NCBI RefSeq assembly: GCF_041248615.1
Contig: NZ_CP158426.1
Source of the DNA: Escherichia coli
Lineage (GTDB): Bacteria > Pseudomonadota > Gammaproteobacteria > Enterobacterales > Enterobacteriaceae
Direction: 5' to 3' (one strand)
DNA: 64,000 nucleotides
Shown: piece by piece, positions 1 through 64,000 of the stretch
How the letters are laid out: the number at the start of each line of letters is the position of its first letter
How positions within the stretch are numbered: position 1 is the stretch's first letter
The notes under the pieces: generated by a model
Database searches by the model: none
The model's input: only the letters and a program-made list of their open reading frames with translations
Told to the model about the DNA's origin: nothing
Program-made: the position numbers and the translations under genes

Positions 1-2001
1 CATTGCGAGGATCCGCGCACCGTGAATATCTTCCACAGGTGCTGGTGTTGCCTGCATTTCATCAAAGAAAGGCGATAAGCGAATATAGGTTGAATCCTCC
101 TGCCAACCGTAGGTATCGGATCGTGCGACGTTAATTTCCTTCCACTCTGCTGTGCCTTCAAAAACTTCTGCGTACTCTTTACGGAACATTTCTGTGGAGA
201 CTTGTTCTACCGCACGGGCAATTTCTTGTGCCGAGGGCCAGATATCTTTCAGATATACCGGGTCGCCTTTACGATCGTGACCAATAGGCTCAGAAGCGAG
301 GTTAATATTCATATTTCCCGCCAGCGCATAGGCAACCACCAGCGGCGGCGAGGCCAGCCAGTTAGTTTTAACCAGCGGATGGATACGGCCTTCAAAGTTA
401 CGGTTGCCGGACAGCACCGCACCGACGGTTAAATCGCCTTTTTTGATTGCCGTTTCGATAGGATCGGGCAATGGACCAGAGTTACCAATACAGGTGGTAC
501 AACCGTATCCCACAAGGTTAAATCCCAGTTCATCCAGATACGGTGTCAGTTTCGCTTTTGCCAGATAATCAGAAACGACTTTCGAGCCTGGTGCCAGCGA
601 CGCTTTGACCCACGGTTGCCGCTTGAGGCCCAGAGTTACGGCTTTTTTCGCCAGCAAACCTGCGGCCATCAGCACACTTGGGTTAGAGGTGTTGGTGCAC
701 GACGTTATCGCAGCAATGACCACCGCGCCATCAGGTAACTGATACTGATGTCCGTTCATAACATAATCGACCGGCTGGCGATCTTTATGCGTGGCATTTA
801 CTTCCAGTTCGTTACTGGCGGCAAATGCTTTTGGTACATCGGGCAGTGCAACGCGATCCTGTGGGCGTTTTGGCCCTGCCAGGCTCGCTTCAACGTCATT
901 CATATCCAGTTCTAACGTACTGGTAAAAATCGGTTCATCGCCCGGGTTACGCCACATGCCCTGCGCTTTGGCATATTTTTCGACCAACTCGACCTGATCT
1001 TCGCTGCGCCCGCTTAAACGCATGTAATCGAGGGTGACAGCATCGATTGGGAAGAAGCCACAGGTGGCACCATATTCTGGCGACATATTGGCAATGGTGG
1101 CGCGATCCGCCAGCGGTAGTGAATCCAGCCCATCACCATAAAATTCGACGAATTTCCCCACCACACCATGTTTGCGCAGCATTTGGGTAACGGTGAGAAC
1201 CAGGTCTGTGGCGGTAATACCTTCACGTAATTTTCCGGTGAGTTTAAAGCCCACTACGTCTGGGATAAGCATGGAAACCGGCTGACCTAACATTGCGGCT
1301 TCTGCTTCGATCCCCCCCACGCCCCACCCCAGCACGCCAAGGCCGTTGATCATGGTGGTGTGCGAGTCAGTACCAACGAGTGTATCCGGATAAGCAATCC
1401 ATTCACCGTCCTGCAATTCGCTCCACACTGCTTTGCCGAGATATTCGAGGTTAACCTGATGGCAAATGCCTGTGCCTGGCGGCACGACGCTAAAACGACT
1501 GAACGCCTGCTTTCCCCATTTCAGGAACACATAACGTTCGTGGTTGCGCTCCATTTCCAGGCGCACGTTTTCTTCAAATGCCTCATCATCACCAAAACGA
1601 TCGACGGTCACCGAGTGGTCAATGACCAGGTCGACCGGTGAGAGCGGGTTAACCTTTGCAGTATCGCCACCGAGGCGTTTAACCGCTTCGCGCATTGCCG
1701 CCAGATCAACAACGGCAGGTACGCCGGTAAAGTCCTGCATCAGCACCCTTGCCGGGCGGTAGGCAATTTCACGGTCAGCATGGGCATTTTTCAGCCATCC
1801 CGCCAGCGCGTGGATATCCTCTTCGGTAACCGAGTTACCATCCTGCCAGCGCAGCAGGTTTTCGAGCAAAACTTTGAGTGACTTGGGCAGACGGGTGATA
1901 TTGCCCAGTGATTTGGCAGCAAGCGGCAGGCTGTAGTAGTGGTAAGTTTTATCTTTGGCCTGCAACGTGTCCTTACTGGCTTCTCGTAGGGTTGACGACA
2001 T
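1..2001 (-). CDS. acnA: Aconitate hydratase A, partial (C-terminal end lies beyond the window start)
   Basis: Reverse-strand reading frame runs from an ATG at 2001 (N-terminus MSSTLREAS...) to the window edge with aconitase-like translation; synteny next to cysB. Not in the ORF track because it is truncated by the window. Confidence 0.93.
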
Positions 2002-2164
2002 AGCTCCTCCTTAATGACAGGGTTGCGACGCCCTGATTCTCTTCAGGGTGAATATTAAAGATAACACAAACATCGCGTAACGATTTGATAACAACCCAAA
2101 TTGATAAAAGAGGAGAAACCTTGTGGCAAAGCAAATGAAAACCCCGCCGCAGCGGGGTCAGGTA

Positions 2165-2260
2165 TCAGTGAGTAATGATCCAGAGGAATTCGGCCCAGAA
2201 GAGCATCGACAGAGAAAACGCGCCCATCCAGGACCAATATTTCATATTTGTGTTGATCAT
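2165..2260 (-). CDS. Small hydrophobic protein, 31 aa (MINTNMKYWSWMGAFSLSMLFWAEFLWIITH), about 160 bp upstream of acnA
   Basis: Short reverse-strand ORF with one predicted transmembrane segment, below the 60-aa track cutoff; resembles the small membrane proteins annotated upstream of acnA in K-12 (ymiA/yciX family region), exact name not certain. Confidence 0.4.
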   Translation of the reverse strand: MINTNMKYWSWMGAFSLSMLFWAEFLWIITH

Positions 2261-2373
2261 AGGCTACACCTTTAACGGTTATTACTTTGTGTTGAGATAA
2301 CTCAACCTGTTATTGCTGCGGTGTATTAAAAGCCCTTTAATTCATTAAAAATGGGTAATAAGAATGATGATAA

Positions 2374-2541
2374 TTATTGTTTCGGCTGATCATCTTCAGC
2401 AAACAGTTCTATAAAGGCTTGCTGCTGCGATGTTAGTTGCCAGTCGTCTGGAATAACGACGGAACATTCCCGTTTCGTTTCTGTGTCATTGTCACTATGC
2501 TGGCATAATGGTGACGACTCCAGTTGCTCCTGACCGACCAT
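2374..2541 (-). CDS. yciX: Small acidic protein YciX-like, 55 aa
   Basis: Track ORF 2374..2562; the internal Met at 2541 gives a 55-aa product (MVGQEQLESSPLCQH...) matching the size I recall for YciX; lies upstream of acnA. Confidence 0.5.
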   Translation of the reverse strand: MVGQEQLESSPLCQHSDNDTETKRECSVVIPDDWQLTSQQQAFIELFAEDDQPKQ

Positions 2542-2543
2542 AG

Positions 2544-2672
2544 TTATCCCCACACTTTCCAAATCAGCAGTGCGACAACCACCCAGAAAAGTGCAGAACC
2601 AAGAAAAACCGCCAGCCAGGCTTTACGTTTTAATTCAGGATCGCGGCGGGGTTCCTGATTTCCAGAAGGCAT
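2544..2672 (-). CDS. Small single-pass membrane protein, about 42-46 aa (…KAWLAVFLGSALFWVVVALLIWKVWG)
   Basis: Reverse-strand ORF whose TAA stop (2546..2544) sits 2 nt before the yciX ATG (2541), suggesting translational coupling; GAGG Shine-Dalgarno upstream of the Met at 2672; alternative start at 2684. Confidence 0.4.
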   Translation of the reverse strand: MPSGNQEPRRDPELKRKAWLAVFLGSALFWVVVALLIWKVWG

Positions 2673-2917
2673 TGCTAACCTCATATAATCGCCATCACTT
2701 ATCAGCAAGACGTTGAACGATTGGTGTAATTAATCATACGATGAGACAAATCCTAAAGAAACTTTAGTCAAAAATCCAGCGAATTTACGAATCGTCTCCA
2801 GTGAATAATTCAATCTTTTGACCTGAAATAGATATTTGAAAACTGGAATTTGCGAGGCGGGTAATTAGACACTACTTTACAGGTAATTTACCCTATAAAT
2901 ATGAGGGATAAAAATAT

Positions 2918-2926
2918 TGTGCACGG
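2918..2926. repeat. Left copy of 9-bp target-site duplication TGTGCACGG flanking IS1
   Basis: Exact 9-mer directly abuts the IS1 left end and is repeated at 3695..3703. Confidence 0.9.
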
Positions 2927-2981
2927 GGTGATGCTGCCAACTTACTGATTTAGTGTATGATGGTGTTTTTGAGGTGCTCCA

Positions 2982-3257
2982 GTGGCTTCTGTTTCTATCA
3001 GCTGTCCCTCCTGTTCAGCTACTGACGGGGTGGTGCGTAACGGCAAAAGCACCGCCGGACATCAGCGCTATCTCTGCTCTCACTGCCGTAAAACATGGCA
3101 ACTGCAGTTCACTTACACCGCTTCTCAACCCGGTACGCACCAGAAAATCATTGATATGGCCATGAATGGCGTTGGATGCCGGGCAACCGCCCGCATTATG
3201 GGCGTTGGCCTCAACACGATTTTCCGCCATTTAAAAAACTCAGGCCGCAGTCGGTAA
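2982..3257 (+). CDS. insA: IS1 InsA (transposition repressor / N-terminal part of the transposase)
   Basis: 91-aa [42 protein letters not shown]... characteristic of IS1 InsA. Confidence 0.95.
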
Positions 3258-3679
3258 CCTCGCGCATACAGCCGGGCAGTGACGTCATCGTCTGCGCGGA
3301 AATGGACGAACAGTGGGGATACGTCGGGGCTAAATCGCGCCAGCGCTGGCTGTTTTACGCGTATGACAGGCTCCGGAAGACGGTTGTTGCGCACGTATTC
3401 GGTGAACGCACTATGGCGACGCTGGGGCGTCTTATGAGCCTGCTGTCACCCTTTGACGTGGTGATATGGATGACGGATGGCTGGCCGCTGTATGAATCCC
3501 GCCTGAAGGGAAAGCTGCACGTAATCAGCAAGCGATATACGCAGCGAATTGAGCGGCATAACCTGAATCTGAGGCAGCACCTGGCACGGCTGGGACGGAA
3601 GTCGCTGTCGTTCTCAAAATCGGTGGAGCTGCATGACAAAGTCATCGGGCATTATCTGAACATAAAACACTATCAATAA
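3176..3679 (+). CDS. insB: IS1 InsB (transposase catalytic part, made as InsAB' fusion by -1 frameshift)
   Basis: 167-aa ORF overlapping insA in the -1 frame; characteristic IS1 InsB sequence. Confidence 0.93.
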
Positions 3680-3694
3680 GTTGGAGTCATTACC

Positions 3695-3703
3695 TGTGCA
3701 CGG
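3695..3703. repeat. Right copy of 9-bp target-site duplication TGTGCACGG flanking IS1
   Basis: Exact repeat of 2918..2926 immediately after the IS1 right end. Confidence 0.9.
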
Positions 3704-3721
3704 TATACAAATAAGTAACAA

Positions 3722-3763
3722 AAGAGAATATATTCCGGCACCTTCGCTACATAAAAGGTGCCG
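3722..3763 (-). terminator. Putative intrinsic terminator downstream of cysB
   Basis: Inverted repeat CGGCACCTT...AAGGTGCCG followed by a T-rich stretch on the minus strand, just past the cysB stop. Confidence 0.45.
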
Positions 3764-3779
3764 AAAATAACGCAAGAAA

Positions 3780-4778
<999 letters not shown>

Positions 4779-4906
4779 TCAGAACATCGTTTTTTCGTCA
4801 CACCTGGCGGGTGACTAATACGATTTAATAATAAAAAAGGTGCTAACTATAACCACTATATCATTTATAGCCTTAGTGTATAGGTGTGAAGAAAAAATAA
4901 TATGCA

Positions 4907-4940
4907 ATAAAAAAGGGCCGCTTTCGCGACCCTTTGTTTA
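4907..4940 (-). terminator. Putative intrinsic terminator downstream of topA
   Basis: GC-rich imperfect hairpin (GGGCCGC...GCGACCC) followed by a T-run on the minus strand, 25-55 bp past the topA stop. Confidence 0.55.
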
Positions 4941-4963
4941 TAAAAACCTGACAGAATTAAAGG

Positions 4964-7561
4964 TTATTTTTTCCCTTCAACCCATTTGCCATCAACATAA
5001 AATGCTGACCAGCCAGTCGCCTTTCCGTCTTTTTCCGAAGAGACATATTGCTGTTTGGTTTTACGGCTAAAGCGAACCATGGTCTTATTACCTTCCGGAT
5101 CCTGCTGTGGCGCATCGGCCAGATAACGCAGTTTTTCCGGCAGACGGTCGCGGAAGCGATAAAGCTCTTCCACCAATGGCGCACGTGTTTCACGCGATTT
5201 CGGGAAGGTATTGGCCGCCAGGAACACACCGGCAGCACCGTCACGCAGCACGAAATAGGCATCTGATTTTTCGCACGGCAGCTCAGGTAATGGCACCGGA
5301 TCTTCTTTCGGTGGTGCCACTTCGCCGTTACGTAAAATCTTACGTGTGTTTTTACACTCTTCGTTGGTGCAGGCCATGTATTTACCGAAACGCCCCATTT
5401 TCAGGTGCATTTCAGAGCCACATTTTTCACACTCAACGATCGGGCCGTCATAACCTTTAATGCGGAATTCGCCCTCTTCGATCTCGTAACCGTCGCAGGT
5501 TGGGTTATTACCACAGACATGCAACTTACGTTTCGGATCGATGAGATAGCTGTCCATCGCCGTGCCGCATTTCGGGCAACGACGTTTTGCGCGCAGCGCG
5601 TTGGTTTCAGCGTCTTCACCTTCCAGCACGTTCAGCACTTCGTTTTCCGGCACCAGGTTAATGGTGGTTTTGCAACGCTCTTTTGGCGGCAGCGCATAAC
5701 CAGAACAGCCAAGGAATACCCCGGTGCTCGCTGTGCGAATCCCCATTTTGCGACCACAAGTCGGGCAGTCAATGCTGGTCAGAACCATCTGGTTCGGGCG
5801 CATACCCCCCTCTTCCGGATCTTTTTCAGCTTTATCTAACTGCTGGGTGAAATCCGAGAAGAAGTGATCCAGTACAGCTTTCCACTCTGCTTCGTGATTT
5901 GCCACCTGGTCGAGGCTGTTTTCCATCTGCGCGGTGAAGTCGTAGTTCATTAACTCGCGGAAATTCTCTTCCAGGCGATCGGTGACGATTTCGCCCATTT
6001 TTTCCGCATAGAAACGACGATTTTCTACTCGCACATAGCCACGATCCTGAATGGTCGAAATGATCGATGCATAGGTAGACGGACGACCGATACCGCGTTT
6101 TTCCAGCTCTTTAACCAGCGATGCTTCACTAAAACGGGCTGGCGGCTTGGTAAAGTGCTGGGCTGGTGTCAGTTCAACGAGCGTCAGAGCATCGCCTTTA
6201 TCGACTGCCGGTAAGATACGATCTTCATCGCCTTTACGCAGTGCAGGCATCACTTTTGTCCAGCCATCAAAGCGCAAAATACGACCGCGTGCTTTCAGGC
6301 GGAAATCGCCCGCACCAACGGTCAGCGTCGTGGAGTCATATTTCGCTGGGGTCATCTGGCAGGCAACGAACTGACGCCAGATTAACTGGTACAGTTTCTG
6401 CGCATCTGCTTCCATATCCTTCAGCGATTCCGCCATCACATTGACGTCAGAAGGACGAATCGCTTCGTGCGCTTCCTGTGAGTTTTCTTTGCTGGCGTAC
6501 TGATTCGGACTTTCCGGCAGATATTTCTTACCAAAATTATCGCTGATATAACCGCGAACCATATTTACCGCGTCCTGACTCAGGTTAGTGGAGTCGGTAC
6601 GCATGTAAGTGATATAGCCTGCTTCATACAAACGCTGCGCCATCATCATGGTTTTTTTCACGCCAAAACCAAGACGGGTGCTGGCAGCTTGTTGCAGCGT
6701 AGAGGTAATAAAAGGAGCGCCAGGTTTACTGGTTGTCGGTTTGTCTTCACGTTCCAGCACGCTGTAGCGCGCTTTTTCCAGCAGACTTACCGCAGCCTGA
6801 GTTTGTTCTTTGTTGACCGGGCGGAACGGTTTGTCGTTCTGATGAGTCACCTGCAACGCCAACGCATCACCAGATGGCGTGGTTGTGCTGGCATCGACTT
6901 CCCAGAACTCTTCCGGTACGAACGCTTTAATTTCACGCTCACGCTCGACCACCAGTCGAACCGCCACCGACTGAACACGACCTGCAGACAGACCACGAGC
7001 GATCTTTTTCCACAGCAGCGGCGAAACCATATACCCCACCACGCGGTCCATAAAGCGACGCGCCTGCTGGGCATTAACACGATCAATATTCAGCTCACCT
7101 GGTTTGTTAAATGCCTGGCGGATCGCGTTTTTAGTAATTTCGTTAAACACCACTCGGCTATAGCGCGCATCATCACCACCAATCACTTCCCGCAGGTGCC
7201 ATGCAATGGCTTCCCCTTCGCGGTCAAGGTCGGTTGCGAGATAGATGTGGTCGGCTTTTTCAGCCAGTTGTTTCAGTTCAGAGACGACCTTCTCTTTACC
7301 AGGCAACACTTCATAGTGCGCCTCCCAATTGTGCCACGGGTCAACCCCCATACGGTTGACGAGAGCGCCACGTTCATCCTTTTTAGGCTTTTTAGCCGTC
7401 TTGGTGGAGGTAGAGTCGGCACTCTTTTTGGCAGCTGAGCCACTGGTCGGCAAATCGCGGATGTGACCGACGCTGGATTTCACCACGTAGTCACTACCCA
7501 GATACTTGTTGATCGTTTTGGCTTTTGCCGGGGACTCAACGATGACAAGAGCTTTACCCAT
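4964..7561 (-). CDS. topA: DNA topoisomerase I
   Basis: 865-aa product starting [22 protein letters not shown]... with C-terminal zinc-ribbon repeats; track ORF extends 14 codons upstream to 7603, but the conserved N-terminus starts at the Met at 7561. Confidence 0.96.
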
Positions 7562-7940
7562 ATTCACCTTACCTAATTTGATTCTTCCAGGAATGCGTCG
7601 CACGTTGATAAACCTTCCACTGGCAACGAGTTACCGATATGGACTCGCTCTCTGCGGATATCAACCCCTTGTCGTGACTCTGTTCACGAAAATTCAGGTG
7701 ACTGAGTTAACAGGTCTTGGCCTACAGGCGCTATAGCACGACGGAATTTTGGTCGAATGTCAAGCAAATCTATTGCCAGATTGACGAAAGCGTCACACTG
7801 TACCTGATAAAATCCGATACGCAACTTTATTAGCATGCAAAATCCAAAGTTGCCAGTAAGGCGCTCTTGCCACCAGCGTGGTATATTTGTCTGCAAGCCA
7901 TGCCTGGCGTAGACTAATGTCCTTGTTTAAGGAGTAAATA

Positions 7941-8192
7941 ATGAACAAAGAGACACAACCCATCGACCGCGAGACGCTGTTGAAAGAGGCCAACAAAATC
8001 ATTCGTGAGCATGAGGATACGCTCGCAGGGATTGAAGCCACCGGCGTCACGCAGCGTAATGGCGTGCTGGTATTTACCGGCGACTACTTTTTAGATGAAC
8101 AAGGATTGCCAACAGCCAAAAGCACCGCGGTGTTTAATATGTTCAAACACCTGGCCCATGTGCTTTCAGAAAAATATCATCTGGTTGATTAA
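7941..8192 (+). CDS. yciN: Uncharacterized protein YciN
   Basis: 83-aa [33 protein letters not shown]...; conserved position between topA and sohB. Confidence 0.85.
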
Positions 8193-8202
8193 AAATAAAT
8201 AT

Positions 8203-8227
8203 CCTCCGGCATAGCCGGAGGTTTTTC
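8203..8227 (+). terminator. Intrinsic terminator after yciN
   Basis: Hairpin CCTCCGGC-ATA-GCCGGAGG followed by TTTTTC, 11 bp after the yciN stop. Confidence 0.7.
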
Positions 8228-8900
8228 AAATGCGCCTGTAAGGCTCTGTTACCAGCCGCGCCCTAACAGGCGCATACGATCTGACATTTGCATTCAACTT
8301 CGTTACTTACGGCCCGTAAACGGGCTGCCCGGATAGGGAATCGATAACTGCTCCCCCATTTTATCCTCTTCAAGCTGGTGCTTTATGTAGTCCTGTATCT
8401 TCGCCGTGTTCTTACCCACCGTATCGACATAGTACCCTCGGCACCAGAACTCCCTGTTTCTGTATTTGAATTTCAAATCCCCAAACTGCTCGTAAAGCAT
8501 CAGACTGCTTTTCCCTTTCAGATATCCCATAAAGCCGGATACGCTCATTTTGGGTGGGATTTCCACAAGCATATGGATATGATCTGCGCAGCACTCTGCT
8601 TCCAGAATCCGTACGCTTTTCCACTCACACAGCTTTCTCAAAATACTGCCTATCGCCCTACGCTTCTCTCCGTAAAACGCCAGTCTTCGGTATTTCGGCG
8701 CAAAAACTATGTGATATTTACAGTTCCAGCGGGTGTGCGCTAAGCTCTTTTCGTCCCCCATTGGGACCCCCTTTTGATTTCTTGTTTGACACTTGCAGTT
8801 GCCAGACCGCAAGGTGTTTTAACAAATCAAAAGGGGTTTTAATAACTGGCTCAAAGCTGAAAGCTTTCCGGAACCCCCAGCCTAGCTGGGGGTTTTCTGT
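8228..8900 (-). mobile_element. IS200-like insertion sequence (IS200/IS605 family); boundaries approximate
   Basis: Contains an intact IS200-type tnpA, a structured 5' leader with an RBS-sequestering inverted repeat and a perfect terminal hairpin (8874..8892), plus subterminal palindromes near 8231..8273 and 8307..8330. This family makes no target duplication, so ends cannot be set precisely by eye. Confidence 0.8.
8303..8761 (-). CDS. tnpA: IS200-type Y1 (HuH) transposase TnpA, 152 aa
   Basis: Translation MGDEKSLAHTRWNCKYHIVFAPKYRR...HIHMLVEIPPK...GYYVDTVGKN is near-identical to the IS200 TnpA I recall (HuH motif HIHML, catalytic Tyr region). Track ORF 8303..8812 has an upstream extension; the Met at 8761 has a GGGGG Shine-Dalgarno. 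Confidence 0.9.
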   Translation of the reverse strand: MGDEKSLAHTRWNCKYHIVFAPKYRRLAFYGEKRRAIGSILRKLCEWKSVRILEAECCADHIHMLVEIPPKMSVSGFMGYLKGKSSLMLYEQFGDLKFKYRNREFWCRGYYVDTVGKNTAKIQDYIKHQLEEDKMGEQLSIPYPGSPFTGRK

Positions 8901-8908
8901 GCACAACA

Positions 8909-8935
8909 AAACGCGAGGTCTTAGCCTCGCGTTTG
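8909..8935 (-). terminator. Putative intrinsic terminator downstream of sohB
   Basis: Hairpin AACGCGAGG-TCTTA-GCCTCGCGTT followed by a T-run on the minus strand, directly after the sohB stop at 8940. Confidence 0.6.
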
Positions 8936-8939
8936 TCTT

Positions 8940-9989
8940 TTACATCAATGGTTTTTGCCCCCGCTGCCACCAGCGTAACAACAATCGATCGGCGCTCTCT
9001 GCCGCGCTGCCGGTGAATCGGTCAATGAGTCGTTTACGCTGCATATAGCGTACATTGACCACTTCACGGCCTTCCATCAGGCTAAGAATAACTTCATCAC
9101 TGGTGTTGATTTCATCAACCAGGCCTTTCTCTACCGCCTGTTGTCCGTACCAGTGTTCACCCGTTGCCACCTGATCAATATTCAGAGACGGACGCATACG
9201 CTTCACAAAATCTTTAAATAACTGATGCGTTTCGTTCAGCTCTTCGCGGAATTTCTCCCGCCCTTCTTCGGTGTTTTCACCCAGCAAAGTCAGCGTGCGC
9301 TTATACTGCCCGGCGGTGTGCAGTTCGATATCAATATCTTTGCTTTTCAGGAAGCGGTTAAAGTTGGGCATTTGTGCCACCACGCCAATGGAACCCACAA
9401 TAGCAAACGGTGCGGAAACAATTTTGTCCGCCACACAGGCCATCATGTAACCGCCACTGGCAGCAACTTTGTCTACCGTAACAGTTAAAGGAATGTTTTT
9501 ATCACGCAGACGCTGCAGCTGCGAAGCCGCCAGCCCGTAACCATGCACCATGCCACCAGGGCTTTCCAGACGTAGCACAACCTGATCCTGCGGTTTGAAT
9601 GCTGCGAGTACCGCCGTTATCTCTTCACGTAGCGAGTTCACTTCATGGGCGTCCATGCTGCCTTTAAAATCCAGCACCCAGACGCGAGGTTTACTGTCAG
9701 TTGCCACCTCGCCCAGTTTGGCTTTCGCTTTTGCTGCTTTCGCTTCTTGCTTGTGCTTTTTCTTCTGCGCTTTGTGCCACTGTTTTTGCTGATGTGAGTC
9801 CATCAGCGCCGCGGCCAGTTCTTCTTTCATCTCCTTATACTGTTCGCTGAGATTGTTGACCCGTAACTCGCCACGCTGGCGTTTATTACGTTGAGCAACA
9901 TTGACAATAATGGCGGCAATCGCCGCAATCGCTAGCACAACGGTAACGATTTTCGCCAAAAACAAACCATATTCAGACAACAATTCCAC
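8940..9989 (-). CDS. sohB: Probable periplasmic protease SohB (S49 peptidase family)
   Basis: 349-aa ORF; N-terminal TM segment and ClpP/SppA-like core; conserved position. Confidence 0.93.
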   Translation of the reverse strand: MELLSEYGLFLAKIVTVVLAIAAIAAIIVNVAQRNKRQRGELRVNNLSEQYKEMKEELAAALMDSHQQKQWHKAQKKKHKQEAKAAKAKAKLGEVATDSKPRVWVLDFKGSMDAHEVNSLREEITAVLAAFKPQDQVVLRLESPGGMVHGYGLAASQLQRLRDKNIPLTVTVDKVAASGGYMMACVADKIVSAPFAIVGSIGVVAQMPNFNRFLKSKDIDIELHTAGQYKRTLTLLGENTEEGREKFREELNETHQLFKDFVKRMRPSLNIDQVATGEHWYGQQAVEKGLVDEINTSDEVILSLMEGREVVNVRYMQRKRLIDRFTGSAAESADRLLLRWWQRGQKPLM

Positions 9990-10208
9990 GAGTCCCCACC
10001 TTGGTTAAACAACGCTTTGGCTCACAGTTTACAACAGGCATGTTAAGCCGTCTCGCAGAGATGTTATTGCAGCGAAAGTATGACAAAGTATCCATTTTGC
10101 GGTGTTATCGCCCCAGGCTGATTGAAATGCCCTTCTGTTTCAGGCATAAAGCCCCAAAGTCATAAAGTACACTGGCAGCGCGACAGACAACGTCGTTGAG
10201 GAGTAGCC

Positions 10209-10967
10209 ATGCATTACCAGCCAAAACAAGATTTACTCAATGATCGCATTATCCTGGTGACGGGAGCCAGCGATGGTATTGGCCGTGAAGCCGCGATGAC
10301 GTATGCACGCTATGGTGCGACAGTGATTCTGTTGGGCCGTAATGAAGAAAAATTACGTCAGGTAGCCAGCCACATAAACGAAGAAACTGGACGTCAGCCA
10401 CAGTGGTTTATTCTCGATTTGCTGACCTGCACGTCCGAAGATTGCCAACAACTGGCACAGCGCATTGCCGTTAATTATCCGCGTCTGGATGGTGTTTTGC
10501 ATAATGCCGGATTGCTCGGCGATGTTTGCCCAATGAGCGAACAAAATCCGCAGGTCTGGCAGGACGTCATGCAGGTCAACGTTAATGCCACCTTTATGCT
10601 CACCCAGGCACTGCTTCCTTTATTACTCAAATCGGACGCCGGTTCACTGGTCTTTACTTCATCAAGCGTTGGACGTCAGGGACGAGCCAACTGGGGCGCA
10701 TATGCAGCGTCGAAATTTGCCACCGAAGGGATGATGCAGGTACTGGCCGATGAATATCAGCAGCGCCTGCGCGTCAACTGCATTAACCCAGGCGGTACGC
10801 GCACCGCAATGCGGGCCAGCGCCTTCCCGACCGAAGATCCACAGAAACTTAAAACACCCGCTGATATCATGCCGCTCTACCTCTGGCTGATGGGCGATGA
10901 CAGCCGCCGTAAAACCGGCATGACCTTTGACGCCCAACCGGGCCGTAAACCAGGAATTTCCCAATGA
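10209..10967 (+). CDS. yciK: Short-chain dehydrogenase/reductase YciK
   Basis: 252-aa ORF with Rossmann motif TGASDGIG and SDR catalytic YxxxK (YAASK); overlaps btuR by 4 bp. Confidence 0.93.
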   Translation: MHYQPKQDLLNDRIILVTGASDGIGREAAMTYARYGATVILLGRNEEKLRQVASHINEETGRQPQWFILDLLTCTSEDCQQLAQRIAVNYPRLDGVLHNAGLLGDVCPMSEQNPQVWQDVMQVNVNATFMLTQALLPLLLKSDAGSLVFTSSSVGRQGRANWGAYAASKFATEGMMQVLADEYQQRLRVNCINPGGTRTAMRASAFPTEDPQKLKTPADIMPLYLWLMGDDSRRKTGMTFDAQPGRKPGISQ

Positions 10968-11554
10968 GTGATGAACGCTACCAACAGCGTCAGCAGCGAG
11001 TGAAAGAAAAAGTCGATGCTCGTGTGGCCCAGGCCCAGGATGAACGCGGTATTATCATCGTTTTTACCGGCAATGGAAAAGGCAAAACCACCGCGGCATT
11101 TGGTACGGCAACTCGTGCAGTAGGCCATGGCAAAAAAGTGGGTATCGTGCAGTTTATTAAAGGCACCTGGCCTAATGGCGAGCGCAATCTACTGGAGCCA
11201 CATGGCGTTGAGTTTCAGGTGATGGCAACGGGCTTTACCTGGGATACACAAAATCGCGAATCTGATACCGCGGCCTGCCGTGAAGTCTGGCAACATGCCA
11301 AACGAATGCTGGCCGATCCTTCACTGGATATGGTTTTGCTCGATGAGCTGACTTATATGGTGGCGTATGATTATTTGCCACTTGAAGAAGTGGTGAAGGC
11401 GTTAAATGAACGTCCACATCAGCAAACCGTCATTATTACGGGTCGTGGTTGTCATCGGGATATACTTGAACTGGCGGATACGGTAAGTGAATTACGCCCC
11501 GTGAAACATGCGTTTGATGCCGGTGTAAAAGCGCAGATAGGGATTGACTACTAA
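10964..11554 (+). CDS. btuR: Cob(I)yrinic acid a,c-diamide adenosyltransferase
   Basis: 196-aa ORF with P-loop GNGKGKTTAAFG; matches BtuR/CobA. Confidence 0.93.
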   Translation: MSDERYQQRQQRVKEKVDARVAQAQDERGIIIVFTGNGKGKTTAAFGTATRAVGHGKKVGIVQFIKGTWPNGERNLLEPHGVEFQVMATGFTWDTQNRESDTAACREVWQHAKRMLADPSLDMVLLDELTYMVAYDYLPLEEVVKALNERPHQQTVIITGRGCHRDILELADTVSELRPVKHAFDAGVKAQIGIDY

Positions 11555-11559
11555 GTGAA

Positions 11560-11592
11560 AGCACCTCAAAAGAAGCCTCTTGAGGTGCTTTA
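11560..11592. terminator. Hairpin at btuR 3' end / islet 3' end (possible bidirectional terminator)
   Basis: Inverted repeat AGCACCTCAAAAG / CTCTTGAGGTGCT with a short loop, lying between two convergent gene ends. Confidence 0.5.
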
Positions 11593-11605
11593 ATCATGAT
11601 TATAT

Positions 11606-11914
11606 TCAAGCGGCAATAGCGAAATTCAGAATACGTGTAATCTCATTCAAATGTCCCGGATATGCTTCATGATTCTCAGCGTCAACATCTTCAATAAATA
11701 ATATCAGTTCAGTAATTAACGCATTAGCATCGTCATAATTTATCCCGGCTAACTCTGGCGAAGTTTCAGTACCATAGTTAATCGTCAGGTTGTTCATAAC
11801 TGTGAGGATATGGATAAAATATTTATGACAAACATTACATGTGGTTTTATTACCCAAAGTATTATACAGCATATCAAGTAATGCCAGTATTCTACGGTTT
11901 TGCACATCGTTCAT
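11606..11914 (-). CDS. Hypothetical 102-aa protein (no signal peptide), second gene of the AT-rich islet
   Basis: ORF in AT-rich DNA, 10 bp downstream of the lipoprotein gene on the same strand; contains a Cys-x2-Cys-His motif (CNVCH); no family recognised. Confidence 0.6.
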   Translation of the reverse strand: MNDVQNRRILALLDMLYNTLGNKTTCNVCHKYFIHILTVMNNLTINYGTETSPELAGINYDDANALITELILFIEDVDAENHEAYPGHLNEITRILNFAIAA

Positions 11915-11924
11915 AAAAAGCCTC

Positions 11925-12926
11925 CTATAACATTATTCCGCTGGCAATAAGTAATTTTGCCAGCCCCTCAGACGCCTTTAACCCACTAATGACCTGTGCG
12001 CGTAATATTTCATTTAATCTTTTTTGTTCAGCTGCCGTGCGTGTTTTATTAACGTATAAGCTTTTTAGATAATCACCCTTATCTATAAAGGCATTTAAAG
12101 CCTCAATCGCAGGCATGGCAGGTGCCGATGCCTGTAGTCTGGTTTCATTCACATTGATTACTGAACTTAGAAACTCCTTCCTGTTTTTCAGAGTGTTAAA
12201 CTCTGTATTCTTAGAGTTTTTAGATGCTGTATTATAATAAAACATATTATCATGCACATTCGCAAAGGTATAATTTTCAATCTTATTGCTTTTTGTATAA
12301 ATATCATTGCGCAAAACCGCCATGTTCTTTATAAGTCTTACCCAGTTTTCATCTGCCGTTTTGCCTATTTTTCCAGAATTGACTTTAATTATATATAACT
12401 CATTGAAATAATTTACCAAATCTTTAACCGCTGCTGCAGATTGAACTAAATCTTTGCTATGTGAAACACCAAGTAGTGTTTGTGCGTTGTTTGCGTGATC
12501 CAGAGCCTGTTTAAGTAATGCCACTTGCTGACTTTCCGTAGTTGCCATATCCTTTGTCAGAAGTTCCACATAAGCGCTCATGCTATTAATGACTTCCATT
12601 GAAGCCAGTAATTTTTCTTTCTCGAAAGGGACTAATTGTACTTGTTTTGTATTTGGCCCTGAACGCTGGCATAATTTTCCGCCATTCCCATCACCGCCTA
12701 TATCAATGGTATAATCAGGTCGCAGAGCACAATCCGGATTAGTCGCGTAGAAATTAACAAGGAAGTTTTCACGAGAAGCATAGTATTGTTTAAAGAAACT
12801 TGCATTCGCCGCTACTGCTTTGTTACCCGCAGTAATAACAGTTTCAGCTTGTTCGTTTTTCAATGCTTCAGTTGCACAACCTGAAAGCATTAACAGCGAT
12901 AGAAATATTCCACTATATCTAATCAT
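11925..12926 (-). CDS. Hypothetical 333-aa predicted lipoprotein, first gene of the AT-rich islet
   Basis: N-terminus MIRYSGIFLSLLMLSGC has a hydrophobic core and an LSGC lipobox (signal peptidase II type); the rest is Asn/Lys-rich with no recognisable catalytic motif; codon usage is AT-biased. Confidence 0.7.
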   Translation of the reverse strand: MIRYSGIFLSLLMLSGCATEALKNEQAETVITAGNKAVAANASFFKQYYASRENFLVNFYATNPDCALRPDYTIDIGGDGNGGKLCQRSGPNTKQVQLVPFEKEKLLASMEVINSMSAYVELLTKDMATTESQQVALLKQALDHANNAQTLLGVSHSKDLVQSAAAVKDLVNYFNELYIIKVNSGKIGKTADENWVRLIKNMAVLRNDIYTKSNKIENYTFANVHDNMFYYNTASKNSKNTEFNTLKNRKEFLSSVINVNETRLQASAPAMPAIEALNAFIDKGDYLKSLYVNKTRTAAEQKRLNEILRAQVISGLKASEGLAKLLIASGIML

Positions 12927-13052
12927 AACCCACCTCTTGACGTTGAGTTTATCTCAGATAATTAAATAGTAATGTGGCTATTTCCGGGTATTATTCATAA
13001 GCAAGTATGAAATTAAATTAAAATACTGCGACTATTTATCATGCTTCAAATG

Positions 13053-13080
13053 AAGAAAAGGCCCCGCAGGGCCTTTATTT
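13053..13080 (-). terminator. Intrinsic terminator downstream of rluB
   Basis: Hairpin AAAGGCCC-CGCA-GGGCCTTT flanked by A/T runs, 16 bp after the rluB stop. Confidence 0.65.
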
Positions 13081-13095
13081 TATACTTATCTTAAA

Positions 13096-13971
13096 TTAAC
13101 CGTTATTATTACGTCCGCCAGAACGGCGACCACCGCTCACCTGGCTATGACGTTTCACCGCACGACGAATCTGATTCGCCTTCATGCGACGACGGTCTTT
13201 TTCTACAGCGACTTTAGAGCTGGTTTCTGGCGGCAGCTCCACCAGTTCGCGCAGGTAGTTAGTCTGGGCGAGGTCCAGCTCCGTCCAGCCACCGCGTGGC
13301 AGACCTTTTGGCAGTGGGATATCACCGTAACGAACACGGATCAGGCGGCTTACCTGCACACCAACCGCTTCCCACAGACGACGAACTTCACGGTTACGGC
13401 CTTCGGTCAGAGTTACGTTGTACCACTGGTTGATCCCTTCGCCGCCGCTGAACTTGATGGTTTTAAAGGCTGCCGGACCATCTTCCAGCTGCACACCACG
13501 GCTTAAATCACGCAGTTTCGCGTCGTCAACCTGACCAAATACACGCACGGCATATTCACGTTCAACTTCACGGCTTGGGTGCATTAAACGGTTTGCCAGT
13601 TCACCATCGGTGGTGAACAGCAGCAGACCACAGGTATTAACGTCCAGGCGACCCACGGCAATCCAGCGTGCGCCACGCAGTTTTGGCAGACGGTCAAACA
13701 CCGTTGGACGTCCTTCCGGATCGTTACGGGTACACAACTCACCTTCCGGTTTGTAATAGGCCAGAACGCGACAAATTTGTTCAGCGGACTCACGTACCGA
13801 AATCAGGTGACCATCGATACGGATTTTCAATCCAGGGGTAATTTCAACACGATCGCCGAGTTTAGCAATTTTGCCATCAACACTCACACGACCGGCTTCA
13901 ATAATAGATTCGATTTCACGGCGAGAGCCGTGGCCGGCACGCGCCAGCACTTTCTGTAGCTTTTCGCTCAT
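13096..13971 (-). CDS. rluB: 23S rRNA pseudouridine(2605) synthase
   Basis: 291-aa ORF with S4 domain and RsuA-family pseudouridine synthase core, Arg/Gly-rich C-terminal tail. Confidence 0.94.
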
Positions 13972-14181
13972 AGAGCTTCCTTTTGGTGTCGCCTTCCCAG
14001 GCGTCTGATATGCTTTTGTGCAACAGTGAGTCAGAACTTACATCTGACTCACTGATAGTAAAGTCTGTTTGAACTCTTCAGGCCTTAAGTAAACGACTCG
14101 ACGTTTATCGACCTGGCTTTGAGGCGCAACATACTACACTATCTTTATGGTTAAAGCTTGTTTCGATTAACGTCGATTTGG

Positions 14182-16077
14182 TTACCAACCACCACCGCCT
14201 CCGCCACCCGCACCGCCGCCAGCACCACCACCGGAATAGCTTCGCCCCAACAAACTGGTATAGGCCCCGCAACTCAGGTGCGTCTGCAATGAGAATAAAA
14301 CGCCACTACGGGCAATTTCCGGGGCGCTAACAGCCGCTGTGAGTGATGGGGTGATACGTTCTGCCCATTCTCTGCCAAGGTTTGCCGAGACCGCCCAACC
14401 TAACAATGCGTAATCCAGTTTCCGTGTTTCCCCTTTCCGCCGCCGCCCACTGTGTGTTGCCGCCTCTTTACGCGCAAGATAGTTAACGATAGCTTCACCG
14501 TGGGCATAACGTTGCTGCCCAGTTTGGGTAAACTTTGGCAGAAAAATATACCCTATGCCAGTGAGATAACCGGTCAGAAAAACAGCGCTAAAATAACCCG
14601 CTGGCATATACCAGTAAAAGAATACATCTCCGACATTGATATAGAGAGAATAAAAGGCCACGCCTGAACAAATCAGCGGTAAAAACAAAGTGATGATTAC
14701 ACAATTAACGCAAGGCTTGTCATCATCGCGGGCAAACAAAAGCTCAAGGGAACAAAATAAAAAAGGAAGAAGCCAGCAGATCATAATAAACATATCGCCC
14801 ACCAGACTCATTCCTGCCCAGCCTACGGGACTCAGGTTACCGTAGAGAATGACCGCTAATATCGCCATTCCCCCCCATTGCAAAAACGCATCAGGTCGGT
14901 AAAACGAAGACTTTTTACGCGGCAGATAAAATTTCTGCATCCGTAAAAATGCACTGCGTAAGACTCTGTTGCGTCTCCCCGTAAGAACGACCTTATCGCC
15001 TTTACGAAATAACGCTTCCAGTAATAACTTCTCTGCGGGCAGTAATACCGCATTATTTCTGGTCGCGCCTTCATTAACACGAATCAGGATTTGCTGGTTC
15101 TTGTCATACTGATCTTTCAGATGAATTTTGCCTTTCACAATCAGATTTACGATATCGGCACAAAAACCTTTATCGTCGTAAACCAGTTTCGCATCGAGAC
15201 GTAACATGCCGGGTGTGTAATCTGGCGGAATGACATCGGTTTCAATCACATCTACCGGCGTAAATTGCGGCCTGCGCTTCCAGAGATATAACCATCCACA
15301 CGCCAGGAACAGACACGGAAACCAAATTAACAACGATGACGTAGAGGGTAAAAGAAGATGGCTGAAAATATTCGTCGTTTGTGGTGCCGGGGCATTACCA
15401 AGTAAAGCGTGAGGCCAGCGGTAGAGGACCGTGAAGTCTTCACGATAAAACGGATCGCGGGATTCAATTCTTCCGTCCTCAAGGATGCGGCCATTTCGAT
15501 ATGTGTCGCCCTCTTCTCCAGTAAAGAGATCAATTTCGCTAAATGAATTACCCGCAATATCAGGCAACTGGAGAGAAAATCGGGTCTTATAGATTTCAAA
15601 CGGCCACTTGTTACCGGTCACGTTCCAGATTAACAGATCAGAATCTCCCTCACGCAGGAAAGCATTTTTAACCTGATAATGAATTTGATAATGATAGTCA
15701 CCTTGAGGCAAGAAACGTTGTTTATCGCCCACGACAATACTCATTAAACCGATATGCCAGTCAAGATGCCAGGGTTCAGGAACACCATCACGGGTGACGC
15801 CAACAATATGATAGTTCAGCAGTGCAGCGTCACCATTAGGCTGCATCCATAGTCGTGGTAAATCACGATAAAATCCGTGCTTAATCTGCTGATTTCGCGC
15901 CTGAAAATGAATGTTCTCTTTGATGTCGAGCACCCCATCCAGTTGCAGGGTGGCTTCAACATCAAAGAGCGAGATCCCTTCTTCATAAGAAGGGATCTCC
16001 GTGTTTTCTGCATAACTTAGAGATGATACAAACAGCCCTGCTATCAACAGCAAAATGCAGCGAAACTTCCCTGCCAT
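14182..16077 (-). CDS. yciQ: Membrane protein YciQ (DUF2207 family) with C-terminal poly-Gly tail
   Basis: 631-aa ORF with signal peptide, multiple TM segments and a terminal GGGAGGGAGGGGGGGW tail. Confidence 0.9.
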   Translation of the reverse strand: MAGKFRCILLLIAGLFVSSLSYAENTEIPSYEEGISLFDVEATLQLDGVLDIKENIHFQARNQQIKHGFYRDLPRLWMQPNGDAALLNYHIVGVTRDGVPEPWHLDWHIGLMSIVVGDKQRFLPQGDYHYQIHYQVKNAFLREGDSDLLIWNVTGNKWPFEIYKTRFSLQLPDIAGNSFSEIDLFTGEEGDTYRNGRILEDGRIESRDPFYREDFTVLYRWPHALLGNAPAPQTTNIFSHLLLPSTSSLLIWFPCLFLACGWLYLWKRRPQFTPVDVIETDVIPPDYTPGMLRLDAKLVYDDKGFCADIVNLIVKGKIHLKDQYDKNQQILIRVNEGATRNNAVLLPAEKLLLEALFRKGDKVVLTGRRNRVLRSAFLRMQKFYLPRKKSSFYRPDAFLQWGGMAILAVILYGNLSPVGWAGMSLVGDMFIMICWLLPFLFCSLELLFARDDDKPCVNCVIITLFLPLICSGVAFYSLYINVGDVFFYWYMPAGYFSAVFLTGYLTGIGYIFLPKFTQTGQQRYAHGEAIVNYLARKEAATHSGRRRKGETRKLDYALLGWAVSANLGREWAERITPSLTAAVSAPEIARSGVLFSLQTHLSCGAYTSLLGRSYSGGGAGGGAGGGGGGGW

Positions 16078-16104
16078 AGTCTTCCATCCGTGGAACGCAA
16101 TTTG

Positions 16105-16725
16105 TTATAAGAAAGGCTTCACATCACCTACGCCTTCACGCACCACGACCGGCGTATCATCAGTAAGATCAATAACCGTTGTTGGTTTCTGCCCGAGATA
16201 GCCGCCGTGAATAATCAAATCCACCTGTTTTTCCAGACGGTCTTTAATTTCTTCCGGATCGGATTCGGTAAATTCGCTACCTGGCAGCATCAGTGATGTG
16301 GAAAGCATCGGTTCGCCCAATGCTTCAAGCAGCGCCTGCGCAATCGGGTTAGAAGGCACACGCATACCGATGGTTTTGCGTTTTTCCTGCAACAGACGGC
16401 GTGGCACTTCCTTCGTCCCCTTCAGGATGAAGGTATAGTTGCCCGGCGTGTTGTTTTTCATTAAACGAAACGCAACGTTATCGACAAATGAATAGGTCGA
16501 GAGTTCAGAAAGATCGCGACACATCAGGGTAAAGTTGTGACCGTCCGGCAGCTGGCGAATACGACAAATACGCTCCATCGCGTTTTTATCTTCAATTTTA
16601 CAGCCGAGCGCATAGCCGGAATCAGTTGGATAAACAATCACCCCGCCTTTACGCACGATCTCCACCGCCTGGTTGATCAGACGTTGCTGCGGGTTATCAG
16701 GATGAATATAAAAAAACTGGCTCAT
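16105..16725 (-). CDS. yciO: YrdC/Sua5-family RNA-binding protein YciO
   Basis: 206-aa product starting MSQFFYIHPDNPQQ...; track ORF is extended 12 codons upstream; start overlaps the trpH stop. Confidence 0.9.
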   Translation of the reverse strand: MSQFFYIHPDNPQQRLINQAVEIVRKGGVIVYPTDSGYALGCKIEDKNAMERICRIRQLPDGHNFTLMCRDLSELSTYSFVDNVAFRLMKNNTPGNYTFILKGTKEVPRRLLQEKRKTIGMRVPSNPIAQALLEALGEPMLSTSLMLPGSEFTESDPEEIKDRLEKQVDLIIHGGYLGQKPTTVIDLTDDTPVVVREGVGDVKPFL

Positions 16726-17603
16726 AATTCCCTCTCTGTGGTGTTCTGCGGCTGTTCCCATAGCTGCCAGACGCCTTCAACGCCTGCGGGCAGCCAGAGT
16801 TTACGACCCAGTTCGATCCACGGGCATGGCTGATGAAAATCAGATCCTTGTGATGCCCATAAATGATGCTGACGCGCAAGTGTCGCCAGCTGGGTGCGTT
16901 CATTGGGCGATTGCTGGCACTGCGCGACTTCCATCGCGTCGCCGTGGTGTTCGGCAAAATGCGCAACCAATCTTTTCAGCCATTTAGCACTAAGATTGTA
17001 CCGCCCAGGATGAGCTAGCACCGCCTTACCGCCAGAATGATGAATGACATCAATAGCTTGTTCTATTGTACACCACTGTGGCGGAACGTATCCGGTTTTC
17101 CCGCGCGCCAGATACTTTTTAAAGACATCCGCCATTGAACTGGCTTTGCCGCACTCCACAAGGAAACGCGCAAAATGACCGCGCGTCACCGCACCGCCCT
17201 GCGCCAGTCTTTGCGCGCCTTCCAGTGCCCCAGGTATTTGCGCTTTTTCAAGTCTTTCGGCAATCAGCTGCGCCCGCTGATTGCGCCGTTCTGTCTGCTG
17301 CGCGAGGAACTCACGCATTAGCGGATGAGTAATATCAATATTCAGCCCGACAATATGAATTTCATGATTTTCCCAGACTGTGGAAATTTCCACGCCGGGT
17401 ATAAGATTCAGCGCCAGTCCCGAACGTGAAATTTCCTCTCTTGCTGGCGCGATTGCAGCTGTGGTGTCATGGTCGGTGATCGCCAGGGTGCCGACGCGCA
17501 TCTCGACTGCACGGTGCACCAATGCTTCTGGCGTCAGGCAGCCATCGGAAGCTGTGGTATGGCTGTGCAGGTCGTAAATCACTGCGTAATTCGTGTCGCT
17601 CAA
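16722..17603 (-). CDS. trpH: PHP-domain 5'-3' exoribonuclease TrpH (YciV/Rnm)
   Basis: 293-aa ORF with PHP motifs (HSHTTASDG, HPGRY); located immediately upstream of and divergent from the trp operon. Confidence 0.92.
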   Translation of the reverse strand: MSDTNYAVIYDLHSHTTASDGCLTPEALVHRAVEMRVGTLAITDHDTTAAIAPAREEISRSGLALNLIPGVEISTVWENHEIHIVGLNIDITHPLMREFLAQQTERRNQRAQLIAERLEKAQIPGALEGAQRLAQGGAVTRGHFARFLVECGKASSMADVFKKYLARGKTGYVPPQWCTIEQAIDVIHHSGGKAVLAHPGRYNLSAKWLKRLVAHFAEHHGDAMEVAQCQQSPNERTQLATLARQHHLWASQGSDFHQPCPWIELGRKLWLPAGVEGVWQLWEQPQNTTEREL

Positions 17604-17678
17604 GGCGCACTCCCGTTCTGGATAATGTTTTTTGCGCCGACATCATAACGGTTCTGGCAAATATTCTGAAATGAGCTG

Positions 17679-17713
17679 TTGACAATTAATCATTGAACTA
17701 GTTAACTAGTACG
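17679..17713 (+). promoter_or_regulatory. trp promoter (-35 TTGACA 17679..17684, -10 TTAACT 17702..17707) with overlapping TrpR operator palindrome
   Basis: Classic sequence CTGTTGACAATTAATCAT.GAACTAGTTAACTAGTACGCAAG read directly; 17-bp spacer. Confidence 0.92.
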
Positions 17714-17740
17714 CAAGTTCACGTAAAAAGGGTATCGACA

Positions 17741-17785
17741 ATGAAAGCAATTTTCGTACTGAAAGGTTGGTGGCGCACTTCCTGA
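17741..17785 (+). CDS. trpL: trp operon leader peptide ([14 protein letters not shown])
   Basis: 14-codon ORF with tandem Trp codons TGG TGG at 17768..17773. Confidence 0.95.
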
Positions 17786-17827
17786 AACGGGCAGTGTATT
17801 CACCATGCGTAAAGCAATCAGATACCC

Positions 17828-17856
17828 AGCCCGCCTAATGAGCGGGCTTTTTTTTG
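17828..17856 (+). terminator. trp attenuator (3:4 terminator hairpin plus U-tract)
   Basis: AGCCCGCC-TAAT-GAGCGGGCT followed by TTTTTTTT, between trpL and trpE. Confidence 0.92.
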
Positions 17857-17876
17857 AACAAAATTAGAGAATAACA

Positions 17877-19439
17877 ATGCAAACACAAAAACCGACTCTT
17901 GAACTGCTAACCTGCGAAGGCGCTTATCGCGACAACCCGACTGCGCTTTTTCACCAGTTGTGTGGGAATCGTCCAGCAACGCTGCTGCTGGAATCCGCAG
18001 ATATCGACAGCAAAGATGATTTAAAAAGCCTGCTGCTGGTAGACAGTGCGCTGCGCATTACAGCATTAGGTGACACGGTCACAATTCAGGCACTTTCCGG
18101 CAATGGTGAAGCCCTGCTGGCACTACTGGATAACGCCCTGCCTGCGGGTGTGGAAAATGAACAATCACCAAACTGCCGTGTGCTGCGCTTCCCCCCTGTC
18201 AGTCCACTGCTGGATGAAGACGCCCGCTTATGCTCCCTTTCGGTTTTTGACGCTTTCCGCTTATTACAGAATCTGTTGCATGTACCGAAGGAAGAACGAG
18301 AAGCAATGTTCTTCGGCGGCCTGTTCTCTTATGACCTTGTGGCGGGGTTTGAAGATTTACCGCAACTGTCAGCGGAAAATAACTGCCCTGATTTCTGTTT
18401 TTATCTCGCTGAAACGCTGATGGTGATTGACCATCAGAAAAAAAGCACCCGCATTCAGGCCAGCCTGTTTGCTCCGAATGAAGAAGAAAAACAACGTCTC
18501 ACTGCTCGCCTGAACGATCTTCGCCAGCAACTGACCGAAACCGCGCCACCGCTGCCGGTGGTTTCCGTGCCGCATATGCGTTGTGAATGTAACCAGAGCG
18601 ATGAAGAGTTCGGTGGCGTAGTGCGTTTGTTGCAAAAAGCGATTCGCGCTGGAGAAATTTTCCAGGTGGTGCCATCTCGCCGTTTCTCTCTGCCCTGCCC
18701 GTCACCGCTGGCGGCCTATTACGTGCTGAAAAAGAGTAATCCCAGCCCGTACATGTTTTTTATGCAGGATAATGATTTCACCCTGTTTGGCGCGTCGCCG
18801 GAAAGTTCGCTCAAGTATGACGCCACCAGCCGCCAGATTGAGATCTACCCGATTGCCGGAACACGCCCGCGCGGTCGTCGCGCCGATGGCTCGCTGGACA
18901 GAGACCTCGACAGCCGCATCGAACTGGAAATGCGTACCGATCATAAAGAGCTTTCTGAACATCTGATGCTGGTGGATCTCGCCCGTAATGATCTGGCACG
19001 CATTTGCACCCCCGGTAGTCGCTACGTCGCCGATCTCACCAAAGTTGACCGTTATTCTTATGTGATGCACCTCGTCTCCCGCGTGGTCGGTGAGCTGCGC
19101 CACGATCTCGACGCCCTGCACGCTTACCGCGCCTGTATGAATATGGGGACATTAAGCGGTGCGCCGAAAGTGCGCGCCATGCAGTTAATTGCCGGGGCGG
19201 AAGGTCGTCGCCGCGGCAGCTACGGCGGCGCAGTAGGTTATTTCACCGCGCATGGCGATCTCGACACCTGCATTGTGATCCGCTCGGCGCTGGTGGAAAA
19301 CGGTATCGCCACCGTGCAAGCCGGTGCTGGCGTGGTACTTGATTCTGTTCCGCAGTCGGAAGCCGACGAAACCCGTAATAAAGCCCGCGCTGTACTGCGC
19401 GCTATTGCCACCGCGCATCATGCACAGGAGACGTTCTGA
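17877..19439 (+). CDS. trpE: Anthranilate synthase component I
   Basis: 520-aa [24 protein letters not shown]...; stop overlaps the trpD start (TGATG). Confidence 0.97.
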
Positions 19440-21034
19440 TGGCTGACATTCTGCTGCTCGATAATATCGACTCTTTTACTTACAACCTGGCAGATCAGTT
19501 GCGCAGCAATGGTCATAACGTGGTGATTTACCGCAACCATATTCCGGCGCAGACCTTAATTGAACGCCTGGCGACAATGAGCAATCCGGTGCTGATGCTT
19601 TCTCCTGGCCCCGGTGTGCCAAGCGAAGCCGGTTGTATGCCAGAACTCCTCACCCGCCTGCGCGGCAAGCTGCCAATTATTGGCATTTGCCTCGGTCATC
19701 AGGCGATTGTCGAAGCTTATGGGGGGTATGTCGGTCAGGCGGGCGAAATTCTTCACGGTAAAGCGTCGAGTATTGAACATGACGGTCAGGCGATGTTTGC
19801 CGGATTAACAAACCCATTGCCAGTGGCGCGTTATCACTCGCTGGTTGGCAGTAACATTCCGGCCGGTTTAACCATCAACGCCCATTTTAATGGCATGGTG
19901 ATGGCGGTGCGTCACGATGCAGATCGCGTTTGTGGATTCCAGTTCCATCCGGAATCCATTCTTACTACCCAGGGTGCTCGCCTGCTGGAACAAACGCTGG
20001 CCTGGGCGCAGCAGAAACTGGAACCGACCAACACGCTGCAACCGATTCTGGAAAAACTGTATCAGGCGCAGACCCTTAGCCAGCAGGAAAGTCACCAGCT
20101 GTTTTCAGCGGTGGTACGTGGCGAACTGAAACCGGAACAACTGGCGGCGGCGCTGGTGAGCATGAAAATTCGCGGCGAGCACCCGAACGAGATCGCCGGA
20201 GCAGCAACCGCGCTACTGGAAAATGCCGCGCCGTTCCCGCGCCCGGATTATCTGTTTGCTGATATCGTCGGTACTGGCGGTGACGGCAGTAACAGCATCA
20301 ATATTTCTACCGCCAGTGCGTTTGTCGCCGCGGCCTGTGGGCTGAAAGTGGCGAAACACGGCAACCGTAGCGTCTCCAGTAAATCCGGCTCGTCGGATCT
20401 GCTGGCGGCGTTCGGTATTAATCTTGATATGAACGCCGATAAATCGCGCCAGGCGCTGGATGAGTTAGGCGTCTGTTTCCTCTTTGCGCCGAAATATCAC
20501 ACCGGATTCCGCCACGCGATGCCGGTTCGCCAACAACTGAAAACCCGCACCCTGTTCAATGTGCTGGGGCCATTGATTAACCCGGCGCATCCGCCGCTGG
20601 CGCTAATTGGTGTTTATAGTCCGGAACTGGTGCTGCCGATTGCCGAAACCTTGCGCGTGCTGGGGTATCAACGCGCTGCGGTAGTGCACAGCGGCGGGAT
20701 GGATGAAGTTTCATTACACGCGCCGACAATCGTTGCCGAACTGCATGACGGTGAAATTAAGAGCTATCAGCTAACTGCAGAAGATTTTGGCCTGACACCC
20801 TACCACCAGGAGCAACTGGCAGGCGGAACACCGGAAGAAAACCGTGACATTTTAACACGCTTGTTACAAGGTAAAGGCGACGCCGCCCATGAAGCAGCCG
20901 TCGCGGCGAACGTCGCCATGTTAATGCGCCTGCATGGCCATGAAGATCTGCAAGCCAATGCGCAAACCGTTCTTGAGGTACTGCGCAGTGGTTCCGCTTA
21001 CGACAGAGTCACCGCACTGGCGGCACGAGGGTAA
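19439..21034 (+). CDS. trpD: Bifunctional anthranilate synthase component II / anthranilate phosphoribosyltransferase
   Basis: 531-aa ORF; N-terminal glutamine amidotransferase domain (GICLGHQ) fused to the PRT domain. Confidence 0.97.
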
Positions 21035-22396
21035 ATGATGCAAACCGTTTTAGCGAAAATCGTCGCAGACAAGGCGATTTGGGTAGAAACCCGCAAACAG
21101 CAGCAACCGCTGGCCAGTTTTCAGAATGAGGTTCAGCCGAGCACGCGACATTTTTATGATGCACTTCAGGGCGCACGCACGGCGTTTATTCTGGAGTGTA
21201 AAAAAGCGTCGCCGTCAAAAGGCGTGATCCGTGATGATTTCGATCCGGCACGCATTGCCGCCATTTATAAACATTACGCTTCGGCAATTTCGGTGCTGAC
21301 TGATGAGAAATATTTTCAGGGGAGCTTTGATTTCCTCCCCATCGTCAGCCAAATCGCCCCGCAGCCGATTTTATGTAAAGACTTCATTATCGATCCTTAC
21401 CAGATCTATCTGGCGCGCTATTACCAGGCCGATGCCTGCTTATTAATGCTTTCAGTACTGGATGACGAACAATATCGCCAGCTTGCTGCCGTCGCCCACA
21501 GTCTGGAGATGGGTGTGCTGACCGAAGTCAGTAATGAAGAGGAACTGGAGCGTGCCATTGCATTGGGGGCAAAGGTCGTTGGCATCAACAACCGCGATCT
21601 GCGTGATTTGTCGATTGATCTCAACCGTACCCGCGAGCTTGCGCCGAAACTGGGGCACAACGTGACGGTAATCAGCGAATCCGGCATCAATACTTACGCT
21701 CAGGTGCGCGAGTTAAGCCACTTCGCTAACGGTTTTCTGATTGGTTCGGCGTTGATGGCCCATGACGATTTGAACGCCGCCGTGCGCCGGGTGTTGCTTG
21801 GTGAGAATAAAGTGTGTGGCCTGACGCGTGGGCAAGATGCTAAAGCAGCTTATGACGCGGGCGCGATTTACGGTGGGTTGATTTTTGTTACAACGTCACC
21901 GCGTTGCGTCAGCGTTGAACAGGCGCAGGAAGTGATGGCTGCGGCACCGTTGCAATACGTTGGCGTATTCCGCAATCACGATATTGCCGATGTGGTGGAC
22001 AAAGCTAACGCGTTATCGCTGGCAGCAGTGCAACTGCATGGTAATGAAGATCAGCAATATATCGACGCACTGCGTGACGTGCTGCCCGCAAACGTTGCCA
22101 TCTGGAAAGCATTGAGCGTCGGTGAAACTCTTCCCGCACGCGATTTTCAGCACGTCGATAAATATGTTTTCGACAACGGCCAGGGTGGTAGCGGGCAACG
22201 TTTCGACTGGTCACTGTTAAACGGTCAATCGCTTGGCAACGTTCTGCTGGCGGGTGGCTTAGGCGCAGATAACTGCGTGGAAGCGGCACAAACCGGCTGC
22301 GCCGGACTTGATTTTAATTCTGCTGTAGAGTCACAACCGGGTATAAAAGACGCACATCTTTTGGCCTCGGTTTTCCAGACGCTGCGCGCATATTAA
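21035..22396 (+). CDS. trpC: Bifunctional indole-3-glycerol-phosphate synthase / phosphoribosylanthranilate isomerase
   Basis: 453-aa [21 protein letters not shown]...; start may be the second Met at 21038. Confidence 0.96.
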
Positions 22397-22407
22397 GGAA
22401 AGGAACA

Positions 22408-23601
22408 ATGACAACATTACTTAACCCCTATTTTGGTGAGTTTGGCGGCATGTACGTGCCACAAATCCTGATGCCTGCTCTGCGCCAGCTGGAAGAAGCT
22501 TTTGTCAGCGCGCAAAAAGATCCTGAATTTCAGGCCCAGTTCAACGACCTGTTGAAAAACTATGCCGGGCGTCCAACCGCACTGACCAAATGCCAGAACA
22601 TTACGGCTGGGACGAACACTACGCTGTATCTTAAGCGCGAAGATTTACTGCACGGCGGCGCGCATAAAACTAACCAGGTGCTCGGTCAGGCTTTACTGGC
22701 GAAGCGGATGGGTAAAACCGAAATCATCGCCGAAACCGGTGCCGGTCAGCATGGCGTGGCGTCGGCCCTTGCCAGTGCCCTGCTCGGCCTGAAATGCCGT
22801 ATTTATATGGGTGCCAAAGACGTTGAACGCCAGTCGCCAAACGTTTTTCGTATGCGCTTAATGGGTGCGGAAGTGATCCCGGTACATAGCGGTTCCGCGA
22901 CGCTGAAAGATGCCTGTAACGAGGCGCTACGCGACTGGTCCGGCAGTTATGAAACCGCGCACTATATGCTGGGCACCGCAGCTGGCCCGCATCCTTACCC
23001 GACCATTGTGCGTGAGTTTCAGCGAATGATTGGCGAAGAAACGAAAGCGCAGATTCTGGAAAGAGAAGGTCGCCTGCCGGATGCGGTTATCGCTTGTGTT
23101 GGCGGCGGTTCAAATGCCATCGGCATGTTTGCTGATTTCATCAACGAAACCGACGTCGGCCTGATTGGTGTCGAACCAGGCGGTCACGGTATCGAAACTG
23201 GCGAGCACGGCGCACCGTTAAAACACGGTCGCGTGGGCATCTATTTCGGTATGAAAGCGCCGATGATGCAAACCGAAGACGGGCAGATTGAAGAATCTTA
23301 CTCCATCTCCGCCGGACTGGATTTCCCGTCTGTCGGCCCACAACACGCGTATCTTAACAGCACTGGACGCGCTGATTACGTGTCAATTACCGATGATGAA
23401 GCACTGGAAGCCTTCAAAACGCTGTGCCTGCACGAAGGGATCATCCCGGCGCTGGAATCCTCCCACGCCCTGGCCCATGCGCTGAAAATGATGCGCGAAA
23501 ACCCGGAAAAAGAGCAGCTACTGGTGGTTAACCTTTCCGGTCGCGGCGATAAAGACATCTTCACCGTTCACGATATTTTGAAAGCACGAGGGGAAATCTG
23601 A
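22408..23601 (+). CDS. trpB: Tryptophan synthase beta chain
   Basis: 397-aa [24 protein letters not shown]... with the PLP-binding Lys region (HGGAHKTNQ). Confidence 0.97.
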
Positions 23602-24407
23602 TGCAACGCTACGAATCTCTGTTTGCCCAGTTGAAGGAGCGCAAAGAAGGCGCATTCGTTCCTTTCGTCACCCTCGGTGATCCGGGCATTGAGCAGTCGC
23701 TGAAAATTATCGACACGCTAATTGAAGCCGGTGCTGACGCGCTGGAGTTAGGTATCCCCTTCTCCGACCCACTGGCGGATGGCCCGACGATTCAAAACGC
23801 CACACTGCGTGCCTTTGCGGCAGGTGTGACCCCGGCACAGTGCTTTGAGATGCTGGCACTGATTCGCCAGAAGCACCCGACCATTCCCATCGGCCTTTTG
23901 ATGTATGCCAACCTGGTGTTTAACAAAGGCATTGATGAGTTTTATGCCCAGTGCGAGAAAGTCGGCGTCGATTCGGTGCTGGTTGCCGATGTGCCAGTGG
24001 AAGAGTCCGCTCCCTTCCGCCAGGCCGCGTTGCGTCATAATGTCGCACCTATCTTTATTTGCCCGCCGAATGCCGACGATGATTTGCTGCGCCAGATAGC
24101 CTCCTACGGTCGTGGATACACCTATTTATTGTCACGTGCGGGCGTGACCGGCGCAGAAAACCGCGCCGCGTTACCCCTCAATCATCTGGTCACGAAGCTG
24201 AAAGAGTACAATGCTGCGCCTCCATTGCAGGGCTTTGGTATTTCCGCCCCGGATCAGGTAAAAGCAGCGATTGATGCAGGAGCTGCGGGCGCGATTTCTG
24301 GTTCGGCCATTGTTAAAATCATCGAGCAACATATTAATGAGCCAGAGAAAATGCTGGCGGCACTGAAAGCTTTTGTACAACCGATGAAAGCGGCGACGCG
24401 CAGTTAA
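23601..24407 (+). CDS. trpA: Tryptophan synthase alpha chain
   Basis: 268-aa [31 protein letters not shown]...; start overlaps the trpB stop. Confidence 0.97.
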
Positions 24408-24413
24408 TCCCAC

Positions 24414-24441
24414 AGCCGCCAGTACCGCTGGCGGCATTTTA
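24414..24441 (+). terminator. trp operon terminator (trp t)
   Basis: Hairpin GCCGCCAG-TACCG-CTGGCGGC followed by ATTTT, 7 bp after the trpA stop. Confidence 0.8.
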
Positions 24442-24787
24442 ACTTTCTTTAACGAAGCCGGAAAAATCCTAAATTCATTTTATATTTATCTTTTTACCGT
24501 TTCGCTTACCCCTGTCGAACGTCAACTTACGTTATTTTTCCGCCCAACAGTAATATAATCAAACAAATTAATCCCGCAACATAACACCAGTAAAATAAAT
24601 AATTTTCTCTAAGTCACTTATTCCTCAGGCAATTGTTAATATATCCAGAACGTTCCTCATAATATATTTTCCCACTTTCTTCTCGTTACGCTTAATTTGA
24701 CTAATTCTCATTAGCGACTAATTTTAATGAGTGTCGACACACAACACTCATATTAATCAAACAATGCAACGCAACGGGAGAAATAAC

Positions 24788-24967
24788 ATGGCCGAACATC
24801 GTGGTGGTTCAGGAAATTTCGCCGAAGACCGTGAGAAGGCATCCGACGCAGGCCGTAAAGGCGGTCAGCATAGCGGCGGTAATTTTAAAAATGATCCGCA
24901 ACGCGCATCTGAAGCGGGTAAAAAAGGCGGTCAACAAAGCGGTGGTAATAAATCAGGCAAATCCTGA
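24788..24967 (+). CDS. yciG: Small Gly-rich stress-induced protein YciG (KGG-repeat protein)
   Basis: 59-aa product MAEHRGGSGNFAEDREKASDAGRKGGQHSGG...; track ORF starts 19 codons earlier, but the Met at 24788 has a GGAG Shine-Dalgarno. Confidence 0.85.
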   Translation: MAEHRGGSGNFAEDREKASDAGRKGGQHSGGNFKNDPQRASEAGKKGGQQSGGNKSGKS

Positions 24968-25052
24968 TTCACCGTTAATTATTAATATCAGCTGATAAAG
25001 ATAATTTCATCTGCGGGCCGTATGGCTCGCAGTGATTCCACTGGAGAAAAAT

Positions 25053-25553
25053 ATGAATATGAAGACCATTGAAGATGTATTTATTCACCTGCTTTCAGAT
25101 ACCTACAGCGCAGAAAAACAATTAACCCGTGCACTGGCAAAACTCGCTAGAGCAACATCAAACGAAAAATTAAGTCAGGCTTTTCATGCGCACCTCGAGG
25201 AAACTCATGGACAGATTGAACGAATTGATCAAGTTGTGGAATCTGAATCGAACCTGAAAATTAAGCGCATGAAATGTGTGGCAATGGAAGGTCTCATTGA
25301 AGAAGCTAATGAGGTTATCGAAAGCACCGAGAAAAACGAAGTGCGTGATGCCGCACTGATTGCCGCAGCGCAGAAAGTCGAGCACTATGAGATCGCCAGT
25401 TACGGGACATTAGCGACGCTGGCTGAACAATTAGGTTACCGTAAAGCAGCGAAGCTTCTGAAAGAAACTCTTGAAGAAGAAAAGGCCACCGACATCAAAC
25501 TGACTGATCTGGCACTTAATAACGTAAATAAGAAAGCCGAAAATAAAGCCTGA
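25053..25553 (+). CDS. yciF: DUF892 / ferritin-like stress protein YciF
   Basis: 166-aa product MNMKTIEDVFIHLLSDTYSAEKQ...; in the yciGFE cluster. Confidence 0.88.
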   Translation: MNMKTIEDVFIHLLSDTYSAEKQLTRALAKLARATSNEKLSQAFHAHLEETHGQIERIDQVVESESNLKIKRMKCVAMEGLIEEANEVIESTEKNEVRDAALIAAAQKVEHYEIASYGTLATLAEQLGYRKAAKLLKETLEEEKATDIKLTDLALNNVNKKAENKA

Positions 25554-25598
25554 AATATGAATTTTCACTTTTAGTCATTTTATAAAGAGGACATTTTC

Positions 25599-26105
25599 AT
25601 GAATCGTATTGAACATTATCATGACTGGTTACGTGACGCCCACGCAATGGAAAAGCAAGCCGAATCTATGCTTGAATCCATGGCCAGTCGTATAGATAAT
25701 TATCCTGAACTACGCGCTCGTATTGAACAACATCTTAGTGAAACCAAAAACCAGATTGTTCAACTGGAAACTATTCTTGATCGTAATGACATTTCACGTT
25801 CAGTCATTAAAGATTCCATGAGTAAAATGGCTGCGCTTGGGCAGTCAATCGGTGGTATATTCCCTTCTGATGAAATAGTCAAAGGCTCTATTAGCGGATA
25901 TGTCTTCGAGCAATTTGAAATCGCCTGTTACACCTCACTCTTAGCAGCAGCAAAAAATGCCGGTGATACAGCTTCAATTCCAACCATCGAAGCGATTTTA
26001 AATGAGGAAAAAGAAATGGCCGACTGGCTGATTCAGCATATTCCGCAAACAACTGAGAAATTTTTAATTCGCTCTGAAACTGATGGCGTAGAAGCGAAGA
26101 AATAA
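25599..26105 (+). CDS. yciE: DUF892 / ferritin-like stress protein YciE
   Basis: 168-aa ORF, paralogous to YciF. Confidence 0.88.
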   Translation: MNRIEHYHDWLRDAHAMEKQAESMLESMASRIDNYPELRARIEQHLSETKNQIVQLETILDRNDISRSVIKDSMSKMAALGQSIGGIFPSDEIVKGSISGYVFEQFEIACYTSLLAAAKNAGDTASIPTIEAILNEEKEMADWLIQHIPQTTEKFLIRSETDGVEAKK

Positions 26106-26130
26106 TACCCTTTATACCATGTCCTTATTG

Positions 26131-26157
26131 ACCCCGTATATTACGGGGTCGTTTTTG
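26131..26157. terminator. Bidirectional terminator between convergent yciE and ompW
   Basis: Hairpin ACCCCGTA-TAT-TACGGGGT followed by a T-run. Confidence 0.7.
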
Positions 26158-26164
26158 TGCGGAA

Positions 26165-26803
26165 TTAAAAACGATATCCTGCTGAGAACATAAACACCCA
26201 CGGATCGAGGCGTACGCTATCGTGTTGCTGTGCACCGCCCAGCTTATAATTGGCGGTGGTATCAATATCCATGTACCACACTGACATGTTAACCAACCAG
26301 TCACGGTTAATCAGATAATCAACCCCCACCTGCCCGGCAGCTCCCCAGGAATCTTTCAGACTGAGATCGGAAAGCCCCGCCTCTTTGCCATGATCGTTAA
26401 ATCCATTATCAAAGAAGGTGGTGTAGTTAATACCTGCCCCAACGTAAGGACGGAATTTGCTGCTGGCATCACCAAAATACCACTGCGCCATCAGTGTTGG
26501 CGGCAGATGATGAACGGTTGCAATATCGCCGGTCGCCCGGGTGCCGATTTTATGGCGGAACGGCGTCGCTGCCAGCAATTCCACACCAATGTTATCGGTC
26601 GCCATATAAGTAAACGTCAGGCCCAGTTGCGTGTTATTGGTCACGCTGAATCCACCCAGACTTCCTAACGTACCACCAGCACCTTCTGTTGGACGTACGG
26701 TTGCAGAACCTGCACGCATAAAAAATTCGCCTGCTTCATGCGCAAAGGCACTGCCAGAGAGAAGAGTTGTTACTGCCAAAGCCGCCACTGTTAACTTTTT
26801 CAT
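26165..26803 (-). CDS. ompW: Outer membrane protein W
   Basis: 212-aa ORF with signal peptide MKKLTVAALAVTTLLSGSAFA and C-terminal aromatic residue (…AGYRF) typical of beta-barrel OMPs. Confidence 0.95.
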   Translation of the reverse strand: MKKLTVAALAVTTLLSGSAFAHEAGEFFMRAGSATVRPTEGAGGTLGSLGGFSVTNNTQLGLTFTYMATDNIGVELLAATPFRHKIGTRATGDIATVHHLPPTLMAQWYFGDASSKFRPYVGAGINYTTFFDNGFNDHGKEAGLSDLSLKDSWGAAGQVGVDYLINRDWLVNMSVWYMDIDTTANYKLGGAQQHDSVRLDPWVFMFSAGYRF

Positions 26804-26951
26804 ATCCGCTCCGTCGTTATGGTTATAAAAACGTGACGAATATACCTACATTGGAGTAACAAATGATCCTACATAGATCACATTACATATGATAATTCAC
26901 CCTTTATTGATCTGGATTAATTTAGAAGTTGCATTGAGAATCCTGGTTAAC

Positions 26952-26965
26952 GTGATTTAAATCAA
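26952..26965. promoter_or_regulatory. Candidate FNR box (GTGAT-N4-ATCAA) upstream of ompW
   Basis: Near-consensus FNR palindrome about 150 bp upstream of the ompW start; a second weaker site TTGAT-N4-ATTAA lies at 26907..26920. Confidence 0.45.
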
Positions 26966-27159
26966 TTTTTAAATATTTTCGCTACGCAAATATTAACTCG
27001 TTCGCCACTTGCCGCGGTTTGCCCACGCCTGAAGGCCAGCAATTACCTCCGCTTTACAAAGATATGCTTTTCCATACAAGACCTGATGCTGCCACCCGAG
27101 GCTTAACCAGGGTACAATTGCCCGCTAATTAACACCTGCATAAAACTCAAGGAGAGTGC

Positions 27160-27903
27160 ATGTCTATCACGGCGCAGTCCGTATACCGTGACACCGGAAA
27201 TTTCTTCCGTAATCAATTTATGACCATTCTGTTGGTATCGTTGCTATGTGCGTTTATCACAGTGGTGTTAGGGCATGTTTTCTCACCCAGTGATGCACAG
27301 CTTGCGCAGCTCAATGATGGCGTGCCCGTTAGCGGCAGTAGTGGGTTGTTCGACCTGGTTCAGAATATGTCACCGGAACAGCAACAAATTTTGCTGCAGG
27401 CTTCAGCGGCGTCCACTTTTTCAGGATTAATCGGTAACGCCATTCTCGCCGGAGGCGTAATATTAATTATCCAGCTGGTGTCTGCGGGTCAGAGAGTCAG
27501 TGCGCTGCGAGGTATTGGTGCCAGTGCGCCGATATTGCCAAAGTTATTTATTCTGATTTTTCTGACTACCCTTTTAGTACAGATTGGCATCATGCTGGTG
27601 GTCGTTCCGGGAATTATCATGGCTATTTTACTGGCCCTGGCACCGGTGATGTTGGTACAGGACAAAATGGGCGTTTTTGCCTCGATGCGTAGCAGTATGC
27701 GGCTGACTTGGGCGAATATGCGTCTGGTGGCACCCGCAGTACTGAGCTGGTTGCTGGCAAAAACACTGTTGCTGCTTTTTGCCTCTTCTTTTGCCGCATT
27801 AACCCCGGAAATTGGTGCCGTACTGGCGAACACCTTGAGCAACCTGATTTCAGCCGTACTGCTCATCTATCTGTTCCGCCTGTATATGTTGATTCGCCAA
27901 TAA
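27160..27903 (+). CDS. yciC: UPF0259 inner membrane protein YciC
   Basis: 247-aa multi-TM ORF; conserved position. Confidence 0.9.
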
Positions 27904-27932
27904 CCTTAAGCATTTGATTACGGAATCGTAAA

Positions 27933-28472
27933 ATGAAGCAGTTTCTTGATTTTTTACCGCTGGTTGTCTTTTTCGCGTTTTACAAGATTTATGACATCTA
28001 TGCGGCTACTGCGGCGCTGATCGTCGCCACGGCGATTGTGCTTATATATAGCTGGGTTCGCTTTCGTAAGGTTGAGAAGATGGCCCTGATCACTTTTGTT
28101 CTGGTGGTCGTCTTCGGTGGCTTAACCCTGTTCTTCCACAATGATGAGTTTATTAAATGGAAGGTTACTGTCATTTATGCCCTGTTTGCAGGTGCCCTGT
28201 TAGTCAGCCAATGGGTGATGAAAAAGCCGCTAATTCAGCGGATGCTGGGTAAAGAACTCACGCTGCCGCAACCGGTATGGTCGAAGCTGAATCTGGCCTG
28301 GGCTGTTTTCTTTATCCTTTGCGGTCTGGCAAACATCTACATCGCATTCTGGCTGCCGCAAAATATTTGGGTCAACTTTAAAGTGTTTGGCCTGACCGCT
28401 CTTACCTTAATCTTCACATTGTTAAGCGGTATCTATATCTACCGCCACATGCCGCAGGAAGATAAATCCTAA
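27933..28472 (+). CDS. yciB: Inner membrane-spanning protein YciB (intracellular septation protein A family)
   Basis: 179-aa multi-[23 protein letters not shown]... Confidence 0.9.
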
Positions 28473-28576
28473 CCAGACTGCCAGTCCTTCGGGGCTGGCG
28501 CTGTATCTCCTCTGTTCTCCTCAGGAAAATCATAGTAGCATCGCGCCTGTGATTTTCCTTTTAAGTCGGTTTTACC

Positions 28577-28975
28577 ATGTCTACAACACATAACGTCCCT
28601 CAGGGCGATCTTGTTTTACGTACTTTAGCCATGCCCGCCGATACCAATGCCAATGGTGACATCTTTGGTGGTTGGTTAATGTCACAAATGGATATTGGCG
28701 GCGCTATTCTGGCGAAAGAAATTGCCCACGGTCGCGTAGTGACCGTGCGGGTTGAAGGAATGACTTTCTTACGACCGGTTGCGGTCGGCGATGTAGTGTG
28801 CTGCTATGCACGCGGTGTCCAGAAAGGGACGACATCGGTCAGCATTAATATTGAAGTGTGGGTGAAAAAGGTCGCGTCTGAACCCATCGGGCAACGTTAT
28901 AAAGCGACAGAAGCATTATTTAAGTATGTCGCGGTTGATCCTGAAGGAAAACCTCGCGCCTTACCTGTTGAGTAA
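28577..28975 (+). CDS. yciA: Acyl-CoA thioester hydrolase YciA (hotdog fold)
   Basis: 132-aa ORF; conserved position adjacent to tonB. Confidence 0.92.
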   Translation: MSTTHNVPQGDLVLRTLAMPADTNANGDIFGGWLMSQMDIGGAILAKEIAHGRVVTVRVEGMTFLRPVAVGDVVCCYARGVQKGTTSVSINIEVWVKKVASEPIGQRYKATEALFKYVAVDPEGKPRALPVE

Positions 28976-28980
28976 TAATC

Positions 28981-29004
28981 AAAAGCCTCCGGTCGGAGGC
29001 TTTT
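28981..29004. terminator. Bidirectional tonB / yciA terminator
   Basis: Symmetric AAAAGCCTCCG-GTC-GGAGGCTTTT hairpin with A-run and T-run on either side, between convergent gene ends. Confidence 0.85.
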
Positions 29005-29014
29005 GACTTTCTGC

Positions 29015-29734
29015 TTACTGAATTTCGGTGGTGCCGTTAATTTTAAACAGGATATTCACCACAATCCCACTGCCTGGCTTACCCGGCTCATAACGCCATC
29101 TGCGCATCGCATTTTTCACCTCACGCTCAAACATGTTCGCAGGCTTGGCTGAGAGGATTTGCACGTTATCCACGCGACCATCCGGCGTGACATCAAATTT
29201 AACTTTAACCTGCCCTTCAATGCGCAATGCCTGTGCTCGTGCCGGATACTGCGGCTGATTGCGGCTTAATGCGCGTGGTCCTGAAGCCACACTGGTAACC
29301 GGCTTGCTGGTTGTAGCCGTCGCCGTACTTGATGTCGGGCGCGCGGGCGCCGTATTTTCAAACGGTGATGCCGGACGCGACTCTACGGGTTTGACATCGC
29401 GTTTTGGCTGCTCCTGTACCTTTTTCACCGGCTTCGGTTTTGGCTTAGGTTTCGGCTTCGGCTTTTCAATGACCACCGGTGCTTCTTTTGGCGGTTCGGG
29501 GATCGGCTCAGGTTCCGGTTCTGGCTCTACCACCGGCTCCGGTGGCGGCTGAACGGCTTGTGGCGGTTCGAGATCCGCAGGCGCAACCATCGTGACAGAA
29601 ATTGGCTGCGCAGGCGCAGGTAGTTCAATAACCTGATGTACCGAGGTATAGAGCAGACCCGCCACAACAGCACCATGAATGCAGACCGAAAGTAACGTCG
29701 GCCAGGGGAAGCGGCGAGGTAAATCAAGGGTCAT
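29015..29734 (-). CDS. tonB: Energy transducer TonB
   Basis: 239-aa product starting [17 protein letters not shown]... with (EP)n/(KP)n Pro-rich spacer; track ORF carries a 17-codon upstream extension. Confidence 0.95.
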
Positions 29735-29780
29735 TGAAGTCATAATCATTTCAGTAGAAAAACCAGGCCTCGATTTTAAA

Positions 29781-29800
29781 TGCAAATAGCAATCATATTC
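29781..29800. promoter_or_regulatory. Candidate Fur box in the tonB promoter
   Basis: AAATAGCAATCATATTC resembles the Fur consensus (GATAATGATAATCATTATC) 45-65 bp upstream of the tonB start. Confidence 0.45.
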
Positions 29801-29957
29801 AATAAGGCAAGACGATCAGGATCAGTGAAAATGTCATTTTTGGCGTAATTGACCTTACTTTTTAAATGGTCTTAACAAAGACATCATCTTTCCGTTGCAG
29901 ATCTTCGCCCTTTCAAATAACGTACTTTACAACTTTCCCGAACAAGGAGTTGTGCCC

Positions 29958-30254
29958 GTGTTGTATGTTATTTACGCTCAAGACAAAGCTGATAGCCTCG
30001 AAAAACGCCTTTCCGTTCGTCCGGCACATTTAGCACGTTTACAGTTACTGCATGATGAAGGTCGATTGTTGACCGCCGGTCCAATGCCAGCAGTAGACAG
30101 TAACGATCCAGGGGCTGCGGGATTTACTGGCTCAACCGTTATTGCTGAATTTGAATCGCTGGAAGCAGCTCAGGCCTGGGCCGATGCTGACCCGTACGTA
30201 GCGGCAGGAGTCTATGAATACGTTTCAGTGAAACCATTTAAGAAAGTGTTCTGA
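29958..30254 (+). CDS. yciI: YciI-family protein (Dabb-type fold)
   Basis: 98-aa product from a GTG start at 29958 ([29 protein letters not shown]...) with AAGGAG upstream. Confidence 0.85.
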
Positions 30255-30276
30255 ATAGAGATTCAATATTTAAGGG

Positions 30277-30305
30277 CACGGTTTTTGCAACCGTGTTCTT
30301 GTTTG
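30277..30305 (+). terminator. Intrinsic terminator after yciI
   Basis: Hairpin CACGGTT-TTTGC-AACCGTG followed by a T-rich run. Confidence 0.6.
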
Positions 30306-30554
30306 GCCTTTCCTTATAGGTCGGTCAGTGCATTCACCCCTACAAGCAGATAATAACTTTATCTGTATTTCTTTATATGATGTGAGCATATTCAGGAAAA
30401 ATGCCCTTTCCTGACGCAGAGTTGCTCACTCAAAACCTTTGATTACTGCGGATAAAGTCATCTACTATTGTTTAACACATTCACGCGCTGCATGTATGTT
30501 CAGAAAATGTGCACGCTCAGATAATTAAACAAAATTGTGGTTACAGAGGTATCA

Positions 30555-31808
30555 GTGAGTCACTGGGCTACATTCAAACAAACAGCAACTAATTTATGGG
30601 TGACCCTACGGCACGACATTCTCGCGCTGGCCGTCTTTTTAAATGGATTGCTTATTTTTAAAACAATCTATGGTATGTCGGTCAATTTGCTAGATATTTT
30701 CCATATCAAAGCATTTTCAGAGTTGGATCTCTCCTTGCTGGCAAACGCCCCACTCTTTATGCTCGGCGTCTTTCTTGTCCTGAACTCCATTGGCTTACTG
30801 TTCCGGGCAAAGCTCGCATGGGCAATCAGTATCATTTTGTTGTTGATAGCGCTAATTTACACCCTGCATTTTTATCCCTGGCTGAAATTTAGTATTGGAT
30901 TTTGCATTTTTACGCTGGTGTTTTTGCTGATACTGCGCAAAGACTTCTCCCACAGTAGCGCCGCAGCCGGGACAATTTTCGCATTTATTAGTTTCACGAC
31001 GTTACTGTTTTACTCCACCTACGGTGCGCTTTATTTAAGCGAAGGTTTTAATCCGCGAATAGAAAGTTTGATGACCGCGTTCTATTTTTCGATAGAAACC
31101 ATGTCAACCGTCGGCTATGGCGATATTGTCCCTGTTTCTGAATCAGCACGATTGTTCACTATTTCGGTCATTATTTCCGGCATTACCGTTTTTGCCACCT
31201 CTATGACCTCAATTTTTGGTCCGCTTATCCGCGGGGGATTCAACAAACTTGTAAAAGGAAACAATCATACAATGCATCGTAAAGATCATTTTATTGTTTG
31301 CGGACATTCGATTCTCGCCATCAATACGATCCTGCAACTGAATCAACGCGGACAAAACGTAACGGTTATCAGCAACTTGCCTGAAGATGATATCAAGCAA
31401 CTTGAGCAACGCTTAGGCGATAACGCTGATGTTATCCCCGGTGACAGTAATGACAGTTCAGTCTTAAAGAAAGCGGGAATCGATCGTTGCCGGGCCATTC
31501 TGGCGCTGAGTGATAACGATGCAGATAACGCGTTTGTTGTACTCTCGGCAAAAGATATGAGCAGTGATGTCAAAACAGTTCTCGCCGTCAGTGATAGCAA
31601 AAACCTGAATAAGATTAAGATGGTACATCCGGATATCATTCTCTCGCCGCAACTGTTTGGCAGCGAAATTCTGGCGCGAGTTTTAAATGGTGAAGAGATT
31701 AATAATGATATGCTCGTTTCAATGTTGTTGAACTCCGGTCATGGCATTTTCAGCGATAACGATGAACAAGAAACGAAAGCTGACAGTAAAGAATCGGCGC
31801 AAAAATAG
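30555..31808 (+). CDS. kch: Voltage-gated K+ channel homolog Kch
   Basis: 417-aa product from a GTG start at 30555; pore signature TVGYGD and C-terminal RCK/TrkA domain. Confidence 0.93.
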   Translation: MSHWATFKQTATNLWVTLRHDILALAVFLNGLLIFKTIYGMSVNLLDIFHIKAFSELDLSLLANAPLFMLGVFLVLNSIGLLFRAKLAWAISIILLLIALIYTLHFYPWLKFSIGFCIFTLVFLLILRKDFSHSSAAAGTIFAFISFTTLLFYSTYGALYLSEGFNPRIESLMTAFYFSIETMSTVGYGDIVPVSESARLFTISVIISGITVFATSMTSIFGPLIRGGFNKLVKGNNHTMHRKDHFIVCGHSILAINTILQLNQRGQNVTVISNLPEDDIKQLEQRLGDNADVIPGDSNDSSVLKKAGIDRCRAILALSDNDADNAFVVLSAKDMSSDVKTVLAVSDSKNLNKIKMVHPDIILSPQLFGSEILARVLNGEEINNDMLVSMLLNSGHGIFSDNDEQETKADSKESAQK

Positions 31809-31862
31809 AGTTTAAAGACGGAAGAGTAAACTTATTGGGCACCGCAATGGTGCCCAGTACAT

Positions 31863-32036
31863 TTAGATATTGTAGATCGCAAACAATAACGAGTTACGCT
31901 GTTTGTTTAGAATGCACTTCCTGATGCTGTGGATACGCATATTTCGGCGCGATTGCCCCTCAAGCCAACGCGATTTACGTCGGCTAGCCTGACGCTGCAT
32001 GCGCCAGCGCCCCACTTCCGTTCTACTCCGCTTCAT
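31863..32036 (-). CDS. yciY: Small basic protein, 57 aa (MKRSRTEVGRWRMQRQASRRKSRW...), YciY-like
   Basis: Internal Met of track ORF 31863..32147; size and position between kch and clsA match the small K-12 ORF I recall as yciY; functional status uncertain. Confidence 0.4.
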   Translation of the reverse strand: MKRSRTEVGRWRMQRQASRRKSRWLEGQSRRNMRIHSIRKCILNKQRNSLLFAIYNI

Positions 32037-32178
32037 GTTAACTACTCTATGCAATAACAGAATGGTCATTATACCCCCGCCCCCGACGCTGACCAGTGCT
32101 TTTCCCGCGTTTTTATTTGCCAGATGAATCCATATGCGTAAACTCATAACAATGCGCTTTCAAAAGGATTTCTAATCT

Positions 32179-34003
<1,825 letters not shown>

Positions 34004-34023
34004 ATAATCGCTTTCGGCGTGAA

Positions 34024-34055
34024 AAAGGGCTGACAACTGTCAGCCCTTATTGTGT
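34024..34055. terminator. Bidirectional terminator between convergent yciU and oppF
   Basis: Hairpin AAGGGCTGACA-AC-TGTCAGCCCTT flanked by A-run and T-rich sequence. Confidence 0.7.
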
Positions 34056-35060
34056 TTAAAGCGGATCGACTTTCAGGCAAGAAACGGCGTGTCTGAAACT
34101 CCCCTCCAGAACAGGACGTGTTTTGGCGCACTCCGGACCGGCAATCGGGCAACGGGTACGGAAAACACAACCGGAAGGCGGGTTGATCGGCGACGGTAAT
34201 TCCCCTTCCAGTAACTGGATGGTTTTGTTCTTCTCCAGATCCGGATCAGGTATGGGGACTGCCGACATCAATGCCCTGGTGTAAGGATGTAGTGGATTGT
34301 GGTAGACCTCATCATAGGTCCCCAGTTCTACCGCATGGCCGAGATACATCACCAGCACACGATCGGAAATGTGTTTTACCACGGCAAGGTCGTGAGCGAT
34401 AAAAATTAATGACAATCCCATCTCGCGTTGCAGCTGCTGGAGCAGGTTGACCACCTGCGCCTGAATTGACACGTCCAGCGCCGACACCGGCTCATCACAG
34501 ATAATCAGCTTCGGTTCAAGAATAAGAGCACGAGCAATCCCGATACGCTGGCACTGCCCACCAGAGAACTCATGCGGATAGCGGTTAATCAGGTTAGGCA
34601 ATAACCCGACTTTCAGCATCATCGCCTTCACGCGCTCGCGAACTTCCTGGCGTGACATTTTCGGATGATAGGTACGCAGCGGTTCAGCGATAATCTCGCC
34701 GATGGTCATACGCGGGTTAAGCGATGCCAATGGATCCTGGAAAATCATCTGAATATCACTGCGAACGGCACGCCATTCATCGGGCTTCATGCCCAGCAAC
34801 TCTTTACCTAACCAGGCAACATGACCGTCGGTCGCCTTGACCAAACCGATGATGGCGCGAGCAAAGGTGGACTTACCGCATCCCGATTCCCCTACCACAC
34901 CTAATGTTTCCCCTTCATACAGGCGAAGAGTGACACCATCGACGGCTTTGAGCGTTTTCGGCGGTTGCCAGAACCACTGTTTGCCATCTTTGATTTCAAA
35001 ATGCACTTTCAGATCGGCGATTTCGAGGAGGACTTTTCTTCCTTCGGTTACAGCATTCAT
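34056..35060 (-). CDS. oppF: Oligopeptide ABC transporter ATP-binding protein OppF
   Basis: 334-aa ORF with Walker [10 protein letters not shown] and ABC signature LSGGQ. Confidence 0.96.
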
Positions 35061-36070
35061 AACAGTTCCTCCACCGGTTTAAAGCAAGCACGCAGACGGC
35101 CAGGCGTAAACTCTTCCAGCGGCGGTGCGCTACTACAAATTTCCATCGCATGTGGACAACGTGGCTGGAACGGGCAACCTTTCGGTAATCGCAGCAGGTT
35201 TGGCGGATTACCCGGGATGGTCAACATTGTTTCACCTTCCGCATCGAGACGCGGCACCGCGTTGAGCAAACCGATAGAATAAGGATGAACGGGTTGATAA
35301 AAGACATCGCGCGCATTGCCATATTCCATCGTGCGCCCGGCGTACATTACCAGCACTTTGTCGCAGATCCCCGCAACCACGCCAAGATCGTGGGTGATCA
35401 TAATGATGGCGGTATTAAATTCCCGCTTCAGTTCATTTAATAGCGTCATGATCTGCGCCTGTACGGTGACGTCCAGCGCAGTAGTGGGTTCATCAGCAAT
35501 CAGCAGCTTAGGTCGACATAGCAATGCCATCGCAATCATGACTCGCTGACGCATGCCACCAGAAAATTCGTGCGGGTACATTTTCATGCGTTTACGCGCT
35601 TCCGGCATTTTTACCGCATCTAGCATCCGCACCGACTCTTCAAACGCCTCAGCTTTGCTCATGTTCTTATGCAGCATCAGCACTTCCATCAACTGCTCAC
35701 CGACGCGCATATAGGGATTCAACGAAGTCATTGGGTCCTGAAAAATCATTGAGATTTGTTCAGCGCGCAGTCTATTGAGTTCACGCTCTGGCAAATTGAG
35801 GATTTCACGCCCATTGAAGGTTGCCGATCCGCCAATACGTCCGTTGGCAGCCAGCAGGCCCATCAACGCAAACGCAGTTTGCGATTTACCCGAACCAGAC
35901 TCACCTACAATGCCCAGCGTTTCTCCGGCACGTAGGGAAAAATTCAAATCATTGACCGCCGTGACGTCTCCGTCCGGGGTACTAAAGGTGACACGCAAAT
36001 CTTTCACGTTCAGCAGTGCGTCAGCCTGTTGTTGTGCGAGCGGCACAGTTGCAGTTTCAATTACGCTCAT
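35057..36070 (-). CDS. oppD: Oligopeptide ABC transporter ATP-binding protein OppD
   Basis: 337-aa ORF with Walker [10 protein letters not shown]; overlaps oppF by 4 bp. Confidence 0.96.
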
Positions 36071-36081
36071 GGCTGCACTCC

Positions 36082-36990
36082 TTAACGATCTTTCGGGTCG
36101 AGGGCATCACGCAAGCCATCGCCGATAAAGTTGAAACAAAATAGCGTCACCACGAGGAATCCCGCTGGGAACAACAGTAACCATGGAGAGACTTCCATCG
36201 AGTTCGCGCCATCACTCAGCAATGCGCCCCAGCTGCTTAACGGCTCTTGCGTCCCCAACCCCAGGAAGCTAAGGAAAGATTCAAAGAGGATCATGCTGGG
36301 CACCAGTAGCGATGCGTAGACCACCACCACACCGAGTACGTTCGGTACAATGTGGCGAATAACAATGCCCGGCGTCGATACACCGCCAACTTGTGCCGCC
36401 TCAATAAACTCTTTACGCTTCAGACTCAGGGTTTGCCCACGCACAATACGAGCCATATCCAGCCAGGAAACCATGCCAATCGCCACGAAAATCAGCAGGA
36501 TGTTTTGACCGAAAAAGGTCACCAGCAAAATGACGAAGAACATGAATGGGAAGGAGTTGAGGATTTCCAGCAGACGCATCATTACCGAATCCACTTTACC
36601 GCCCAGATAACCGGAAAGCGAACCATAAAGTGTCCCGACGACCACAGCCACCAGTGCCGCAGCAACACCGACCATGAGTGAGATACGCCCGCCAATCGCA
36701 ACGCGCACAAGCAGGTCGCGACCGGATGAGTCAGTACCAAAGTAGTGACCGGACTCCATATCCGGGGCGCTGGACATCATCGCCCAGTCAGTATCGTCAT
36801 AGGCAAACTGCGAAAGCATCGGTGCCAGGATGACAAATAACGCGATCAGCACCAGCACTATCAGACTGGCAACCGCCGCACGGTTATGCATAAAACGTCG
36901 ACGTGCGTCCTGCCACAAGCTGCGCCCTTCGACCTCCAGCTTTTCACTGAAATTTTCCAGCGTCTCGCTGTTTTTCTTACTTAACATCAT
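36082..36990 (-). CDS. oppC: Oligopeptide ABC transporter permease OppC
   Basis: 302-aa multi-TM permease; operon context. Confidence 0.95.
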
Positions 36991-37004
36991 CGCGAGCTCC
37001 AGTA

Positions 37005-37925
37005 TCAGTAACGGATTTTCGGGTCGATAACCGCATATAGCACATCGACAATGGCATTAAACAAAATGGTTAACGCACCAACCAGGATAGTCAGGCTTAA
37101 CACTAAGGAATAGTCACGGTTCAATGCGCCATTAACGAACAGTTGCCCAATCCCCGGCAAACCATAAATGGTTTCGATAACCATAGAACCGGTAATAATG
37201 CCGACAAATGCGGGGCCCATATAGGAGAGCACGGGTAACAGAGCAGGTTTTAATGCGTGGCGTAAAATGATCCGCCGCATAGGCAACCCTTTCGCCCGGG
37301 CAGTACGAATAAAGTTGGAGTGTAAAACCTCAATCATAGAGCCACGGGTAATACGCGCAATACTGGCGATATAGGCGAGTGACAACGCCACCATTGGCAG
37401 TATCATGAATTTAAGCGCACCACCATTCCAGCCACCGCCCGGCAGCCAATGCAAAATGATCGCAAATATCATGACTAATAATGGCGCAACCACAAAACTG
37501 GGGATAACAACCCCGGTCATTGCCAGCCCCATCACGGTATAGTCCCATTTGGTGTTTTGTTTTAATGCGGCAATAACGCCAGCACTAACACCCAGTATTA
37601 CCGCAAGGAAAAATGCTGCGGCTCCCAGTTTGGCAGAAACGGGAAAACTGGATGCAACCAGGTCGTTGACCGAATAATCTTTATATTTAAACGATGGACC
37701 GAAATCGCCATGCGCCAGTTGTTTCAGGTAGCTGAAATACTGTGTCATGATCGGATCATTAAGATGATATTTCGCTTCGATATTGGCCATCACTTCTGGC
37801 GGTAAAGTACGTTCGCCGGTAAAAGGGCTTCCCGGCGCGAGGCGCATCATAAAGAACGAAATAGTAATAAGAATAAATAGCGTCGGAATCGCTTCCAGAC
37901 AGCGACGTAGAATAAATTTTAACAT
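37005..37925 (-). CDS. oppB: Oligopeptide ABC transporter permease OppB
   Basis: 306-aa multi-TM permease; operon context. Confidence 0.95.
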   Translation of the reverse strand: MLKFILRRCLEAIPTLFILITISFFMMRLAPGSPFTGERTLPPEVMANIEAKYHLNDPIMTQYFSYLKQLAHGDFGPSFKYKDYSVNDLVASSFPVSAKLGAAAFFLAVILGVSAGVIAALKQNTKWDYTVMGLAMTGVVIPSFVVAPLLVMIFAIILHWLPGGGWNGGALKFMILPMVALSLAYIASIARITRGSMIEVLHSNFIRTARAKGLPMRRIILRHALKPALLPVLSYMGPAFVGIITGSMVIETIYGLPGIGQLFVNGALNRDYSLVLSLTILVGALTILFNAIVDVLYAVIDPKIRY

Positions 37926-38010
37926 TGCCCTACCTTCTGGCCTGTGCCTTCTGTAATGCGATAAAAATCAGACACCGTGGAGCAGGACACGCCTGCCCCA
38001 CGTATTGCCA

Positions 38011-39642
38011 TTAGTGCTTCACAATGTACATATTCCGGGTGTAGGTATTATCCAGCGGATCTTTGCCGGTATAGCCACCAACCCACGGTTTCACCAGACG
38101 CGCATTCACGTAGTAATAAACAGGAACAATGGCCGAATCCTTATCCAGCTGTTGTTCTGCTTTAGTGTACAGAGCTGTGCGCTGCGCCTCGTCAGTCGCT
38201 TTCAGCGTTTCCGCCATAATGCTGTCAAAGGCCGGGCTCTTATAATGCGCGGTATTCATCGAGCTGTTCGACAGCATGGTGTTCAGGAAGGAAGTTGGTT
38301 CGTTGTAGTCTGCACACCAGCCTGCACGGGCCACATCAAAAGTGCCCTGGTGACGGGTGTCGAGGAATGTTTTCCACTCCTGGTTAACCAGTTTGACGTT
38401 TACACCAATGTTTTTCTTCCACAATGAAGAGGCAGCAATCGCCAGCTTTTTATGCAGATCGGAGGTGTTATACAACAGGTTGATGGTTAACGGTTTGTCT
38501 GCGGTATAACCCGCTTCAGCCAGCAGTTTTTTCGCTTCTTCGTTACGTTTTTCCTGGCTCCAGCCAAACCATTCCGGCTGAGTCAATTTTGCGCCATCAG
38601 TATACGGTGGAGTGTAACCATAGGCGGGCATGTCGCCCTGCGCTTTCACTTTATTAACAATGATATCGCGGTCCATACCCAGTTTCAGTGCGGTACGCAC
38701 ACGTACATCGTTAAATGGCGGTTTCTGGTTGTTAATTTCGTAATAATAAGTGCACAGGTATGGATCAACGTGAACTTCGTCCGGGATCTCTTTTTTCAGC
38801 TTCTGGAACAATTCGATCGGCATGTTGTTATAAGTCATGTCGATTTCACCACTACGGTAGCGATTGACATCGGTAACTTCAGAAGCAATAGGCAAATAGG
38901 TTACCTGGTTAATAACGGTTTTCGCGTTGTTCCAGTAGGTCGGGCTGCGTTCAAGAACGATTCGTTCGTTTACGACCCAATCTTTTAAGGTATAGGCACC
39001 GTTGGTGACGATATTACCAGGCTGGGTCCATTTTTCGCCGAATTTCTCGATAGCGGCTTTTGGCACCGGTGAAGTTGATGGGTGAACAAGTAATTTATAG
39101 AAGTACGGAACAGGTTCACTTAAGGTGACTTCTAATGTGTGATCATCAATAGCTTTCACGCCGAGATCGGTAATCGGTTTTTTCCCTTCAAGAATTTCAT
39201 CAATACCGGCGATATGCCCATATTGCAGATAACTGGCATACGGAGAAGCGGTGTTCGGATCAACAGAACGTTGCCAGCTATACACAAAGTCTTGGGCTGT
39301 GACTGGCGTGCCATCAGACCATTTCGCATCTTTACGCAAATGGAAGGTCCAGACTTTCGCGTCTTTATTATCCCAGGATTCAGCGACGCCAGGTGCCGGA
39401 TGGCCGTCAAGATCGCTGACCAGTAAGCCTTCAAACAGGTCTCGGCTGATATTAGACTCCGGAACACCTTCAATTTTGTGCGGATCTAATGACTGAACTT
39501 CTGAACCATTGTTACGTACCAGCGTTTGTTTTTCCGCCAGTGTGACGCCTGCGGGTACATCAGCTGCCAGCGCGACATTCCCTGCCATAAGCGCAGCCAG
39601 AACGCCAGCTGCTACTAAACTTCTCTTGGTGATGTTGGTCAT
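38011..39642 (-). CDS. oppA: Periplasmic oligopeptide-binding protein OppA
   Basis: 543-aa product starting MTNITKRSLVAAGVLAALMAGNVALA (signal peptide) with strong GAGGGAG Shine-Dalgarno; track ORF is extended 24 codons upstream. Confidence 0.96.
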   Translation of the reverse strand: MTNITKRSLVAAGVLAALMAGNVALAADVPAGVTLAEKQTLVRNNGSEVQSLDPHKIEGVPESNISRDLFEGLLVSDLDGHPAPGVAESWDNKDAKVWTFHLRKDAKWSDGTPVTAQDFVYSWQRSVDPNTASPYASYLQYGHIAGIDEILEGKKPITDLGVKAIDDHTLEVTLSEPVPYFYKLLVHPSTSPVPKAAIEKFGEKWTQPGNIVTNGAYTLKDWVVNERIVLERSPTYWNNAKTVINQVTYLPIASEVTDVNRYRSGEIDMTYNNMPIELFQKLKKEIPDEVHVDPYLCTYYYEINNQKPPFNDVRVRTALKLGMDRDIIVNKVKAQGDMPAYGYTPPYTDGAKLTQPEWFGWSQEKRNEEAKKLLAEAGYTADKPLTINLLYNTSDLHKKLAIAASSLWKKNIGVNVKLVNQEWKTFLDTRHQGTFDVARAGWCADYNEPTSFLNTMLSNSSMNTAHYKSPAFDSIMAETLKATDEAQRTALYTKAEQQLDKDSAIVPVYYYVNARLVKPWVGGYTGKDPLDNTYTRNMYIVKH

Positions 39643-40379
39643 TGTTTTTTGGACTCCCTCATTATAATTACTGGTATTAACCAGCATGTGTAATCCCGGA
39701 TTGGGACCCTGCACAGGCTCGGAGACTTTCTGCTGTCAGGTTACTTTATCGTTACGTATTACTATCACCGACTTTATTTATTCTGGTGATTCAGACGATC
39801 ACCTTATGTCGATTCGTACTGTGTCTCCCCTGTCGAGACACATTATTCTTTCGCGACGCTCTTTAATTGTTAATTATTCTCATTACCAATAAAGAATCGT
39901 CTGGCGGTTGCCCGAAAAGTACCAAATGCGGTTCTTACTCGCCAATACATTTTGCAAAATTGTTAAGCAATTCTCTTTTATTGACCGTATCAGAATCTAT
40001 AGCTTGCATCCATGTCTTAACAAACATCTTTTAATTCAATTAAATAGAGATTGGTTAAGCATGTCTCTCTTTTCTGATTACAGTTCCAGTAGTGAAATGC
40101 ACAATAATTTAACAATTGATTATTATTTAGCACTTTCCTCTACCAAAGGCAGTGGAATTACTAATATCATTTCAATTATTCTTCAGCAAGCCCAGGATTA
40201 TGATGTGGCGAAAATAACATGATGGTGAGGAGAAGCAGTTAAGGAAATCCTTATAACCAACTGTAATTTGAGAAGAATATTTTCACCCATTCCTTTTGCT
40301 TTTGATAACTGCGCGGGAACAAAGTAAAAATAATGACGAAGTAAACGGAGCATGACAGCTCCGTTTCATTTGAAAGGAA

Positions 40380-41027
40380 TTAATTAAGCAGGCCGGGGAA
40401 AATCCCCTTAATACCAGTAACGATAAATTCAATCCCCAATGCCATCAGCAATAGCCCCATAATACGCGTGATCACGTTGATGCCGGTTTGGCGTAAAACC
40501 CGTACCAGCCACGGTGCCATGCGGAACAATCCCCAGCAACATAAAGCGAACAATGCAATAGCCACAAAGAAACCAAACAGATAGCTAATGCTGTGATAAC
40601 GCGTACCCCAGACGATGGTAGAACTGATCGCCCCTGGCCCCGCCATCAACGGCAACGCCAGTGGCACCACACCAATGCTTTCACGTACCGCGGTTTCTGA
40701 TTTTTCTTGCTTGTTCTGTTTATCCTCGCCAAGCTTGCCGCTGATCATCGACATCGCTATCGTCACCACCAGGATGCCCCCGGCGATACGGAACGAATCA
40801 ATTGATATACCAAAAAGTTGCAGAATCGTGTCGCCGAGAAAAAGCGAGATCCACAAGATAATGGCCACAGACAGGTTGGCTGTAAGGTTAGTTTTGTTTC
40901 GCGCTGCCGCTGTCTGATAACTGGTCATGCTGATAAAGACGGGAATAATCCCTACCGGGTTGACCAGCGCAAATAACCCGATGAAAAATTTGAAGTAAAC
41001 GGGAAAATCAAAAAGGGTCTGAATCAC
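40380..41027 (-). CDS. ychE: MarC-family inner membrane protein YchE
   Basis: 215-aa multi-TM ORF MIQTLFDFPVYFKFFIGLFALVNPVG... Confidence 0.9.
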   Translation of the reverse strand: MIQTLFDFPVYFKFFIGLFALVNPVGIIPVFISMTSYQTAAARNKTNLTANLSVAIILWISLFLGDTILQLFGISIDSFRIAGGILVVTIAMSMISGKLGEDKQNKQEKSETAVRESIGVVPLALPLMAGPGAISSTIVWGTRYHSISYLFGFFVAIALFALCCWGLFRMAPWLVRVLRQTGINVITRIMGLLLMALGIEFIVTGIKGIFPGLLN

Positions 41028-41503
41028 GGTTAGCTCCGAAGCAAAAGCCGGATAATGTTAGCCATAAATAAGGTTAAAAAGACGCGCTGACAATACGCCT
41101 TTTGACAGCATTTTTCACCTCCTAACTACTTAAAATTGCTATCATTCGTTATTGTTATCTGGTTGTGTAAAACATGATAATGTAGCCAACAAATCATACT
41201 ACAATTTATTAACTGTTAGCTATAATGGCGAAAAGCGATGCTGAAAGGTGTCAGCTTTGCAAAAATTTGATTTGGATCACGTAATCAGTACCCAGAAGTG
41301 AGTAATCTTGCTTACGCCACCTGGAAGTGACGCATTAGAGATAATAACTCTAATGTTTAAACTCTTTTAGTAAATCACAGTGAGTGTGAGCGCGAGTAAG
41401 CTTTTGATTTTCATCGGTTAAGCAAATCATCACCGCACTGACTATACTCTCGTATTCGAGCAGATGATTTACTAAAAAAGTTTAACATTATCAGGAGAGC
41501 ATT

Positions 41504-44179
41504 ATGGCTGTTACTAATGTCGCTGAACTTAACGCACTCGTAGAGCGTGTAAAAAAAGCCCAGCGTGAATATGCCAGTTTCACTCAAGAGCAAGTAGACA
41601 AAATCTTCCGCGCCGCCGCTCTGGCTGCTGCAGATGCTCGAATCCCACTCGCGAAAATGGCCGTTGCCGAATCCGGCATGGGTATCGTCGAAGATAAAGT
41701 GATCAAAAACCACTTTGCTTCTGAATATATCTACAACGCCTATAAAGATGAAAAAACCTGTGGTGTTCTGTCTGAAGACGACACTTTTGGTACCATCACT
41801 ATCGCTGAACCAATCGGTATTATTTGCGGTATCGTTCCGACCACTAACCCGACTTCAACTGCTATCTTCAAATCGCTGATCAGCCTGAAGACCCGTAACG
41901 CCATTATCTTCTCCCCGCACCCGCGTGCAAAAGATGCAACCAACAAAGCAGCTGATATCGTTCTGCAGGCTGCTATCGCTGCCGGTGCTCCGAAAGATCT
42001 GATCGGCTGGATCGATCAACCTTCTGTTGAACTGTCTAACGCACTGATGCACCACCCAGACATCAACCTGATCCTCGCGACTGGTGGTCCGGGCATGGTT
42101 AAAGCCGCATACAGCTCCGGTAAACCAGCTATCGGCGTAGGCGCGGGCAACACTCCAGTTGTTATCGATGAAACTGCTGATATCAAACGTGCAGTTGCAT
42201 CTGTACTGATGTCCAAAACCTTCGACAACGGCGTAATCTGTGCTTCTGAACAGTCTGTTGTTGTTGTTGACTCTGTTTATGACGCAGTACGTGAACGTTT
42301 CGCAACCCACGGCGGCTATCTGTTGCAGGGTAAAGAGCTGAAAGCTGTTCAGGACGTTATCCTGAAAAACGGTGCGCTGAACGCGGCTATCGTTGGTCAG
42401 CCAGCCTATAAAATTGCTGAACTGGCAGGCTTCTCTGTACCAGAAAACACCAAGATTCTGATCGGTGAAGTGACCGTTGTTGATGAAAGCGAACCGTTCG
42501 CACATGAAAAACTGTCCCCGACTCTGGCAATGTACCGCGCTAAAGATTTCGAAGACGCGGTAGAAAAAGCAGAGAAACTGGTTGCTATGGGCGGTATCGG
42601 TCATACCTCTTGCCTGTACACTGACCAGGATAACCAACCGGCTCGCGTTTCTTACTTCGGTCAGAAAATGAAAACGGCTCGTATCCTGATTAACACCCCG
42701 GCTTCTCAGGGTGGTATCGGTGACCTGTATAACTTCAAACTCGCACCTTCCCTGACTCTGGGTTGTGGTTCCTGGGGTGGTAACTCCATCTCTGAAAACG
42801 TTGGTCCGAAACACCTGATCAACAAGAAAACCGTTGCTAAGCGAGCTGAAAACATGTTGTGGCACAAACTTCCGAAATCTATCTACTTCCGCCGTGGCTC
42901 CCTGCCAATCGCGCTGGATGAAGTGATTACTGATGGCCACAAACGTGCGCTCATCGTGACTGACCGCTTCCTGTTCAACAATGGTTATGCTGATCAGATC
43001 ACTTCCGTACTGAAAGCAGCAGGCGTTGAAACTGAAGTCTTCTTCGAAGTAGAAGCTGACCCGACCCTGAGCATCGTTCGTAAAGGTGCAGAACTGGCAA
43101 ACTCCTTCAAACCAGACGTGATTATCGCGCTGGGTGGTGGTTCCCCGATGGACGCCGCGAAGATCATGTGGGTTATGTACGAACATCCGGAAACTCACTT
43201 CGAAGAGCTGGCGCTGCGCTTTATGGATATCCGTAAACGTATCTACAAGTTCCCGAAAATGGGCGTGAAAGCGAAAATGATCGCTGTCACCACCACTTCT
43301 GGTACAGGTTCTGAAGTCACTCCGTTTGCGGTTGTAACTGACGACGCTACTGGTCAGAAATATCCGCTGGCAGACTATGCGCTGACCCCGGATATGGCGA
43401 TTGTCGATGCCAACCTGGTTATGGACATGCCGAAGTCCCTGTGTGCTTTCGGTGGTCTGGACGCAGTAACTCACGCCATGGAAGCTTATGTTTCTGTACT
43501 GGCATCTGAGTTCTCTGATGGTCAGGCTCTGCAGGCGCTGAAACTGCTGAAAGAATATCTGCCAGCGTCCTACCACGAAGGATCTAAAAATCCGGTAGCG
43601 CGTGAACGTGTTCACAGTGCAGCAACTATCGCGGGTATCGCGTTTGCGAACGCCTTCCTGGGTGTATGTCACTCAATGGCGCACAAACTGGGTTCCCAGT
43701 TCCATATTCCGCACGGTCTGGCAAACGCCCTGCTGATTTGTAACGTTATTCGCTACAACGCGAACGACAACCCGACCAAGCAGACTGCATTCAGCCAGTA
43801 TGACCGTCCGCAAGCTCGCCGTCGTTATGCTGAAATTGCTGACCACCTGGGTCTGAGCGCACCGGGCGACCGTACTGCTGCTAAGATCGAGAAACTGCTG
43901 GCATGGCTGGAAACGCTGAAAGCTGAACTGGGTATTCCGAAATCTATCCGTGAAGCTGGCGTTCAGGAAGCAGACTTCCTGGCGAATGTGGATAAACTGT
44001 CTGAAGATGCATTCGATGACCAGTGCACCGGCGCTAACCCGCGTTACCCGCTGATCTCCGAGCTGAAACAGATTCTGCTGGATACCTACTACGGTCGTGA
44101 TTATGTAGAAGGTGAAACTGCAGCGAAAAAGGAAGCCGCTCCGGCTAAAGCTGAGAAAAAAGCGAAGAAATCCGCTTAA
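41504..44179 (+). CDS. adhE: Bifunctional aldehyde/alcohol dehydrogenase AdhE
   Basis: 891-aa [57 protein letters not shown]...; ALDH and iron-ADH domains. Confidence 0.97.
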
Positions 44180-44202
44180 TCAGTAGCGCTGTCTGGCAAC
44201 AT

Positions 44203-44234
44203 AAACGGTCCCTTCTGGGGCCGTTTTTTTGTTT
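44203..44234 (+). terminator. Intrinsic terminator after adhE
   Basis: Hairpin AACGGTCCC-TTCT-GGGGCCGTT followed by TTTTTTTGTTTT. Confidence 0.75.
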
Positions 44235-44481
44235 TACCCAAAGCAACTTTCCCATAAACCGACAGCATTTGCCTTCATCATATTTACGGCGATGTATAAC
44301 GCCTACACACAGCGATATTGTACTTTACAGGTCACAAGTCAACGTCACTGTAAAAGCGCTCTGTGAGGGGTATAGTGGCGTTAAAGAACTGTCGAGAAGG
44401 GTATATACACCGGATGAAGTGAGTAAAACGAACTGACAGGATAAAAGCGCCCTGCTCACCCTGTCAGTAAAGAAATTCTTA

Positions 44482-45099
44482 TTAATCGTGGCGATGCCTT
44501 TCCTGAATAGCCGTTAATGAGCCGACTTCTAACGCTTCTTTATAGTGTTTACGGCATACAGAAACGTAGCGTTCATTACCACCAATAACCACCTGCTCAC
44601 CTTCGTTATAAGGTCTGCCTGCTTGATCAAGACGCAGCACCATGCTTGCTTTGCGGCCACAAAAACAGATGGTTTTTAATTCAACCAGTTTGTCGGACCA
44701 TGCCAGTAAGTATTGGCTGCCAATAAATAACTCACCTCGAAAATCGGTACGTAAACCATAACAAAGTACGGGTATATCGAGTTGATCGACAACCTCCGAT
44801 AATTCATATACTTGTTGTCTGGTTAAAAACTGGCATTCATCAACCAGTACGCAATGAATTGCCTGCTGTTCATGTTCCGCACGAATCTCATCAAATAATG
44901 ATGAATTTTGGTTAAATAATTTTGCAGGCGATGACAAACCTATACGCGAACTGACTTTCCCGGCACCAAAGCGATCGTCAATTTCTGCCGTATATACGAC
45001 AGTGCGCATGCCGCGTTCCTGGTAATTGTATGAAGATTGCAACAATGCTGTAGACTTACCCGCATTCATTGCGGAATAGTAGAAATATAGCTGTGCCAT
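44482..45099 (-). CDS. tdk: Thymidine kinase
   Basis: 205-aa [24 protein letters not shown]... (P-loop) with C-terminal zinc-binding cysteines. Confidence 0.95.
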
Positions 45100-45702
45100 C
45101 AGCCACAGGCCCTCAATGATATGAAATAAAGTTGGCTGGAGTTTATCATAATTCGTCAGTTTTTCAGCTCAACAGTATGCACAGAAGTGGTATATGCGTT
45201 CTCCCTTACGAAGCCTTGCATAATCCTTCTGAGCTATCATTACAACTGCCTCGCTTGTTATAAGCGGGTAAATGACTGCTGGTAACTATTCACAATCTTT
45301 AACCTGTTGCGCAAGTAATAGCCCTCTGTTGACCTCCAGGAGATAGTGCAATACTAAGTCCCTGCTCTTATTGCGACTGTTCTACTTTTCATCATTCGCT
45401 TAATAGGGAATTCTCGTAAACACGACTAATACAGAAGACTGAAAGGTCGTCAGCCTACGATAATCTCCCCATAAAATGTGACATGAATCAGGAAGTTTTA
45501 ACCTCACGTGCTGCGAAATCATCGGCGCAAATAGGGCTATATGCCGCGTCTTTTCTGGCTAATTTTATGAAAAGATATTTATTGGCGGCACAAAATAAAG
45601 AACAATTTTGAATTCCTTACATTCCTGGCTATTGCACAACTGAATTTAAGGCTCTATTATTACCTCAACAAACCACCCCAATATAAGTTTGAGATTACTA
45701 CA

Positions 45703-46116
45703 ATGAGCGAAGCACTTAAAATTCTGAACAACATCCGTACTCTTCGTGCGCAGGCAAGAGAATGTACACTTGAAACGCTGGAAGAAATGCTGGAAAAATT
45801 AGAAGTTGTTGTTAACGAACGTCGCGAAGAAGAAAGCGCGGCTGCTGCTGAAGTTGAAGAGCGCACTCGTAAACTGCAGCAATATCGCGAAATGCTGATC
45901 GCTGACGGTATTGACCCGAACGAACTGCTGAATAGCCTTGCTGCCGTTAAATCTGGCACCAAAGCTAAACGTGCTCAGCGTCCGGCAAAATATAGCTACG
46001 TTGACGAAAACGGCGAAACTAAAACCTGGACTGGCCAGGGCCGTACTCCAGCTGTAATCAAAAAAGCAATGGATGAGCAAGGTAAATCCCTCGACGATTT
46101 CCTGATCAAGCAATAA
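45703..46116 (+). CDS. hns: Nucleoid-associated protein H-NS
   Basis: 137-aa [44 protein letters not shown]...TWTGQGRTP. Confidence 0.97.
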
Positions 46117-46140
46117 TCTTTTGTAGATTGCACTTGCTTA

Positions 46141-46169
46141 AAAATCCCGCCATCGGCGGGATTTTTTAT
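46141..46169 (+). terminator. Intrinsic terminator after hns
   Basis: Hairpin AAATCCCGCC-ATC-GGCGGGATTT followed by TTTTTATT. Confidence 0.8.
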
Positions 46170-46204
46170 TGTCCGGTTTAAGACAATTTAATAAGAATAA
46201 GCTA

Positions 46205-46236
46205 TAAAAAAACGGCGTCGATTGCTCAACGCCGTT
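46205..46236 (-). terminator. Intrinsic terminator after galU
   Basis: Hairpin AACGGCGT-(12 nt loop)-ACGCCGTT followed by a T-run on the minus strand. Confidence 0.7.
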
Positions 46237-46260
46237 TCGTGGATAACACCGATACGGATG

Positions 46261-47169
46261 TTACTTCTTAATGCCCATCTCTTCTTCAAGCCAGGCTTTA
46301 AATTCCGTACCAAGGGTGTTATGACGAATACCGTATTCAACGAAGGCCTGCATGTAACCTAATTTATTACCACAGTCATGGCTCTTCCCTTTCATATGAT
46401 AGGCTTCCACCGTTTCTTTTTCGATCAGCATATCAATTGCGTCGGTGAGCTGAATTTCATCACCAGCTCCCGGAGGGGTTTTTGCCAGCAACGGCCAAAT
46501 ATCCGCGCTAAGTACGTAACGACCCACAATAGCGAGATTAGACGGCGCAACATCCGCTTTTGGTTTTTCAACCACGCCAACCATAGGTACGCTTTCACCC
46601 GGCGCTAATTCAACGCCTTTGCAATCCACAACGCCATATGCGGTCACATCAGCAACCGGTTCAACCATGATCTGGCTATGACCCGTTTCATCAAAGCGGC
46701 GGATCATCTCTGCCAGGTTATCCTGTGACAAATCGGATTCATATTCATCCAGAATAACGTCAGGCAAAATAACAGCCACAGGTTCATCACCCACTACCGG
46801 GTGAGCACACAATACCGCATGTCCCAGGCCTTTCGCCAGCCCCTGACGAACTTGCATAATAGTCACGTGCGGCGGACAAATAGACTGCACTTCATCAAGC
46901 AGTTGACGTTTTACACGTTTTTCCAGCATTGCTTCCAGTTCAAAACTGGTATCAAAGTGGTTTTCAATAGAGTTTTTAGATGAGTGAGTAACCAGCACAA
47001 TTTCAGTAATGCCAGCCGCAATACATTCATTCACGACGTATTGAATTAATGGCTTATCGACAAGTGGCAGCATCTCTTTCGGGATGGCTTTCGTCGCCGG
47101 CAACATCCTGGTTCCTAATCCCGCAACGGGGATAACGGCTTTTTTGACTTTCGTATTAATGGCAGCCAT
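46261..47169 (-). CDS. galU: UTP--glucose-1-phosphate uridylyltransferase
   Basis: 302-aa ORF with N-terminal nucleotidyltransferase motif ([26 protein letters not shown]). Confidence 0.96.
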
Positions 47170-47370
47170 TTAAATTCTCCTGGACTGTTCGTGTTTTGAA
47201 CGTGTTCATATTTCTGTATCGCATCCCAGTATATCAGCACCCCGAAGGGGCTAAGTTCTGAAAAGGATGCGAGTTAGCATAATTAAGACAATTACTTATA
47301 CGAATGGCGACGATAGTACCACCAGCCGACATTAGCTGGTAATGCAAATTTAGCCCGCGTTATCGTTTGC

Positions 47371-48384
47371 TCATTCTGCAGACAACATCAAGCGAAGCCG
47401 ACCACCGGTTCCCCATATTTGGCATTGCCAGGCATCGCATCGCTGGCTCAATTGATTCAAATAAGCGTTACCTAAAGTGCCTAACGGAACACCATTACTG
47501 ATTTGCACCTGGTGTTCGCCGGTATTTAACGTCGCATTCAGACCCGCAGAAACCAGAATGAGATTTTTCAGTTCGCGATGATAATAGCCAACTAATAGCG
47601 GAAACTGCCCCGGCAGATTGGCCTGACGGAGTAAATGGTTTACCTGCTTCAATAACGCGCCCAACTCTGGCAACCGTTGATTTTGGTGTGCAAGCTGTTC
47701 CTGTAATAATCCGTTAAACAATGCGCGTAATAACAAGGCAGCAAGTACGCCATTATGTCCAGCTCGGGTGACATCAAGGCAATAAAATGCCAGATCGTTT
47801 TCCGAAAGTGCGGCAATATCAAGCACCAGGCCGGGTTTGTCCGCGGCAACCAATTGACGATAATTAACCCGGCAATGGGAAATCACCTGCTGAACCGGCG
47901 GTTGCAATTCCTGTAATAATTTCGCCGCTGCGGCAGGGTTATCAACCATTGCATCCCAGTCGCGAAAAAGCCTTTCCTCTTCCTCAACGCGGGAATTAAA
48001 CATGCTGGGATAGAGACAGGCAAAAACCATCTCGCGCAAGCGATTCAGATCTTTAACTGGTTTCAGCAAAACATCTTCAACGCCCAGACGTAACGCTTTG
48101 GCAATATCTGCCATATTTTCAGTGGCAGATATCACCAGAACCGGTGTCTGGTCACCTCTGTTGCGTATATGTTCCAGCAGTTTAAGCCCGTTCATTCGTG
48201 GCATCGCGATATCACATATCATCAGGTCTGGAGTGAAACCTCCCAGCAACTCAAGGGCATCCACCCCATCAGCCGCCAGTACCGTTGTCGCTCCCAATGA
48301 GGAAAACCACGAATCCAGAAGCGAGCGAAATACCTGCTCATCTTCAACAATGAGAATCTGTTTTCCGACCAATGGCTGCGTCAT
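47371..48384 (-). CDS. rssB: Response regulator RssB (RpoS proteolysis adaptor)
   Basis: 337-aa ORF with N-terminal receiver domain (phospho-acceptor Asp in LMICDIAMP) and PP2C-like C-terminal domain. Confidence 0.94.
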   Translation of the reverse strand: MTQPLVGKQILIVEDEQVFRSLLDSWFSSLGATTVLAADGVDALELLGGFTPDLMICDIAMPRMNGLKLLEHIRNRGDQTPVLVISATENMADIAKALRLGVEDVLLKPVKDLNRLREMVFACLYPSMFNSRVEEEERLFRDWDAMVDNPAAAAKLLQELQPPVQQVISHCRVNYRQLVAADKPGLVLDIAALSENDLAFYCLDVTRAGHNGVLAALLLRALFNGLLQEQLAHQNQRLPELGALLKQVNHLLRQANLPGQFPLLVGYYHRELKNLILVSAGLNATLNTGEHQVQISNGVPLGTLGNAYLNQLSQRCDAWQCQIWGTGGRLRLMLSAE

Positions 48385-48475
48385 GTTCTCTCCCCTGACT
48401 GGCTTTACTCAATAGTGGCATGCTATTGCCACCTGCGCCTGTCAGAATTAACTTAAGTGTAGATAAAAATTCTGG

Positions 48476-49381
48476 TCAAATGTTGGTGCGTACCAACGGC
48501 AAAAGTTCGTCCATTTTCTTTTCCACTGCCAGCTGCCCAGCCGCAATGGCAGCGTGCGCGCGATGGAAATCAAGCGTAGATATTTGCGGGCAAACAGGTT
48601 GAATCAGAATATCGGGCGGATCACCTGCCATGCGGTTCCTTTTAAGGCGGTTCTCCAGCACCTGGATAGAAGTGGTCATAATCTCTGTTGCCGTTGGCGC
48701 TGTCACCGCCCGACGTGTCGTTATGCTGCCCAACCTTTCTTTCAGACGCGCATGCCACGGCAGAGAATCACCATTCTCGCTATTTTCTTCACTGACATTA
48801 AAGGAGAGCAGATCTTGTTGCATCAAATGAGCATCGTGCTGCAGGTCGACCGCTATCACAATATCAGCACCCAATGCACGCGTGAGCGAAATAGGAATTG
48901 GGTTAACTACAGCGCCATCAACCAGCCAGTAGCCGTTATGCGCAACGGGTGCCATTAGTCCTGGAATACTGCATGATGCACGAATAGCAAGATGGAGATC
49001 GCCTTCAGTAAACCATAATTCGCGCCCAGTACTTAAATTGGTGGCAACAGCCGCGAAGCGACGGGAACAATTTTCGATCTCTGTTTCCGGCATTATTTCG
49101 CGATATTGATTGAAGACACGCTCGCCGCGCAGTAACCCACCGCGCTGCCAGGAGAGATCCATCAGGCGTAAAACATCCCAATAACTGAAAGAGGTCACCC
49201 AATCTTCCAGCGCAGATAGTCGATCGCATGCATAGGCAGCGCCCACCAGCGAACCAATTGAACATCCTGCAACGATATCAATTTCAATACCCACTTTTTT
49301 TAGCGCATTAATAACGCCAATATGCGACCAACCTCTCGCCGCGCCAGATCCCAGCGCCAGCCCTATTTTTATCTTTCTCAT
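48476..49381 (-). CDS. rssA: Patatin-like phospholipase RssA
   Basis: 301-aa ORF with glycine-rich oxyanion motif GSGAARG and the patatin GxSxG lipase motif (GCSIG). Confidence 0.92.
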   Translation of the reverse strand: MRKIKIGLALGSGAARGWSHIGVINALKKVGIEIDIVAGCSIGSLVGAAYACDRLSALEDWVTSFSYWDVLRLMDLSWQRGGLLRGERVFNQYREIMPETEIENCSRRFAAVATNLSTGRELWFTEGDLHLAIRASCSIPGLMAPVAHNGYWLVDGAVVNPIPISLTRALGADIVIAVDLQHDAHLMQQDLLSFNVSEENSENGDSLPWHARLKERLGSITTRRAVTAPTATEIMTTSIQVLENRLKRNRMAGDPPDILIQPVCPQISTLDFHRAHAAIAAGQLAVEKKMDELLPLVRTNI

Positions 49382-49493
49382 TATTCCCGCAAGATTCCCC
49401 TGGAATGCAATCGTAGCAACATCGCTACTGCTCGGTTAACATAGTGCTACTCAGGCGGTTAATACGCCGTTATTGTTTCCAGGGAGATTATTT

Positions 49494-49952
49494 GTGTCTC
49501 AGCTTTGTCCCTGTGGTAGTGCTGTCGAGTATAGCCTATGTTGCCACCCTTATGTGTCTGGTGAAAAGGTTGCACCTGATCCAGAACATCTCATGCGTTC
49601 GCGTTACTGCGCTTTTGTGATGAAAGACGCAGATTATTTAATAAAGACCTGGCATCCATCTTGTGGAGCGGCGGCGTTACGTGCCGAATTGATTGCCGGA
49701 TTTGCGCATACTGAATGGTTGGGATTGACCGTATTTGAACATTGTTGGCAGGACGTCGACAATATCGGATTTGTCAGTTTTGTTGCGCGATTTACCGAAG
49801 GTGGCAAAACAGGTGCAATCATTGAACGTTCGCGATTTTTGAAAGAAAACGGTCAATGGTACTATATTGACGGTACACGTCCGCAGTTTGGCCGCAACGA
49901 TCCCTGCCCTTGTGGTTCAGGTAAAAAATTTAAAAAGTGCTGCGGCCAATAA
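49494..49952 (+). CDS. ychJ: SEC-C motif protein YchJ (UPF0225)
   Basis: 152-aa product from a GTG start at 49494; N- and C-terminal CPCGSG SEC-C-like metal-binding motifs. Confidence 0.85.
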
Positions 49953-50001
49953 TGGTTGACGGTACGGTTTAGCAAACACTCTCAACAAGGTTTTTCCAGC
50001 A

Positions 50002-50844
50002 ATGCATTCACTCCAACGTAAAGTTCTGCGTACTATTTGTCCGGACCAAAAAGGTCTGATCGCACGTATTACCAATATTTGCTACAAGCACGAGTTAAAT
50101 ATCGTACAGAACAATGAATTTGTTGATCACCGTACCGGGCGCTTTTTTATGCGCACGGAACTGGAAGGAATTTTTAATGATTCCACCCTGCTGGCGGATC
50201 TTGACAGCGCATTGCCAGAAGGCTCCGTACGTGAGCTGAATCCTGCTGGTCGTCGCCGGATAGTGATTCTGGTCACTAAAGAGGCGCATTGCCTTGGCGA
50301 TTTGTTGATGAAAGCCAATTACGGTGGCCTGGATGTCGAAATCGCGGCAGTTATTGGTAACCACGATACTTTACGTTCTCTGGTTGAGCGTTTTGATATT
50401 CCGTTTGAACTGGTAAGTCATGAAGGATTAAGCCGCAACGAGCACGATCAAAAGATGGCGGATGCCATTGATGCTTATCAGCCTGACTACGTGGTGCTGG
50501 CGAAGTATATGCGGGTATTAACGCCAGAATTTGTGGCACGCTTCCCGAATAAGATCATCAATATTCACCATTCATTCCTGCCAGCGTTTATCGGCGCACG
50601 TCCTTATCACCAGGCCTATGAACGTGGCGTGAAGATTATTGGCGCAACCGCTCACTATGTGAATGACAATCTGGACGAAGGTCCAATCATCATGCAGGAC
50701 GTTATTCATGTCGATCATACCTACACAGCTGAAGATATGATGCGCGCAGGTCGTGACGTCGAGAAAAACGTCTTAAGTCGCGCACTCTACAAAGTACTGG
50801 CGCAGCGCGTCTTTGTTTACGGTAATCGGACGATTATTCTTTAA
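50002..50844 (+). CDS. purU: Formyltetrahydrofolate deformylase
   Basis: 280-aa ORF with N-terminal ACT domain and formyltransferase core. Confidence 0.95.
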   Translation: MHSLQRKVLRTICPDQKGLIARITNICYKHELNIVQNNEFVDHRTGRFFMRTELEGIFNDSTLLADLDSALPEGSVRELNPAGRRRIVILVTKEAHCLGDLLMKANYGGLDVEIAAVIGNHDTLRSLVERFDIPFELVSHEGLSRNEHDQKMADAIDAYQPDYVVLAKYMRVLTPEFVARFPNKIINIHHSFLPAFIGARPYHQAYERGVKIIGATAHYVNDNLDEGPIIMQDVIHVDHTYTAEDMMRAGRDVEKNVLSRALYKVLAQRVFVYGNRTIIL

Positions 50845-50911
50845 TCGCCAGCAAAAATAACTGGTTACCTTTAATCCGTTACGGATGAAAATTACGCAAC
50901 CAGTTCATTTT

Positions 50912-50960
50912 TCTCAACGTAACACTTTACAGCGGCGCGTCATTTGATATGATGCGCCCC
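50912..50960 (+). promoter_or_regulatory. tyrT promoter (-35 TTTACA 50926..50931, -10 TATGAT 50948..50953, GC-rich discriminator)
   Basis: Classic sequence TCTCAACGTAACACTTTACAGCGGCGCGTCATTTGATATGATGCGCCCCGCTTCCCG read directly upstream of the first tRNA-Tyr. Confidence 0.9.
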
Positions 50961-51003
50961 GCTTCCCGATAAGGGAGCAGGCCAGTAAAAAGCATTACCC
51001 CGT

Positions 51004-51088
<85 letters not shown>

Positions 51089-51122
51089 TCTCAAGCATTA
51101 CCTCAAAATTTGAATTACCCCT

Positions 51123-51207
<85 letters not shown>

Positions 51208-51742
51208 TCACTTTCAAAAGTCCCTGAACTCTCAAACGAATCCGTAATTAAATATTCTGCCCAAGCGGGGAAGGATGAGAAGCTTCGACCAAGGTTCGAC
51301 TTGAGCGCCAGCGAGAGAGCGTGGCCGCAGGCAACGACCCGAAGGGCGAAGCGCGCAGCGCTGAGTAATCCTTCCCCCACCACCATAACTTTCAAAAGCC
51401 CCGGAATTCTCAAACGAATCCGCAATCAAATATTCTGCCCATGCGGGGAAGGATGAGAAGCTTCAACCAAGGTTCGACTTGAGCGCCAGCGAGAGAGCGT
51501 TGCCGCAGGCAACGACCCGAAGGGCGAAGCGCGCAGCGCTGAGTAATCCTTCTCCCACCACCATCACTTTTCAAAAGTCCGTGAACTCTCAAACGAATCC
51601 GCAATTAAATATTCTGCCCATGCGGGGAAGGATGAGAAGCTTCGACCAAGGTGCGACTCGAGCGCCAGCGAGAAAGCGTTGCCGCAGGCAACGACCCGAA
51701 GGGTGAAGCGCGCAGCGCTGAGTAATCCTTCCCCCACCACCA
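51208..51742 (+). repeat. Three tandem 178-bp repeat units distal to tyrV (rtT / tpr region)
   Basis: Units at about 51208..51385, 51386..51563 and 51564..51742, each ending in the tRNA-Tyr 3' terminal sequence AATCCTTCCCCCACCACCA; contains a protamine-like basic ORF. Confidence 0.9.
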
Positions 51743-51807
51743 TCACTTCCTGTAAATACTCAAAACCTGTTACTCCGAGCTAATTCTACCCAATGGCACC
51801 GCGTTTA

Positions 51808-51861
51808 CCGGACCTACAATATCCTCCCCTGTAGGTCGGATAAGCGAAGCGCATCCGACAA
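51808..51861. repeat. REP-like palindromic element
   Basis: CGGACCTACA...TGTAGGTCGGATAAGCGAAGCGCATCCGACA inverted-repeat structure typical of enterobacterial REP units. Confidence 0.5.
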
Positions 51862-51882
51862 CTCACCCCGTACCGTGCCCAT

Positions 51883-51906
51883 AAAAAAACCCCGCCGAAG
51901 CGGGGT
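51883..51906 (-). terminator. Intrinsic terminator after narI
   Basis: Hairpin CCCCGC-CGAA-GCGGGG followed by a T-run on the minus strand. Confidence 0.75.
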
Positions 51907-51926
51907 CTATGCAAACTAAAATTCGC

Positions 51927-52604
51927 TTAGTGACGAGCGCGCACCAGCTGATACTTACGTGTCAGATACTCCACCGGTACGCTCCAGATGTGCACCAGAC
52001 GTGAGAACGGGAACAGCAAGAATAACGTCATCCCCAGCACCAGGTGCAGACGGAAGATAAACGCCACACCATCAAGGTGTTGAGAAGCACCACCGTGGAA
52101 GGTCACTACCGACTGCGCCCAGCCAACCAGTTTCATCATCTCGCTACCGTCCATATGCTGGGCGGAGAACGGAATGGTCAGCAAGCCCAGAGCGCACTGG
52201 ATAACCAGCAGAGACAGGATCAGGATATCCGCTCCGGTAGTCGTTGCACGCACGCGTGGGCTGAACAGACGACGTTTCAGCAACAGCACGCCGCCAATCA
52301 GACACAGCACGCCGCTGGCACCACCAGCAAACATCGCCATTTTCTGTTTCACTTCAATCGGCAGCCAGGCTTCATACATCCAGTGCGGCGTCAGCATACC
52401 AAAGAAGTGACCGACAAAAATCCCCAGAATACCGATATGGAACAGGTTCGACGCCAGGTTCATCCCTTTGCGATCCAGCATCTGGCTGGACGCCGCGCGC
52501 CAGGTGTACTGCCCGTAGTCATAACGCAGCCAGCTACCAATCAGGAAGACCGCCCCGGCTATGTACGGGTAGATATCAAAGAAGAACATATTCAGGAATT
52601 GCAT
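51927..52604 (-). CDS. narI: Respiratory nitrate reductase 1 gamma subunit (cytochrome b)
   Basis: 225-aa multi-[36 protein letters not shown]... Confidence 0.95.
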
Positions 52605-53314
52605 TAGTGCTGTCCTCCGGTGGTGATATTCAGATATTGCGGCGCGACGGCACCGGCAAAGCGACGCTGATGAGCAGTGATTGCTGAATCACCGCAGCCT
52701 TTGTCAGCAAAGAATTTAACCTGCTCTTCTTCCCAGACAGCATCCAGCGCCTGCGGCGTATCGTCGCGCGCTTCGTCGGCAATTTTTTCCGCCACTTTGT
52801 CACTGTCGATAGCGGTATTGGCCAGTTTCAGCAGCAGATCAAACAGCACGGCATAACGGCTTTCACGCTGTTGCAGACGCGCGCTCAGCAATGCCAGAAT
52901 CGGCGCAATATCTTTCAAACCCTCCACGGCTTCGCTTTGCGGCAGCTGCGCCAGATACTCCAGATACAGCGGCAGGTGGTCCGGCAATTCGCGGCTGTTT
53001 AACTGCAAACCGTGCTGCTCGTACTGTGCCAGCAGGTCCACCATCGCCTGACCGCGATCGCGGGATTCCCCGTGAACGTGTTCAAACAGCAACAGCGACG
53101 TGGCGCGACCACGATCGAACAGTTCGCTGTACTGCGCCTGGGCATCGAGCGGATCCATCGTCGTTAAATCGCGCAGGAAAATGCCCAGCGCATGGGCATC
53201 TTCTTTCGACAGATTTTTCGACGCAGCAATTGCCTCAAACATCTCTTGTTGATGCTGCCATAAAGCAGCATCCGGATATTCAAGGAGACGCGATACAATC
53301 ACGAGTTCGATCAT
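52604..53314 (-). CDS. narJ: Nitrate reductase 1 assembly chaperone
   Basis: 236-aa ORF; operon context, overlapping neighbours. Confidence 0.94.
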
Positions 53315-54849
53315 GGGTGCGGCTCCGTTTTGCTGGTTACGTCGATGGCATCGATACGGCGGCTGTTGAACAGATTGAATTTGGTATCTGAACCGTGGCA
53401 GCCATCACCAAAGGTAAAGCCGCAGCCATTTTTCTCCGGGAAGGCTTCCCGCGCCAGTTCACGATGACTGCTCGGCACCACAAAGCGATCTTCGTAGTTA
53501 GCAATCGCCAGATAACGGTACATCTCCTGTGCCTGGGCTTCGGTCAGACCGACCTCTTCCAGCGCACGGGTATCGACTTTACCGTCAACGGTTTCAGCAC
53601 GTTTGTAATGACGCATCGCCAGCATACGTTTCAGCGCGCGCAGTACCGGTTTGGTATCACCGGCGGTCAGCAGATTCGCCAGATACTGTACCGGAATACG
53701 CAGGCTTTCGACGTCTGGCAGAATGCCGTTGCTGCCCAGCTCACCCGCGTCTGCTGCAGACTGAATCGGCGACAGAGGCGGCACGTACCAGACCATCGGC
53801 AGTGTGCGATATTCTGGATGCAGCGGCAGCGCCAGTTTCCATTCCATCGCCATTTTATAAACCGGCGACTGCTGTGCGGCTTCAATAACGCTCAGCGGAA
53901 TACCGTCTTTAATTGCCTGCTCGATGACTTTCGGATCGTTCGGATCGAGGAACACCTCCAGCTGACGCTGGTAGAGATCTTTCTCGTTCTCGGTGCTGGC
54001 TGCACGTTCAATGGCGTCCGCATCGTACAGCAGCACGCCGAGATAACGGATACGACCGACACAGGTTTCAGAGCACACCGTCGGCTGACCCGCTTCAATA
54101 CGCGGATAGCAGAAGATGCACTTCTCAGACTTACCGCTCTTCCAGTTGAAGTAGATTTTTTTGTATGGGCATCCGGTGATGCACATACGCCAGCCACGGC
54201 ATTTATCCTGGTCGATCAGGACGATGCCATCTTCTTCACGCTTGTAAATCGCACCGCTCGGGCAGGTCGCCACACATGCCGGGTTCAGGCAGTGTTCGCA
54301 CAGGCGCGGCAAATACATCATGAAGGTGTTTTCGAACTGGCTATACATCGCCTTCTGGATGTTGTCGAAGTTCTTGTCTTTCGCCAGTTTGTCAAACTCA
54401 CCGCCCAGGTCATCTTCCCAGTTCGGCCCTTTTTCGATTTTCGCCATCCGTTCCCCGGTAATCAGCGAACGCGGACGGGCAATCGGCTGCGATTTGCTGC
54501 CTTCCGGCGCGGTATGCAGGTTCTGATAGTCAAAATCGAACGGCTCGTAATAATCGTCGATCCCCGGCAGATGCGGGTTAGCGAAGATTTTACCCAGCAG
54601 CATGGCACGGTTACCCATGCGCGGCTGCAGTTTGCCGTTGATTTTACGAATCCAGCCGCCTTTGTATTTTTCCTGGTTTTCCCAGTCAGTCGGGAAGCCC
54701 TGGCCCGGCTTGGTTTCCACGTTGTTGAACCACGCGTATTCCACGCCTTCGCGGCTGGTCCAGACGTTTTTACAGGTAACTGAACAGGTGTGGCAGCCGA
54801 TGCACTTATCGAGATTCAGCACCATGCCGACTTGTGAACGAATTTTCAT
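53311..54849 (-). CDS. narH: Respiratory nitrate reductase 1 beta subunit (Fe-S)
   Basis: 512-aa ORF with multiple Cys clusters (CIGCHTC, CEHCLNPACVATCP). Confidence 0.96.
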   Translation of the reverse strand: MKIRSQVGMVLNLDKCIGCHTCSVTCKNVWTSREGVEYAWFNNVETKPGQGFPTDWENQEKYKGGWIRKINGKLQPRMGNRAMLLGKIFANPHLPGIDDYYEPFDFDYQNLHTAPEGSKSQPIARPRSLITGERMAKIEKGPNWEDDLGGEFDKLAKDKNFDNIQKAMYSQFENTFMMYLPRLCEHCLNPACVATCPSGAIYKREEDGIVLIDQDKCRGWRMCITGCPYKKIYFNWKSGKSEKCIFCYPRIEAGQPTVCSETCVGRIRYLGVLLYDADAIERAASTENEKDLYQRQLEVFLDPNDPKVIEQAIKDGIPLSVIEAAQQSPVYKMAMEWKLALPLHPEYRTLPMVWYVPPLSPIQSAADAGELGSNGILPDVESLRIPVQYLANLLTAGDTKPVLRALKRMLAMRHYKRAETVDGKVDTRALEEVGLTEAQAQEMYRYLAIANYEDRFVVPSSHRELAREAFPEKNGCGFTFGDGCHGSDTKFNLFNSRRIDAIDVTSKTEPHP

Positions 54850-57800
54850 TTTACGCTCTCCTGTACCTGGTCATTGCCTTCGCCATCTAACCAGTCAATG
54901 TTCTTCATCTTACGCACCACAACAAACTCATCGCGGTTAGAACCTACGGTGCCGTAGTAGTTAAAGCCGTATGCCAGATGGGCATAGCCGCCAATCATAT
55001 GCGTCGGTTTCGGCGTGATACGGGTGACCGAGTTATGGATACCACCACGCTGTTGGGTAATTTCCGAACCCGGCAGGTTAACGATACGTTCCTGCGCGTG
55101 GTACATCATGGTCATCCCTGCCGGAACACGCTGGCTGACAACCGCACGGGCAGTCAGTGCACCGTTGCTGTTGAAGACTTCAATCCAGTCGTTATCGGCG
55201 ATACCCAGCTCTTTGGCATCGGCTTCACTCAACCAGACCACCGGACCACCGCGACCTAAAGTCAGCATCAGCAGGTTGTCGCTGTAGGTGGAGTGGATAC
55301 CCCACTTCTGGTGCGGCGTCAGGAAGTTGAGCGCTTTTTCCGGGTTACCGTTAGATTTCTGGCCCATCACCTCTTTTACCGAACGGGTGTCGATTGGCGG
55401 GCGATAAACCAGCAGGCTTTCACCGAAATCACGCATCCACTGGTGATCCTGATACAGCTGCTGACGGCCAGAGAGCGTACGCCATGGGATCAGCTCGTGA
55501 ACGTTGGTGTAACCGGCGTTGTAAGAAACGTGTTCATCTTCAAGGCCAGACCAGGTCGGGCTGGAGATGATTTTGCGCGGCTGTGCCTGAATATCGCGGA
55601 AGCGAATCTTCTCGTCTTCTTTATTCAGCGCCAGATGCGTATGGTCACGACCGGTAAACTCGCTCAGGGCAGCCCAGGCTTTCACGGCTACCTGACCGTT
55701 GGTTTCCGGTGCCAGCGTCAGGATCATCTCTGCCGCATCAATTGCGGTGTTCAGCATGGGCTGGCCTTTTGCCGGACCTTCCGCTTTGGTGTAGTTGAGC
55801 TTACGCAGCAGATCCATCTCGCTCTGGGTGTTCCAGGCAATCCCTTTACCGCCGTTACCGATTTTCTCCATCAGCGGGCCGATAGAGGTAAAGCGTTCGT
55901 AAGTTGCCGGATAATCGCGCTCTACGACCATAATGTGCGGTGCAGTTTTACCTGGGATCAGGTCGCATTCGCCTTTTTTCCAGTCTTTCACATCCAGCGG
56001 TTGCGCCAGTTCAGCGGCAGAGTCGTGCTGGATAGGCAGCGTGACGATGTCAGTTTCTTTACCCAGATGACCAACGCACACTTCGGAGAATTTCTTCGCG
56101 ATGGCTTTGTAGATTTCCCAGTCGCTTTTCGCTTCCCAGGCCGGATCGACCGCCGCAGACAGCGGGTGAATAAACGGATGCATATCCGAAGTATTCATGT
56201 CGTCTTTTTCGTACCAGGTCGCCGTCGGCAAAATGATGTCGGAATAGAGACAGGTGCTCGACAGACGGAAGTCCAGCGTCACCACCAGATCCAGCTTGCC
56301 TTCCAGACCGTTGTCCTGCCAGTCCACTTCTTCCGGCTTCACGCCGCCCTGCTGCCCCAGGTCTTTGCCCTGGATACCGTGCTCCGTCCCCAGCAGGTAC
56401 TTGAGCATAAACTCATGACCTTTACCGGAAGAACCGAGCAGGTTAGAACGCCAGATGAACAGGTTACGCGGGTGGTTTTTACCGTTTTCTGGTTGTTCTG
56501 CCGCAAAACGGATAGAACCCTCTTTCAGGGATTTCACGGTGTAATCCACCGGATTCATGCCCGCTTTTTTCGCTTCGCCAGCGATAGTTAGCGGGTTAGT
56601 GCCTAACTGCGGCGCAGACGGCAGCCAGCCCATACGTTCTGCACGGACGTTAAAGTCGATCAGATGTCCGGTATAACGGGATTTATCCGCCATCGGCGAC
56701 AACAACTCTTCTGCGGTCACGGTTTCATAACGCCACTGGCTGGAGTGGTTATAGAAATAAGAGGTGCTGTTCATGTGACGCGCCGGACGCTGCCAGTCAA
56801 GAGCAAACGCCAGCGGCTGCCAGCCGGTTTGCGGACGCAGTTTTTCCTGACCTACATAGTGCGCCCAGCCACCACCGCTCTGACCTACACAGCCGCAGAA
56901 AATCAGCATGTTGATCAGACCACGATAGTTCATATCGAGGTGATACCAGTGGTTCAGCCCCGCACCGACGATAATCATCGAACGACCGTGGGTTTTATCA
57001 GCGTTATCGGCAAATTCACGGGCGATGCGAATAATCTGGCTGCGAGAAACGCCGGTAATCTGCTCGGCCCACGCAGGGGTGTAAGCTTTCACATCGTCGT
57101 AGCTGGTTGCGCAGTTAACGTCGTTCAGGCCACGTTCCAGACCATAGTTTGCCAGCGTCAGATCGTAAACGGTGGTCACCAGAGCGGTGCAGCCATCAGC
57201 CAGTTGCAGGCGTTTCACCGGCAGCTTGTGCAGCAGAATGTTTTCCAGTTCCACTTTGTTGAAGTGTTCAGTGCCGTCGCCACCAAAGTACGGGAAGCCC
57301 ACCTCAGCGATCTCATCCTGGCTACCCAGCAGGCTCAGTTGCAGCTCGGTTTCTTCGCCAGTTTTGCCGTCGCGCTGTTCAAGATTCCATTTGCCCTTCT
57401 CGCCCCAGCGGAAGCCAATAGAACCGTTCGGCGCAACCATTTCGCCATTGGTATTAAAGGCGACAGTTTTCCATTCCGGATTGTTTTCCTGGCCCAGCGC
57501 ATCCACCAGATCAGCAGCGCGCAGCATACGACCTGCGGCGTAGTAACCGTCGCGTTCTTCCAGCATCACCAGCATCGGCATGTCGGTGTAGCGACGCACA
57601 TAGTCGGTGAAATACTGGCTTGGGTTGTCGAGGTGGAATTCACGCAGCATTACGTGGCCCATCGCCAGCGCCATTGCCGCATCGGTGCCCTGTTTCGGTG
57701 CCAGCCACAGATCGCACAGTTTGGCGATTTCAGCGTAGTCTGGCGTGACGGCAACAGTTTTGGTGCCTTTGTAACGCACTTCAGTAAAGAAGTGAGCATC

Positions 57801-58589
57801 CGGGGTACGCGTCTGCGGCACGTTTGAACCCCAGGCGATGATGTAGCTGGAGTTGTACCAGTCAGCAGATTCCGGTACGTCAGTCTGCTCGCCCCAGGTT
57901 TGCGGAGACGCAGGAGGCAGGTCGCAGTACCAGTCGTAGAAGCTTAAGCAAGTACCGCCAAGCAGCGAGAGATAACGCGCGCCGGAAGCGTAAGAAACCA
58001 TCGACATTGCCGGAATTGGCGAGAAGCCAGCGACGCGGTCCGGGCCGTAGTTTTTGATGGTGTAAACGTTAGAGGCGGCGATCAGTTCATTCACTTCCTG
58101 CCAGGAAGAACGAACAAAACCACCGCGTCCACGCGCCTGCTTAAAGCTTTTCGCTTTATCGGCGTCTTCAATGATAGAAGCCCATGCCTCAACTGGATCG
58201 CTATGCAGCGCTTTCGCTTCACGCCACATTTTCATCAGGCGTTTGCGCATCATCGGGTATTTCAGGCGGTTGGCGCTGTAAAGATACCAGGAGTAGCTGG
58301 CACCGCGCGGGCAGCCGCGAGGTTCATGGTTTGGCAGGTCCGGGCGAGTACGCGGATAGTCAGTCTGCTGGGTTTCCCAGGTCACCAGACCGTTTTTGAC
58401 GTAGATTTTCCAGCTGCAGGAGCCGGTGCAGTTTACCCCGTGGGTAGAGCGGACGATTTTGTCATGCTGCCAACGCTGGCGATATCCATCCTCCCAGTCA
58501 CGGTTGGTATTGAGAAGCTGGCCATGCCCATCGGCAAAGGTTTCACCCTTCTGTTTGAAGTAGCGAAACCGGTCCAGGAATTTACTCAT
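54846..58589 (-). CDS. narG: Respiratory nitrate reductase 1 alpha subunit (molybdopterin)
   Basis: 1247-aa ORF MSKFLDRFRYFKQKGETFADGHGQ... Confidence 0.97.
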   Translation of the reverse strand: MSKFLDRFRYFKQKGETFADGHGQLLNTNRDWEDGYRQRWQHDKIVRSTHGVNCTGSCSWKIYVKNGLVTWETQQTDYPRTRPDLPNHEPRGCPRGASYSWYLYSANRLKYPMMRKRLMKMWREAKALHSDPVEAWASIIEDADKAKSFKQARGRGGFVRSSWQEVNELIAASNVYTIKNYGPDRVAGFSPIPAMSMVSYASGARYLSLLGGTCLSFYDWYCDLPPASPQTWGEQTDVPESADWYNSSYIIAWGSNVPQTRTPDAHFFTEVRYKGTKTVAVTPDYAEIAKLCDLWLAPKQGTDAAMALAMGHVMLREFHLDNPSQYFTDYVRRYTDMPMLVMLEERDGYYAAGRMLRAADLVDALGQENNPEWKTVAFNTNGEMVAPNGSIGFRWGEKGKWNLEQRDGKTGEETELQLSLLGSQDEIAEVGFPYFGGDGTEHFNKVELENILLHKLPVKRLQLADGCTALVTTVYDLTLANYGLERGLNDVNCATSYDDVKAYTPAWAEQITGVSRSQIIRIAREFADNADKTHGRSMIIVGAGLNHWYHLDMNYRGLINMLIFCGCVGQSGGGWAHYVGQEKLRPQTGWQPLAFALDWQRPARHMNSTSYFYNHSSQWRYETVTAEELLSPMADKSRYTGHLIDFNVRAERMGWLPSAPQLGTNPLTIAGEAKKAGMNPVDYTVKSLKEGSIRFAAEQPENGKNHPRNLFIWRSNLLGSSGKGHEFMLKYLLGTEHGIQGKDLGQQGGVKPEEVDWQDNGLEGKLDLVVTLDFRLSSTCLYSDIILPTATWYEKDDMNTSDMHPFIHPLSAAVDPAWEAKSDWEIYKAIAKKFSEVCVGHLGKETDIVTLPIQHDSAAELAQPLDVKDWKKGECDLIPGKTAPHIMVVERDYPATYERFTSIGPLMEKIGNGGKGIAWNTQSEMDLLRKLNYTKAEGPAKGQPMLNTAIDAAEMILTLAPETNGQVAVKAWAALSEFTGRDHTHLALNKEDEKIRFRDIQAQPRKIISSPTWSGLEDEHVSYNAGYTNVHELIPWRTLSGRQQLYQDHQWMRDFGESLLVYRPPIDTRSVKEVMGQKSNGNPEKALNFLTPHQKWGIHSTYSDNLLMLTLGRGGPVVWLSEADAKELGIADNDWIEVFNSNGALTARAVVSQRVPAGMTMMYHAQERIVNLPGSEITQQRGGIHNSVTRITPKPTHMIGGYAHLAYGFNYYGTVGSNRDEFVVVRKMKNIDWLDGEGNDQVQESVK

Positions 58590-58680
58590 CGGTTTTCTCC
58601 TGTGGGAGCCTGTCGGCCCTCTGATAAATCGACATTGCTAATGTTTAAGGGCAAGGTAACGCTCTGAAACAGCGTGAGAA

Positions 58681-58694
58681 TTGATAACGATCAA
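58681..58694. promoter_or_regulatory. FNR box (TTGAT-AACG-ATCAA) in the narG promoter
   Basis: Perfect consensus FNR palindrome about 100 bp upstream of the narG ATG; a NarL heptamer-like TACCCCT lies further upstream near 58733..58740. Confidence 0.75.
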
Positions 58695-58983
58695 GAGTGA
58701 TGGGGATGAAAAATAAAGTAAATTCCTAAGATACCCCTTTAGGATAATTAACAGCCACCACATAACAGACTGTAAATTAAGACGTTTTATACCTGTAGTT
58801 ATTTAAACTATTAAGATTTTTATGCAGATGGGTATTAAGGAGTATTCCCCATGGGTAACATATTAATGGCTCTTAATGAAATCCGGCGAAATAAGCCACT
58901 CACACATAAGTATGTTGTAACTAAACGACAGATAAAAAAAAGCGCGACATCATGCCGCGCAAAGGATAATCAAATATTAAGAT

Positions 58984-60375
58984 TTATTTTTTAGAATGCC
59001 GACCATATACCGCCCAGGTAATCACCACGCAGGCGATATAGAAAATCAAAAATACCTTCATTGCGCCGACTGGCGAACCCGTTAATGCCAGCGAGCTACC
59101 AAACGCTTTCGGGATAAAGAAGCCACCAATAGCGCCAATCGCAGAGATGAAACCCAGCGCCGCCGCCGTGTCGGTTGCCGCTTCACGCATCGCTCGTTCG
59201 TCAGAACCCCCTTCTGCTTTCACGCGATCCATTGTCAGTTTACGGAAGATCACGGAAATCATCTGGAAAGTGGAACCACTACCCAGCCCAGCTGTCAGGA
59301 ACAGCGCCAGGAAGACTGCGAAGAACGCCATGAAGCTTCCGCCCTGCCCGTCAGTCGGTAAGGTCAGGAACAGCAGGCCGCTGAAAATCGCCATCAGGAT
59401 AAAGTTCACCAGTGTGACACGAGTTCCGCCCAGACGGTCAGATAATGCACCACCTGCAGAACGCGCCAGCGCACCAATAAACGGCCCGAAGAAAGCGTAT
59501 TGCAGAATCTGAACATCCGGGAACTGCGTTTTTGACAGCATCGCAAAGCCCGCGGAGAAGCCGATGAAGGAGCCGAAGGTTGCCAGATACAGCAGGCTCA
59601 TAATCCACAGATGACCCCGTTTGAGTACCGGCAACTGCTCCTTGATGGAGGCTTTCGAGGTAGCAAGATCGTTCATGCCAAACCACGCCGCAATGGTGAA
59701 GATGGCAAGGAACGGCACCCATACCCAGGACGCATTCGCCAGATACAGCTCAGTCCCATCCGGCTGTTTGACACCCTGGCTACCAAATACTGCGAAAATC
59801 GACAGTGATACCACCAGCGGAGCAACCAACTGCATGACGCTGACGCCCATGTTGCCCAGACCACCATTCAGGCCCAGCGCGCCACCCTGCTTCTGTTTCG
59901 GAAAGAAGAAGCTGATGTTTGCCATACTCGATGCGAAGTTCGCGCCAGCAAAGCCGCACAGCAGAGAGATGATGATGAAGACGCTATAAGGCGTGGAGGT
60001 ATCCTGCACGGCAAAACCCAGCCAGACGCAAGGAATAATCAGAATACCAGTGCTGAACGCCGTCCAGCGACGACCACCGAAGATAGGAACCATAAAGGAG
60101 TATGGAACACGTAATAACGCGCCAGAAACCGAAGGCAGCGCAGTCAACATAAATAGCTGATCGGTCGTAAAATTAAAACCGACTTTCGGTAAGTTCACCG
60201 CAACAGCGCTGAACAACATCCATACGCAAAACGCCAGCAGCAGACAGGGAACGGAAATCCACAGGTTGCGGCTGGCAATACGTTGACCGCGTTGTTGCCA
60301 GAACGCAGGATCTTCCGGTCGCCAATCTGTAATGACAGCTCCAGTAGCCCTTTCGGGGGCGGATGAGTGACTCAT
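58984..60375 (-). CDS. narK: Nitrate/nitrite transporter NarK (MFS)
   Basis: 463-aa product starting MSHSSAPERATGAVITDWRPEDPAFW...; track ORF begins two codons upstream at an alternative start. Confidence 0.95.
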   Translation of the reverse strand: MSHSSAPERATGAVITDWRPEDPAFWQQRGQRIASRNLWISVPCLLLAFCVWMLFSAVAVNLPKVGFNFTTDQLFMLTALPSVSGALLRVPYSFMVPIFGGRRWTAFSTGILIIPCVWLGFAVQDTSTPYSVFIIISLLCGFAGANFASSMANISFFFPKQKQGGALGLNGGLGNMGVSVMQLVAPLVVSLSIFAVFGSQGVKQPDGTELYLANASWVWVPFLAIFTIAAWFGMNDLATSKASIKEQLPVLKRGHLWIMSLLYLATFGSFIGFSAGFAMLSKTQFPDVQILQYAFFGPFIGALARSAGGALSDRLGGTRVTLVNFILMAIFSGLLFLTLPTDGQGGSFMAFFAVFLALFLTAGLGSGSTFQMISVIFRKLTMDRVKAEGGSDERAMREAATDTAAALGFISAIGAIGGFFIPKAFGSSLALTGSPVGAMKVFLIFYIACVVITWAVYGRHSKK

Positions 60376-60434
60376 AGACACCTCTGATACTCGTTTCGAT
60401 GTCTGCCACCTTAGTGTCTATAGCTAAAGGCAAT

Positions 60435-60448
60435 TTGATGTAAATCAA
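60435..60448. promoter_or_regulatory. FNR box (TTGAT-GTAA-ATCAA) in the narK promoter
   Basis: Perfect consensus FNR palindrome 60-75 bp upstream of the narK ATG. Confidence 0.7.
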
Positions 60449-60713
60449 ACGATAAGATAACTTTATCTATCATTGATATTTATCATTACCCATAGTGAGT
60501 ACAGTGATTTCATAAAAATTATGAGATTTTTCACGGTGCTGTAAAATCCCTACCCTTACCGATGTAAAGCGACTAACCACGCGGCAAATAAGGAGTAACT
60601 CTTTCCGGGTATGGGTATACTTCATCCAATAGCCGAGAATACTGCCATTCCAGAATGTATCGTCACATTCATTAAGGTTATTGCTCATTTAAAGCCTGAA
60701 GGAAGAGGTTTAC

Positions 60714-62510
60714 ATGCTTAAACGTTGTCTCTCTCCGCTCACCCTGGTTAATCAGGTTGCGCTTATTGTGTTGCTTTCTACTGCTATTGGACTGGCAGGG
60801 ATGGCAGTTTCTGGCTGGCTAGTGCAAGGCGTTCAGGGCAGCGCCCATGCGATCAACAAAGCGGGATCGCTGCGCATGCAAAGTTACCGTCTGTTGGCAG
60901 CAGTGCCATTAAGCGAGAAAGACAAGCCCTTAATTAAAGAGATGGAACAAACAGCATTTAGCGCCGAATTAACCCGAGCAGCAGAACGAGACGGACAACT
61001 GGCGCAATTACAGGGTTTACAAGATTACTGGCGTAATGAACTGATCCCTACGCTGATGCGTGCACAAAACCGCGAAACGGTGTCAGCGGATGTCAGCCAG
61101 TTTGTTGCCGGGCTTGATCAGCTGGTATCTGGTTTTGACCGCACCACGGAAATGCGCATTGAGACAGTGGTACTGGTCCATCGGGTAATGGCGGTATTTA
61201 TGGCACTTTTACTGGTGTTCACTATTATCTGGTTGCGGGCGCGATTGCTACAACCGTGGCGGCAACTGCTGGCAATGGCGAGTGCCGTCAGCCATCGCGA
61301 TTTTACCCAACGCGCAAACATCAGCGGGCGCAACGAAATGGCGATGCTTGGAACTGCATTGAACAATATGTCTGCAGAACTGGCCGAAAGTTATGCCGTA
61401 CTTGAGCAGCGGGTTCAGGAGAAAACTGCCGGGCTGGAGCATAAAAATCAGATCCTCTCTTTTTTATGGCAGGCTAACCGCCGTTTGCATTCCCGCGCCC
61501 CGCTGTGTGAACGCCTGTCACCTGTACTCAACGGCTTACAGAATTTAACCCTGCTACGTGATATCGAACTGCGGGTGTATGACACTGATGATGAAGAGAA
61601 TCATCAGGAGTTTACCTGCCAGCCAGATATGACTTGTGATGATAAAGGCTGCCAGCTCTGCCCGCGCGGCGTATTACCCGTTGGCGATCGCGGCACAACC
61701 CTGAAGTGGCGGCTGGCTGACTCTCATACGCAGTACGGTATTTTGCTGGCGACCCTGCCGCAGGGGCGTCATCTTAGCCATGATCAACAACAACTGGTGG
61801 ATACCCTGGTTGAACAACTCACCGCCACGCTGGCGTTGGATCGCCATCAGGAACGTCAGCAACAGTTGATCGTGATGGAAGAGCGTGCCACCATTGCGCG
61901 CGAACTGCATGATTCTATTGCCCAATCTCTCTCTTGCATGAAGATGCAGGTGAGTTGTTTACAGATGCAGGGCGATGCGCTGCCAGAAAGCAGCCGCGAA
62001 CTGTTAAGTCAGATCCGTAACGAACTGAATGCATCCTGGGCGCAGTTGCGTGAATTGCTCACCACATTCCGCTTGCAGCTCACCGAGCCTGGATTACGTC
62101 CGGCGCTGGAAGCGAGTTGCGAAGAGTACAGCGCCAAATTTGGCTTCCCGGTGAAGCTGGATTATCAATTGCCGCCTCGTCTGGTGCCCTCGCATCAGGC
62201 AATCCACTTGTTGCAAATTGCCCGTGAGGCATTAAGTAACGCCCTCAAACATTCGCAAGCGAGTGAGGTCGTGGTGACGGTGGCGCAAAACGATAATCAG
62301 GTCAAACTGACCGTCCAGGATAACGGCTGCGGCGTGCCTGAAAATGCCATCCGCAGCAATCACTACGGCATGATAATAATGCGCGACCGTGCGCAAAGTT
62401 TACGAGGCGATTGCCGCGTCCGCCGTCGTGAATCAGGTGGCACCGAAGTGGTGGTCACCTTTATTCCCGAAAAAACTTTCACAGACGTCCAAGGAGATAC
62501 CCATGAGTAA
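60714..62510 (+). CDS. narX: Nitrate/nitrite sensor histidine kinase NarX
   Basis: 598-aa ORF with two TM helices flanking a periplasmic sensor, HAMP, and HisKA_3 / ATPase domains (ELHDSIAQ). Confidence 0.96.
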
Positions 62511-63153
62511 TCAGGAACCGGCTACTATCCTGCTGATCGACGATCACCCGATGCTGCGAACTGGCGTAAAACAGCTTATCAGTATGGCACCAGATATCAC
62601 CGTGGTTGGCGAAGCGAGTAATGGCGAACAGGGTATTGAACTGGCGGAATCTCTTGATCCCGATTTGATCCTGTTAGATCTCAATATGCCCGGCATGAAC
62701 GGTCTGGAAACGCTGGATAAACTGCGCGAAAAGTCCCTCTCCGGGCGCATTGTGGTATTCAGCGTTTCTAACCATGAAGAAGATGTGGTCACCGCACTGA
62801 AACGCGGCGCGGATGGCTATCTGTTAAAAGATATGGAACCGGAAGATCTGCTGAAAGCGTTACATCAGGCAGCTGCTGGCGAAATGGTATTAAGCGAAGC
62901 ATTAACGCCTGTTCTGGCCGCCAGCTTGCGTGCTAACCGTGCCACTACTGAGCGCGATGTTAACCAGTTAACCCCACGCGAGCGCGATATTCTCAAGCTG
63001 ATTGCCCAGGGTTTGCCGAACAAGATGATTGCCCGCCGCCTGGACATCACCGAAAGCACAGTAAAAGTGCACGTCAAACACATGCTGAAGAAAATGAAGC
63101 TCAAGTCTCGCGTGGAAGCAGCGGTATGGGTGCATCAGGAGCGCATTTTCTGA
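62503..63153 (+). CDS. narL: Nitrate/nitrite response regulator NarL
   Basis: 216-aa product starting [22 protein letters not shown]... with LuxR-type HTH C-terminus; GGAG Shine-Dalgarno before the ATG at 62503; overlaps the narX stop. Confidence 0.96.
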
Positions 63154-64000
63154 TTACGGTTCCCAGCGCAGTTCGTCGTTTGACAATGCATCGAACGGTT
63201 CGACAAGCGTTAGCGTGATCTCATTGGAGGAGACACGCTGCCCCTGGTTATCTTCCACCACCACCGACAATCGCCAGTGATTGCTTGCCCCTTCCCCGTT
63301 CTGCCAGTCAGGCATGATCAGCGTCCAGCCCTCCGCGCTGTTGGCTTGTGCGCCCGGCGTCAAACTTAATATCTGCGTATCGCCCTGCCAAATCAGTTGC
63401 CGAATACCGTAACGACTGCGGATTTGTAATTTCAGCGGCACTGTTTCGCCAGGTTTTAGATCCCACGGAGGTGTCGCCAGAAACACCGTTAACGTTTTTC
63501 GCTGTCGGTACTCAAGAGTCGGTAGATTATTTCGCTGCGGATTGTCATAGCGACTACCACGTAACGACTGACTTTCGGCAACCTCGCCCGCAGAAAGTTG
63601 TTTTTTGAGCGGTACACCAAAGCGGTAATTAAGATTCAGCCCGAGGTTATTTTGATTTTCGCCACTTTCACCCTGTTTATGCTGGGCCGTCACAGTGACT
63701 AATGGCACTGGGGTGTAATTTAATCCCAGACTCAACGCGACGGGATTGTGATAACCCGTACCAGAGTTAAACAAATCAACACGATCACCAAAATACTGTT
63801 CTACGCTGACACTGGTATTGAGGTGTTGATAGAACGGCATGCGCATCCGGGCTGTCAGGTCGTACCCGCGCGCCATCCGTTGTTCCTGCGTGGCTGTCTG
63901 TTCGTGCCATGCAGCAAACGGCTGGTAAAAGTTTGCCGATAGTCGCAAATATTCGCCCCACGCTTCGGCACCAAAGCCCGCTCGCTGAAGATTTTCGTCC
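63154..64000 (-). CDS. ychO: Putative invasin-like outer membrane protein YchO, partial (N-terminus beyond the window end)
   Basis: Reverse-strand ORF open to the window edge, convergent with narL; K-12 synteny places ychO here; the track only shows an internal-Met fragment. Confidence 0.7.
   Translation of the reverse strand, partial: DENLQRAGFGAEAWGEYLRLSANFYQPFAAWHEQTATQEQRMARGYDLTARMRMPFYQHLNTSVSVEQYFGDRVDLFNSGTGYHNPVALSLGLNYTPVPLVTVTAQHKQGESGENQNNLGLNLNYRFGVPLKKQLSAGEVAESQSLRGSRYDNPQRNNLPTLEYRQRKTLTVFLATPPWDLKPGETVPLKLQIRSRYGIRQLIWQGDTQILSLTPGAQANSAEGWTLIMPDWQNGEGASNHWRLSVVVEDNQGQRVSSNEITLTLVEPFDALSNDELRWEP

Follow-up and report, generated by a model that had tools for sequence, protein, structure and literature searches.

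The 64,000-nt stretch of Escherichia coli DNA analysed here (the window) raises the question of whether a run of short open reading frames between an insertion sequence and the aconitase gene acnA represents genuine genes and, if so, what the products may do and whether they take part in the control of acnA. From upstream to downstream, all on the minus strand, the locus comprises topA, cysB, IS1, three short ORFs, a GC-rich hairpin with a T-run and acnA, which positions the cluster between cysB and acnA (Table 1). A preliminary description had claimed three small ORFs of 31, 55 and about 42 aa between the IS1 and acnA, and three minus-strand ORFs are present there in the sequence. Since chance ORFs of such size are abundant in 64 kb, their existence alone proves nothing; the three are lifted above chance by cross-genus conservation with coding-type substitutions together with matches to curated families.

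Table 1. Features of the cysB–acnA interval, in positions of the window.
Feature	Position	Strand	Description and basis
cysB	3780-4754	minus	
IS1	2927-3694		flanked by perfect 9-bp target duplication tgtgcacgg
Conserved non-coding blocks	2714..2840	minus	upstream of ymiA; cross-genus nucleotide alignment
ymiA	2544..2684	minus	46 aa, MRLAMPSGNQ...WKVWG; RefSeq CDS in identical genome
ymiA-yciX junction	2539..2553	minus	TGG GGA TAA CT ATG
yciX	2374..2541	minus	ATG start, 55 aa; RefSeq CDS
ymiC-leader hairpin	2291..2306	minus	GUUGAG-UUAU-CUCAAC; consensus fold, compensatory changes in several genera
Rfam RF02079 STnc180 match	2131..2333	minus	ymiC leader, ORF and terminator
ymiC	2165..2260	minus	ATG start, 31 aa, MINTNMKYWSWMGAFSLSMLFWAEFLWIITH; RefSeq CDS
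Intrinsic terminator	2131..2159	minus	stem GACCCCGC/GCGGGGUU then UUUUCAUUUG; terminator scan
acnA	ATG at 2001	minus	

The three short ORFs are real genes, already catalogued as ymiA, yciX and ymiC, and the feature as a whole is known and curated. E. coli NRZ14408 matched the sequence with 100% identity and K-12 DH1 with 98.9%, and the RefSeq annotation of both genomes labels the three ORFs ymiA, yciX and ymiC, with the product names 'YmiA family putative membrane protein' for ymiA and 'small membrane protein YmiC' for ymiC. In RefSeq the yciX product goes under 'protein YciX' or 'YciX family protein'. The names guessed earlier (ymiA, yciX 'and related entries') agree with this annotation on identical sequence, while the attribution to K-12 has to be corrected: gene content and order are shared with the K-12 locus (b4522, b4523 and the ymiC gene added in 2018), but the strain is not K-12, which has no IS1 at the place where it lies here, 243 bp upstream of the ymiA start. 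In comparison with K-12, YmiA was identical, YciX carried the change E19D (vs DH1) and YmiC the change L25F (vs MG1655). A megablast search with positions 1900-3000 found the region at a coverage of at least 80% in 5,381 of the 5,426 complete E. coli genomes. The remark that such ORFs are easy to miss was justified, these being genuine small-protein genes overlooked by standard 60-aa ORF tracks. Reading of the raw sequence thus recovered three genuine small-protein genes, which makes the result mainly a positive control, with nothing new to claim.

Translation of all three small proteins is backed by published expression evidence: ribosome footprints and epitope tagging had been proposed as a check, and published ribosome profiling, tagging and mass spectrometry (MS) support translation (PMC4909307, PMC6001520, PMC12529367). 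Conservation of the frames across Enterobacteriaceae was followed in the regions upstream of acnA of other species, gathered with the AcnA N-terminus as an anchor; the matches listed include neither Salmonella nor Klebsiella. Among the matches listed, the cluster was present between cysB and acnA in two Citrobacter, four Enterobacter-like genomes, Pseudocitrobacter, Superficieibacter and Mangrovibacter, with ymiC missing in both Citrobacter and in Mangrovibacter and yciX missing in Superficieibacter; also among the matches listed, it was absent from Serratia, Rahnella, Acerihabitans and Providencia, where cysB abutted acnA, and from Photorhabdus, Pectobacterium and Yersinia. Judged by their substitution patterns, the ymiA and ymiC frames are under purifying selection across nine other genera. 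The ymiA core had a pN/pS of 0.28, with mean pairwise differences of 0.25, 0.15 and 0.52 at codon positions 1, 2 and 3 of the codon alignment, and ymiC a pN/pS of 0.39 in frame vs 0.87 and 1.43 in the shifted frames (7 genera), with respective differences of 0.37, 0.23 and 0.54 and a dN/dS of about 0.12 with Jukes-Cantor correction. Shifted-frame controls of the same codon alignments gave pN/pS values of about 0.9–1.8. Both frames are therefore constrained, as the preliminary description had required of real genes, and lineage-specific losses do occur.

YmiA is a basic, single-pass membrane peptide with a pI of 10.9. It scored 125.9 bits against Pfam PF22868 (cut-off 27) and 96.8 bits against NCBIfam NF000536 (cut-off 30), the 42-position model of the latter matching residues 5-46. 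The transmembrane segment corresponds to residues 24-42 (Kyte-Doolittle 2.54) and is preceded by a basic KRK cluster, with K19, R20, K21, A22 and W23 invariant in 10 genera. Its abundance was estimated by targeted MS as ~1000-3000 copies per cell (PMC12529367), a YmiA-GFP fusion localised to the membrane, and overproduction of the peptide led to a long lag and longer cells (PMC11429745).

The position of the YmiA N-terminus deserves a separate consideration, since in-frame starts are available at 2672 (ATG, 42 aa), 2684 (ATG, 46 aa) and 2708 (TTG, 54 aa), and the annotation changed over time from 42 aa in 2006 to 54 aa (TTG) in 2014 (PMC4909307). The length of about 42 aa given in the preliminary description corresponds to the superseded 2006 annotation; the curated length is 46 aa, backed by published ribosome profiling (TetRP), in which the ATG for 46 aa gave the main initiation signal, and by the MS peptide LAMPSGNQEPR, according to which translation begins upstream of the 42-aa start, M5 (PMC4909307). 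The 42-aa form is the conserved core. M5 and its GAGG Shine-Dalgarno were invariant, and every species compared had at least one extra in-frame ATG upstream. A constrained coding extension upstream of M5 was considered and ruled out, the 12 codons concerned having a pN/pS of 0.75 and no third-position excess, although the MS peptide demonstrates their translation in E. coli. Because these codons carry no coding-type constraint, the exact N-terminus of YmiA may vary by species, or two isoforms may be made.

YmiC is a small hydrophobic membrane peptide, the gene of which has a Shine-Dalgarno AAGGTG 6 nt upstream of the start. It scored 84.6 bits against Pfam PF23694 (cut-off 27) and 63 bits against NCBIfam NF041484 (cut-off 42). 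The earlier suggestion that two of the ORFs encode hydrophobic single-helix peptides stood for YmiA with its clear transmembrane segment and, as to hydrophobicity, for YmiC, whose best hydropathy window reached 1.48. In previous work, the protein was detected through chromosomal SPA tagging (VanOrsdel et al. 2018, PMC6001520), ymiC was also an unexplained positive in tetracycline-inhibited ribosome profiling (PMC6001520), and a YmiC-GFP fusion was found in the membrane (PMC11429745).

By sequence comparison, YmiA and YmiC appear to have homologous membrane helices, and the two peptides look like paralogues. A tblastn search with YmiA matched the ymiC ORF of Enterobacter cloacae, and hhalign aligned YmiA 17-39 to YmiC 5-27 without gaps, with a probability of 90% and a score of 28.2, while column-shuffled controls had means of 9.3–9.6 and a maximum of 18.2. 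The real score was reached in 0 of 600 shuffles, so that composition alone is an insufficient explanation for the match. In several genomes the family HMMs found each other's ORFs with E values of 1e-5 to 1e-2 and almost nothing else, and YmiA-like was the sole non-self family touched when YmiC orthologues were compared with 24,736 Pfam families. The pattern common to both is K-x3-W-x3-F-x2-S-x-LFW. In the library-wide profile search, 42 YmiA-family clusters were obtained, some of them with just 26-30 aa. We did not find this homology stated in the publications considered; it is a modest addition and not a new kind of system. With such a helix in common, the two peptides may have the same target or assemble into a heteromer.

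At the junction between the first two genes the ymiA stop (2546-2544) is followed by the yciX ATG (2541-2539) after a gap of 2 nt, without overlap of the ORFs in E. coli, precisely as had been described for the stop of the 2544..2672 ORF. The final Trp-Gly codons of ymiA carry a Shine-Dalgarno-like GGGG with an anti-SD duplex of -5.5 kcal/mol and a 5-nt spacer. Of 9 genera, 8 have the yciX start at -1 to +3 nt from the ymiA stop and Mangrovibacter has it at +8 nt, and in a metagenomic relative the two ORFs overlapped by 19 nt. This is the anatomy expected of termination-reinitiation, and the cross-genus geometry supports the coupling suggested in the preliminary description. Ribosomes terminating at ymiA would translate yciX, which would tie the output of both genes together. 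A similar arrangement is known from mgtS-mgtT and yriA-yriB, which are also neighbouring small ORFs of one operon with stop and start a few nucleotides apart (PMC11429745). The present locus departs from those pairs in that its E. coli ORFs leave a gap of 2 nt and that the second of them encodes a soluble acidic protein instead of another small peptide.

The conserved non-coding blocks upstream of ymiA probably represent the promoter/regulatory region of the operon. In a study of low-Mg2+ stress, ymiA-yciX-ymiC was described as an operon, and reporters demonstrated low-Mg2+ induction and PhoQ-dependent transcription from the region upstream of ymiA, while the region directly upstream of ymiC had negligible promoter activity (PMC11429745). 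A weak PhoP-box-like repeat with 11-bp spacing was noticed at 2743-2770, together with a TATGAT hexamer at 2733-2738. A search with the PhoP consensus (T/G)GTTTA-N5-(T/G)GTTTA, allowing up to 3 mismatches, returned sites at 2743-2759 and 2754-2770, each with 3 mismatches, which by themselves carry no information at such stringency. The whole window contained 190 matches at this threshold vs about 150 by chance, and the candidates upstream of ymiA could not be told apart from chance occurrences. Because a convincing PhoP box was not found upstream of ymiA, the PhoQ dependence could be indirect.

The yciX ORF is the ATG-started portion of a 62-aa TTG ORF, and its orthology to K-12 is evident from 54 of 55 residues shared with the DH1 protein at an identical gene position. 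The protein is acidic and soluble, with a pI of 4.05, a net charge of -9 and no hydrophobic segment. Comparison with Pfam, NCBIfam and PDB sequences gave nothing significant, and neither Pfam nor NCBIfam holds an HMM for the YciX family. A 'CSLinker' match was weak, occurred in only 2 of 10 members and was disregarded; a likeness between LTPQQQAFI and helix 1 of HTH domains of the LuxR type or of terminase small subunits was considered and dropped, there being no profile match. It could be argued that yciX is a poorly constrained, non-functional ORF, kept through its position between two selected genes and its overlap with regulatory DNA. The N-terminal 30 residues are almost unconserved, the pN/pS is 0.55, the search for a family model or structural relative was negative, the gene is absent in Superficieibacter, and AlphaFold confidence is low apart from one helix. 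We nevertheless regard such a status as unlikely, in view of the intact ORF of 50-61 aa which starts at the conserved junction in 8 genera and in one metagenomic contig. Its mean pairwise differences at codon positions 1, 2 and 3 (codon alignment) were 0.46, 0.41 and 0.62, with the highest variation at the third position, and the C-terminal motif IPxxWxL(T/S)xQQxAFIxxFxEDD includes five invariant columns of the protein (counting M1, W34, Q40, F43 and I44 together) and three near-invariant ones (P31, L36, F47). The one helix which AlphaFold predicted confidently, at residues 38-51, had a pLDDT around 90. YciX thereby reduces to one conserved helix, which offers a defined motif for mutation.

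The other questions concern the downstream end of the cluster, where a terminator stem follows the ymiC stop at a distance of 5 nt and precedes the acnA start by ~130 nt. The terminator fold has an energy of -16.4 kcal/mol and a z-score of -2.6, and 6 of 7 genera retain it with compensatory changes. The ymiC leader, ORF and terminator together gave a full-length, high-scoring match to STnc180, a Salmonella candidate sRNA (RF02079), with 198.8 bits in cmscan vs a gathering score of 50 and the whole model covered. If the ymiC segment were chiefly a regulatory RNA, the 31-codon ORF within it would be incidental; apart from the match itself, this would agree with the conservation of both the leader hairpin and the terminator and with the origin of the STnc180 cDNAs from deep sequencing of Salmonella Hfq-bound and total RNA (Sittka et al. 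2008). Such an interpretation is highly improbable in our opinion. The ymiC frame is under the purifying selection described above, and the YmiC protein was detected through its chromosomal tag (PMC6001520) and is membrane-localised (PMC11429745). On northern blots the Salmonella STnc180 formed bands of 500-2000 nt, with no discrete small RNA among them, and a processed mRNA was proposed (Sittka et al. 2008); an mRNA beginning in the conserved blocks ahead of ymiA and ending at the terminator would measure about 600 nt. Moreover, of the 6 other loci with ymiC, 5 were matched by the STnc180 model, and no locus without ymiC was. What is catalogued as an sRNA has here as its core the ymiC coding sequence and terminator, so that a selected and expressed ORF lies inside and the segment does not qualify as an sRNA that is discrete and non-coding. 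Within the operon mRNA, the Rfam 'sRNA' STnc180 is the portion belonging to ymiC, and for curators the entry is essentially the ymiC mRNA. An additional RNA role beside coding may exist for the ymiC segment.

The closeness of ymiC to acnA invites another explanation, according to which ymiC is a uORF in a long acnA leader and ribosomes that stop at its end, 5 nt short of the stem, hinder folding of the terminator hairpin. Translation of ymiC would in this way set how many transcripts started at the ymiA promoter or at acnA P1 read through into acnA. The acnA promoters P1 and P2 are reportedly located at about -407 and about -50. P1 would presumably lie at about position 2408, inside yciX towards its 3' end, and P2 would follow the ymiC terminator, overlapping no small ORF. 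A Fur-site cluster, predicted at -371 of acnA by a published information-theory scan, falls on the yciX stop, at about position 2372. Together with a single orientation of all genes, the short distance to the acnA start and a stop-to-stem spacing that in Enterobacter and Superficieibacter is likewise confined to about 5-10 nt, an upstream P1 and the Fur-site cluster would favour such a leader. However, many ordinary genes end with a terminator close to the stop, and although the ORF and the terminator 5 nt apart are present, a competing antiterminator structure was sought in the cross-genus consensus fold and none was found. Besides, acnA is kept without ymiC in Citrobacter, Mangrovibacter, E. 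albertii and most other Enterobacterales, and its own proximal promoter is said to lie downstream of the terminator. An effect of ymiC translation on read-through into acnA is unlikely from these sequence features, and we rate the uORF explanation as a whole as very unlikely. A combined version, in which YmiA and YmiC are diverged tandem duplicates and ymiC in addition is a translated switch for read-through into the stress aconitase gene acnA, is likewise improbable. If it were true, AcnA expression would be connected, through the ymiC switch, with PhoQP/Mg2+ signalling or with the activity of acnA P1.

The whole is best explained as the known operon ymiA-yciX-ymiC with its own promoter region and terminator, an explanation that we consider very probable; in addition, yciX would be coupled and the products would act as membrane-protein modulators. 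In this operon YmiA (46 aa) and YmiC (31 aa) are single-pass inner-membrane peptides, the basic N-terminus of YmiA facing the cytoplasm, and YciX is a 55-aa acidic, mostly disordered cytoplasmic protein with one conserved C-terminal helix, through which it may dock. By analogy with MgrB, MgtS and PmrR, our best guess is that the three products modulate one or more membrane proteins during the PhoQP envelope/Mg2+ response. MgrB, MgtS and PmrR are, similarly, single-pass inner-membrane peptides of less than 50 aa induced at low Mg2+. Their targets are PhoQ for MgrB, MgtA/PitA for MgtS and LpxT for PmrR. As with these three, overproduction of YmiA prolongs the lag (PMC11429745). In Pfam and NCBIfam, YmiA and YmiC have no sequence similarity to the MgrB, MgtS and PmrR families, and the likeness is one of possible action, not of membership.

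A single obligate complex of the three products is disfavoured because the genes are lost individually and because strains deleted for ymiA alone or for ymiC alone showed no phenotype (PMC11429745). The losses of single genes and of the whole cluster imply that each part can be dispensed with on its own and that the three may not work as one complex. In the type strain of E. albertii a clean natural deletion has removed all three genes: part of the block upstream of ymiA and, at the other end, the terminator of ymiC are kept, and ~556 bp between them are lost.

The IS1 insertion at 2927 was found in 1 of the 5,426 complete E. coli genomes and was missing from the other 5,425. Separate IS1 copies were observed elsewhere in the same intergenic region of other strains, in one of which ymiA was annotated as frameshifted.

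YmiA and YmiC, encoded by the first and the third gene of the ymiA-yciX-ymiC small-protein operon (2544-2684 and 2165-2260, respectively), could be aligned without gaps over their transmembrane cores in a profile-profile comparison of the two families (alignments A1 and A2; hhalign probability 90%), and the score of the real pair was reached by none of the 600 column shuffles. The two proteins also have a motif in common, K-x3-W-x3-F-x2-S-x-LFW. The gapless core alignment, the hhalign result, the shuffling control and the common motif together suggest that ymiA and ymiC are products of an old tandem duplication inside the operon.

The cluster is older, and more widely distributed, than the set of genera sampled by genome would indicate, since the E. 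coli gene order (cysB, YmiA-like, YciX-like, YmiC-like ORF, acnA) was retained in a more distant relative represented by a metagenomic contig (L085, 628-1233), in which the YmiA-like gene of 52 aa and the YciX-like gene of 61 aa overlap by 19 nt. The type strain of E. albertii, NBRC 107761 (one genome examined), is a natural triple deletion: about 556 bp holding ymiA, yciX and ymiC are absent, while part of the upstream block of ymiA and the ymiC terminator are kept (L004, 2742-3000). A stand-alone YmiA-family gene of 42 aa was found outside the cysB-acnA locus in GCA_005217455.1 (L088, 3001-3129), approximately 0.9 kb from a homologue of pagP, a classic PhoP-activated gene; the proximity of the two genes may be significant or may be coincidental. 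A single database protein of 109 aa (P0037) combines a YmiA-like N-terminus with the YciX-like C-terminal motif WTLTPQQRAFIDAL in one chain, probably reflecting a frameshift or a mistake in assembly and not a genuine fusion.

The DNA upstream of ymiA includes two non-coding blocks (examples of their sequences: CAAwTATTTATTTCnGGTCAAAAGATTGAAT and TTAGGATTTnTCTCA), whose conservation exceeded that of the yciX coding sequence. Further upstream lies a complete IS1, flanked by a perfect 9-bp target-site duplication, tgtgcacgg (2918-2926 and 3695-3703). Of 5,426 complete E. coli genomes, a single one, that of strain NRZ14408, carried the identical insertion, which is therefore recent and strain-specific. 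Independent IS1 copies at differing positions were found in the same spacer in two other E. coli strains, NZ_AP045764 (L083) and NZ_CP084900 (L084), with approximately 109 and 55 bp, respectively, between the end of the transposase CDS and ymiA, the latter gene being annotated as frameshifted in NZ_CP084900. The AT-rich cysB-ymiA spacer looks like a recurrent IS1 target. A promoter scan revealed TTGGCA within the left end of IS1, followed 16-18 bp on by AATATT/TATTTT in the flanking DNA and directed toward ymiA; judged by its consensus match alone, this could be an IS1/flank hybrid promoter made by the insertion.

Features of the acnA-cysB intergenic region
Feature	Position	Strand	Remark
PhoP-box-like match TGTTTGTGTTATCTTTA	2056-2072	-	2 mismatches
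STnc180 (Rfam; listed as enterobacterial sRNA)	2131-2333	-	ymiC coding sequence, leader and terminator
AT-rich stretch AATAATTATCATCATTCTTATTA	2352-2378	-	at yciX stop codon
Two non-coding blocks upstream of ymiA	2714-2840	-	nearly invariant from Escherichia to Mangrovibacter
Predicted promoter	2913-2940	-	possible IS1/flank hybrid
IS1, complete, 768 bp	2927-3694	+	between cysB terminator and ymiA upstream region

The AT-rich stretch at the end of yciX coincides with a published cluster of predicted Fur sites at -371 of acnA, for which the authors reported that Fur repression of acnA was not seen in microarrays (PMC2189734). The top PhoP-box-like match of the acnA-IS1 region was located just upstream of acnA (approximately -55 to -71 from its ATG) and not upstream of ymiA, and it may well be due to chance. 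Finally, the Rfam STnc180 is essentially the ymiC coding sequence plus its leader and terminator. A new label for the database entry could be that of a fragment of an mRNA, or of an RNA with a possible dual function.

Follow-up and report, generated by a model that had tools for sequence, protein, structure and literature searches.

An IS1B-like element in the cysB-ymiA spacer of Escherichia coli NRZ14408: a probable recent insertion into a spacer repeatedly used by IS1

IS1 transposes by an established route that comprises a programmed frameshift, binding of the terminal repeats, a staggered cut of the target and repair of the gaps, and the element prefers AT-rich intergenic DNA. Its InsA protein is a repressor that binds the inverted repeats. 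Applied to the copy studied here, a -1 ribosomal frameshift at the A6C motif would join InsA to the InsB frame and yield the DDE transposase InsAB', which would bind the 23-bp terminal repeats and insert the element at a target cut with a stagger of 9 bp. When the gaps are repaired, these 9 bp would be copied and leave a target duplication; for IS1, this duplication usually has 9 bp and occasionally 8-10 bp. The target between cysB and ymiA agrees with the preference for AT-rich intergenic DNA, and the same spacer has been used repeatedly in other lineages.

Described relatives of the element are found in K-12 MG1655, where IS1B and IS1C have the same length of 768 bp and are identical to our copy at 766/768 nucleotides. 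For IS1B, the InsA protein is identical, and the inverted repeats, the A6C site and the overall organisation are the same. The differences to IS1B and IS1C are limited to two substitutions (positions 3053 and 3630) and the genomic location; the sole amino-acid difference to IS1B is residue 217 of InsAB', which is L in our copy and Q in K-12. IS1A of K-12 shows 7 mismatches (761/768 identical). A second described system concerns the promoters that IS1 can create. According to PMC8764528, which cites Prentki et al. 1986, the inverted repeat of IS1 has an outward-directed -35 element that is able to form hybrid promoters. The cases covered there (Prentki et al. 1986; afaA in ST131, PMC8764528) combine an outward -35-like hexamer in the terminal repeat with a -10-like hexamer in the flank after 16-18 nt. 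The same arrangement is observed at our locus, with the difference that the motif in NRZ14408 is known as a sequence match to the consensus, at 9/12 positions.

We analysed one stretch of 64,000 nt (the window), which is identical over 64,000/64,000 positions to 2947672-3011671 of NZ_LT599825.1, i.e., the chromosome of the clinical E. coli strain NRZ14408. Features and coordinates are compiled in Table 1. Reading positions 2700-4100, we found the canonical left IS1 end GGTGATGCTGCCAACTTACTGAT and a right end that closes with ...AAGTTGGAGTCATTACC. The repeat finder reports terminal arms of 23 nt each with 78% complementarity, and the pattern of the left repeat has 1 match in the window (0 expected by chance). 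The -1 frame of insB stays open up to the end of the fusion gene. The InsAB' protein scores 243.8 bits against the NCBIfam model NF033558 'IS1 family transposase' (cutoff 100), and its Pfam domains Zn_ribbon_InsA, HTH_Tnp_IS1 and DDE_Tnp_IS1 (PF03811, PF12759, PF03400) all exceed their gathering scores. RefSeq already has an annotation at this place, 'IS1-like element IS1B family transposase, programmed frameshift'. That is, length, inverted repeats, the insA/A6C/insB arrangement, family models, target duplication and near-identity to a known isoform all confirm the element as IS1. The span, the open frames and the position of the A6C motif also bear out a preliminary description of this DNA, which had named a full 768-bp IS1 with intact insA, insB and frameshift motif.

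Table 1. Features of the IS1 locus in the window and IS1 insertions mapped in and near the cysB-ymiA spacer. Single coordinates of mapped insertions give the window-equivalent end of the left flank; locus coordinates are marked as such.
Feature	Position	Strand	Remarks
IS1, complete, IS1B-like	2927-3694	+	768 bp; read from window sequence
IRL, left terminal inverted repeat	2927-2949	+	GGTGATGCTGCCAACTTACTGAT exact; repeat finder
IRR, right terminal inverted repeat	3672-3694	+	repeat finder
Target-site duplication, left copy, TGTGCACGG	2918-2926		exact 9-nt direct repeat; repeat finder
Target-site duplication, right copy, TGTGCACGG	3695-3703		exact 9-nt direct repeat; repeat finder
insA	2982-3257	+	91 aa; zinc ribbon and HTH; ORF and Pfam
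A6C (AAAAAAC), -1 programmed frameshift site	3233-3239	+	sequence; RefSeq CDS labelled 'programmed frameshift'
insAB' fusion transposase	2982-3679	+	232 aa via -1 frameshift
Promoter-like hybrid motif	2911-2940	-	-35 in IRL, -10-like in flank; consensus scan; points toward ymiA
ymiA	2544-2684	-	first gene of ymiA-yciX-ymiC operon; RefSeq
cysB	3780-4754	-	convergent with insAB'; coding sequence untouched; RefSeq
cysB intrinsic terminator hairpin	3733-3766	-	13 pairs and T-rich tail; intact
IS1, PCN061 group	2755	+	target duplication CAAATCCTA
IS1, ECCTRSRTH03	2764	+	no target duplication; 107-bp adjacent deletion; locus 1001-1768
IS1, EF7-18-58	2776	+	target duplication CAAAAATC
IS1, strain 1283 (major group)	2776	-	target duplication CAAAAATC
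IS1, MY1-8	2778	+	target duplication AAAATCCA
IS1, PEC1013	2801	+	target duplication CGTCTCCAG
IS1, UTME strains (e.g. UTME-9)	2803	+	target duplication TCTCCAGTG
IS1, PEC389	2907	-	target duplication ATATGAGGG
IS1, NRZ14408 (window copy)	2926	+	target duplication TGTGCACGG
IS1, SY3626 (NZ_CP059283.1, SY3626_hybrid)	2926	-	target duplication TGTGCACGG; locus 1651-2418
IS1, YPE10	last cysB codons, locus 1745-2512	reverse	target duplication CGGCAGTTT
IS1, CUVET18-789	last cysB codons, locus 1747-2514	reverse	target duplication CAGTTTTA

We are highly confident that this intact IS1B-like element transposed into the spacer between cysB and ymiA in a recent ancestor of NRZ14408, and that it is in all likelihood neutral or almost neutral. 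The site is uninterrupted in MG1655 (AAAAATATTGTGCACGGTATAGAAATAAG), with a single TGTGCACGG and no IS1. Isolate 362 (NZ_OW967178.1), which is the best relative at the locus with 1 mismatch over 11,273 bp against the window without IS1, likewise has an empty site with a single TGTGCACGG; it also shares the neighbouring IS200 of the window. Both flanks of the element are collinear with isolate 362 and MG1655. When searching both strands of the 64 kb, we found no copy of TGTGCACGG besides the two that border IS1. When we probed the left junction with 300 bp of sequence spanning it, NRZ14408 itself gave the only contiguous match among the 5,426 complete E. coli genomes. Given the empty sites and this junction count, we consider the insertion recent, simple and private. 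It is accordingly a simple transposition and no rearrangement breakpoint, and it is younger than the split from isolate 362. The dating as recent is supported by the distribution in the population together with one close relative.

These comparisons agree with the preliminary description in several points. It had reported a perfect 9-bp duplication, which is matched by two copies of TGTGCACGG compared to one in MG1655 and isolate 362, and it had expected no IS1 here in K-12 MG1655, as we find. It had also proposed a comparison with the reference cysB-acnA intergenic sequence, which returned an empty site with one TGTGCACGG in MG1655. Its reading as a relatively recent simple insertion is upheld by the junction count and the site of isolate 362. 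In our literature searches on IS1 with cysB/acnA, on insertion sequences at ymiA/yciX and on IS1 hotspots, this site was not described.

The gene order around the element is acnA, ymiC, yciX, ymiA, IS1, cysB, topA, i.e., the reverse of K-12, with all host genes on the minus strand. The spacer between cysB and ymiA has 318 bp, is non-coding and shows 35% GC. Transcription of IS1 runs toward the 3' end of cysB, while its left end faces ymiA. We measured 38 bp from the IS1 end to the cysB terminator hairpin and 242 bp from the IS1 start to the ymiA ATG (2684), close to the about 40 bp and about 240 bp given before for the hairpin and the small-ORF cluster. The 242 bp are intact, and the hairpin is equally present at the empty site of isolate 362. 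An effect on the distal acnA promoter, which the preliminary description had considered, is unlikely since 926 bp, including the ymiA-yciX-ymiC operon, separate IS1 from the acnA ATG (2001) downstream. This promoter was reportedly placed about 407 bp upstream by Cunningham, Gruer and Guest in 1997.

The 242 bp beside ymiA probably hold its Mg2+/PhoQP-responsive promoter. A σ70 consensus scan of the empty spacer of isolate 362 returned no promoter, which fits an activator-dependent promoter. When up to 3 mismatches were allowed, the PhoP-box pattern KGTTTA-N5-KGTTTA matched 190 times in the window and was discarded as too unspecific. As a guess, the ymiA promoter might use the hexamer TATGAT at 2738-2733 (minus strand), with overlapping PhoP-like hexamers of 3 mismatches upstream at 2770-2743. 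If so, IS1 would be located about 190 bp upstream of the -10 hexamer and would leave this promoter intact. According to PMC11429745, the ymiA-yciX-ymiC operon is stress-regulated and overexpression of YmiA causes a growth phenotype.

A neutral or nearly neutral insertion is the most likely reading. The coding sequence and terminator of cysB are both intact, and so is the 242-bp stretch on the ymiA side. Three effects are possible: a weak constitutive hybrid promoter might read toward ymiA, IS1 might block any read-through from cysB into ymiA, and the additional IS1 copy might serve homologous recombination. An Rfam search at gathering thresholds over window positions 1-9000 gave no match between 2333 and 8771; the spacer thus holds no known RNA family that IS1 could disrupt. 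The same search placed a full-length STnc180 match (198.8 bits) on the minus strand at 2131-2333, just upstream of acnA, where it covers the small ORF ymiC (2165-2260).

The first of these possible effects is linked to a motif at the left end of the element. Here, the -35 hexamer TTGGCA (2940-2935) lies inside the left repeat, and the flank contributes AATATT or TATTTT at a spacing of 16 or 18 nt. The motif is located about 225 bp upstream of ymiA. The same scan detects it where IS1 is present; isolate 362, whose spacer is empty, lacks it. For the region, the promoter scan reports 3 sites compared to 2.4 expected from shuffled sequences, such that the motif has no statistical weight of its own. 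We therefore treat it as a testable candidate for a promoter directed toward ymiA.

We then asked how often the spacer is occupied in other genomes. Of the 5,421 genomes having the locus, 4,959 match a probe composed of the ymiA and cysB anchors only without a break, and the spacer is interrupted in the other 462. About 411 of the 462 interruptions are due to IS1, i.e., about 8% of the genomes carry IS1 in this spacer. Probes that join an anchor with an IS1 end assign 29 genomes to the orientation of the window and 382 to the opposite one. Among the opposite-orientation matches listed, 59/60 share the span of strain 1283 with the 8-bp target CAAAAATC (window 2769-2776). The carriage of about 8% thus probably comes mostly from one insertion inherited within a clade.

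Besides this major group, IS1 is found at further sites (Table 1). In total, we count at least 14 combinations of position and orientation, spread over about 270 bp and including both orientations; as the listing covers 60 of the 382 reverse-orientation genomes, sites on the ymiA side of the major one are perhaps under-counted. Two targets, TGTGCACGG and CAAAAATC, were used in both orientations. In SY3626, IS1 occupies the same 9 bp as in the window, is inverted and differs from the window copy at 47/768 positions (94% identical). The copies differ mutually by up to 50/768 positions, which confirms the insertions as independent events. Compared to the window copy, the elements in SY3626, PCN061, strain 1283, UTME-9 and PEC389 belong to the same family, lie in the same 318-bp spacer and have duplications of 8-9 bp, whereas positions, orientations and variants differ (3 to 47 mismatches).

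Some of the mapped insertions have peculiarities of their own. The pattern in ECCTRSRTH03 is the signature of an adjacent deletion mediated by IS1, and FDAARGOS_943 has the same span. The copies in CUVET18-789 and YPE10 are independent, lie 2 bp apart and replace the C-terminus of CysB; the annotated cysB coding sequences comprise 990 nt and 993 nt, respectively, compared to the usual 975.

To relate these counts to other spacers, we selected two controls from the same window, matched in length and GC content; counts are over genomes and are not phylogeny-aware. For the trpA-yciG spacer (24408-24787; 380 bp, 35.8% GC), IS1 is located nearby in 19 genomes with 17 distinct spans, of which about 13 are inside the spacer, such that the density of positions is similar to that of cysB-ymiA. 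The ychT-adhE spacer (41112-41503; 392 bp, 35.5% GC) showed no IS1 in the genomes searched. The reading of cysB-ymiA as an exceptional hotspot, based on the 462 genomes and at least 14 positions, was dropped given the similar density in trpA-yciG. The recurrent hits probably reflect the normal target preference of IS1. On this evidence, i.e., with two controls, cysB-ymiA is one of the permissive AT-rich regions favoured by IS1 and not an outlier.

The numbers could also be read as a trace of selection. That is, IS1 in the spacer would be kept because it rewires the PhoQP-controlled ymiA-yciX-ymiC unit (and acnA) or alters cysB, and in NRZ14408 the hybrid promoter would drive ymiA transcription independent of Mg2+. 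The frequency of interruption, the range of positions and orientations, the entry of different IS1 variants into the same 9 bp, the promoter-like motif created by the insertion and the regulation and growth phenotype cited above would all suit such a scenario. However, the trpA-yciG control with its about 13 positions suggests that repeated hits are expected from the preference of IS1 in a permissive AT-rich spacer, and the predominance of one site among the reverse-orientation matches listed fits inheritance in a clade. Furthermore, the sites are spread along the spacer in both orientations with no common regulatory outcome evident, and the window insertion is private to one genome. We thus judge selection to be improbable as an explanation. 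Slightly less probable still is its specific form, in which the spacer insertions are recurrent selected mutations that uncouple ymiA-yciX-ymiC, and possibly acnA, from PhoQP/Mg2+, with constitutive ymiA expression from the hybrid promoter in NRZ14408. Leads are limited to the candidate hybrid promoter and to the repeated entry of IS1 into the spacer, and neither exceeds the known behaviour of IS1. If an effect on transcription of the PhoQP-regulated operon were true, the locus would provide a natural case of regulatory variation driven by an insertion sequence.

It is very improbable that the element reflects an assembly artefact, a rearrangement breakpoint or part of a composite transposon. 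Assemblies are well known to go wrong at insertion-sequence copies, and the sequence record is labelled linear. However, TGTGCACGG occurs once at the empty site and is perfectly duplicated here, which a misplaced repeat would not bring about, the flanks follow both MG1655 and isolate 362 without a break in collinearity, and we found no second IS1 fragment in the 64-kb window. An ancestral IS1 that was lost elsewhere by precise excision has no direct support, apart from the fact that the same 9 bp are occupied in SY3626. This reading is almost certainly wrong and in our view effectively refuted, since the junction occurs in a single genome, the site is empty in the closest relative at the locus, precise excision would have to have happened independently thousands of times and the inverted SY3626 copy with its 47 differences points to a separate event and not to the shared ancestral element at an identical position that would have contradicted the preliminary description.

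The simple insertion in NRZ14408 is real but ordinary, i.e., a well-known and already annotated element at a private site. It can be used as a marker of this strain and adds an IS1 copy for recombination, and the one spacer insertion that is carried by several hundred genomes could serve lineage typing.

Further features of the window were observed along with the IS1 locus. A tnpA gene of the IS200/IS605 family (8303-8761, minus strand) is located between yciN and sohB and is common to isolate 362; directly upstream of it, Rfam reports an STnc490 match (8771-8894, 146 bits). Two hypothetical-protein genes (11606-12926, minus strand) between cobO and rluB are also present in isolate 362 and are presumably absent from K-12. 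Finally, RefSeq lists a pseudogene at 27043-27132 between ompW and yciC, which is a YkgJ-family gene fragment of 90 nt.

Follow-up and report, generated by a model that had tools for sequence, protein, structure and literature searches.

In the stretch of Escherichia coli DNA analyzed here (the window; 64 kb), the convergent genes yciN and sohB are separated by 747 bp as opposed to 35 bp in K-12, a difference of exactly 712 bp that corresponds to a mobile element of the IS200 type. The features of the locus are listed below, with the top strand denoting the tnpA-sense strand throughout:

7941..8192, plus strand: yciN, intact, with 0 amino-acid differences from K-12; its stop codon adjoins the right end of IS200
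8193..8904, minus strand: IS200 element, complete, 712 bp, a sister isoform of IS200C
8193..8202, minus strand: right-end tip, a tail of 10 nt rich in T (top-strand sequence ATATTTATTT), lying 3' of the right-end hairpin
8203..8221, no strand assigned: subterminal hairpin of the right end, with the top-strand sequence CCTCCGGC-TAT-GCCGGAGG (terminator-like in both orientations according to the terminator scan; DNA fold)
8230..8275, minus strand: long hairpin internal to the right end, flanked by the tnpA stop on one side and the subterminal hairpin on the other (DNA fold)
8303..8761, minus strand: tnpA, coding for a 152-aa Y1 HUH transposase, an uninterrupted ORF that starts MGDEKSLAHTRWNCKYHIVFAPKYRR
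8753..8842, plus strand: predicted feature, positioned by homology only with coordinates transferred from the Salmonella IS200 (PMC4513863)
8768..8836, minus strand: stem-loop in the tnpA mRNA's 5'UTR, element nt 69-137 (RNA fold)
8872..8894, no strand assigned: left-end subterminal hairpin, AACCCCCAGC-TAG-GCTGGGGGTT, element nt 11-33 (RNA fold, Rfam alignment)
8895..8904, minus strand: left-end tip, GTGCACAGAA on the top strand, kept in all E. coli copies
8905..8911, minus strand: target, TTTTGTT in the sohB sense, which is the T-tract belonging to the host terminator (junction table)
8912..8931, no strand assigned: bidirectional intrinsic terminator hairpin of the host (terminator scan, 8909-8934)
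8940..9989, minus strand: sohB, intact and with its own terminator kept, with 2 amino-acid differences from K-12

We estimate at about 93% the probability that the segment 8193-8904 represents a single IS200 copy that is complete and apparently autonomous, belonging to the tnpA-only group of IS200/IS605. The only gene, tnpA, takes up 459 of the 712 bp; there is no tnpB, and the remaining ORFs are overlapping frames within tnpA. Its product matches the Pfam domain Y1_Tnp (PF01797) at 9.1e-37, with positions 2-121 of the 121-position model aligned, and the NCBIfam model transpos_IS200 (NF033573) with 144.4 bits as against a cutoff of 55. Both signature motifs can be read from the translation, namely the HUH motif as H61-I62-H63 and the catalytic tyrosine as Y125-x3-Q129 (Y125-IKH-Q129), and the region holding them is covered by the alignment to the solved IS200-family transposases 2ec2, 2a6m and 2xm3, with structure matches to PDB 2a6m at 3e-19 and 2xm3 at 5e-16. 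The Pfam and NCBIfam matches and the motifs bear out the initial annotation of this locus, which had proposed an IS200-group element with an intact 152-aa HUH Y1 transposase between yciN and sohB. The REP-associated tyrosine transposases (RayT) are distant Y1 HUH homologs; however, the RayT model NF047646 gave 30 bits, far under its membership cutoff of 80, and TnpA is therefore not a member of that group. To our knowledge, RayT/TnpA-REP proteins are the only relatives of the IS200 TnpA in K-12.

On its top strand the element reads 5'-GTGCACAG...ATTTATTT-3', and these same ends delimit 14 copies at 10 different intergenic sites, 13 of them 712 bp long and one, a decayed copy, 706 bp. A 712-bp copy identical to the window element also lies at yddM/fdnI of the near-identical genome NZ_OW967178.1. 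When the flanks 8113-8192 and 8905-8984 are joined, they recur uninterrupted and at 100% identity in four E. coli records, and the insertion is therefore without target duplication or truncation; A/T bases common to both sides allow the boundary to slide, making its placement ambiguous by up to 2 nt. The right-end tip ATATTTATTT is invariant in all aligned copies, with divergence beginning directly outside it, and the left-end tip shows lineage-specific variants in other taxa. No inverted-repeat relationship exists between the tips GTGCACAG and ATTTATTT. The extent originally given, 8228-8900, started 35 nt inside the right end and stopped 4 nt short at the left; the real unit, 8193-8904, was examined for truncation and is complete at both ends, the empty allele being present in four records. 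A search for further IS200 copies across the 64-kb window found none, and PADLOC, NCBIfam and Pfam searches with the two hypothetical proteins encoded downstream of cobO likewise returned nothing.

The 35-bp intergenic region of K-12 holds a single structure, the hairpin corresponding to 8912-8931, which is the sole host terminator and serves sohB and, prior to the insertion, also yciN. IS200 follows the T-tract TTTTGTT directly on its 3' side and begins, at the opposite end, with the first base past the yciN stop, thereby parting yciN from this terminator. An alternative parsing has an element of about 8228-8900 inserted between two separate host terminators, of which the hairpin at 8203-8221 would be that of yciN; this draws on the fact that the hairpin is followed by TTTTT, lies 10 nt past the yciN stop and makes a good-looking intrinsic terminator on the yciN strand. 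We regard this parsing as almost certainly wrong, as the hairpin is missing from both the K-12 empty site and the exact empty allele (four records, 100% identity), is invariant in the IS200 copies at nine other intergenic sites, being present in every copy examined at other loci, and is included in the identical 712-bp copy at yddM/fdnI. The local annotation is corrected to the effect that the apparent yciN terminator is transposon DNA, the own right end of the complete IS200, rather than a host structure directly behind which the element had been placed; there is one shared host terminator, and this native terminator is now 712 bp away.

Both sohB and tnpA are encoded on one strand, with sohB the upstream gene, and transcription of tnpA runs from sohB towards yciN; therefore, the read-through into sohB that had been envisaged is impossible, tnpA being downstream of sohB and its transcription heading away from it. 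Any tnpA transcript that got past the right-end hairpin would be antisense to yciN. Outward transcription of any kind seems less likely, given the terminator-like hairpins at both ends of the element and the known weak promoter of tnpA (PMC4513863). The expectation that neither gene is disrupted held, with 0 (yciN) and 2 (sohB) amino-acid differences from K-12.

The ends are highly structured, as had been described. The two subterminal hairpins (8203-8221 and 8872-8894) are perfect, each is placed 10 nt from its own tip, and they are related to one another via compensating changes (left CCCCCAGC/GCTGGGGG, right CCTCCGGC/GCCGGAGG). Both are putative binding sites of TnpA, and the one at 8203-8221 would in addition be the first terminator that yciN transcripts now meet. 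The 24-nt sequence of the left-end hairpin has exact matches in other genomes, in at least 120 stretches. Folded as DNA, the right end (8193-8305) has a z-score of -5.4, with 0/200 shuffles folding as well, and the RNA fold of the left end (z = -4.9) shows hairpins at nt 11-33 and 69-137. The published hairpins of the Salmonella IS200 are at nt 12-34, a bidirectional terminator which blocks impinging transcription, and at nt 69-138, which sequesters the Shine-Dalgarno (SD) sequence (PMC4513863). In the window copy, the 3' arm of the 5'UTR stem-loop extends into the Shine-Dalgarno region, and the stem-loop falls within a match to Rfam STnc490 (RF01405, the IS200 left-end RNA region) at 8771-8894, which scores 146.4 bits (gathering score 56) and is nearly identical to the Rfam consensus. 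Since the model lies on the tnpA-sense strand and the literature has STnc490/art200 as antisense, this match marks the DNA region rather than a transcript. A match to Rfam Ysr202 at 8166-8226 (28 bits; gathering score 315) involved the hairpin alone and was rejected.

The near-identity of the left-end RNA region to its consensus could also be read to mean that the relevance of the locus to the host lies mainly in a regulatory RNA (a processed 5'tnpA sRNA, or art200, acting in trans) or in a replacement terminator, and not in a transposon. Trans-acting roles have indeed been reported in Salmonella, where the reported target is the virulence gene invF (PMC5435999; bioRxiv 10.1101/2024.06.26.600842). 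We consider this reading of the E. coli locus highly improbable, as the patchy presence of the element argues against a conserved host function. We know of no counterpart of invF at the yciN/sohB locus of E. coli. As for the element itself, three features would, as in Salmonella, keep tnpA expression low: the terminator hairpin at the left end, the stem-loop that sequesters the SD, and the antisense RNA art200. The gene sohB would retain its own terminator, and yciN, lacking direct access to the host terminator, would encounter the right-end hairpin and the following TTTTT, 10 nt past its stop; with tnpA held down as well, the insertion would thus be expected to be nearly neutral.

The supposition that the element is patchily distributed in E. 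coli and absent from K-12 proved correct. At a coverage of at least 80% it occurs in 2063 of 5426 complete E. coli genomes (38%), at 1-35 places in each, the search yielding 10,284 places overall, and the MG1655 site is empty (35-bp intergenic region), the record of this strain matching the query at the 33-bp host flank only. The yciN/sohB site itself is occupied by IS200 in 118/5426 genomes, as counted with a junction query that joined 200 nt each from yciN and the IS; this agrees with a query of the joined flanks, which is matched by 5422 genomes, in 5304 of them uninterrupted. The window isoform was found there in only two of the 5426 genomes. Accordingly, IS200 at yciN/sohB can serve as a strain marker, occurring in 118 genomes in general and in 2 as the window isoform. 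Two isoforms are present at the site, and three types of junction occur at its terminator, with the element following TTTTGTT, TTTTGTTT or TTTTGCTT.

The other isoform is IS200C, which agrees with the window copy in length (712 bp), in its ends and target rule, and in its presence at yciN/sohB. The two are 96.1-96.3% identical in DNA, with no gaps and 26-28 substitutions, and 97.4% identical in amino acids when the window copy is compared with PGAP-named IS200C copies, the isoform name being the NCBI annotation of these sister copies; the window variant is labeled by PGAP only as 'IS200/IS605 family transposase', not as IS200C. By the ISfinder rule, isoforms have >95% DNA identity or >98% amino-acid identity. 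The two TnpA proteins have four amino-acid differences (D3N, L27Q, A28V, G31R; window residue first), alongside 17 synonymous codon differences, and across the IS200C-type copies the codon differences from the window comprise 17-20 synonymous as against 4-6 non-synonymous ones. This preponderance of synonymous changes suggests that tnpA is under purifying selection.

Two explanations for the window copy that dispense with current transposition have to be weighed against this distribution. First, gene conversion from the copy at yddM/fdnI, or homologous recombination with it, might have replaced an older resident IS200C. In keeping with this, most of the other 116 occupied genomes hold IS200C-type sequence at the site (~96% identity), the IS200C of strain DETEC-S792 has exactly the junctions of the window, and a near-identical genome, NZ_OW967178.1, holds another copy that matches the one in the window at 100% identity; this genome and the window are 99.98% identical from 3695 onward and differ by an extra IS1. 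However, the strains with the sohB protein allele of the window (TUM14771) carry an IS200C with junctions displaced by 1-2 nt, a shift that conversion of the interior would not yield; the exact empty allele is extant in strains, among them KE55, which also carries the window isoform; and the strong site specificity makes repeated insertions at one nucleotide plausible. We thus hold such an overwriting to be unlikely.

Second, the element could be an intact but immobile relic, with its identical copies accounted for by vertical inheritance and recombination. IS200 is reputed to be almost dormant, its transposition being notoriously rare and repressed at several levels (PMC4513863), and decayed copies do occur, such as the frameshifted 706-bp copy at MFS/hypT. 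On the other hand, copies at least 99% identical are found in different strains at five loci (yebQ/htpX, decR/cof, hcxB/ybiJ, envZ/pckA and yddM/fdnI), and the best match is at least 99% identical in 227 records. Together with the up to 35 places per genome, the mostly synonymous differences in tnpA and the three junction types at one terminator, this leads us to judge immobility improbable, to about the same degree as the overwriting of a resident copy. The reading of the element as active draws on the identical copies, and these could also have come about by recombination among them. Returning to an insertion of a mobile IS200, the window copy is probably recent, as only 2/5426 genomes share its configuration and an identical copy is situated elsewhere in a near-identical genome.

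The site of insertion follows a general rule. At all 10 E. coli sites a hairpin is followed by T5-7 and then by GTGCACAG. We extended this to 128 distinct non-tandem insertion flanks from many taxa, with 5000 random positions as the control. A hairpin is present within 12 nt in 93% of the 128 flanks; a hairpin combined with five or more T among the final 7 nt is seen in 84% of them as opposed to 0.54% of the controls; and the mean MFE is -18.6 kcal/mol for the flanks versus -8.4 kcal/mol for the controls. The target consensus over these flanks is TTTNTT/GT, with TTTNTT directly 5' of the tip. This contrast of 84% with 0.5% quantifies the preference for terminators and is usable in the design of target oligonucleotides. 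Odaert et al. (1998) are said to have proposed stem-loops as hot spots for IS1541. A search of the literature for explicit statements on the target specificity of IS200 returned incidental mentions and one 2025 preprint on terminators, in which no other IS family is reported to have as strong a signal of upstream terminator-like sequences as IS200/IS605 (bioRxiv 10.1101/2025.07.22.666184).

With regard to strand, the GC skew of the window plus strand is negative throughout (cumulative -0.28), and the tnpA-sense strand is therefore the G-rich one, which is the template of the lagging strand. The IS200/IS605 family has a bias towards the lagging-strand template, and the position of the top strand at this single locus is consistent with the orientation bias of the family.

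By analogy with the mechanism of IS608 and ISDra2, the element would move as a single strand by 'peel and paste'. TnpA would bind both hairpins on the top strand and excise a single-stranded circle, which would then be inserted on the 3' side of a short, T-rich target made accessible as single-stranded DNA by the replication fork. The host terminator, a hairpin followed by a T-run, resembles the right end, a hairpin followed by ATATTTATTT, and this likeness probably explains the strong preference for terminators; guide-pairing and right-end mimicry together are the putative cause of the targeting. In its general form, the proposal that the IS200 group chooses its targets by structural mimicry, with terminators resembling its own right end on the single-stranded lagging-strand template and the element therefore ending up directly behind them, is a tentative one, to which we would grant somewhat less than even odds. 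The comparison is between a terminator comprising a GC-rich hairpin with a T-run of roughly 5-8 nt and a right-end tail, ATATTTATTT, of 10 nt. Under such mimicry, the yciN/sohB terminator would be a recurrent hot spot, the three junction types and two isoforms implying at least two or three independent insertions there. The terminator-like hairpins at both ends would re-terminate the convergent gene that is cut off, rendering the insertion nearly neutral, and the head-to-tail tandems of IS1541 in Yersinia pestis, in which one copy's left end comes after another's right end, would represent the same reaction with a real right end as the target.

Comparisons with known systems place the element close to the IS200 of Salmonella enterica (Lam and Roth 1983; Beuzon and Casadesus; Ellis and Haniford, PMC4513863). 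Common to the two are the single tnpA, a terminator hairpin at the left end, a stem-loop that sequesters the SD, and the art200/STnc490 region; the Salmonella element is reported to be 707 bp as opposed to 712 bp here, where the host is E. coli. The IS1541 of Y. pestis has an identical 24-nt left-end hairpin, ~93% identity in TnpA and 86.7% in DNA, and insertions directly 3' of terminator-like hairpins with T-runs, but it differs in its tip (GTGCCCAGAA versus GTGCACAGAA here), its much higher copy number and its head-to-tail tandems. More distantly, IS608 of Helicobacter pylori and ISDra2 of Deinococcus have in common with it the fold and motifs of the transposase, the subterminal hairpins, the lack of target duplication, insertion 3' of a short target and a right-end cleavage point 10 nt from the foot of the hairpin. 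In contrast to the present element, which has no tnpB, perfect hairpins and a T-rich target beside a host hairpin, they possess tnpB, imperfect palindromes and the defined targets TTAC or TTGAT.

IS200 has long been known from E. coli other than K-12, the gene is already annotated by NCBI, and the biology seen here is already known. With neither neighboring gene disrupted, the insertion carries little weight as a finding, being rather a clean example of IS200 located precisely behind intrinsic terminators. A functional analogy is offered by the bacterial group II introns of class C. These retroelements, which have no relationship to IS200 and work through a ribozyme and a reverse transcriptase, home just past the stem-loops of intrinsic terminators and likewise spare genes.

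The yciN-sohB intergenic region of the window spans 747 bp, and its one substantial ORF, the tnpA gene of an insertion element, lies on the minus strand. With the tnpA-sense strand as the top strand, the left end is the high-coordinate side next to sohB and the right end lies next to yciN:

7941-8192, plus strand: yciN, intact, with 0 amino-acid differences from K-12
8203-8226: right-end hairpin CCTCCGGCATAGCCGGAGG followed by TTTTT, terminator-like on both strands in a consensus terminator scan
8303-8761, minus strand: tnpA, coding from its ATG for a 152-aa protein, the same as that quoted in the initial annotation
8872-8894: left-end hairpin, 10 nt from the left tip, with the right-end hairpin as its counterpart
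8912-8931: the sole host terminator hairpin, with the element lying between it and the yciN stop codon
8940-9989, minus strand: sohB, intact, with 2 amino-acid differences from K-12

TnpA matches the Pfam Y1_Tnp model end-to-end (9.1e-37) and the NCBIfam IS200-transposase equivalog with 144 bits (cutoff 55), and its full catalytic core aligns with those of the solved IS200-family transposases 2ec2 (2e-23), 2a6m of IS608 (3e-19) and 2xm3 of ISDra2 (5e-16). Both the HUH motif (H61-I-H63) and Y125-x3-Q129 are present. Membership of the REP-associated transposases was ruled out by the corresponding NCBIfam model (30 bits as against a cutoff of 80). Upstream of tnpA there is a 146-bit match (gathering score 56) to Rfam STnc490, a model of the left-end RNA region of IS200. 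Given these transposase and STnc490 matches, the initial identification of an IS200-type element with a Y1 transposase is correct far beyond chance. All family-defining features within reach of sequence analysis are present, placing the element in the IS200 group as a sister isoform of IS200C, the E. coli isoform named by NCBI PGAP. It is not new in kind. The TnpA of IS1541 of Yersinia pestis is ~93% identical and its DNA 86.7% identical.

In K-12 MG1655 the yciN and sohB stop codons are separated by 35 bp, comprising one hairpin that is terminator-capable in both directions; the window is longer by 712 bp. The element is indeed missing from K-12, as initially stated, with the query match in the MG1655 record limited to a 33-bp host flank. 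The ends were mapped by aligning the element with copies that other E. coli genomes carry between different gene pairs (yebQ-htpX, decR-cof, yeaD-gapA, hisI-wzzB, mgtT-dgcZ, MFS-hypT, yddM-fdnI, hcxB-ybiJ and envZ-pckA). At all of these the similarity starts and stops at identical bases, 5'-GTGCACAG...ATTTATTT-3' in the tnpA sense, corresponding to window 8904 down to 8193. A 712-bp copy with 100% identity lies at yddM-fdnI of NZ_OW967178.1, a genome 99.98% identical to the window, and the empty allele (8113-8192 joined to 8905-8984) occurs uninterrupted with 100% identity in four records (three of ST2747 and one of KE55). From this identical copy and the seamless empty allele, the insertion is exactly 712 bp, without target duplication, deletion or end truncation; its boundary can be slid by at most 2 nt owing to shared A/T bases. 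The element is complete at both ends. The span initially assigned to it, 8228-8900, missed 35 nt at the right end and 4 nt at the left tip, the true span being 8193-8904.

The structure earlier taken for the yciN terminator belongs instead to IS200 as its right-end hairpin, because it is missing from both the K-12 site and the exact empty allele, is invariant in all IS200 copies examined at other loci, and stands 10 nt from the right tip. The top-strand sequence is AACCCCCAGC-TAG-GCTGGGGGTT for the left-end hairpin and AACCTCCGGC-TAT-GCCGGAGGAT for the right-end hairpin; the two have a common architecture, and their stem differences are mutually compensating.

Folded as RNA, the left 155 nt reach -63.9 kcal/mol (z = -4.9, no shuffle as good). 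Element nt 11-33 form a hairpin, ~nt 36-57 a small one, and nt 69-137 a long stem-loop that extends with its 3' arm into the Shine-Dalgarno region. The first and last match the two functional structures of Salmonella IS200, in which impinging transcription is stopped by a terminator hairpin at nt 12-34 and the SD is sequestered by a stem-loop at nt 69-138 (Ellis et al., PMC4513863). In the right 113 nt, the fold consists of a long hairpin (8230-8275) and the subterminal one (z = -5.4). By homology to Salmonella, where STnc490/art200 is a 90-nt RNA antisense to the tnpA 5'UTR (Ellis et al., PMC4513863), art200 would lie at ~8753-8842 on the plus strand. The Rfam RF01405 (STnc490) match at 8771-8894 is on the minus, tnpA-sense strand and takes in the left-end terminator hairpin; the model appears to differ from the published sRNA in strand or in extent.

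As initially supposed, neither neighboring gene is disrupted. sohB appears to keep its terminator after the insertion, while yciN transcripts are now predicted to reach the IS200 right-end hairpin and TTTTT first, with the native hairpin 712 bp further on. The suggested read-through into sohB is impossible, because tnpA is transcribed in the same direction as sohB and lies downstream of it. Conceivable leaks are sohB read-through into IS200, of the kind blocked by the left-end hairpin in Salmonella (Ellis et al., PMC4513863), tnpA read-through beyond the right end, antisense to yciN, and art200 transcription toward the sohB 3' end; each would be faced by predicted hairpins. The second look at this locus has thus corrected the ends, the owner of the 'yciN terminator' and the direction of read-through.

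All E. coli copies examined have a GC-rich hairpin and then 5-7 T directly before the left tip, constituting the intrinsic terminator of a same-strand gene upstream of tnpA. In the window this target is the sohB terminator, CGCGAGG-CTAAGA-CCTCGCG-TTTTGTT followed by GTGCACAG. For a wider survey, one genome per species was scanned for the exact 24-nt left-end hairpin, giving at least 120 stretches; the matches listed include Yersinia pestis (IS1541), several Vibrio species, Brenneria, Pluralibacter, Edwardsiella and Budvicia, and MAGs classified as Mailhella/Desulfovibrio, Oxalobacter, Bacillota, Peptococcaceae, Saccharibacteria and Elusimicrobiaceae. Together with the E. coli loci, the listed matches provide 128 distinct non-tandem flanks, 93% of which have a hairpin ending at most 12 nt from the tip. 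A hairpin together with 5 or more T among the final 7 nt is seen in 84% of them as against 0.54% of 5000 random control positions from the same loci; the 45 nt upstream of the tip have a mean folding energy of -18.6 kcal/mol as against -8.4 in the controls, and the last six bases show the consensus T-T-T-N-T-T. The same terminator-target proposal was reportedly made for IS1541 by Odaert et al. in 1998. Our statistics agree with a 2025 preprint (bioRxiv 10.1101/2025.07.22.666184), in which, among IS families, the strongest upstream signal of this kind is the terminator-like sequence before IS200/IS605 elements. The present analysis gives this rule numbers.

In the paradigmatic IS608 and ISDra2, TnpA, bound to subterminal hairpins of a single strand, cuts the element out as a single-stranded circle; this is inserted 3' of a short single-stranded target, with the lagging-strand template preferred. 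This mechanism fits the window element with respect to the hairpins at both ends, the lack of duplication, the fixed short left-end target and the 10-nt distance between the right-end cleavage point and the foot of the hairpin. Throughout the window the plus strand has a negative GC skew, the tnpA-sense strand being G-rich; therefore, the IS200 top strand is on the lagging-strand template. A single-stranded terminator would resemble the element's own right end (hairpin plus ATATTTATTT). In IS608, guide sequences pair with the cleavage and target sites; likewise, the A-runs just 5' of the IS200 hairpins (CAGAAAA at the left, TTGAAAAA at the right) could pair with the T-rich cleavage and target sites. 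Y. pestis has head-to-tail IS1541 pairs, in which one copy's left end is joined straight onto another's right end, an arrangement that would fit this picture. Such pairs occur in Y. pestis NCTC5923 (loci L079, L080, L082, L096 and L126) with the left tip GTGCCCAG preceded by right ends in ...CCTCCGGCTATGCCGGAGGATATTTATT or ...ATTTATTT, consistent with either the use of the element's own right end as target or a retained circle junction.

The patchy distribution initially proposed is borne out by the genome-wide count: 2063 of 5426 complete E. coli genomes have the element at 80% of its length or more, at 1-35 places per genome, with 814 places on plasmids. The yciN-sohB site is occupied in 118 genomes and uninterrupted in 5304. 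The window's own sequence occurs there only in NZ_OW967178.1 and NZ_LT599825.1; the other occupied genomes sampled have an IS200C-type sequence, 96.1-96.3% identical without gaps. The two TnpA versions differ at 4-6 residues as against 17-20 synonymous codons, an excess that indicates purifying selection on tnpA. Three junction types are found at this one terminator:

TTTTGTT-IS-TTAATC: window, DETEC-S792 and 19KM1776
TTTTGTTT-IS-AATC: TUM14771
TTTTGCTT-IS-TAATC: KTa008, where removal of the IS gives back the exact K-12 sequence

These junctions, together with the two isoforms, point to repeated independent insertion at this terminator; less probably, T-run slippage and conversion between copies could account for them. 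The window copy is probably recent, since it is identical to the yddM-fdnI copy, its exact empty allele is still extant, and strains with the window's sohB protein allele carry the other isoform with another junction.

A decayed relative lies at 1501-2212 of locus L009 (E. coli ECE313, MFS-hypT); it is 706 bp long and 93.7% identical, with tnpA frameshifted and bearing an internal stop, and a changed left-end hairpin (CCCCCAGCCTGGCTGGGGA), in an unchanged position after a terminator T-tract. The exact 24-nt left-end hairpin AACCCCCAGCTAGGCTGGGGGTTC recurs in very distant taxa among the matches listed (loci L015-L134), beside lineage-specific 10-nt tips such as GTGCCCAGAA, GTATAGAGAA, GTTAAAAGAA and GTGAAACGAA, with TnpA identity down to 74% in a Saccharibacteria MAG. 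This suggests either that the hairpin is strongly constrained or that horizontal transfer has carried it widely, and some MAG contigs may be misbinned.

The window also has a complete 768-bp IS1 copy (2927-3694; InsA ORF of 91 aa and InsB frame) with inverted repeats GGTGATGCTGCCAACTTACTGAT and ATCAATAAGTTGGAGTCATTACC, flanked at 2918-2926 and 3695-3703 by the 9-bp direct repeat TGTGCACGG, a target duplication. It lies between cysB and ymiA (in NZ_OW967178.1 coordinates) and is absent from NZ_OW967178.1, which from 3695 onward otherwise matches the window at 99.98% identity; the two therefore derive from different isolates. Between cobO and rluB, where the K-12 gap is 40 bp, a 1.5-kb insert (11555-13095) codes for two co-directional hypothetical proteins that have no significant match in Pfam, NCBIfam or PADLOC:

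11606-11914, minus strand: hypothetical gene, 102 aa
11925-12926, minus strand: hypothetical gene, 333 aa

Of 5426 E. coli genomes, 424 have at least 80% of this insert, and 1237 match some portion of it. Finally, three tandem repeats of ~178 bp, ~94% mutually identical, lie downstream of two tRNA-Tyr genes (51189-51748); they are annotated in the matching genome as copies of the RtT sRNA processed from the tyrT transcript, and the region looks like an ordinary tyrT locus.

Follow-up and report, generated by a model that had tools for sequence, protein, structure and literature searches.

The region analyzed here lies in a 64,000-nt stretch of the Escherichia coli chromosome (the window) and consists of the left end of an intact IS200 element together with its 5′ leader; the element is a member of the IS200 group in the IS200/IS605 family. 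The complete element occupies positions 8194..8905 on the minus strand, contains one gene, and sits between sohB (8940..9989, minus strand) and yciN (7941..8192, plus strand), with topA as a further neighbor; the own terminator of sohB (8934..8909) directly adjoins the IS200 left end. Copies at seven other loci share sequence from TGTGCACAG (8905) to ...GGAGGATATTTATT (8194) and diverge beyond both points. In the empty site of E. coli K-12, in which 35 bp separate the convergent sohB and yciN genes, the junctions fall at the same points as these limits. The T at 8906 is ambiguous and may belong to the element or to the target, and the K-12 alignment puts the insertion at 8194..8906. Comparison of the filled site with the empty site revealed zero duplicated bases, i.e., no target-site duplication, and the two tips of the element, TGTGCAC... 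and ...ATATTTATT, are unrelated, i.e., they form no terminal inverted repeats. The copies at other loci and the K-12 empty site together thus define an element of about 712 bp that lacks both of these features. Of 5,426 complete E. coli genomes, 2,641 (about half) contain sequence matching the element, and 118 complete E. coli genomes carry this exact insertion at the sohB/yciN site. The 1.3 kb surrounding the insertion site were 100% identical to two complete E. coli chromosomes, and a second locus carries an identical copy of the element (H26, 100%).

The size and content of the element are those of its group (~700 bp, a single open reading frame, no tnpB), with tnpA as the sole gene supported by homology. 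This gene (8303..8761 on the minus strand, stop codon included; ATG at 8761..8759) encodes an intact 152-aa Y1 (HUH) transposase that matched the Pfam family Y1_Tnp (PF01797) over profile positions 2-121 of 121, with an E value of 7.9e-37 and 126.5 bits against a cutoff of 23. The catalytic residues are in place, both the HUH motif H61-I62-H63 and Y125, the residue altered in the catalytically dead mutant Y125F (PMC4513863). The preliminary description of this DNA had allowed for a transpositionally silent copy; silence is the general view of IS200 in the literature, and the TnpA of the present copy is intact. At this locus RefSeq lists the tnpA coding sequence only (WP_000502112.1), named just "IS200/IS605 family transposase", and the locus should therefore be annotated as IS200 with an art200 gene.

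An Rfam family also covers the leader. RF01405 (STnc490) matched minus-strand positions 8771..8894 at full length (model positions 1-124 of 124), with 146.4 bits against a gathering score of 56. The match lies on the tnpA sense strand, beginning at the terminator hairpin and ending shortly before the Shine-Dalgarno (SD) sequence (IS200 nts 12-135). The STnc490 small RNA (sRNA), from which the family takes its name, is antisense and spans nts 154-64 (Sittka et al. 2008). The match should thus be read as an IS200 left end on the sense strand, not as the strand of the sRNA.

Beuzon et al. (1999) is reportedly among the studies behind the leader system of Salmonella IS200. That leader and its antisense RNA art200 have been characterized in detail (Sittka et al. 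2008; Ellis et al. 2015, PMC4513863; Ellis et al. 2017), and published coordinates were converted to the window by the relation nt N = 8906-N. Under this conversion the published IS200 features coincided exactly with features of the window. The elements of Salmonella enterica (IS200F and the LT2 copies) have the same architecture and numbering, with a hairpin at nts 12-34, an inverted repeat at nts 69-138, the tnpA ATG at nt 145 and the art200 start at nts 153/154. Their TnpA is 97% and their leader 96% identical to those of the window copy. Both arms of the lower stem described below, the SD AAGGGGGU, the A-rich tract with its (ARN)3 motif and Hfq footprint, and the art200 start are identical to those of IS200F. 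Within nts 1-200, four substitutions relative to IS200F lie in the 11-nt left tip (nts 4, 5, 7 and 8); beyond the tip, there are differences at nt 54, in the upper stem (nts 92, 114, 115, 118 and 119) and in a spacer (nt 177), and nothing else. The E. coli element IS200C, about 96% identical over its whole length, differs at two positions in nts 1-200, and IS1541A of Yersinia pestis, which has the same element family and leader, differs at 15; none of these differences falls in the lower stem or the SD.

Subterminal hairpins are present at both ends on the tnpA sense strand (left, 8894..8872; right, 8221..8203). The left-end hairpin, AACCCCCAGC-TAG-GCTGGGGGTT (8872..8894, minus strand; IS200 nts 12-34), was recognized in the preliminary description as a perfect 8-bp stem with a 3-nt loop at 8874..8892 at the end of the element. 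It is read exactly there, with a perfect G+C core at 8892..8874 that two further A-T pairs extend to 10 bp, and it lies 11 nt inside the left terminus at 8905. No second occurrence of the hairpin sequence exists in the 64-kb window, where 0.00 chance matches are expected; folding predicts -18.7 kcal/mol for the sense and -20.7 kcal/mol for the antisense strand. It is followed by UUUUCU on the antisense strand and by only UU on the sense strand, so that by sequence rules only the antisense orientation would give a good intrinsic terminator; a generic terminator scan called the left-end hairpin on neither strand. The right-end hairpin, CCUCCGGC-UAU-GCCGGAGG (8203..8221, minus strand), lies 9 nt from the right tip (8194), and TTTTT follows it on the plus strand.

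In the single-strand "peel and paste" transposition attributed to TnpA in the IS200/IS605 family, subterminal hairpins are recognized as DNA by the Y1 transposase, a role that is established family knowledge. By analogy, the left hairpin is most likely also the left-end DNA hairpin recognized by TnpA. IS608 and ISDra2 resemble IS200 in having a Y1 HUH transposase, no terminal inverted repeats or target duplication, and one strand that carries a subterminal hairpin at each end, and they, too, insert 3′ of a short target sequence similar to the right tip; unlike IS200, they also carry tnpB, and their hairpins are imperfect. The left hairpin of IS608 is 19 nt from the tip, compared with 11 nt in the present IS200. 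It is somewhat probable that the terminal hairpin was selected mainly as a single-stranded DNA signal bound by TnpA, as in IS608 and ISDra2, with its role as a terminator secondary, a possibility that complements rather than replaces control of transcription. Consistent with this, the sense strand lacks a U-tract after the left hairpin, and the right-end hairpin on the same strand is of like design: CCTCCGGC-TAT-GCCGGAGG on the right and CCCCCAGC-TAG-GCTGGGGG on the left are identical at six of eight arm positions, with both differences compensated. The design with CCNCCNGC and a 3-nt loop is repeated at both ends across the family, and a left hairpin agreed slightly more with the right hairpin from the same element (4.27 of 7 positions) than with right hairpins from different elements (3.94), a level reached in 404 of 10,000 permutations; this co-variation is weak, and several of the right-end hairpins in the comparison were picked noisily. 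On the other side stands the terminator activity itself, since the nts 12-34 hairpin is described as a bidirectional rho-independent terminator in experimental reports, as cited in PMC4513863 and PMC2515195.

Downstream of this hairpin, the leader contains an inverted repeat that buries the ribosome-binding site. On the minus strand, CCCCUUUUGAUUU (8836..8824) pairs with AAAUCAAAAGGGG (8780..8768), and this pairing covers the SD that precedes the tnpA ATG (8761). The SD reads AAGGGGG(U) at 8773..8766, and the complementary CCCCTTTT reads 8836 to 8829. The 5′ arm of the lower stem, which contains the anti-SD, is ACCCCUUUUGAUUU (8824..8837), preceded by AAAA (8841..8838); the upper stem-loop, with the apical loop UCUGGC, extends over 8781..8823; and the 3′ arm, with the SD, covers 8766..8780. 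The two lower-stem arms and the upper stem-loop were supported by folds and covariation, and the 3′ arm also by sequence. An A/C-rich tract with an (ARN)3 motif, AACAAGAAA (8786..8778; AAC-AAG-AAA), lies within the region equivalent to the published Hfq footprint (-33 to -17, PMC4513863), which corresponds to 8794..8778 in the window. Two small hairpins complete the leader on the minus strand: AAAGCU-UUC-AGCUUU (8853..8867), at the 5′ end of the tnpA transcript, which is part of the Rfam consensus structure, and GUCCC-AAUGG-GGGAC (8753..8767), with the AUG in its loop, which appears in both the minimum free energy (MFE) and centroid structures. The published tnpA transcription start at about nt 40 (PMC4513863) would lie at about 8866.

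RNAfold gave -65.3 kcal/mol for 8900..8740 on the minus strand, compared with -44.2 +/- 4.1 kcal/mol for 200 dinucleotide shuffles (z -5.13), and no shuffle was as good. In the predicted structure, the long stem 8836..8824/8780..8768 is topped by the upper stem-loop, the 10-bp terminal hairpin appears in both the MFE and the centroid, and SD positions -14..-5 of this leader are paired with a probability of 1.00. The preliminary description had proposed that the SD pairs with the upstream arm of a long inverted repeat and had placed the arms at about 8771..8790 and 8821..8836. Stable SD pairing was indeed predicted by folding, and the proposal was further borne out by covariation in the lower stem and by its identity with the lower stem of Salmonella IS200; the arm positions proved correct to within a few bases. 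The published inverted repeat that sequesters the SD (nts 69-138, PMC4513863) corresponds to 8837..8768. Using toeprinting and lacZ fusions with Salmonella IS200 in E. coli, Ellis et al. (2015, PMC4513863) demonstrated that mutation of the lower stem increases the 30S toeprint 20-fold and tnpA-lacZ expression 50-fold; the lower-stem (LS) mutations, at -69 to -75, correspond to 8830..8836. Deletion of hfq raised tnpA expression about 5-fold, also in E. coli (PMC4513863). These data, together with the sequence identity, support the view that SD occlusion by the inverted repeat would also operate in the present copy.

A second control is encoded on the opposite strand. The starts of art200 were mapped at nts 153/154 (PMC4513863), which correspond to 8753/8752 on the plus strand, and the product is 90 nt long. 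From these published data, art200 (STnc490) is predicted as an RNA of ~90 nt at 8752..8842 on the plus strand. The antisense small RNA that had been anticipated here has a candidate gene, for which both the mapped starts and the length fit 8752/8753..8842. When folded, plus-strand 8753..8842 formed a 5′ hairpin and a long stem, then UUUUAA (-38.1 kcal/mol). Since UUUU follows the stem at the published 90-nt length, the predicted 3′ end of art200 looks like an intrinsic terminator. Being encoded in cis, the predicted RNA has perfect complementarity to tnpA, and knock-down of art200 increased tnpA expression about 13-fold in E. coli (PMC4513863). The art200 promoter has been described as having a good -35 and an almost unrecognizable -10 element (PMC4513863). 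We suggest that it corresponds to the plus-strand hexamers TTTACA (8717..8722) and TAAGCT (8741..8746), which are separated by an 18-nt spacer (promoter 8717..8746), the -10 ending 7 nt before 8753; these hexamers fit the published description, and their putative assignment is our own. A generic promoter scan of 8100..9100 called no promoter, the art200 candidate falling below the threshold of 9/12. That outcome is compatible with the weak and atypical IS200 promoters described in the literature and is evidence for neither side. Nucleotides 139-200 match Salmonella IS200F except for the spacer position 8729 (nt 177), so that the art200 start and promoter region are conserved.

The terminal hairpin, the SD stem-loop and the art200 gene at this locus are already known biology, and the left end that they form is intact and typical of IS200. 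Their mechanism is likewise known, from tests of a near-identical element in E. coli. We are highly confident that the region is an intact IS200 left end with layered controls of the transposase as known from IS200, namely, a hairpin reported to act as a terminator, an SD stem-loop, the predicted art200 and a putative Hfq site. The G+C-rich hairpin at 8894..8872 would stop transcription entering from outside, here from sohB, and by family analogy may double as the left-end DNA hairpin for the Y1 transposase. In tnpA mRNA initiated near 8866, the anti-SD CCCCUUUU (8836..8829) would pair with the SD and thereby block 30S binding. The weak-looking plus-strand promoter would produce, from 8752/8753, the ~90-nt art200, which would end at the U-tract after the complement of the stem-loop; art200 would then pair with the tnpA leader and the first three codons and so impose a second ribosome block, and Hfq would bind the A-rich tract just upstream of the SD. 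The sequence, thermodynamics, covariation, borders, intact TnpA and Salmonella identity come from the present analysis, and termination, repression, art200 expression and Hfq binding from the literature. The present copy presumably behaves like the published IS200, with a hairpin that would also have a role at the DNA level.

The leader may also have functions beyond the element. In Salmonella, it is processed to stable species of ~90 and ~110 nt (5'tnpA, tnpA-90 and tnpA-110) that repress invF and other regulons, and the authors of the 5'tnpA work predict that such trans regulation is widespread in enterics (PMC5435999, PMC12594629). It is conceivable, if doubtful, that the main product in E. 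coli is likewise a trans-acting sRNA from the tnpA 5′ end that regulates host genes, with control of the transposase vestigial. The 96% identity of the leader to that of Salmonella and the retention of IS200 in about half of the complete E. coli genomes (the 2,641 mentioned above) would suit such a role. However, E. coli lacks SPI-1 and invF, and hence, the Salmonella trans target is absent from the present host. Moreover, the substitution at nt 54 (8852) lies inside the segment nts 51-58; with nt 40 taken as +1, this segment is equivalent to tnpA nt 12-19, whose mutation abolished invF pairing in Salmonella.

Evolutionary comparison provides support for the leader structure that is independent of the published IS200 work. 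The sample comprised 79 loci with TnpA relatives (52-97% identity) from viral contigs, together with copies from E. coli, Salmonella, Yersinia and Klebsiella. Folds of single sequences kept the same layout where BLAST fails to align the leader, i.e., a G+C-rich hairpin with a 3-nt loop close to the left end and, after it, a long stem with the SD in its 3′ arm. When 40 leaders were aligned with MAFFT, blind to structure, the terminal hairpin emerged from RNAalifold, and each of its 7 recovered pairs showed compensatory changes; the long stem was not recovered from this unfitted alignment, because indels in the upper stem shift the register. A covariance model built from 14 gap-free leaders brought 36 distinct leaders into register; the model search had been tightened, as matches at E<=1 had included antisense and right-end sequences. 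In the model-guided alignment, 92.3% of cells held standard pairs, compared with 74.0% in column shuffles, of which 0 of 500 reached the observed value. Since this alignment is fitted to the model, the fairer comparison is that with partners slid by 1-3 columns, for which 39-49% of cells were paired. Among leaders down to about 60% transposase identity, 35 of 42 pairs had changed on both sides, and in the lower SD stem 15 of 15 had done so. The upper stem was paired in 89.5% of cells, and the small hairpin at 8853..8867 in 85.9%, with double changes in four of its six pairs. In the class with 50-70% TnpA identity, the SD was paired with a mean probability of 0.83, at least 0.75 in 21 of 26 leaders; because leaders with shuffled upstream sequence already reached 0.62-0.67, this measure is weak by itself.

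Which strand the inverted repeat serves was addressed by its wobble pairs. In the upper stem, 28 G-U against 6 A-C cells indicated a bias toward the sense strand, mostly at one conserved pair, whereas the lower stem was balanced between strands (9 G-U vs 7 A-C). Directly 5′ of the anti-SD arm lies an A-tract, which on the antisense strand is a U-tract following the stem; it was present in 27 of 29 close leaders and in 23 of 32 distant ones, compared with 12% for random 7-mers. The wobble pattern and the A-tract fit a segment used on both strands, for SD occlusion in the mRNA and as the body and terminator of the antisense RNA. A one-sided alternative, that the long inverted repeat is kept mainly as the art200 body and intrinsic terminator and that SD occlusion on the sense strand is a by-product, appears improbable. 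The absence of a strand bias in the lower stem and the family-wide conservation of the A-tract are in its favor, as are the UUUU exactly where the 90-nt art200 would end and the plus-strand fold of the same region, which at -64.8 kcal/mol (z -5.9) is about as good as that of the sense strand. Nevertheless, the 3′ arm always holds the SD at a fixed distance from the start codon, even in otherwise diverged leaders, a feature that is predicted by occlusion and not needed by a terminator, which argues against a repeat maintained mainly for art200. The upper stem, moreover, prefers sense-strand wobble, and mutations in the lower stem de-repress translation independently of art200 (PMC4513863). That the palindromes arose by chance or are decayed, functionless remnants is scarcely credible: a chance or decay origin was rejected on the z scores of -5.1 and -5.9, the expectation of 0.00 for the hairpin and the strong covariation, and decay is contradicted by the intact TnpA, the intactness of both ends and the identical copy H26 (100%).

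Occlusion of the ribosome-binding site by structure and by antisense RNA is not confined to IS200. In IS10 (RNA-IN/RNA-OUT, fold-back inhibition) and IS50, as in IS200, a cis antisense RNA blocks the transposase ribosome-binding site, and structure hides this site in some transcripts (compare PMC4513863). Neither the transposases (DDE in IS10/IS50, Y1/HUH in IS200) nor the ends are related, however. The promoter of IS10 itself lies inside the repeat, and occlusion therefore affects read-through transcripts only; in enterobacterial IS200, in contrast, the own transcript of the element is occluded as well.

The family comparison yielded one new testable lead on this difference, an internal promoter that may be present in distant relatives and lost in enterobacterial IS200 and that bears on the near-immobility of the latter. 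In the 26 distinct leaders from distant relatives (50-70% TnpA identity), the extended -10 sequence TGnTATAAT was matched at 6/7 or better in 21 and perfectly in 13, compared with rates of 5.4% (>= 6/7) and 0.17% (perfect) in shuffles. This box lies on the tnpA sense strand and directly follows the anti-SD arm on its 3′ side. A match of 6/7 was reached by none of the 29 enterobacterial-type leaders, including that of the present copy; the lead as read from sequence would concern the distant relatives, not the present copy. A promoter in the box would start transcripts inside the stem-loop, without the anti-SD arm, and these would be translatable, so that only read-through transcripts would be occluded, as in IS10/IS50. 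Without the box, as in enterobacterial IS200, all tnpA transcripts would start upstream (about nt 40) and be occluded. We therefore raise, tentatively and as something short of likely, the possibility that in the wider IS200 group the SD stem-loop originally told the element's own transcripts from read-through and that the box was lost in enterobacterial IS200. In the literature that was searched, neither an internal promoter of IS200 nor a model by which it would discriminate against read-through was described. If true, this would help to explain the near-immobility of IS200 and its retention as an sRNA locus. In the present copy, the sequence aligned with the box is TGATTTGTT (8828..8820), and the best nearby match is TGTTAAAAC (8824..8816).

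The Rfam family RF01405, named STnc490, matches the window at 8771..8894 on the minus strand, which corresponds to the tnpA sense strand (IS200 nucleotides 12-135) and takes in the terminator hairpin upstream of the tnpA start, whereas STnc490/art200 itself is an antisense RNA extending over IS200 nucleotides 154-64 (PMC4513863). The RF01405 match is a marker of the IS200 left end, and not of the strand or extent of the small RNA. In the stem-loop that contains the Shine-Dalgarno (SD) sequence, the motif GGUCUG(G/C)CAAC of the apical loop (the loop lies at 8803..8808 in the window) was kept in sequence, and not in pairing alone, down to approximately 58% TnpA identity; in our alignment of IS200-type leaders, columns 139-148 included one invariant column and several nearly invariant ones. 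Terminal loops have been implicated in the initial contact between art200 and tnpA (Ellis et al., PMC4513863).

In distant IS200-group relatives, the sense strand of tnpA has a near-perfect match to an extended -10 box (TGnTATAAT) immediately 3' of the anti-SD arm. A match of at least 6/7 was present in 21 of the 26 distant leaders, versus 5% in shuffled sequences, and the carriers (loci L054, L093, L063, L070, L056, L085, L064, L073, L069 and L086, among others) have the box approximately 50-61 nt upstream of their own ATG. The box was absent from all 29 enterobacterial leaders, including the window copy, in which the counterpart of the site (8828..8816) reads TGATTTGTT / TGTTAAAAC.

A T-rich pentanucleotide (TTTTT, TTATT, TTTGT or TTTCT) nearly always adjoins the IS200 left end, as in the left flank of the element in the window (8906..8934), in the IS200-type loci L002, L005, L006 and L007, and in many viral contigs from IMG/VR. 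It is usually located where the hairpin of a rho-independent terminator belonging to the gene upstream comes to its end, in the window the sohB terminator, and it is similar to TTATT, the right tip of IS200 itself. These flanking sequences suggest that IS200 insertion prefers the T-tracts of terminators as a target.

On the other side of the element, IS200 cuts off yciN (stop codon 8190..8192) from the bidirectional terminator that yciN and sohB have in common in K-12. What now lies 11 nt past the yciN stop codon is the right-end hairpin of IS200 with TTTTT after it (8203..8221, plus strand), and a generic terminator scan scored it as terminator-like on this strand. The right-end stretch (8193..8226, plus strand) also gave a partial Rfam match to the 3' end of the Yersinia small RNA Ysr202, presumably because the Ysr202 model contains an IS1541 right end.

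Two IS200 copies were arranged head-to-tail with zero spacer at L003 (NZ_CP151026.1) and at L035 (positions 268-406 and 978-1116), so that the right tip ...ATATTTATT of one copy runs straight into the TGTGCAC... of the other. Approximately 277 plasmid records contain orphan IS200-like left ends, approximately 140 nt long and lacking tnpA, such as the E. coli IncF plasmids L011 and L014, where they adjoin iss, and the Klebsiella plasmid L012. They are 75-77% identical to the IS200 left end in the window, with several substitutions in the terminal hairpin relative to that copy, and still match the covariance model of the leader, at 76 and 45 bits. Other Rfam matches in the window, namely the enterobacterial small RNA STnc180 (2131..2333, minus strand), the trp operon leader (17762..17855, plus strand), and two tRNAs followed by three RtT repeats (51004..51742, plus strand), are all ordinary for this part of the chromosome.

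Follow-up and report, generated by a model that had tools for sequence, protein, structure and literature searches.

A few lipoproteins are known to act as exclusion factors, and those closest to the locus described here are Llp of phage T5 and Cor of phages T1, phi80 and N15. Both are made with a signal peptide and a lipobox, measure roughly 60-80 aa, reside on the periplasmic side of the outer membrane, have no enzymatic residues and so act by binding, do so alone, and are carried as accessory cargo. The fold of Llp is constrained by a disulfide between Cys11 and Cys58 (PMC9586334). TraT and Bor/Iss are also accessory outer-membrane lipoproteins, non-enzymatic, strain-variable and borne on mobile elements. 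In Myxococcus, SitA/SitI associates a polymorphic lipoprotein toxin with an immunity protein. In P2-like phages, the junction of genes S and V (the ORF30 site) counts among the three recognised moron regions (PMC6823313).

The locus reported here lies between btuR and rluB in a 64,000-nucleotide stretch of Escherichia coli DNA (the window) and, judged from sequence, comprises two intact genes in an operon that belongs to a gene-pair family not described before. Its larger product resembles Llp and Cor in being a lipoprotein with signal peptide and lipobox, predicted to face the periplasm from the outer membrane, to fold under a disulfide constraint and, having no enzymatic residues, to act by binding; moreover, one relative of the cassette is accessory cargo in the moron site among the tail genes of a prophage. 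It differs from them in that the lipoprotein is 333 aa long, helical by prediction and always accompanied by a small cytoplasmic partner, and in that the E. coli cassette is chromosomal and not in a phage; searches of PDB, AFDB and viral structures revealed nothing similar to Llp or Cor in sequence or fold. The attributes listed above for TraT and Bor/Iss, which serve in surface exclusion and serum resistance, apply to the cassette family as well, the outer-membrane location by prediction, but there is no match to the Pfam TraT or Bor models, size and predicted fold are different, and the partner is not a membrane protein like TraS. With SitA/SitI the cassette shares the succession of a lipoprotein and a small cytoplasmic protein, as well as an N-terminal part conserved between alleles and followed by a divergent remainder. 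Unlike SitA/SitI, it has no toxin domain and its divergent part is homologous throughout, and we know of no outer-membrane exchange machinery in its hosts.

The islet between btuR and rluB

An earlier note on this DNA had described an AT-rich pair of co-directional genes, bracketed by terminator hairpins, in a gap which in K-12 is only a short terminator-containing spacer, and this description is borne out. Positions 11556-13095 hold two intact minus-strand genes, the lipoprotein gene (11925..12926; 333 aa, 'hypothetical protein' WP_001590089.1) and the small partner gene (11606..11914; 102 aa, 'hypothetical protein' WP_001000710.1), separated by a 10-bp gap (11915-11924). The GC content of the segment, 0.365, is the lowest of all 1540-bp intervals in the 64 kb (mean 0.495, sd 0.039), and GC3 is 0.32 in both genes versus 0.45-0.54 in sohB, yciK, btuR, rluB and yciQ. 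Such AT-rich DNA may be silenced by H-NS. In K-12 MG1655 the segment is absent and the rluB-btuR spacer amounts to 39 bp with a single hairpin unlike those of the islet, the entire spacer being different from that of K-12.

Between the stop codons of btuR and the small gene lies an inverted repeat with no assigned strand (11558..11591; 15-nt arms, 4-nt loop), which folds as RNA at -19.5 kcal/mol on the plus strand and -22.3 on the minus strand (z -5.3 and -5.7). It differs from the K-12 hairpin, recurs with small changes in a second allele of the cassette (allele B, the window carrying allele A) and is likely a bidirectional terminator serving both convergent transcripts. At the other end, directly downstream of the rluB stop, a GC-rich hairpin of 8 pairs (13057..13076, likewise unstranded) folds at -14.4 kcal/mol on the minus strand and -16.1 on the plus strand, forming a terminator-like site on both strands. 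It is kept in allele B and is likely to terminate rluB transcription and to insulate the promoter region of the cassette. No Rfam family was found in the islet or nearby.

At the gene junction (11915..11927, minus strand; TAGGAGGCTTTTTATG), the lipoprotein gene ends in a TAG stop (11925-11927) that shares bases with the AGGAGG Shine-Dalgarno of the small gene. The gap between the two genes measures 1-45 bp in all relatives, which suggests that they form one operon. The AT-rich 5' region of this predicted operon (12927..13056, minus strand) carries the Shine-Dalgarno GAGGTGG at 12930-12937 and is about 98% identical between alleles A and B; a simple scan of the minus strand over 12927-13056 found no sigma-70 promoter reaching 9/12 matches. 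The suggestion that the cassette has an upstream region of its own thus stands as regards AT-richness and conservation but not as regards a promoter at that threshold. No integrase, transposase, target-site duplication or att-like repeat is present between btuR and rluB, and the sole flanking repeat (16 nt, 15/16 match), located inside btuR and rluB, cannot account for the K-12 junction. By these features the islet does not qualify as an integrative mobile element or genomic island.

The lipoprotein and its small partner

The 333-aa product begins with MIRYSGIFLSLLMLSG, a signal peptide spanning codons 1-16, followed by C17 within the lipobox L-S-G-C. This conforms to the Sec/SPase II pattern [LVI][ASTVI][GAS]C, and Cys17 (codon 12876-12878) is invariant in 41 family members; by signal peptide and lipobox, the protein is a Sec/SPase II lipoprotein. 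Position +2 is Ala18 and not the Asp of the E. coli Lol avoidance rule; in the enterobacterial relatives it is occupied by A, T, S or G. Routing to the outer membrane is predicted because these are the standard rules for E. coli lipoproteins.

The 41 diverse family sequences have only four invariant positions, C17, C66 (codon 12729-12731, minus strand), C86 (codon 12669-12671, minus strand) and Y119. They include no conserved catalytic-type, ligand-binding or metal-binding residues, and no enzyme domain was found in any member. An AlphaFold2 model built from the 41 sequences (pLDDT 72, pTM 0.70) predicts an all-alpha helical bundle bearing a beta-hairpin with strands at residues 73-77 and 93-97; an earlier model from 13 close sequences only was unusable (pLDDT 52). 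The hypervariable tip of the hairpin (12627..12710, minus strand; codons 73-100) starts just past Cys66 and extends over Cys86 to the second strand. It has the highest column entropy among close-family lipoproteins and stands out by its non-synonymous diversity (pN 0.25, pN/pS 0.5-0.6; elsewhere 0.03-0.22). The hairpin is hydrophilic (G/D/N/K-rich); its tip differs in length and sequence across the family and begins at the breakpoint between alleles A and B (codon 72/73), where their DNA identity falls sharply. The mature protein has a GRAVY of -0.20 and no hydrophobic helix past the signal peptide; most family members possess a short hydrophobic C-terminal tail.

The 102-aa partner is acidic (pI 4.6), has neither signal peptide nor transmembrane segment (top Kyte-Doolittle 19-residue mean 0.93) and is by these features a cytoplasmic protein, in agreement with the earlier note's pairing of a lipoprotein with a small cytoplasmic protein. 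Its C26-x-x-C29-H30 motif and H88 are invariant inside the Escherichia/Citrobacter clade only, and a family-wide metal site was rejected on this ground. One Cys is kept in most, not all, distant partners. Homology between close and distant partner sequences is unsupported (hhalign probability 1.3%), and the partner is therefore called positionally conserved only.

Alleles and age of the polymorphism

The cassette is carried by 1237 of the 5426 complete E. coli genomes (about 23%), the remaining 77% or so being empty. Allele A occurs in 424/5426 genomes and allele B, for example that of ST131, in 776/5426; many human ExPEC/ST131 genomes are fixed for allele B. About 1200 genomes and four species have both frames intact, and in E. 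coli, E. whittamii, E. albertii and Citrobacter alike the pair is housed at the rluB-btuR junction. Copies disrupted by IS1 occur occasionally. Several apparent variants dissolved on inspection: a third allele of 33% identity (H68, pBone4_2) was really allele B in a frameshift-filled assembly, 'plasmid' matches were mislabelled chromosomes, and records with rluB only (e.g. H59), which had suggested alternative cargo at the junction, were empty sites with a divergent btuR.

Both genes are under purifying selection (dN/dS about 0.14-0.24), with values of 0.17-0.24 for the lipoprotein and 0.14 for the partner (versus variant A2). The lipoproteins of alleles A and B share 72 identical N-terminal residues before a divergent remainder, which is 55% identical and homologous throughout. 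Over codons 1-72 there are zero non-synonymous and about 10 synonymous changes; past codon 72, synonymous sites are saturated. The downstream partner co-diverges with the lipoprotein (74% aa identity between alleles, dS saturated), and btuR, which adjoins the islet, is unusually divergent between strains and forms a divergence peak. Long-lived divergent alleles with a flanking divergence peak are the pattern of loci under balancing or diversifying selection.

The earlier note had taken the base composition as the signature of a horizontally acquired, inserted islet. A recent insertion finds no support in the data, given the lack of integrase, duplication or att-like repeat, the junction shared in four taxa, a difference from K-12 that involves the whole spacer, synonymous saturation between A and B past codon 72 and the divergent btuR. 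On this comparative evidence, the Escherichia/Citrobacter cassette is an old, locus-bound polymorphism of presence/absence and of alleles, and signs of mobility are confined to distant members of the family. The three states (empty, A and B) would spread through homologous recombination of the flanks.

A wider gene-pair family

A profile search recovered about 30 distant relatives of the lipoprotein in Enterobacterales, Methylomonas, Chlorobiaceae and sphingomonads. In 9/9 sampled distant contexts an ORF of 96-107 aa follows 1-45 bp downstream of the lipoprotein gene, a pairing that spans Gamma- and Alphaproteobacteria plus Chlorobi. By sequence and gene order the cassette is thus a member of a wider, previously undescribed gene-pair family, whose distribution is sparse and patchy, in tiny clusters. 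This wider family had escaped the earlier note. A word-indexed search with the broad alignment was saturated with close relatives and brought up no new members.

The Buttiauxella pair is located in a P2-like prophage, exactly between the tail-completion gene (gpS-like) and the baseplate gene V, as S-V moron cargo would be, and its GC content of 0.34-0.40 lies about 20 points under that of the prophage (0.55-0.61); the lysis genes of this prophage, including LysC, are apart, upstream of the pair. This prophage instance is single. The cassette in the window is outside any prophage, and no family member turned up in 50,697 deposited phage genomes (tblastn, three family members as queries), in IMG/VR viral contigs or in true plasmids. 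A phage origin of the family would have only one instance in its favour.

Other relatives have varied neighbours. A complete Hachiman system (HamA 1e-135, HamB 8e-279) lies about 540 bp downstream of the Klebsiella pair, together with an integrase fragment. The Raoultella pair belongs to an integrase/AlpA island with PDC-S15 and a weak AbiC match, and the Methylomonas pair is accompanied by SoFic (1.5e-116), VapBC and a Y1 transposase. Colicin DNase/immunity genes, IS3 and TacAT surround a relative on a metagenome contig, and IS110 and Tn7-like genes the Sphingosinicellaceae relative. The Pantoea and Chlorobi relatives reside in what resembles ordinary chromosome, among housekeeping or transport genes, while GC-rich contigs with relatives, each shorter than 4 kb, are too short to judge context. 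Within about 5 kb, 3/9 distant contexts contain strong matches to known defence systems (Hachiman, SoFic and PDC-S15), a raw count from contexts inspected by hand. T6SS, CDI or Rhs genes adjoin the cassette in none of the inspected contexts. A three-gene ancestral operon was considered and rejected: the same-strand membrane-protein genes found upstream in Methylomonas, Chlorobi and Sphingosinicellaceae are not mutually alignable.

Relation to described families and folds

Neither protein was recognised as belonging to a known family in the earlier note, and wider searching gave the same answer. Pfam, NCBIfam, PADLOC and PHROGs returned no match for either protein or for the distant members. 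The only sub-threshold matches were Ala_zip_lipo over the signal peptide (E 0.26) and zf-FCS over the CxxCH motif of the partner (E 0.14); a HEPN_DZIP3 match in one member (8.5e-4) is weak and was taken as noise. PADLOC-DB v2.0.0, which includes published functional-screen hits from E. coli strains, contained no family at E<=1 for the two window proteins; for five distant lipoproteins and as many distant partners, nothing reached E<=0.01. A PDB sequence profile search yielded coiled-coil and C2H2-finger noise only, a viral structure search with the lipoprotein model gave no match, and the literature on the accessions, the locus, P2 morons, E. coli defence hotspots and lipoprotein defence offered no description.

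In fold searches the lipoprotein matched generic helical bundles at identities of at most 11%, spread over unrelated helical proteins that include NasR, TorS, chemoreceptor ligand-binding domains and Borrelia FbpA, with weak matches to the periplasmic helical lipoproteins DUF3829, imelysin-like and DUF4142. The Pfam models of DUF3829 (YiiG-like), imelysin-like, DUF4142 and sensor domains hit 0/41 members at E<=0.1. Compared with DUF3829/YiiG-like, imelysin-like, DUF4142, NIT/NasR, TorS and chemoreceptor domains (identity 8-17%), the lipoprotein lacks HxxE or any other ligand motif; what sets the cassette family apart is its Cys-bracketed hairpin and its obligatory small partner.

Membership in several functional classes was considered as well. 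The larger protein is an exported lipoprotein and library searches found no toxin or antitoxin domain, unlike type II toxin-antitoxin systems. Neither the lipoprotein C-terminus nor the partner has the transmembrane segment of spanins (Rz/Rz1 or unimolecular), and no holin or endolysin gene lies beside the cassette in E. coli. As for ClyA-type alpha pore-forming toxins, a hemolysin E fragment reached no more than probability 0.35 and TM 0.16, and the hairpin is hydrophilic.

Possible functions of the cassette

The reading we prefer, tentatively, is that the cassette may be a non-enzymatic exclusion or defence module operating at the level of the envelope. The lipoprotein would be sent to the outer membrane, its mature part forming, in the model, a compact all-helical bundle with a beta-hairpin bracketed by the invariant Cys66 and Cys86, presumably joined in a disulfide made by DsbA. 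It would work by binding and not by catalysis, because the family-wide invariants are only three cysteines and one tyrosine. Its ligand could be an outer-membrane or periplasmic component or a part of an incoming phage, with the result that adsorption or genome entry would be blocked, and the hairpin tip would determine specificity. The partner, small, acidic, fast-evolving and always beside the lipoprotein, could serve as a regulator, a pre-export chaperone or a second component. By analogy, the logic would be that of phage T5 Llp, which jams FhuA from the periplasmic side.

An exclusion, defence or envelope role had been raised in the earlier note, and the relatives found in a P2-like moron site, beside Hachiman and near SoFic keep it plausible. 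Also in favour of exclusion or defence are the reality and conservation of the genes, the lipoprotein features, the conserved pairing, the patchy distribution and the old alleles. Against it count the searches that brought up no homologue among known exclusion or defence proteins, PADLOC-DB included, an association that is a tally of nine contexts and not a statistical defence score, the Pantoea and Chlorobi contexts that resemble ordinary chromosome, the position of the E. coli cassette among housekeeping genes, the sigma-70 scan without promoter and possible silencing by H-NS, the generic fold matches and the phage genomes devoid of the family; moreover, it is not obvious what a cytoplasmic protein would contribute to a blocker confined to the periplasm. 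A more ambitious version is correspondingly more doubtful: a two-component, non-enzymatic family of envelope immunity in which the disulfide-stapled hairpin would recognise an invader component in the periplasm, coupled to the cytoplasmic partner, with ancient alleles held under balancing selection in Escherichia, ST131 included.

Less probably, the same data could be accommodated by an accessory factor of the envelope or of host interaction that has nothing to do with phages. The lipoprotein would then be a periplasmic or surface protein for binding or sensing, involved in stress, ligand recognition or serum/immune resistance in the manner of Bor/Iss or TraT, its hairpin varying under host or niche selection and the partner being a cytoplasmic accessory. 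The fold matches to periplasmic sensor-type bundles (NasR, TorS, chemoreceptor, FbpA) and, weakly, to DUF3829, imelysin-like and DUF4142 proteins point in this direction, as do the housekeeping or transport neighbours in E. coli, Pantoea and Chlorobi, the single chromosomal locus stable across species and the fixation of allele B in many human ExPEC/ST131 genomes. Those matches are nevertheless to unrelated proteins at no more than 11% identity, Pfam returns no DUF3829, imelysin or sensor domain, conserved ligand- or metal-binding residues are absent, and a patchy spread with prophage, integrase, Hachiman, SoFic and toxin-antitoxin neighbours would be atypical of a housekeeping envelope role. 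The toxin-antitoxin and abortive-infection neighbours, VapBC, TacAT, HicB and the weak AbiC match, would suit an abortive-infection or toxin-antitoxin-like pair, in which the lipoprotein would be a membrane-perturbing effector and the partner its antidote or an infection sensor, for instance holding the precursor and releasing it on infection. The tight two-gene operon, the small acidic partner that co-diverges fast and the hydrophobic tail of most family members agree with this idea, which we consider unlikely: the mature lipoprotein is hydrophilic, with no hydrophobic helix past its signal peptide, it has no similarity to pore-forming toxins, hemolysin E included, the two products are in different compartments, and neither a DNA-binding nor a known antitoxin domain was found in the partner. 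The IS1-disrupted copies weigh neither for nor against addiction.

A further alternative is an effector-immunity pair used in competition between bacteria, either a periplasmic immunity lipoprotein with a small secreted effector (T6SS style) or a polymorphic lipoprotein toxin with cytoplasmic immunity (SitA/SitI style). The signal-less small protein beside a periplasmic lipoprotein, the constant 72-residue N-terminus of alleles A and B followed by a diverging remainder and partner, the one context adjoining colicin DNase/immunity genes and the partner Cys conserved in most groups are in keeping with this arrangement. It appears very improbable all the same, as neither protein shows a toxin or enzyme domain in the libraries scanned, the part in which the lipoproteins vary is homologous over its full length (55% identity) and not a swapped toxin domain, and no context has T6SS, CDI or Rhs genes alongside; the partner, predicted helical, would be too small at 102 aa for the known amidase or lipase effectors, and its conservation is too low for an enzyme. 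Least credible of all is a decaying, functionless remnant, AT-rich leftover DNA with two chance open frames. The undetected sigma-70 promoter, the 77% of E. coli without the cassette and the occasional IS1 insertions would fit decay, but it is largely refuted by the selection analysis, with dN/dS of 0.14-0.24 and no non-synonymous change against about 10 synonymous ones over codons 1-72 between A and B, and by frames intact in about 1200 genomes of four species, cysteines invariant family-wide and a pairing conserved across phyla.

Implications

An operon present in about 23% of complete E. coli genomes has thus far borne the label 'hypothetical protein' on both of its products. If the preferred reading of envelope exclusion is right and phage entry is blocked, the cassette would constitute a strain-variable limit on phage host range, with a bearing on phage therapy against ExPEC, and a much larger, partner-dependent class would join the few known lipoprotein exclusion factors. 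The empty, A and B states common to several species, together with the divergence peak in btuR, would offer a compact model of long-term balanced polymorphism, and the rluB-btuR locus would be comparable in kind to O-antigen or restriction loci. Should the function not be related to phages, the pair would still represent a new family of outer-membrane lipoproteins with an obligate cytoplasmic partner, extending from Enterobacterales to Chlorobi.

An AT-rich gene pair between btuR and rluB

The two minus-strand open reading frames announced in the earlier note were found exactly at the positions claimed for them, 10 bp apart: 11925..12926 encodes a lipoprotein of 333 aa and 11606..11914 a small protein of 102 aa, both labelled 'hypothetical protein' in RefSeq. 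The lipoprotein starts with MIRYSGIFLSLLMLSG-C, a signal peptide and lipobox with an Ala right after the Cys, and the TAG stop of its gene overlaps the AGGAGG ribosome-binding site of the small gene on the minus strand. The small protein is acidic (pI 4.6), lacks a signal peptide and contains no hydrophobic segment. A simple scan of the minus strand detected no sigma-70-like promoter 5' of the lipoprotein gene. Folding of both strands recovered the hairpins reported to flank the pair, at 11558-11591 (-19.5 and -22.3 kcal/mol, z about -5.5) and 13057-13076 (-14.4 and -16.1 kcal/mol).

The AT-richness of the islet is real: no other 1540-bp window of the 64 kb falls as low in GC as 11556-13095 (0.365; all windows, mean 0.495, sd 0.039). 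At third codon positions, each of the two genes has a GC of 0.32 versus 0.45-0.54 in their neighbours. The other low-GC windows of this size (0.41-0.42), at about 24300-24600, 39700-40000 and 44200, appear unremarkable; they begin close to the intergenic regions trpA-yciG, oppA-ychE and adhE-tdk. The segment is absent from K-12, in agreement with the earlier note: MG1655 carries only a 39-bp rluB-btuR spacer bearing a different hairpin.

Both open reading frames are real genes, and the operon is intact and under selection. Between the window and the close variant A2 (strain 2013C-4282), dN/dS amounts to 0.17 in the lipoprotein gene and 0.14 in the small one; between allele A, the islet type of the window, and allele B, the second E. 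coli type, it is 0.24 for the lipoprotein, whose codons 1-72 display ~10 synonymous and 0 non-synonymous differences.

Relatives of the lipoprotein and of its partner

The view that these proteins belong to no recognised family held throughout: neither matched Pfam, NCBIfam, PADLOC-DB, PHROGs or PDB sequences, and the literature, searched by accession, locus and topic, offered no description of either. Close homologues of the two proteins occur only in Escherichia and Citrobacter. A profile search with the lipoprotein, covering 1.84 billion representative proteins, produced 56 matches, about 30 of which are distant full-length proteins (324-357 aa), every named one labelled 'hypothetical' and most belonging to clusters of just 1-7 members. 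Their hosts are Buttiauxella, Raoultella, Klebsiella, Rahnella, Pantoea, Methylomonas, Chlorobiaceae, Sphingosinicellaceae and Novosphingobium. These distant members matched nothing in PADLOC and PHROGs, and no consistent Pfam match runs through the family. The alignment of 41 diverse members retains only the lipobox Cys17, Cys66, Cys86 and Tyr119 as invariant residues. Two AFDB entries of the same length, A0A4R2PKM6 ('PilJ/NarX-like methyl-accepting chemotaxis transducer') and A0A2W4U9L4 ('TolC family protein'), match the lipoprotein model along its entire length (TM 0.70 and 0.59, 16-19% identity) and look like family members under misleading automatic names.

Gene pairing is the most conserved feature of the family: a 96-107-aa open reading frame lies on the same strand, 1-45 bp 3' of the lipoprotein gene, in 9/9 distant contexts sampled. 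The partners themselves evolve very fast, and close and distant ones are not alignable in profile-profile comparison (probability 1.3%). By eye, most possess an N-terminal amphipathic helix with a Cys at its end. A C-x-x-C-H motif (residues 26-30) and His88 may constitute a metal site in the Escherichia/Citrobacter partners. A family-wide site was rejected because these residues are invariant solely within that clade; the Buttiauxella partner has another Cys spacing, further distant partners retain one Cys, except for one that lacks Cys altogether. Directly ahead of the lipoprotein gene, and on its strand, Methylomonas, Chlorobi and Sphingosinicellaceae carry a gene encoding a multi-pass membrane protein of 348-413 aa (4719-5960, 4864-5910 and 7752-8990 in the loci designated L012, L014 and L029; gaps of 10-90 bp). 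These three proteins are not mutually alignable and may represent a variable third component, missing from the enterobacterial cassettes. The Raoultella and Klebsiella islands contain, 250-350 bp 5' of the cassette, a 72-aa open reading frame without family match (L010 5533-5751, L021 7434-7652).

The family is patchily distributed and frequently encountered in mobile or defence contexts. In Buttiauxella agrestis, the pair (GC 0.34-0.40 versus 0.55-0.61 for its surroundings) lies in a P2-like prophage, with the tail-completion gene (PHROG 26) on one side and baseplate gene V (PHROG 6142) on the other. This position is the ORF30 site, which is among the three moron regions recognised in P2-like phages (PMC6823313). 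In Klebsiella variicola, a complete Hachiman system (HamA 1e-135, HamB 8e-279) follows ~540 bp downstream, then an integrase fragment. The Raoultella pair belongs to an integrase/AlpA island that also contains PDC-S15, HicB and a weak match to AbiC; that of Methylomonas has SoFic (1.5e-116), VapBC and a Y1 transposase, all <=6 kb away; a metagenomic contig carries colicin DNase/immunity genes, IS3 and TacAT, and Sphingosinicellaceae IS110 and Tn7-like genes. The Pantoea and Chlorobi neighbourhoods look ordinary, and GC-rich metagenome contigs (<4 kb) are uninformative. The association with conflict loci, drawn from nine contexts without a background model, is suggestive. No family member occurs in deposited phage genomes, IMG/VR contigs or genuine plasmids, which counts against a phage origin.

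Predicted structure and sequence variation

The AlphaFold2 model of the lipoprotein, built from the 41-sequence alignment (pLDDT 72, pTM 0.70), comprises eight long helices in a bundle and a beta-hairpin (strands 73-77 and 93-97) falling in the stretch bracketed by the invariant Cys66 and Cys86. In fold searches, periplasmic helical lipoproteins (DUF3829, imelysin-like, DUF4142) matched weakly and viral structures not at all; the predicted fold thus suggests a helical protein of binding type in the periplasm, but nothing more specific. Variation is concentrated in the hairpin and residues 151-165 and 181-240, conservation in residues 16-60, 106-150 and 316-330. The hairpin (pN 0.25, pN/pS 0.5-0.6; elsewhere in the lipoprotein 0.03-0.22) evolves under a relaxed or diversifying regime that is formally not positive selection.

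Alleles and history of the locus

The rluB/btuR flanks were found in 5422 of 5426 complete E. coli genomes. The islet exists in some form in 1237 of the 5426, as allele A and close variants in 424 and as allele B, exemplified by O25:H4-ST131, in 776; ~77% have an empty, K-12-like site, and rare copies are interrupted by IS1. The two alleles share an identical architecture and near-identical upstream DNA and first 72 codons. From codon 73, DNA identity drops to about 65% and dS is saturated (1.6 or more), equal to the E. coli-Citrobacter distance. Identity is 64% between the complete lipoproteins (55% past residue 72) and 74% between the small proteins. A third allele at 33% identity proved false, originating from the frameshift-rich CP054249.1. 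This record, which contains the trp-rluB-btuR region, and two more PLSDB 'plasmid' entries, CP054253.1 (like it from E. coli STO_Bone4) and NZ_CP134663.1 (4.9 Mb), are chromosomal sequence.

The same rluB-btuR junction harbours an A-type pair in E. whittamii (95.5% nucleotide identity), a B-type pair in E. albertii, and the pair in Citrobacter sp. ANG330 and several metagenomic enterobacterial contigs; neither integrase, transposase, att-like repeat nor target duplication is present at the islet. The notion of an inserted islet therefore stands for its composition and falls for a recent insertion. A better description of the islet is an ancient polymorphism, both of presence/absence and of alleles, moved by homologous recombination of the flanks, with a history older and more locus-bound than had been supposed.

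The whole rluB-btuR spacer of the window is unlike that of K-12. The adjoining btuR (10964-11554, plus strand; also cobO) is a local divergence peak, 91-93% identical to the K-12 or ST131 copy (K-12 versus ST131, 96%), where yciK, sohB and rluB show 97-99% between the same strains. Such peaks are expected where divergent haplotypes stay long linked to a polymorphic site. A 16-nt direct repeat, 15/16 identical with copies 1673 bp apart, joins btuR (11425-11440, AACCGTCATTATTACG) and the rluB 3' end (13098-13113, AACCGTTATTATTACG). It was rejected as an excision site and is probably due to chance, since recombination between its copies would truncate btuR and not yield the K-12 junction. An IS200/IS605-family tnpA between yciN and sohB (8303-8761, minus strand) has no counterpart in K-12 or the ST131 genome and thus represents a second strain-specific insertion. 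Two genes from the islet, yciQ (14182-16077, minus strand), a DUF2207 membrane protein, is also variable: it is missing from E. coli Res13-Lact-PEA14-20, 2013C-4282 and Citrobacter sp. ANG330, and only 94-96% identical between strains where present.

Possible function

By established rules, the lipoprotein would be exported by Sec, lipidated at Cys17 and sorted by Lol to the outer membrane (+2 not Asp), and DsbA would form its Cys66-Cys86 disulphide. As neither protein has conserved polar catalytic residues, the module would act by binding, its specificity presumably determined by the hairpin tip. The likeliest role, proposed tentatively and by analogy, is to exclude phages or other invaders at the envelope, following the logic of T5 Llp, a disulphide-bearing outer-membrane lipoprotein that acts from the periplasm to jam FhuA (PMC9586334). 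The likeness to the Llp/Cor or TraT class is by analogy at most, the cassette falling outside both on size, sequence, fold and solitary action. There is a modest chance that the cassette is a two-compartment immunity module of a truly new kind.

Four rival readings carry less weight. An envelope or host-interaction factor unrelated to phages is rather unlikely. Less probable still is an abortive-infection or toxin-antidote pair that exports its effector. The pair accompanied by colicin genes speaks for an effector-immunity couple, which we nevertheless hold to be very unlikely, and a remnant without function is scarcely credible given dN/dS values of 0.14-0.24 across the A2 and A/B comparisons. 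The features tested place the cassette outside toxin-antitoxin pairs, spanins, ClyA-type toxins and integrative islands. The role of the partner is the weakest element in every model.

The function of the islet is a well-motivated hypothesis; the finding itself is real, correctly located and undescribed. We rate accessory lipoprotein-based envelope exclusion, the role tentatively preferred here, as a known kind of system, and the two gene families of the cassette as new to every library queried.
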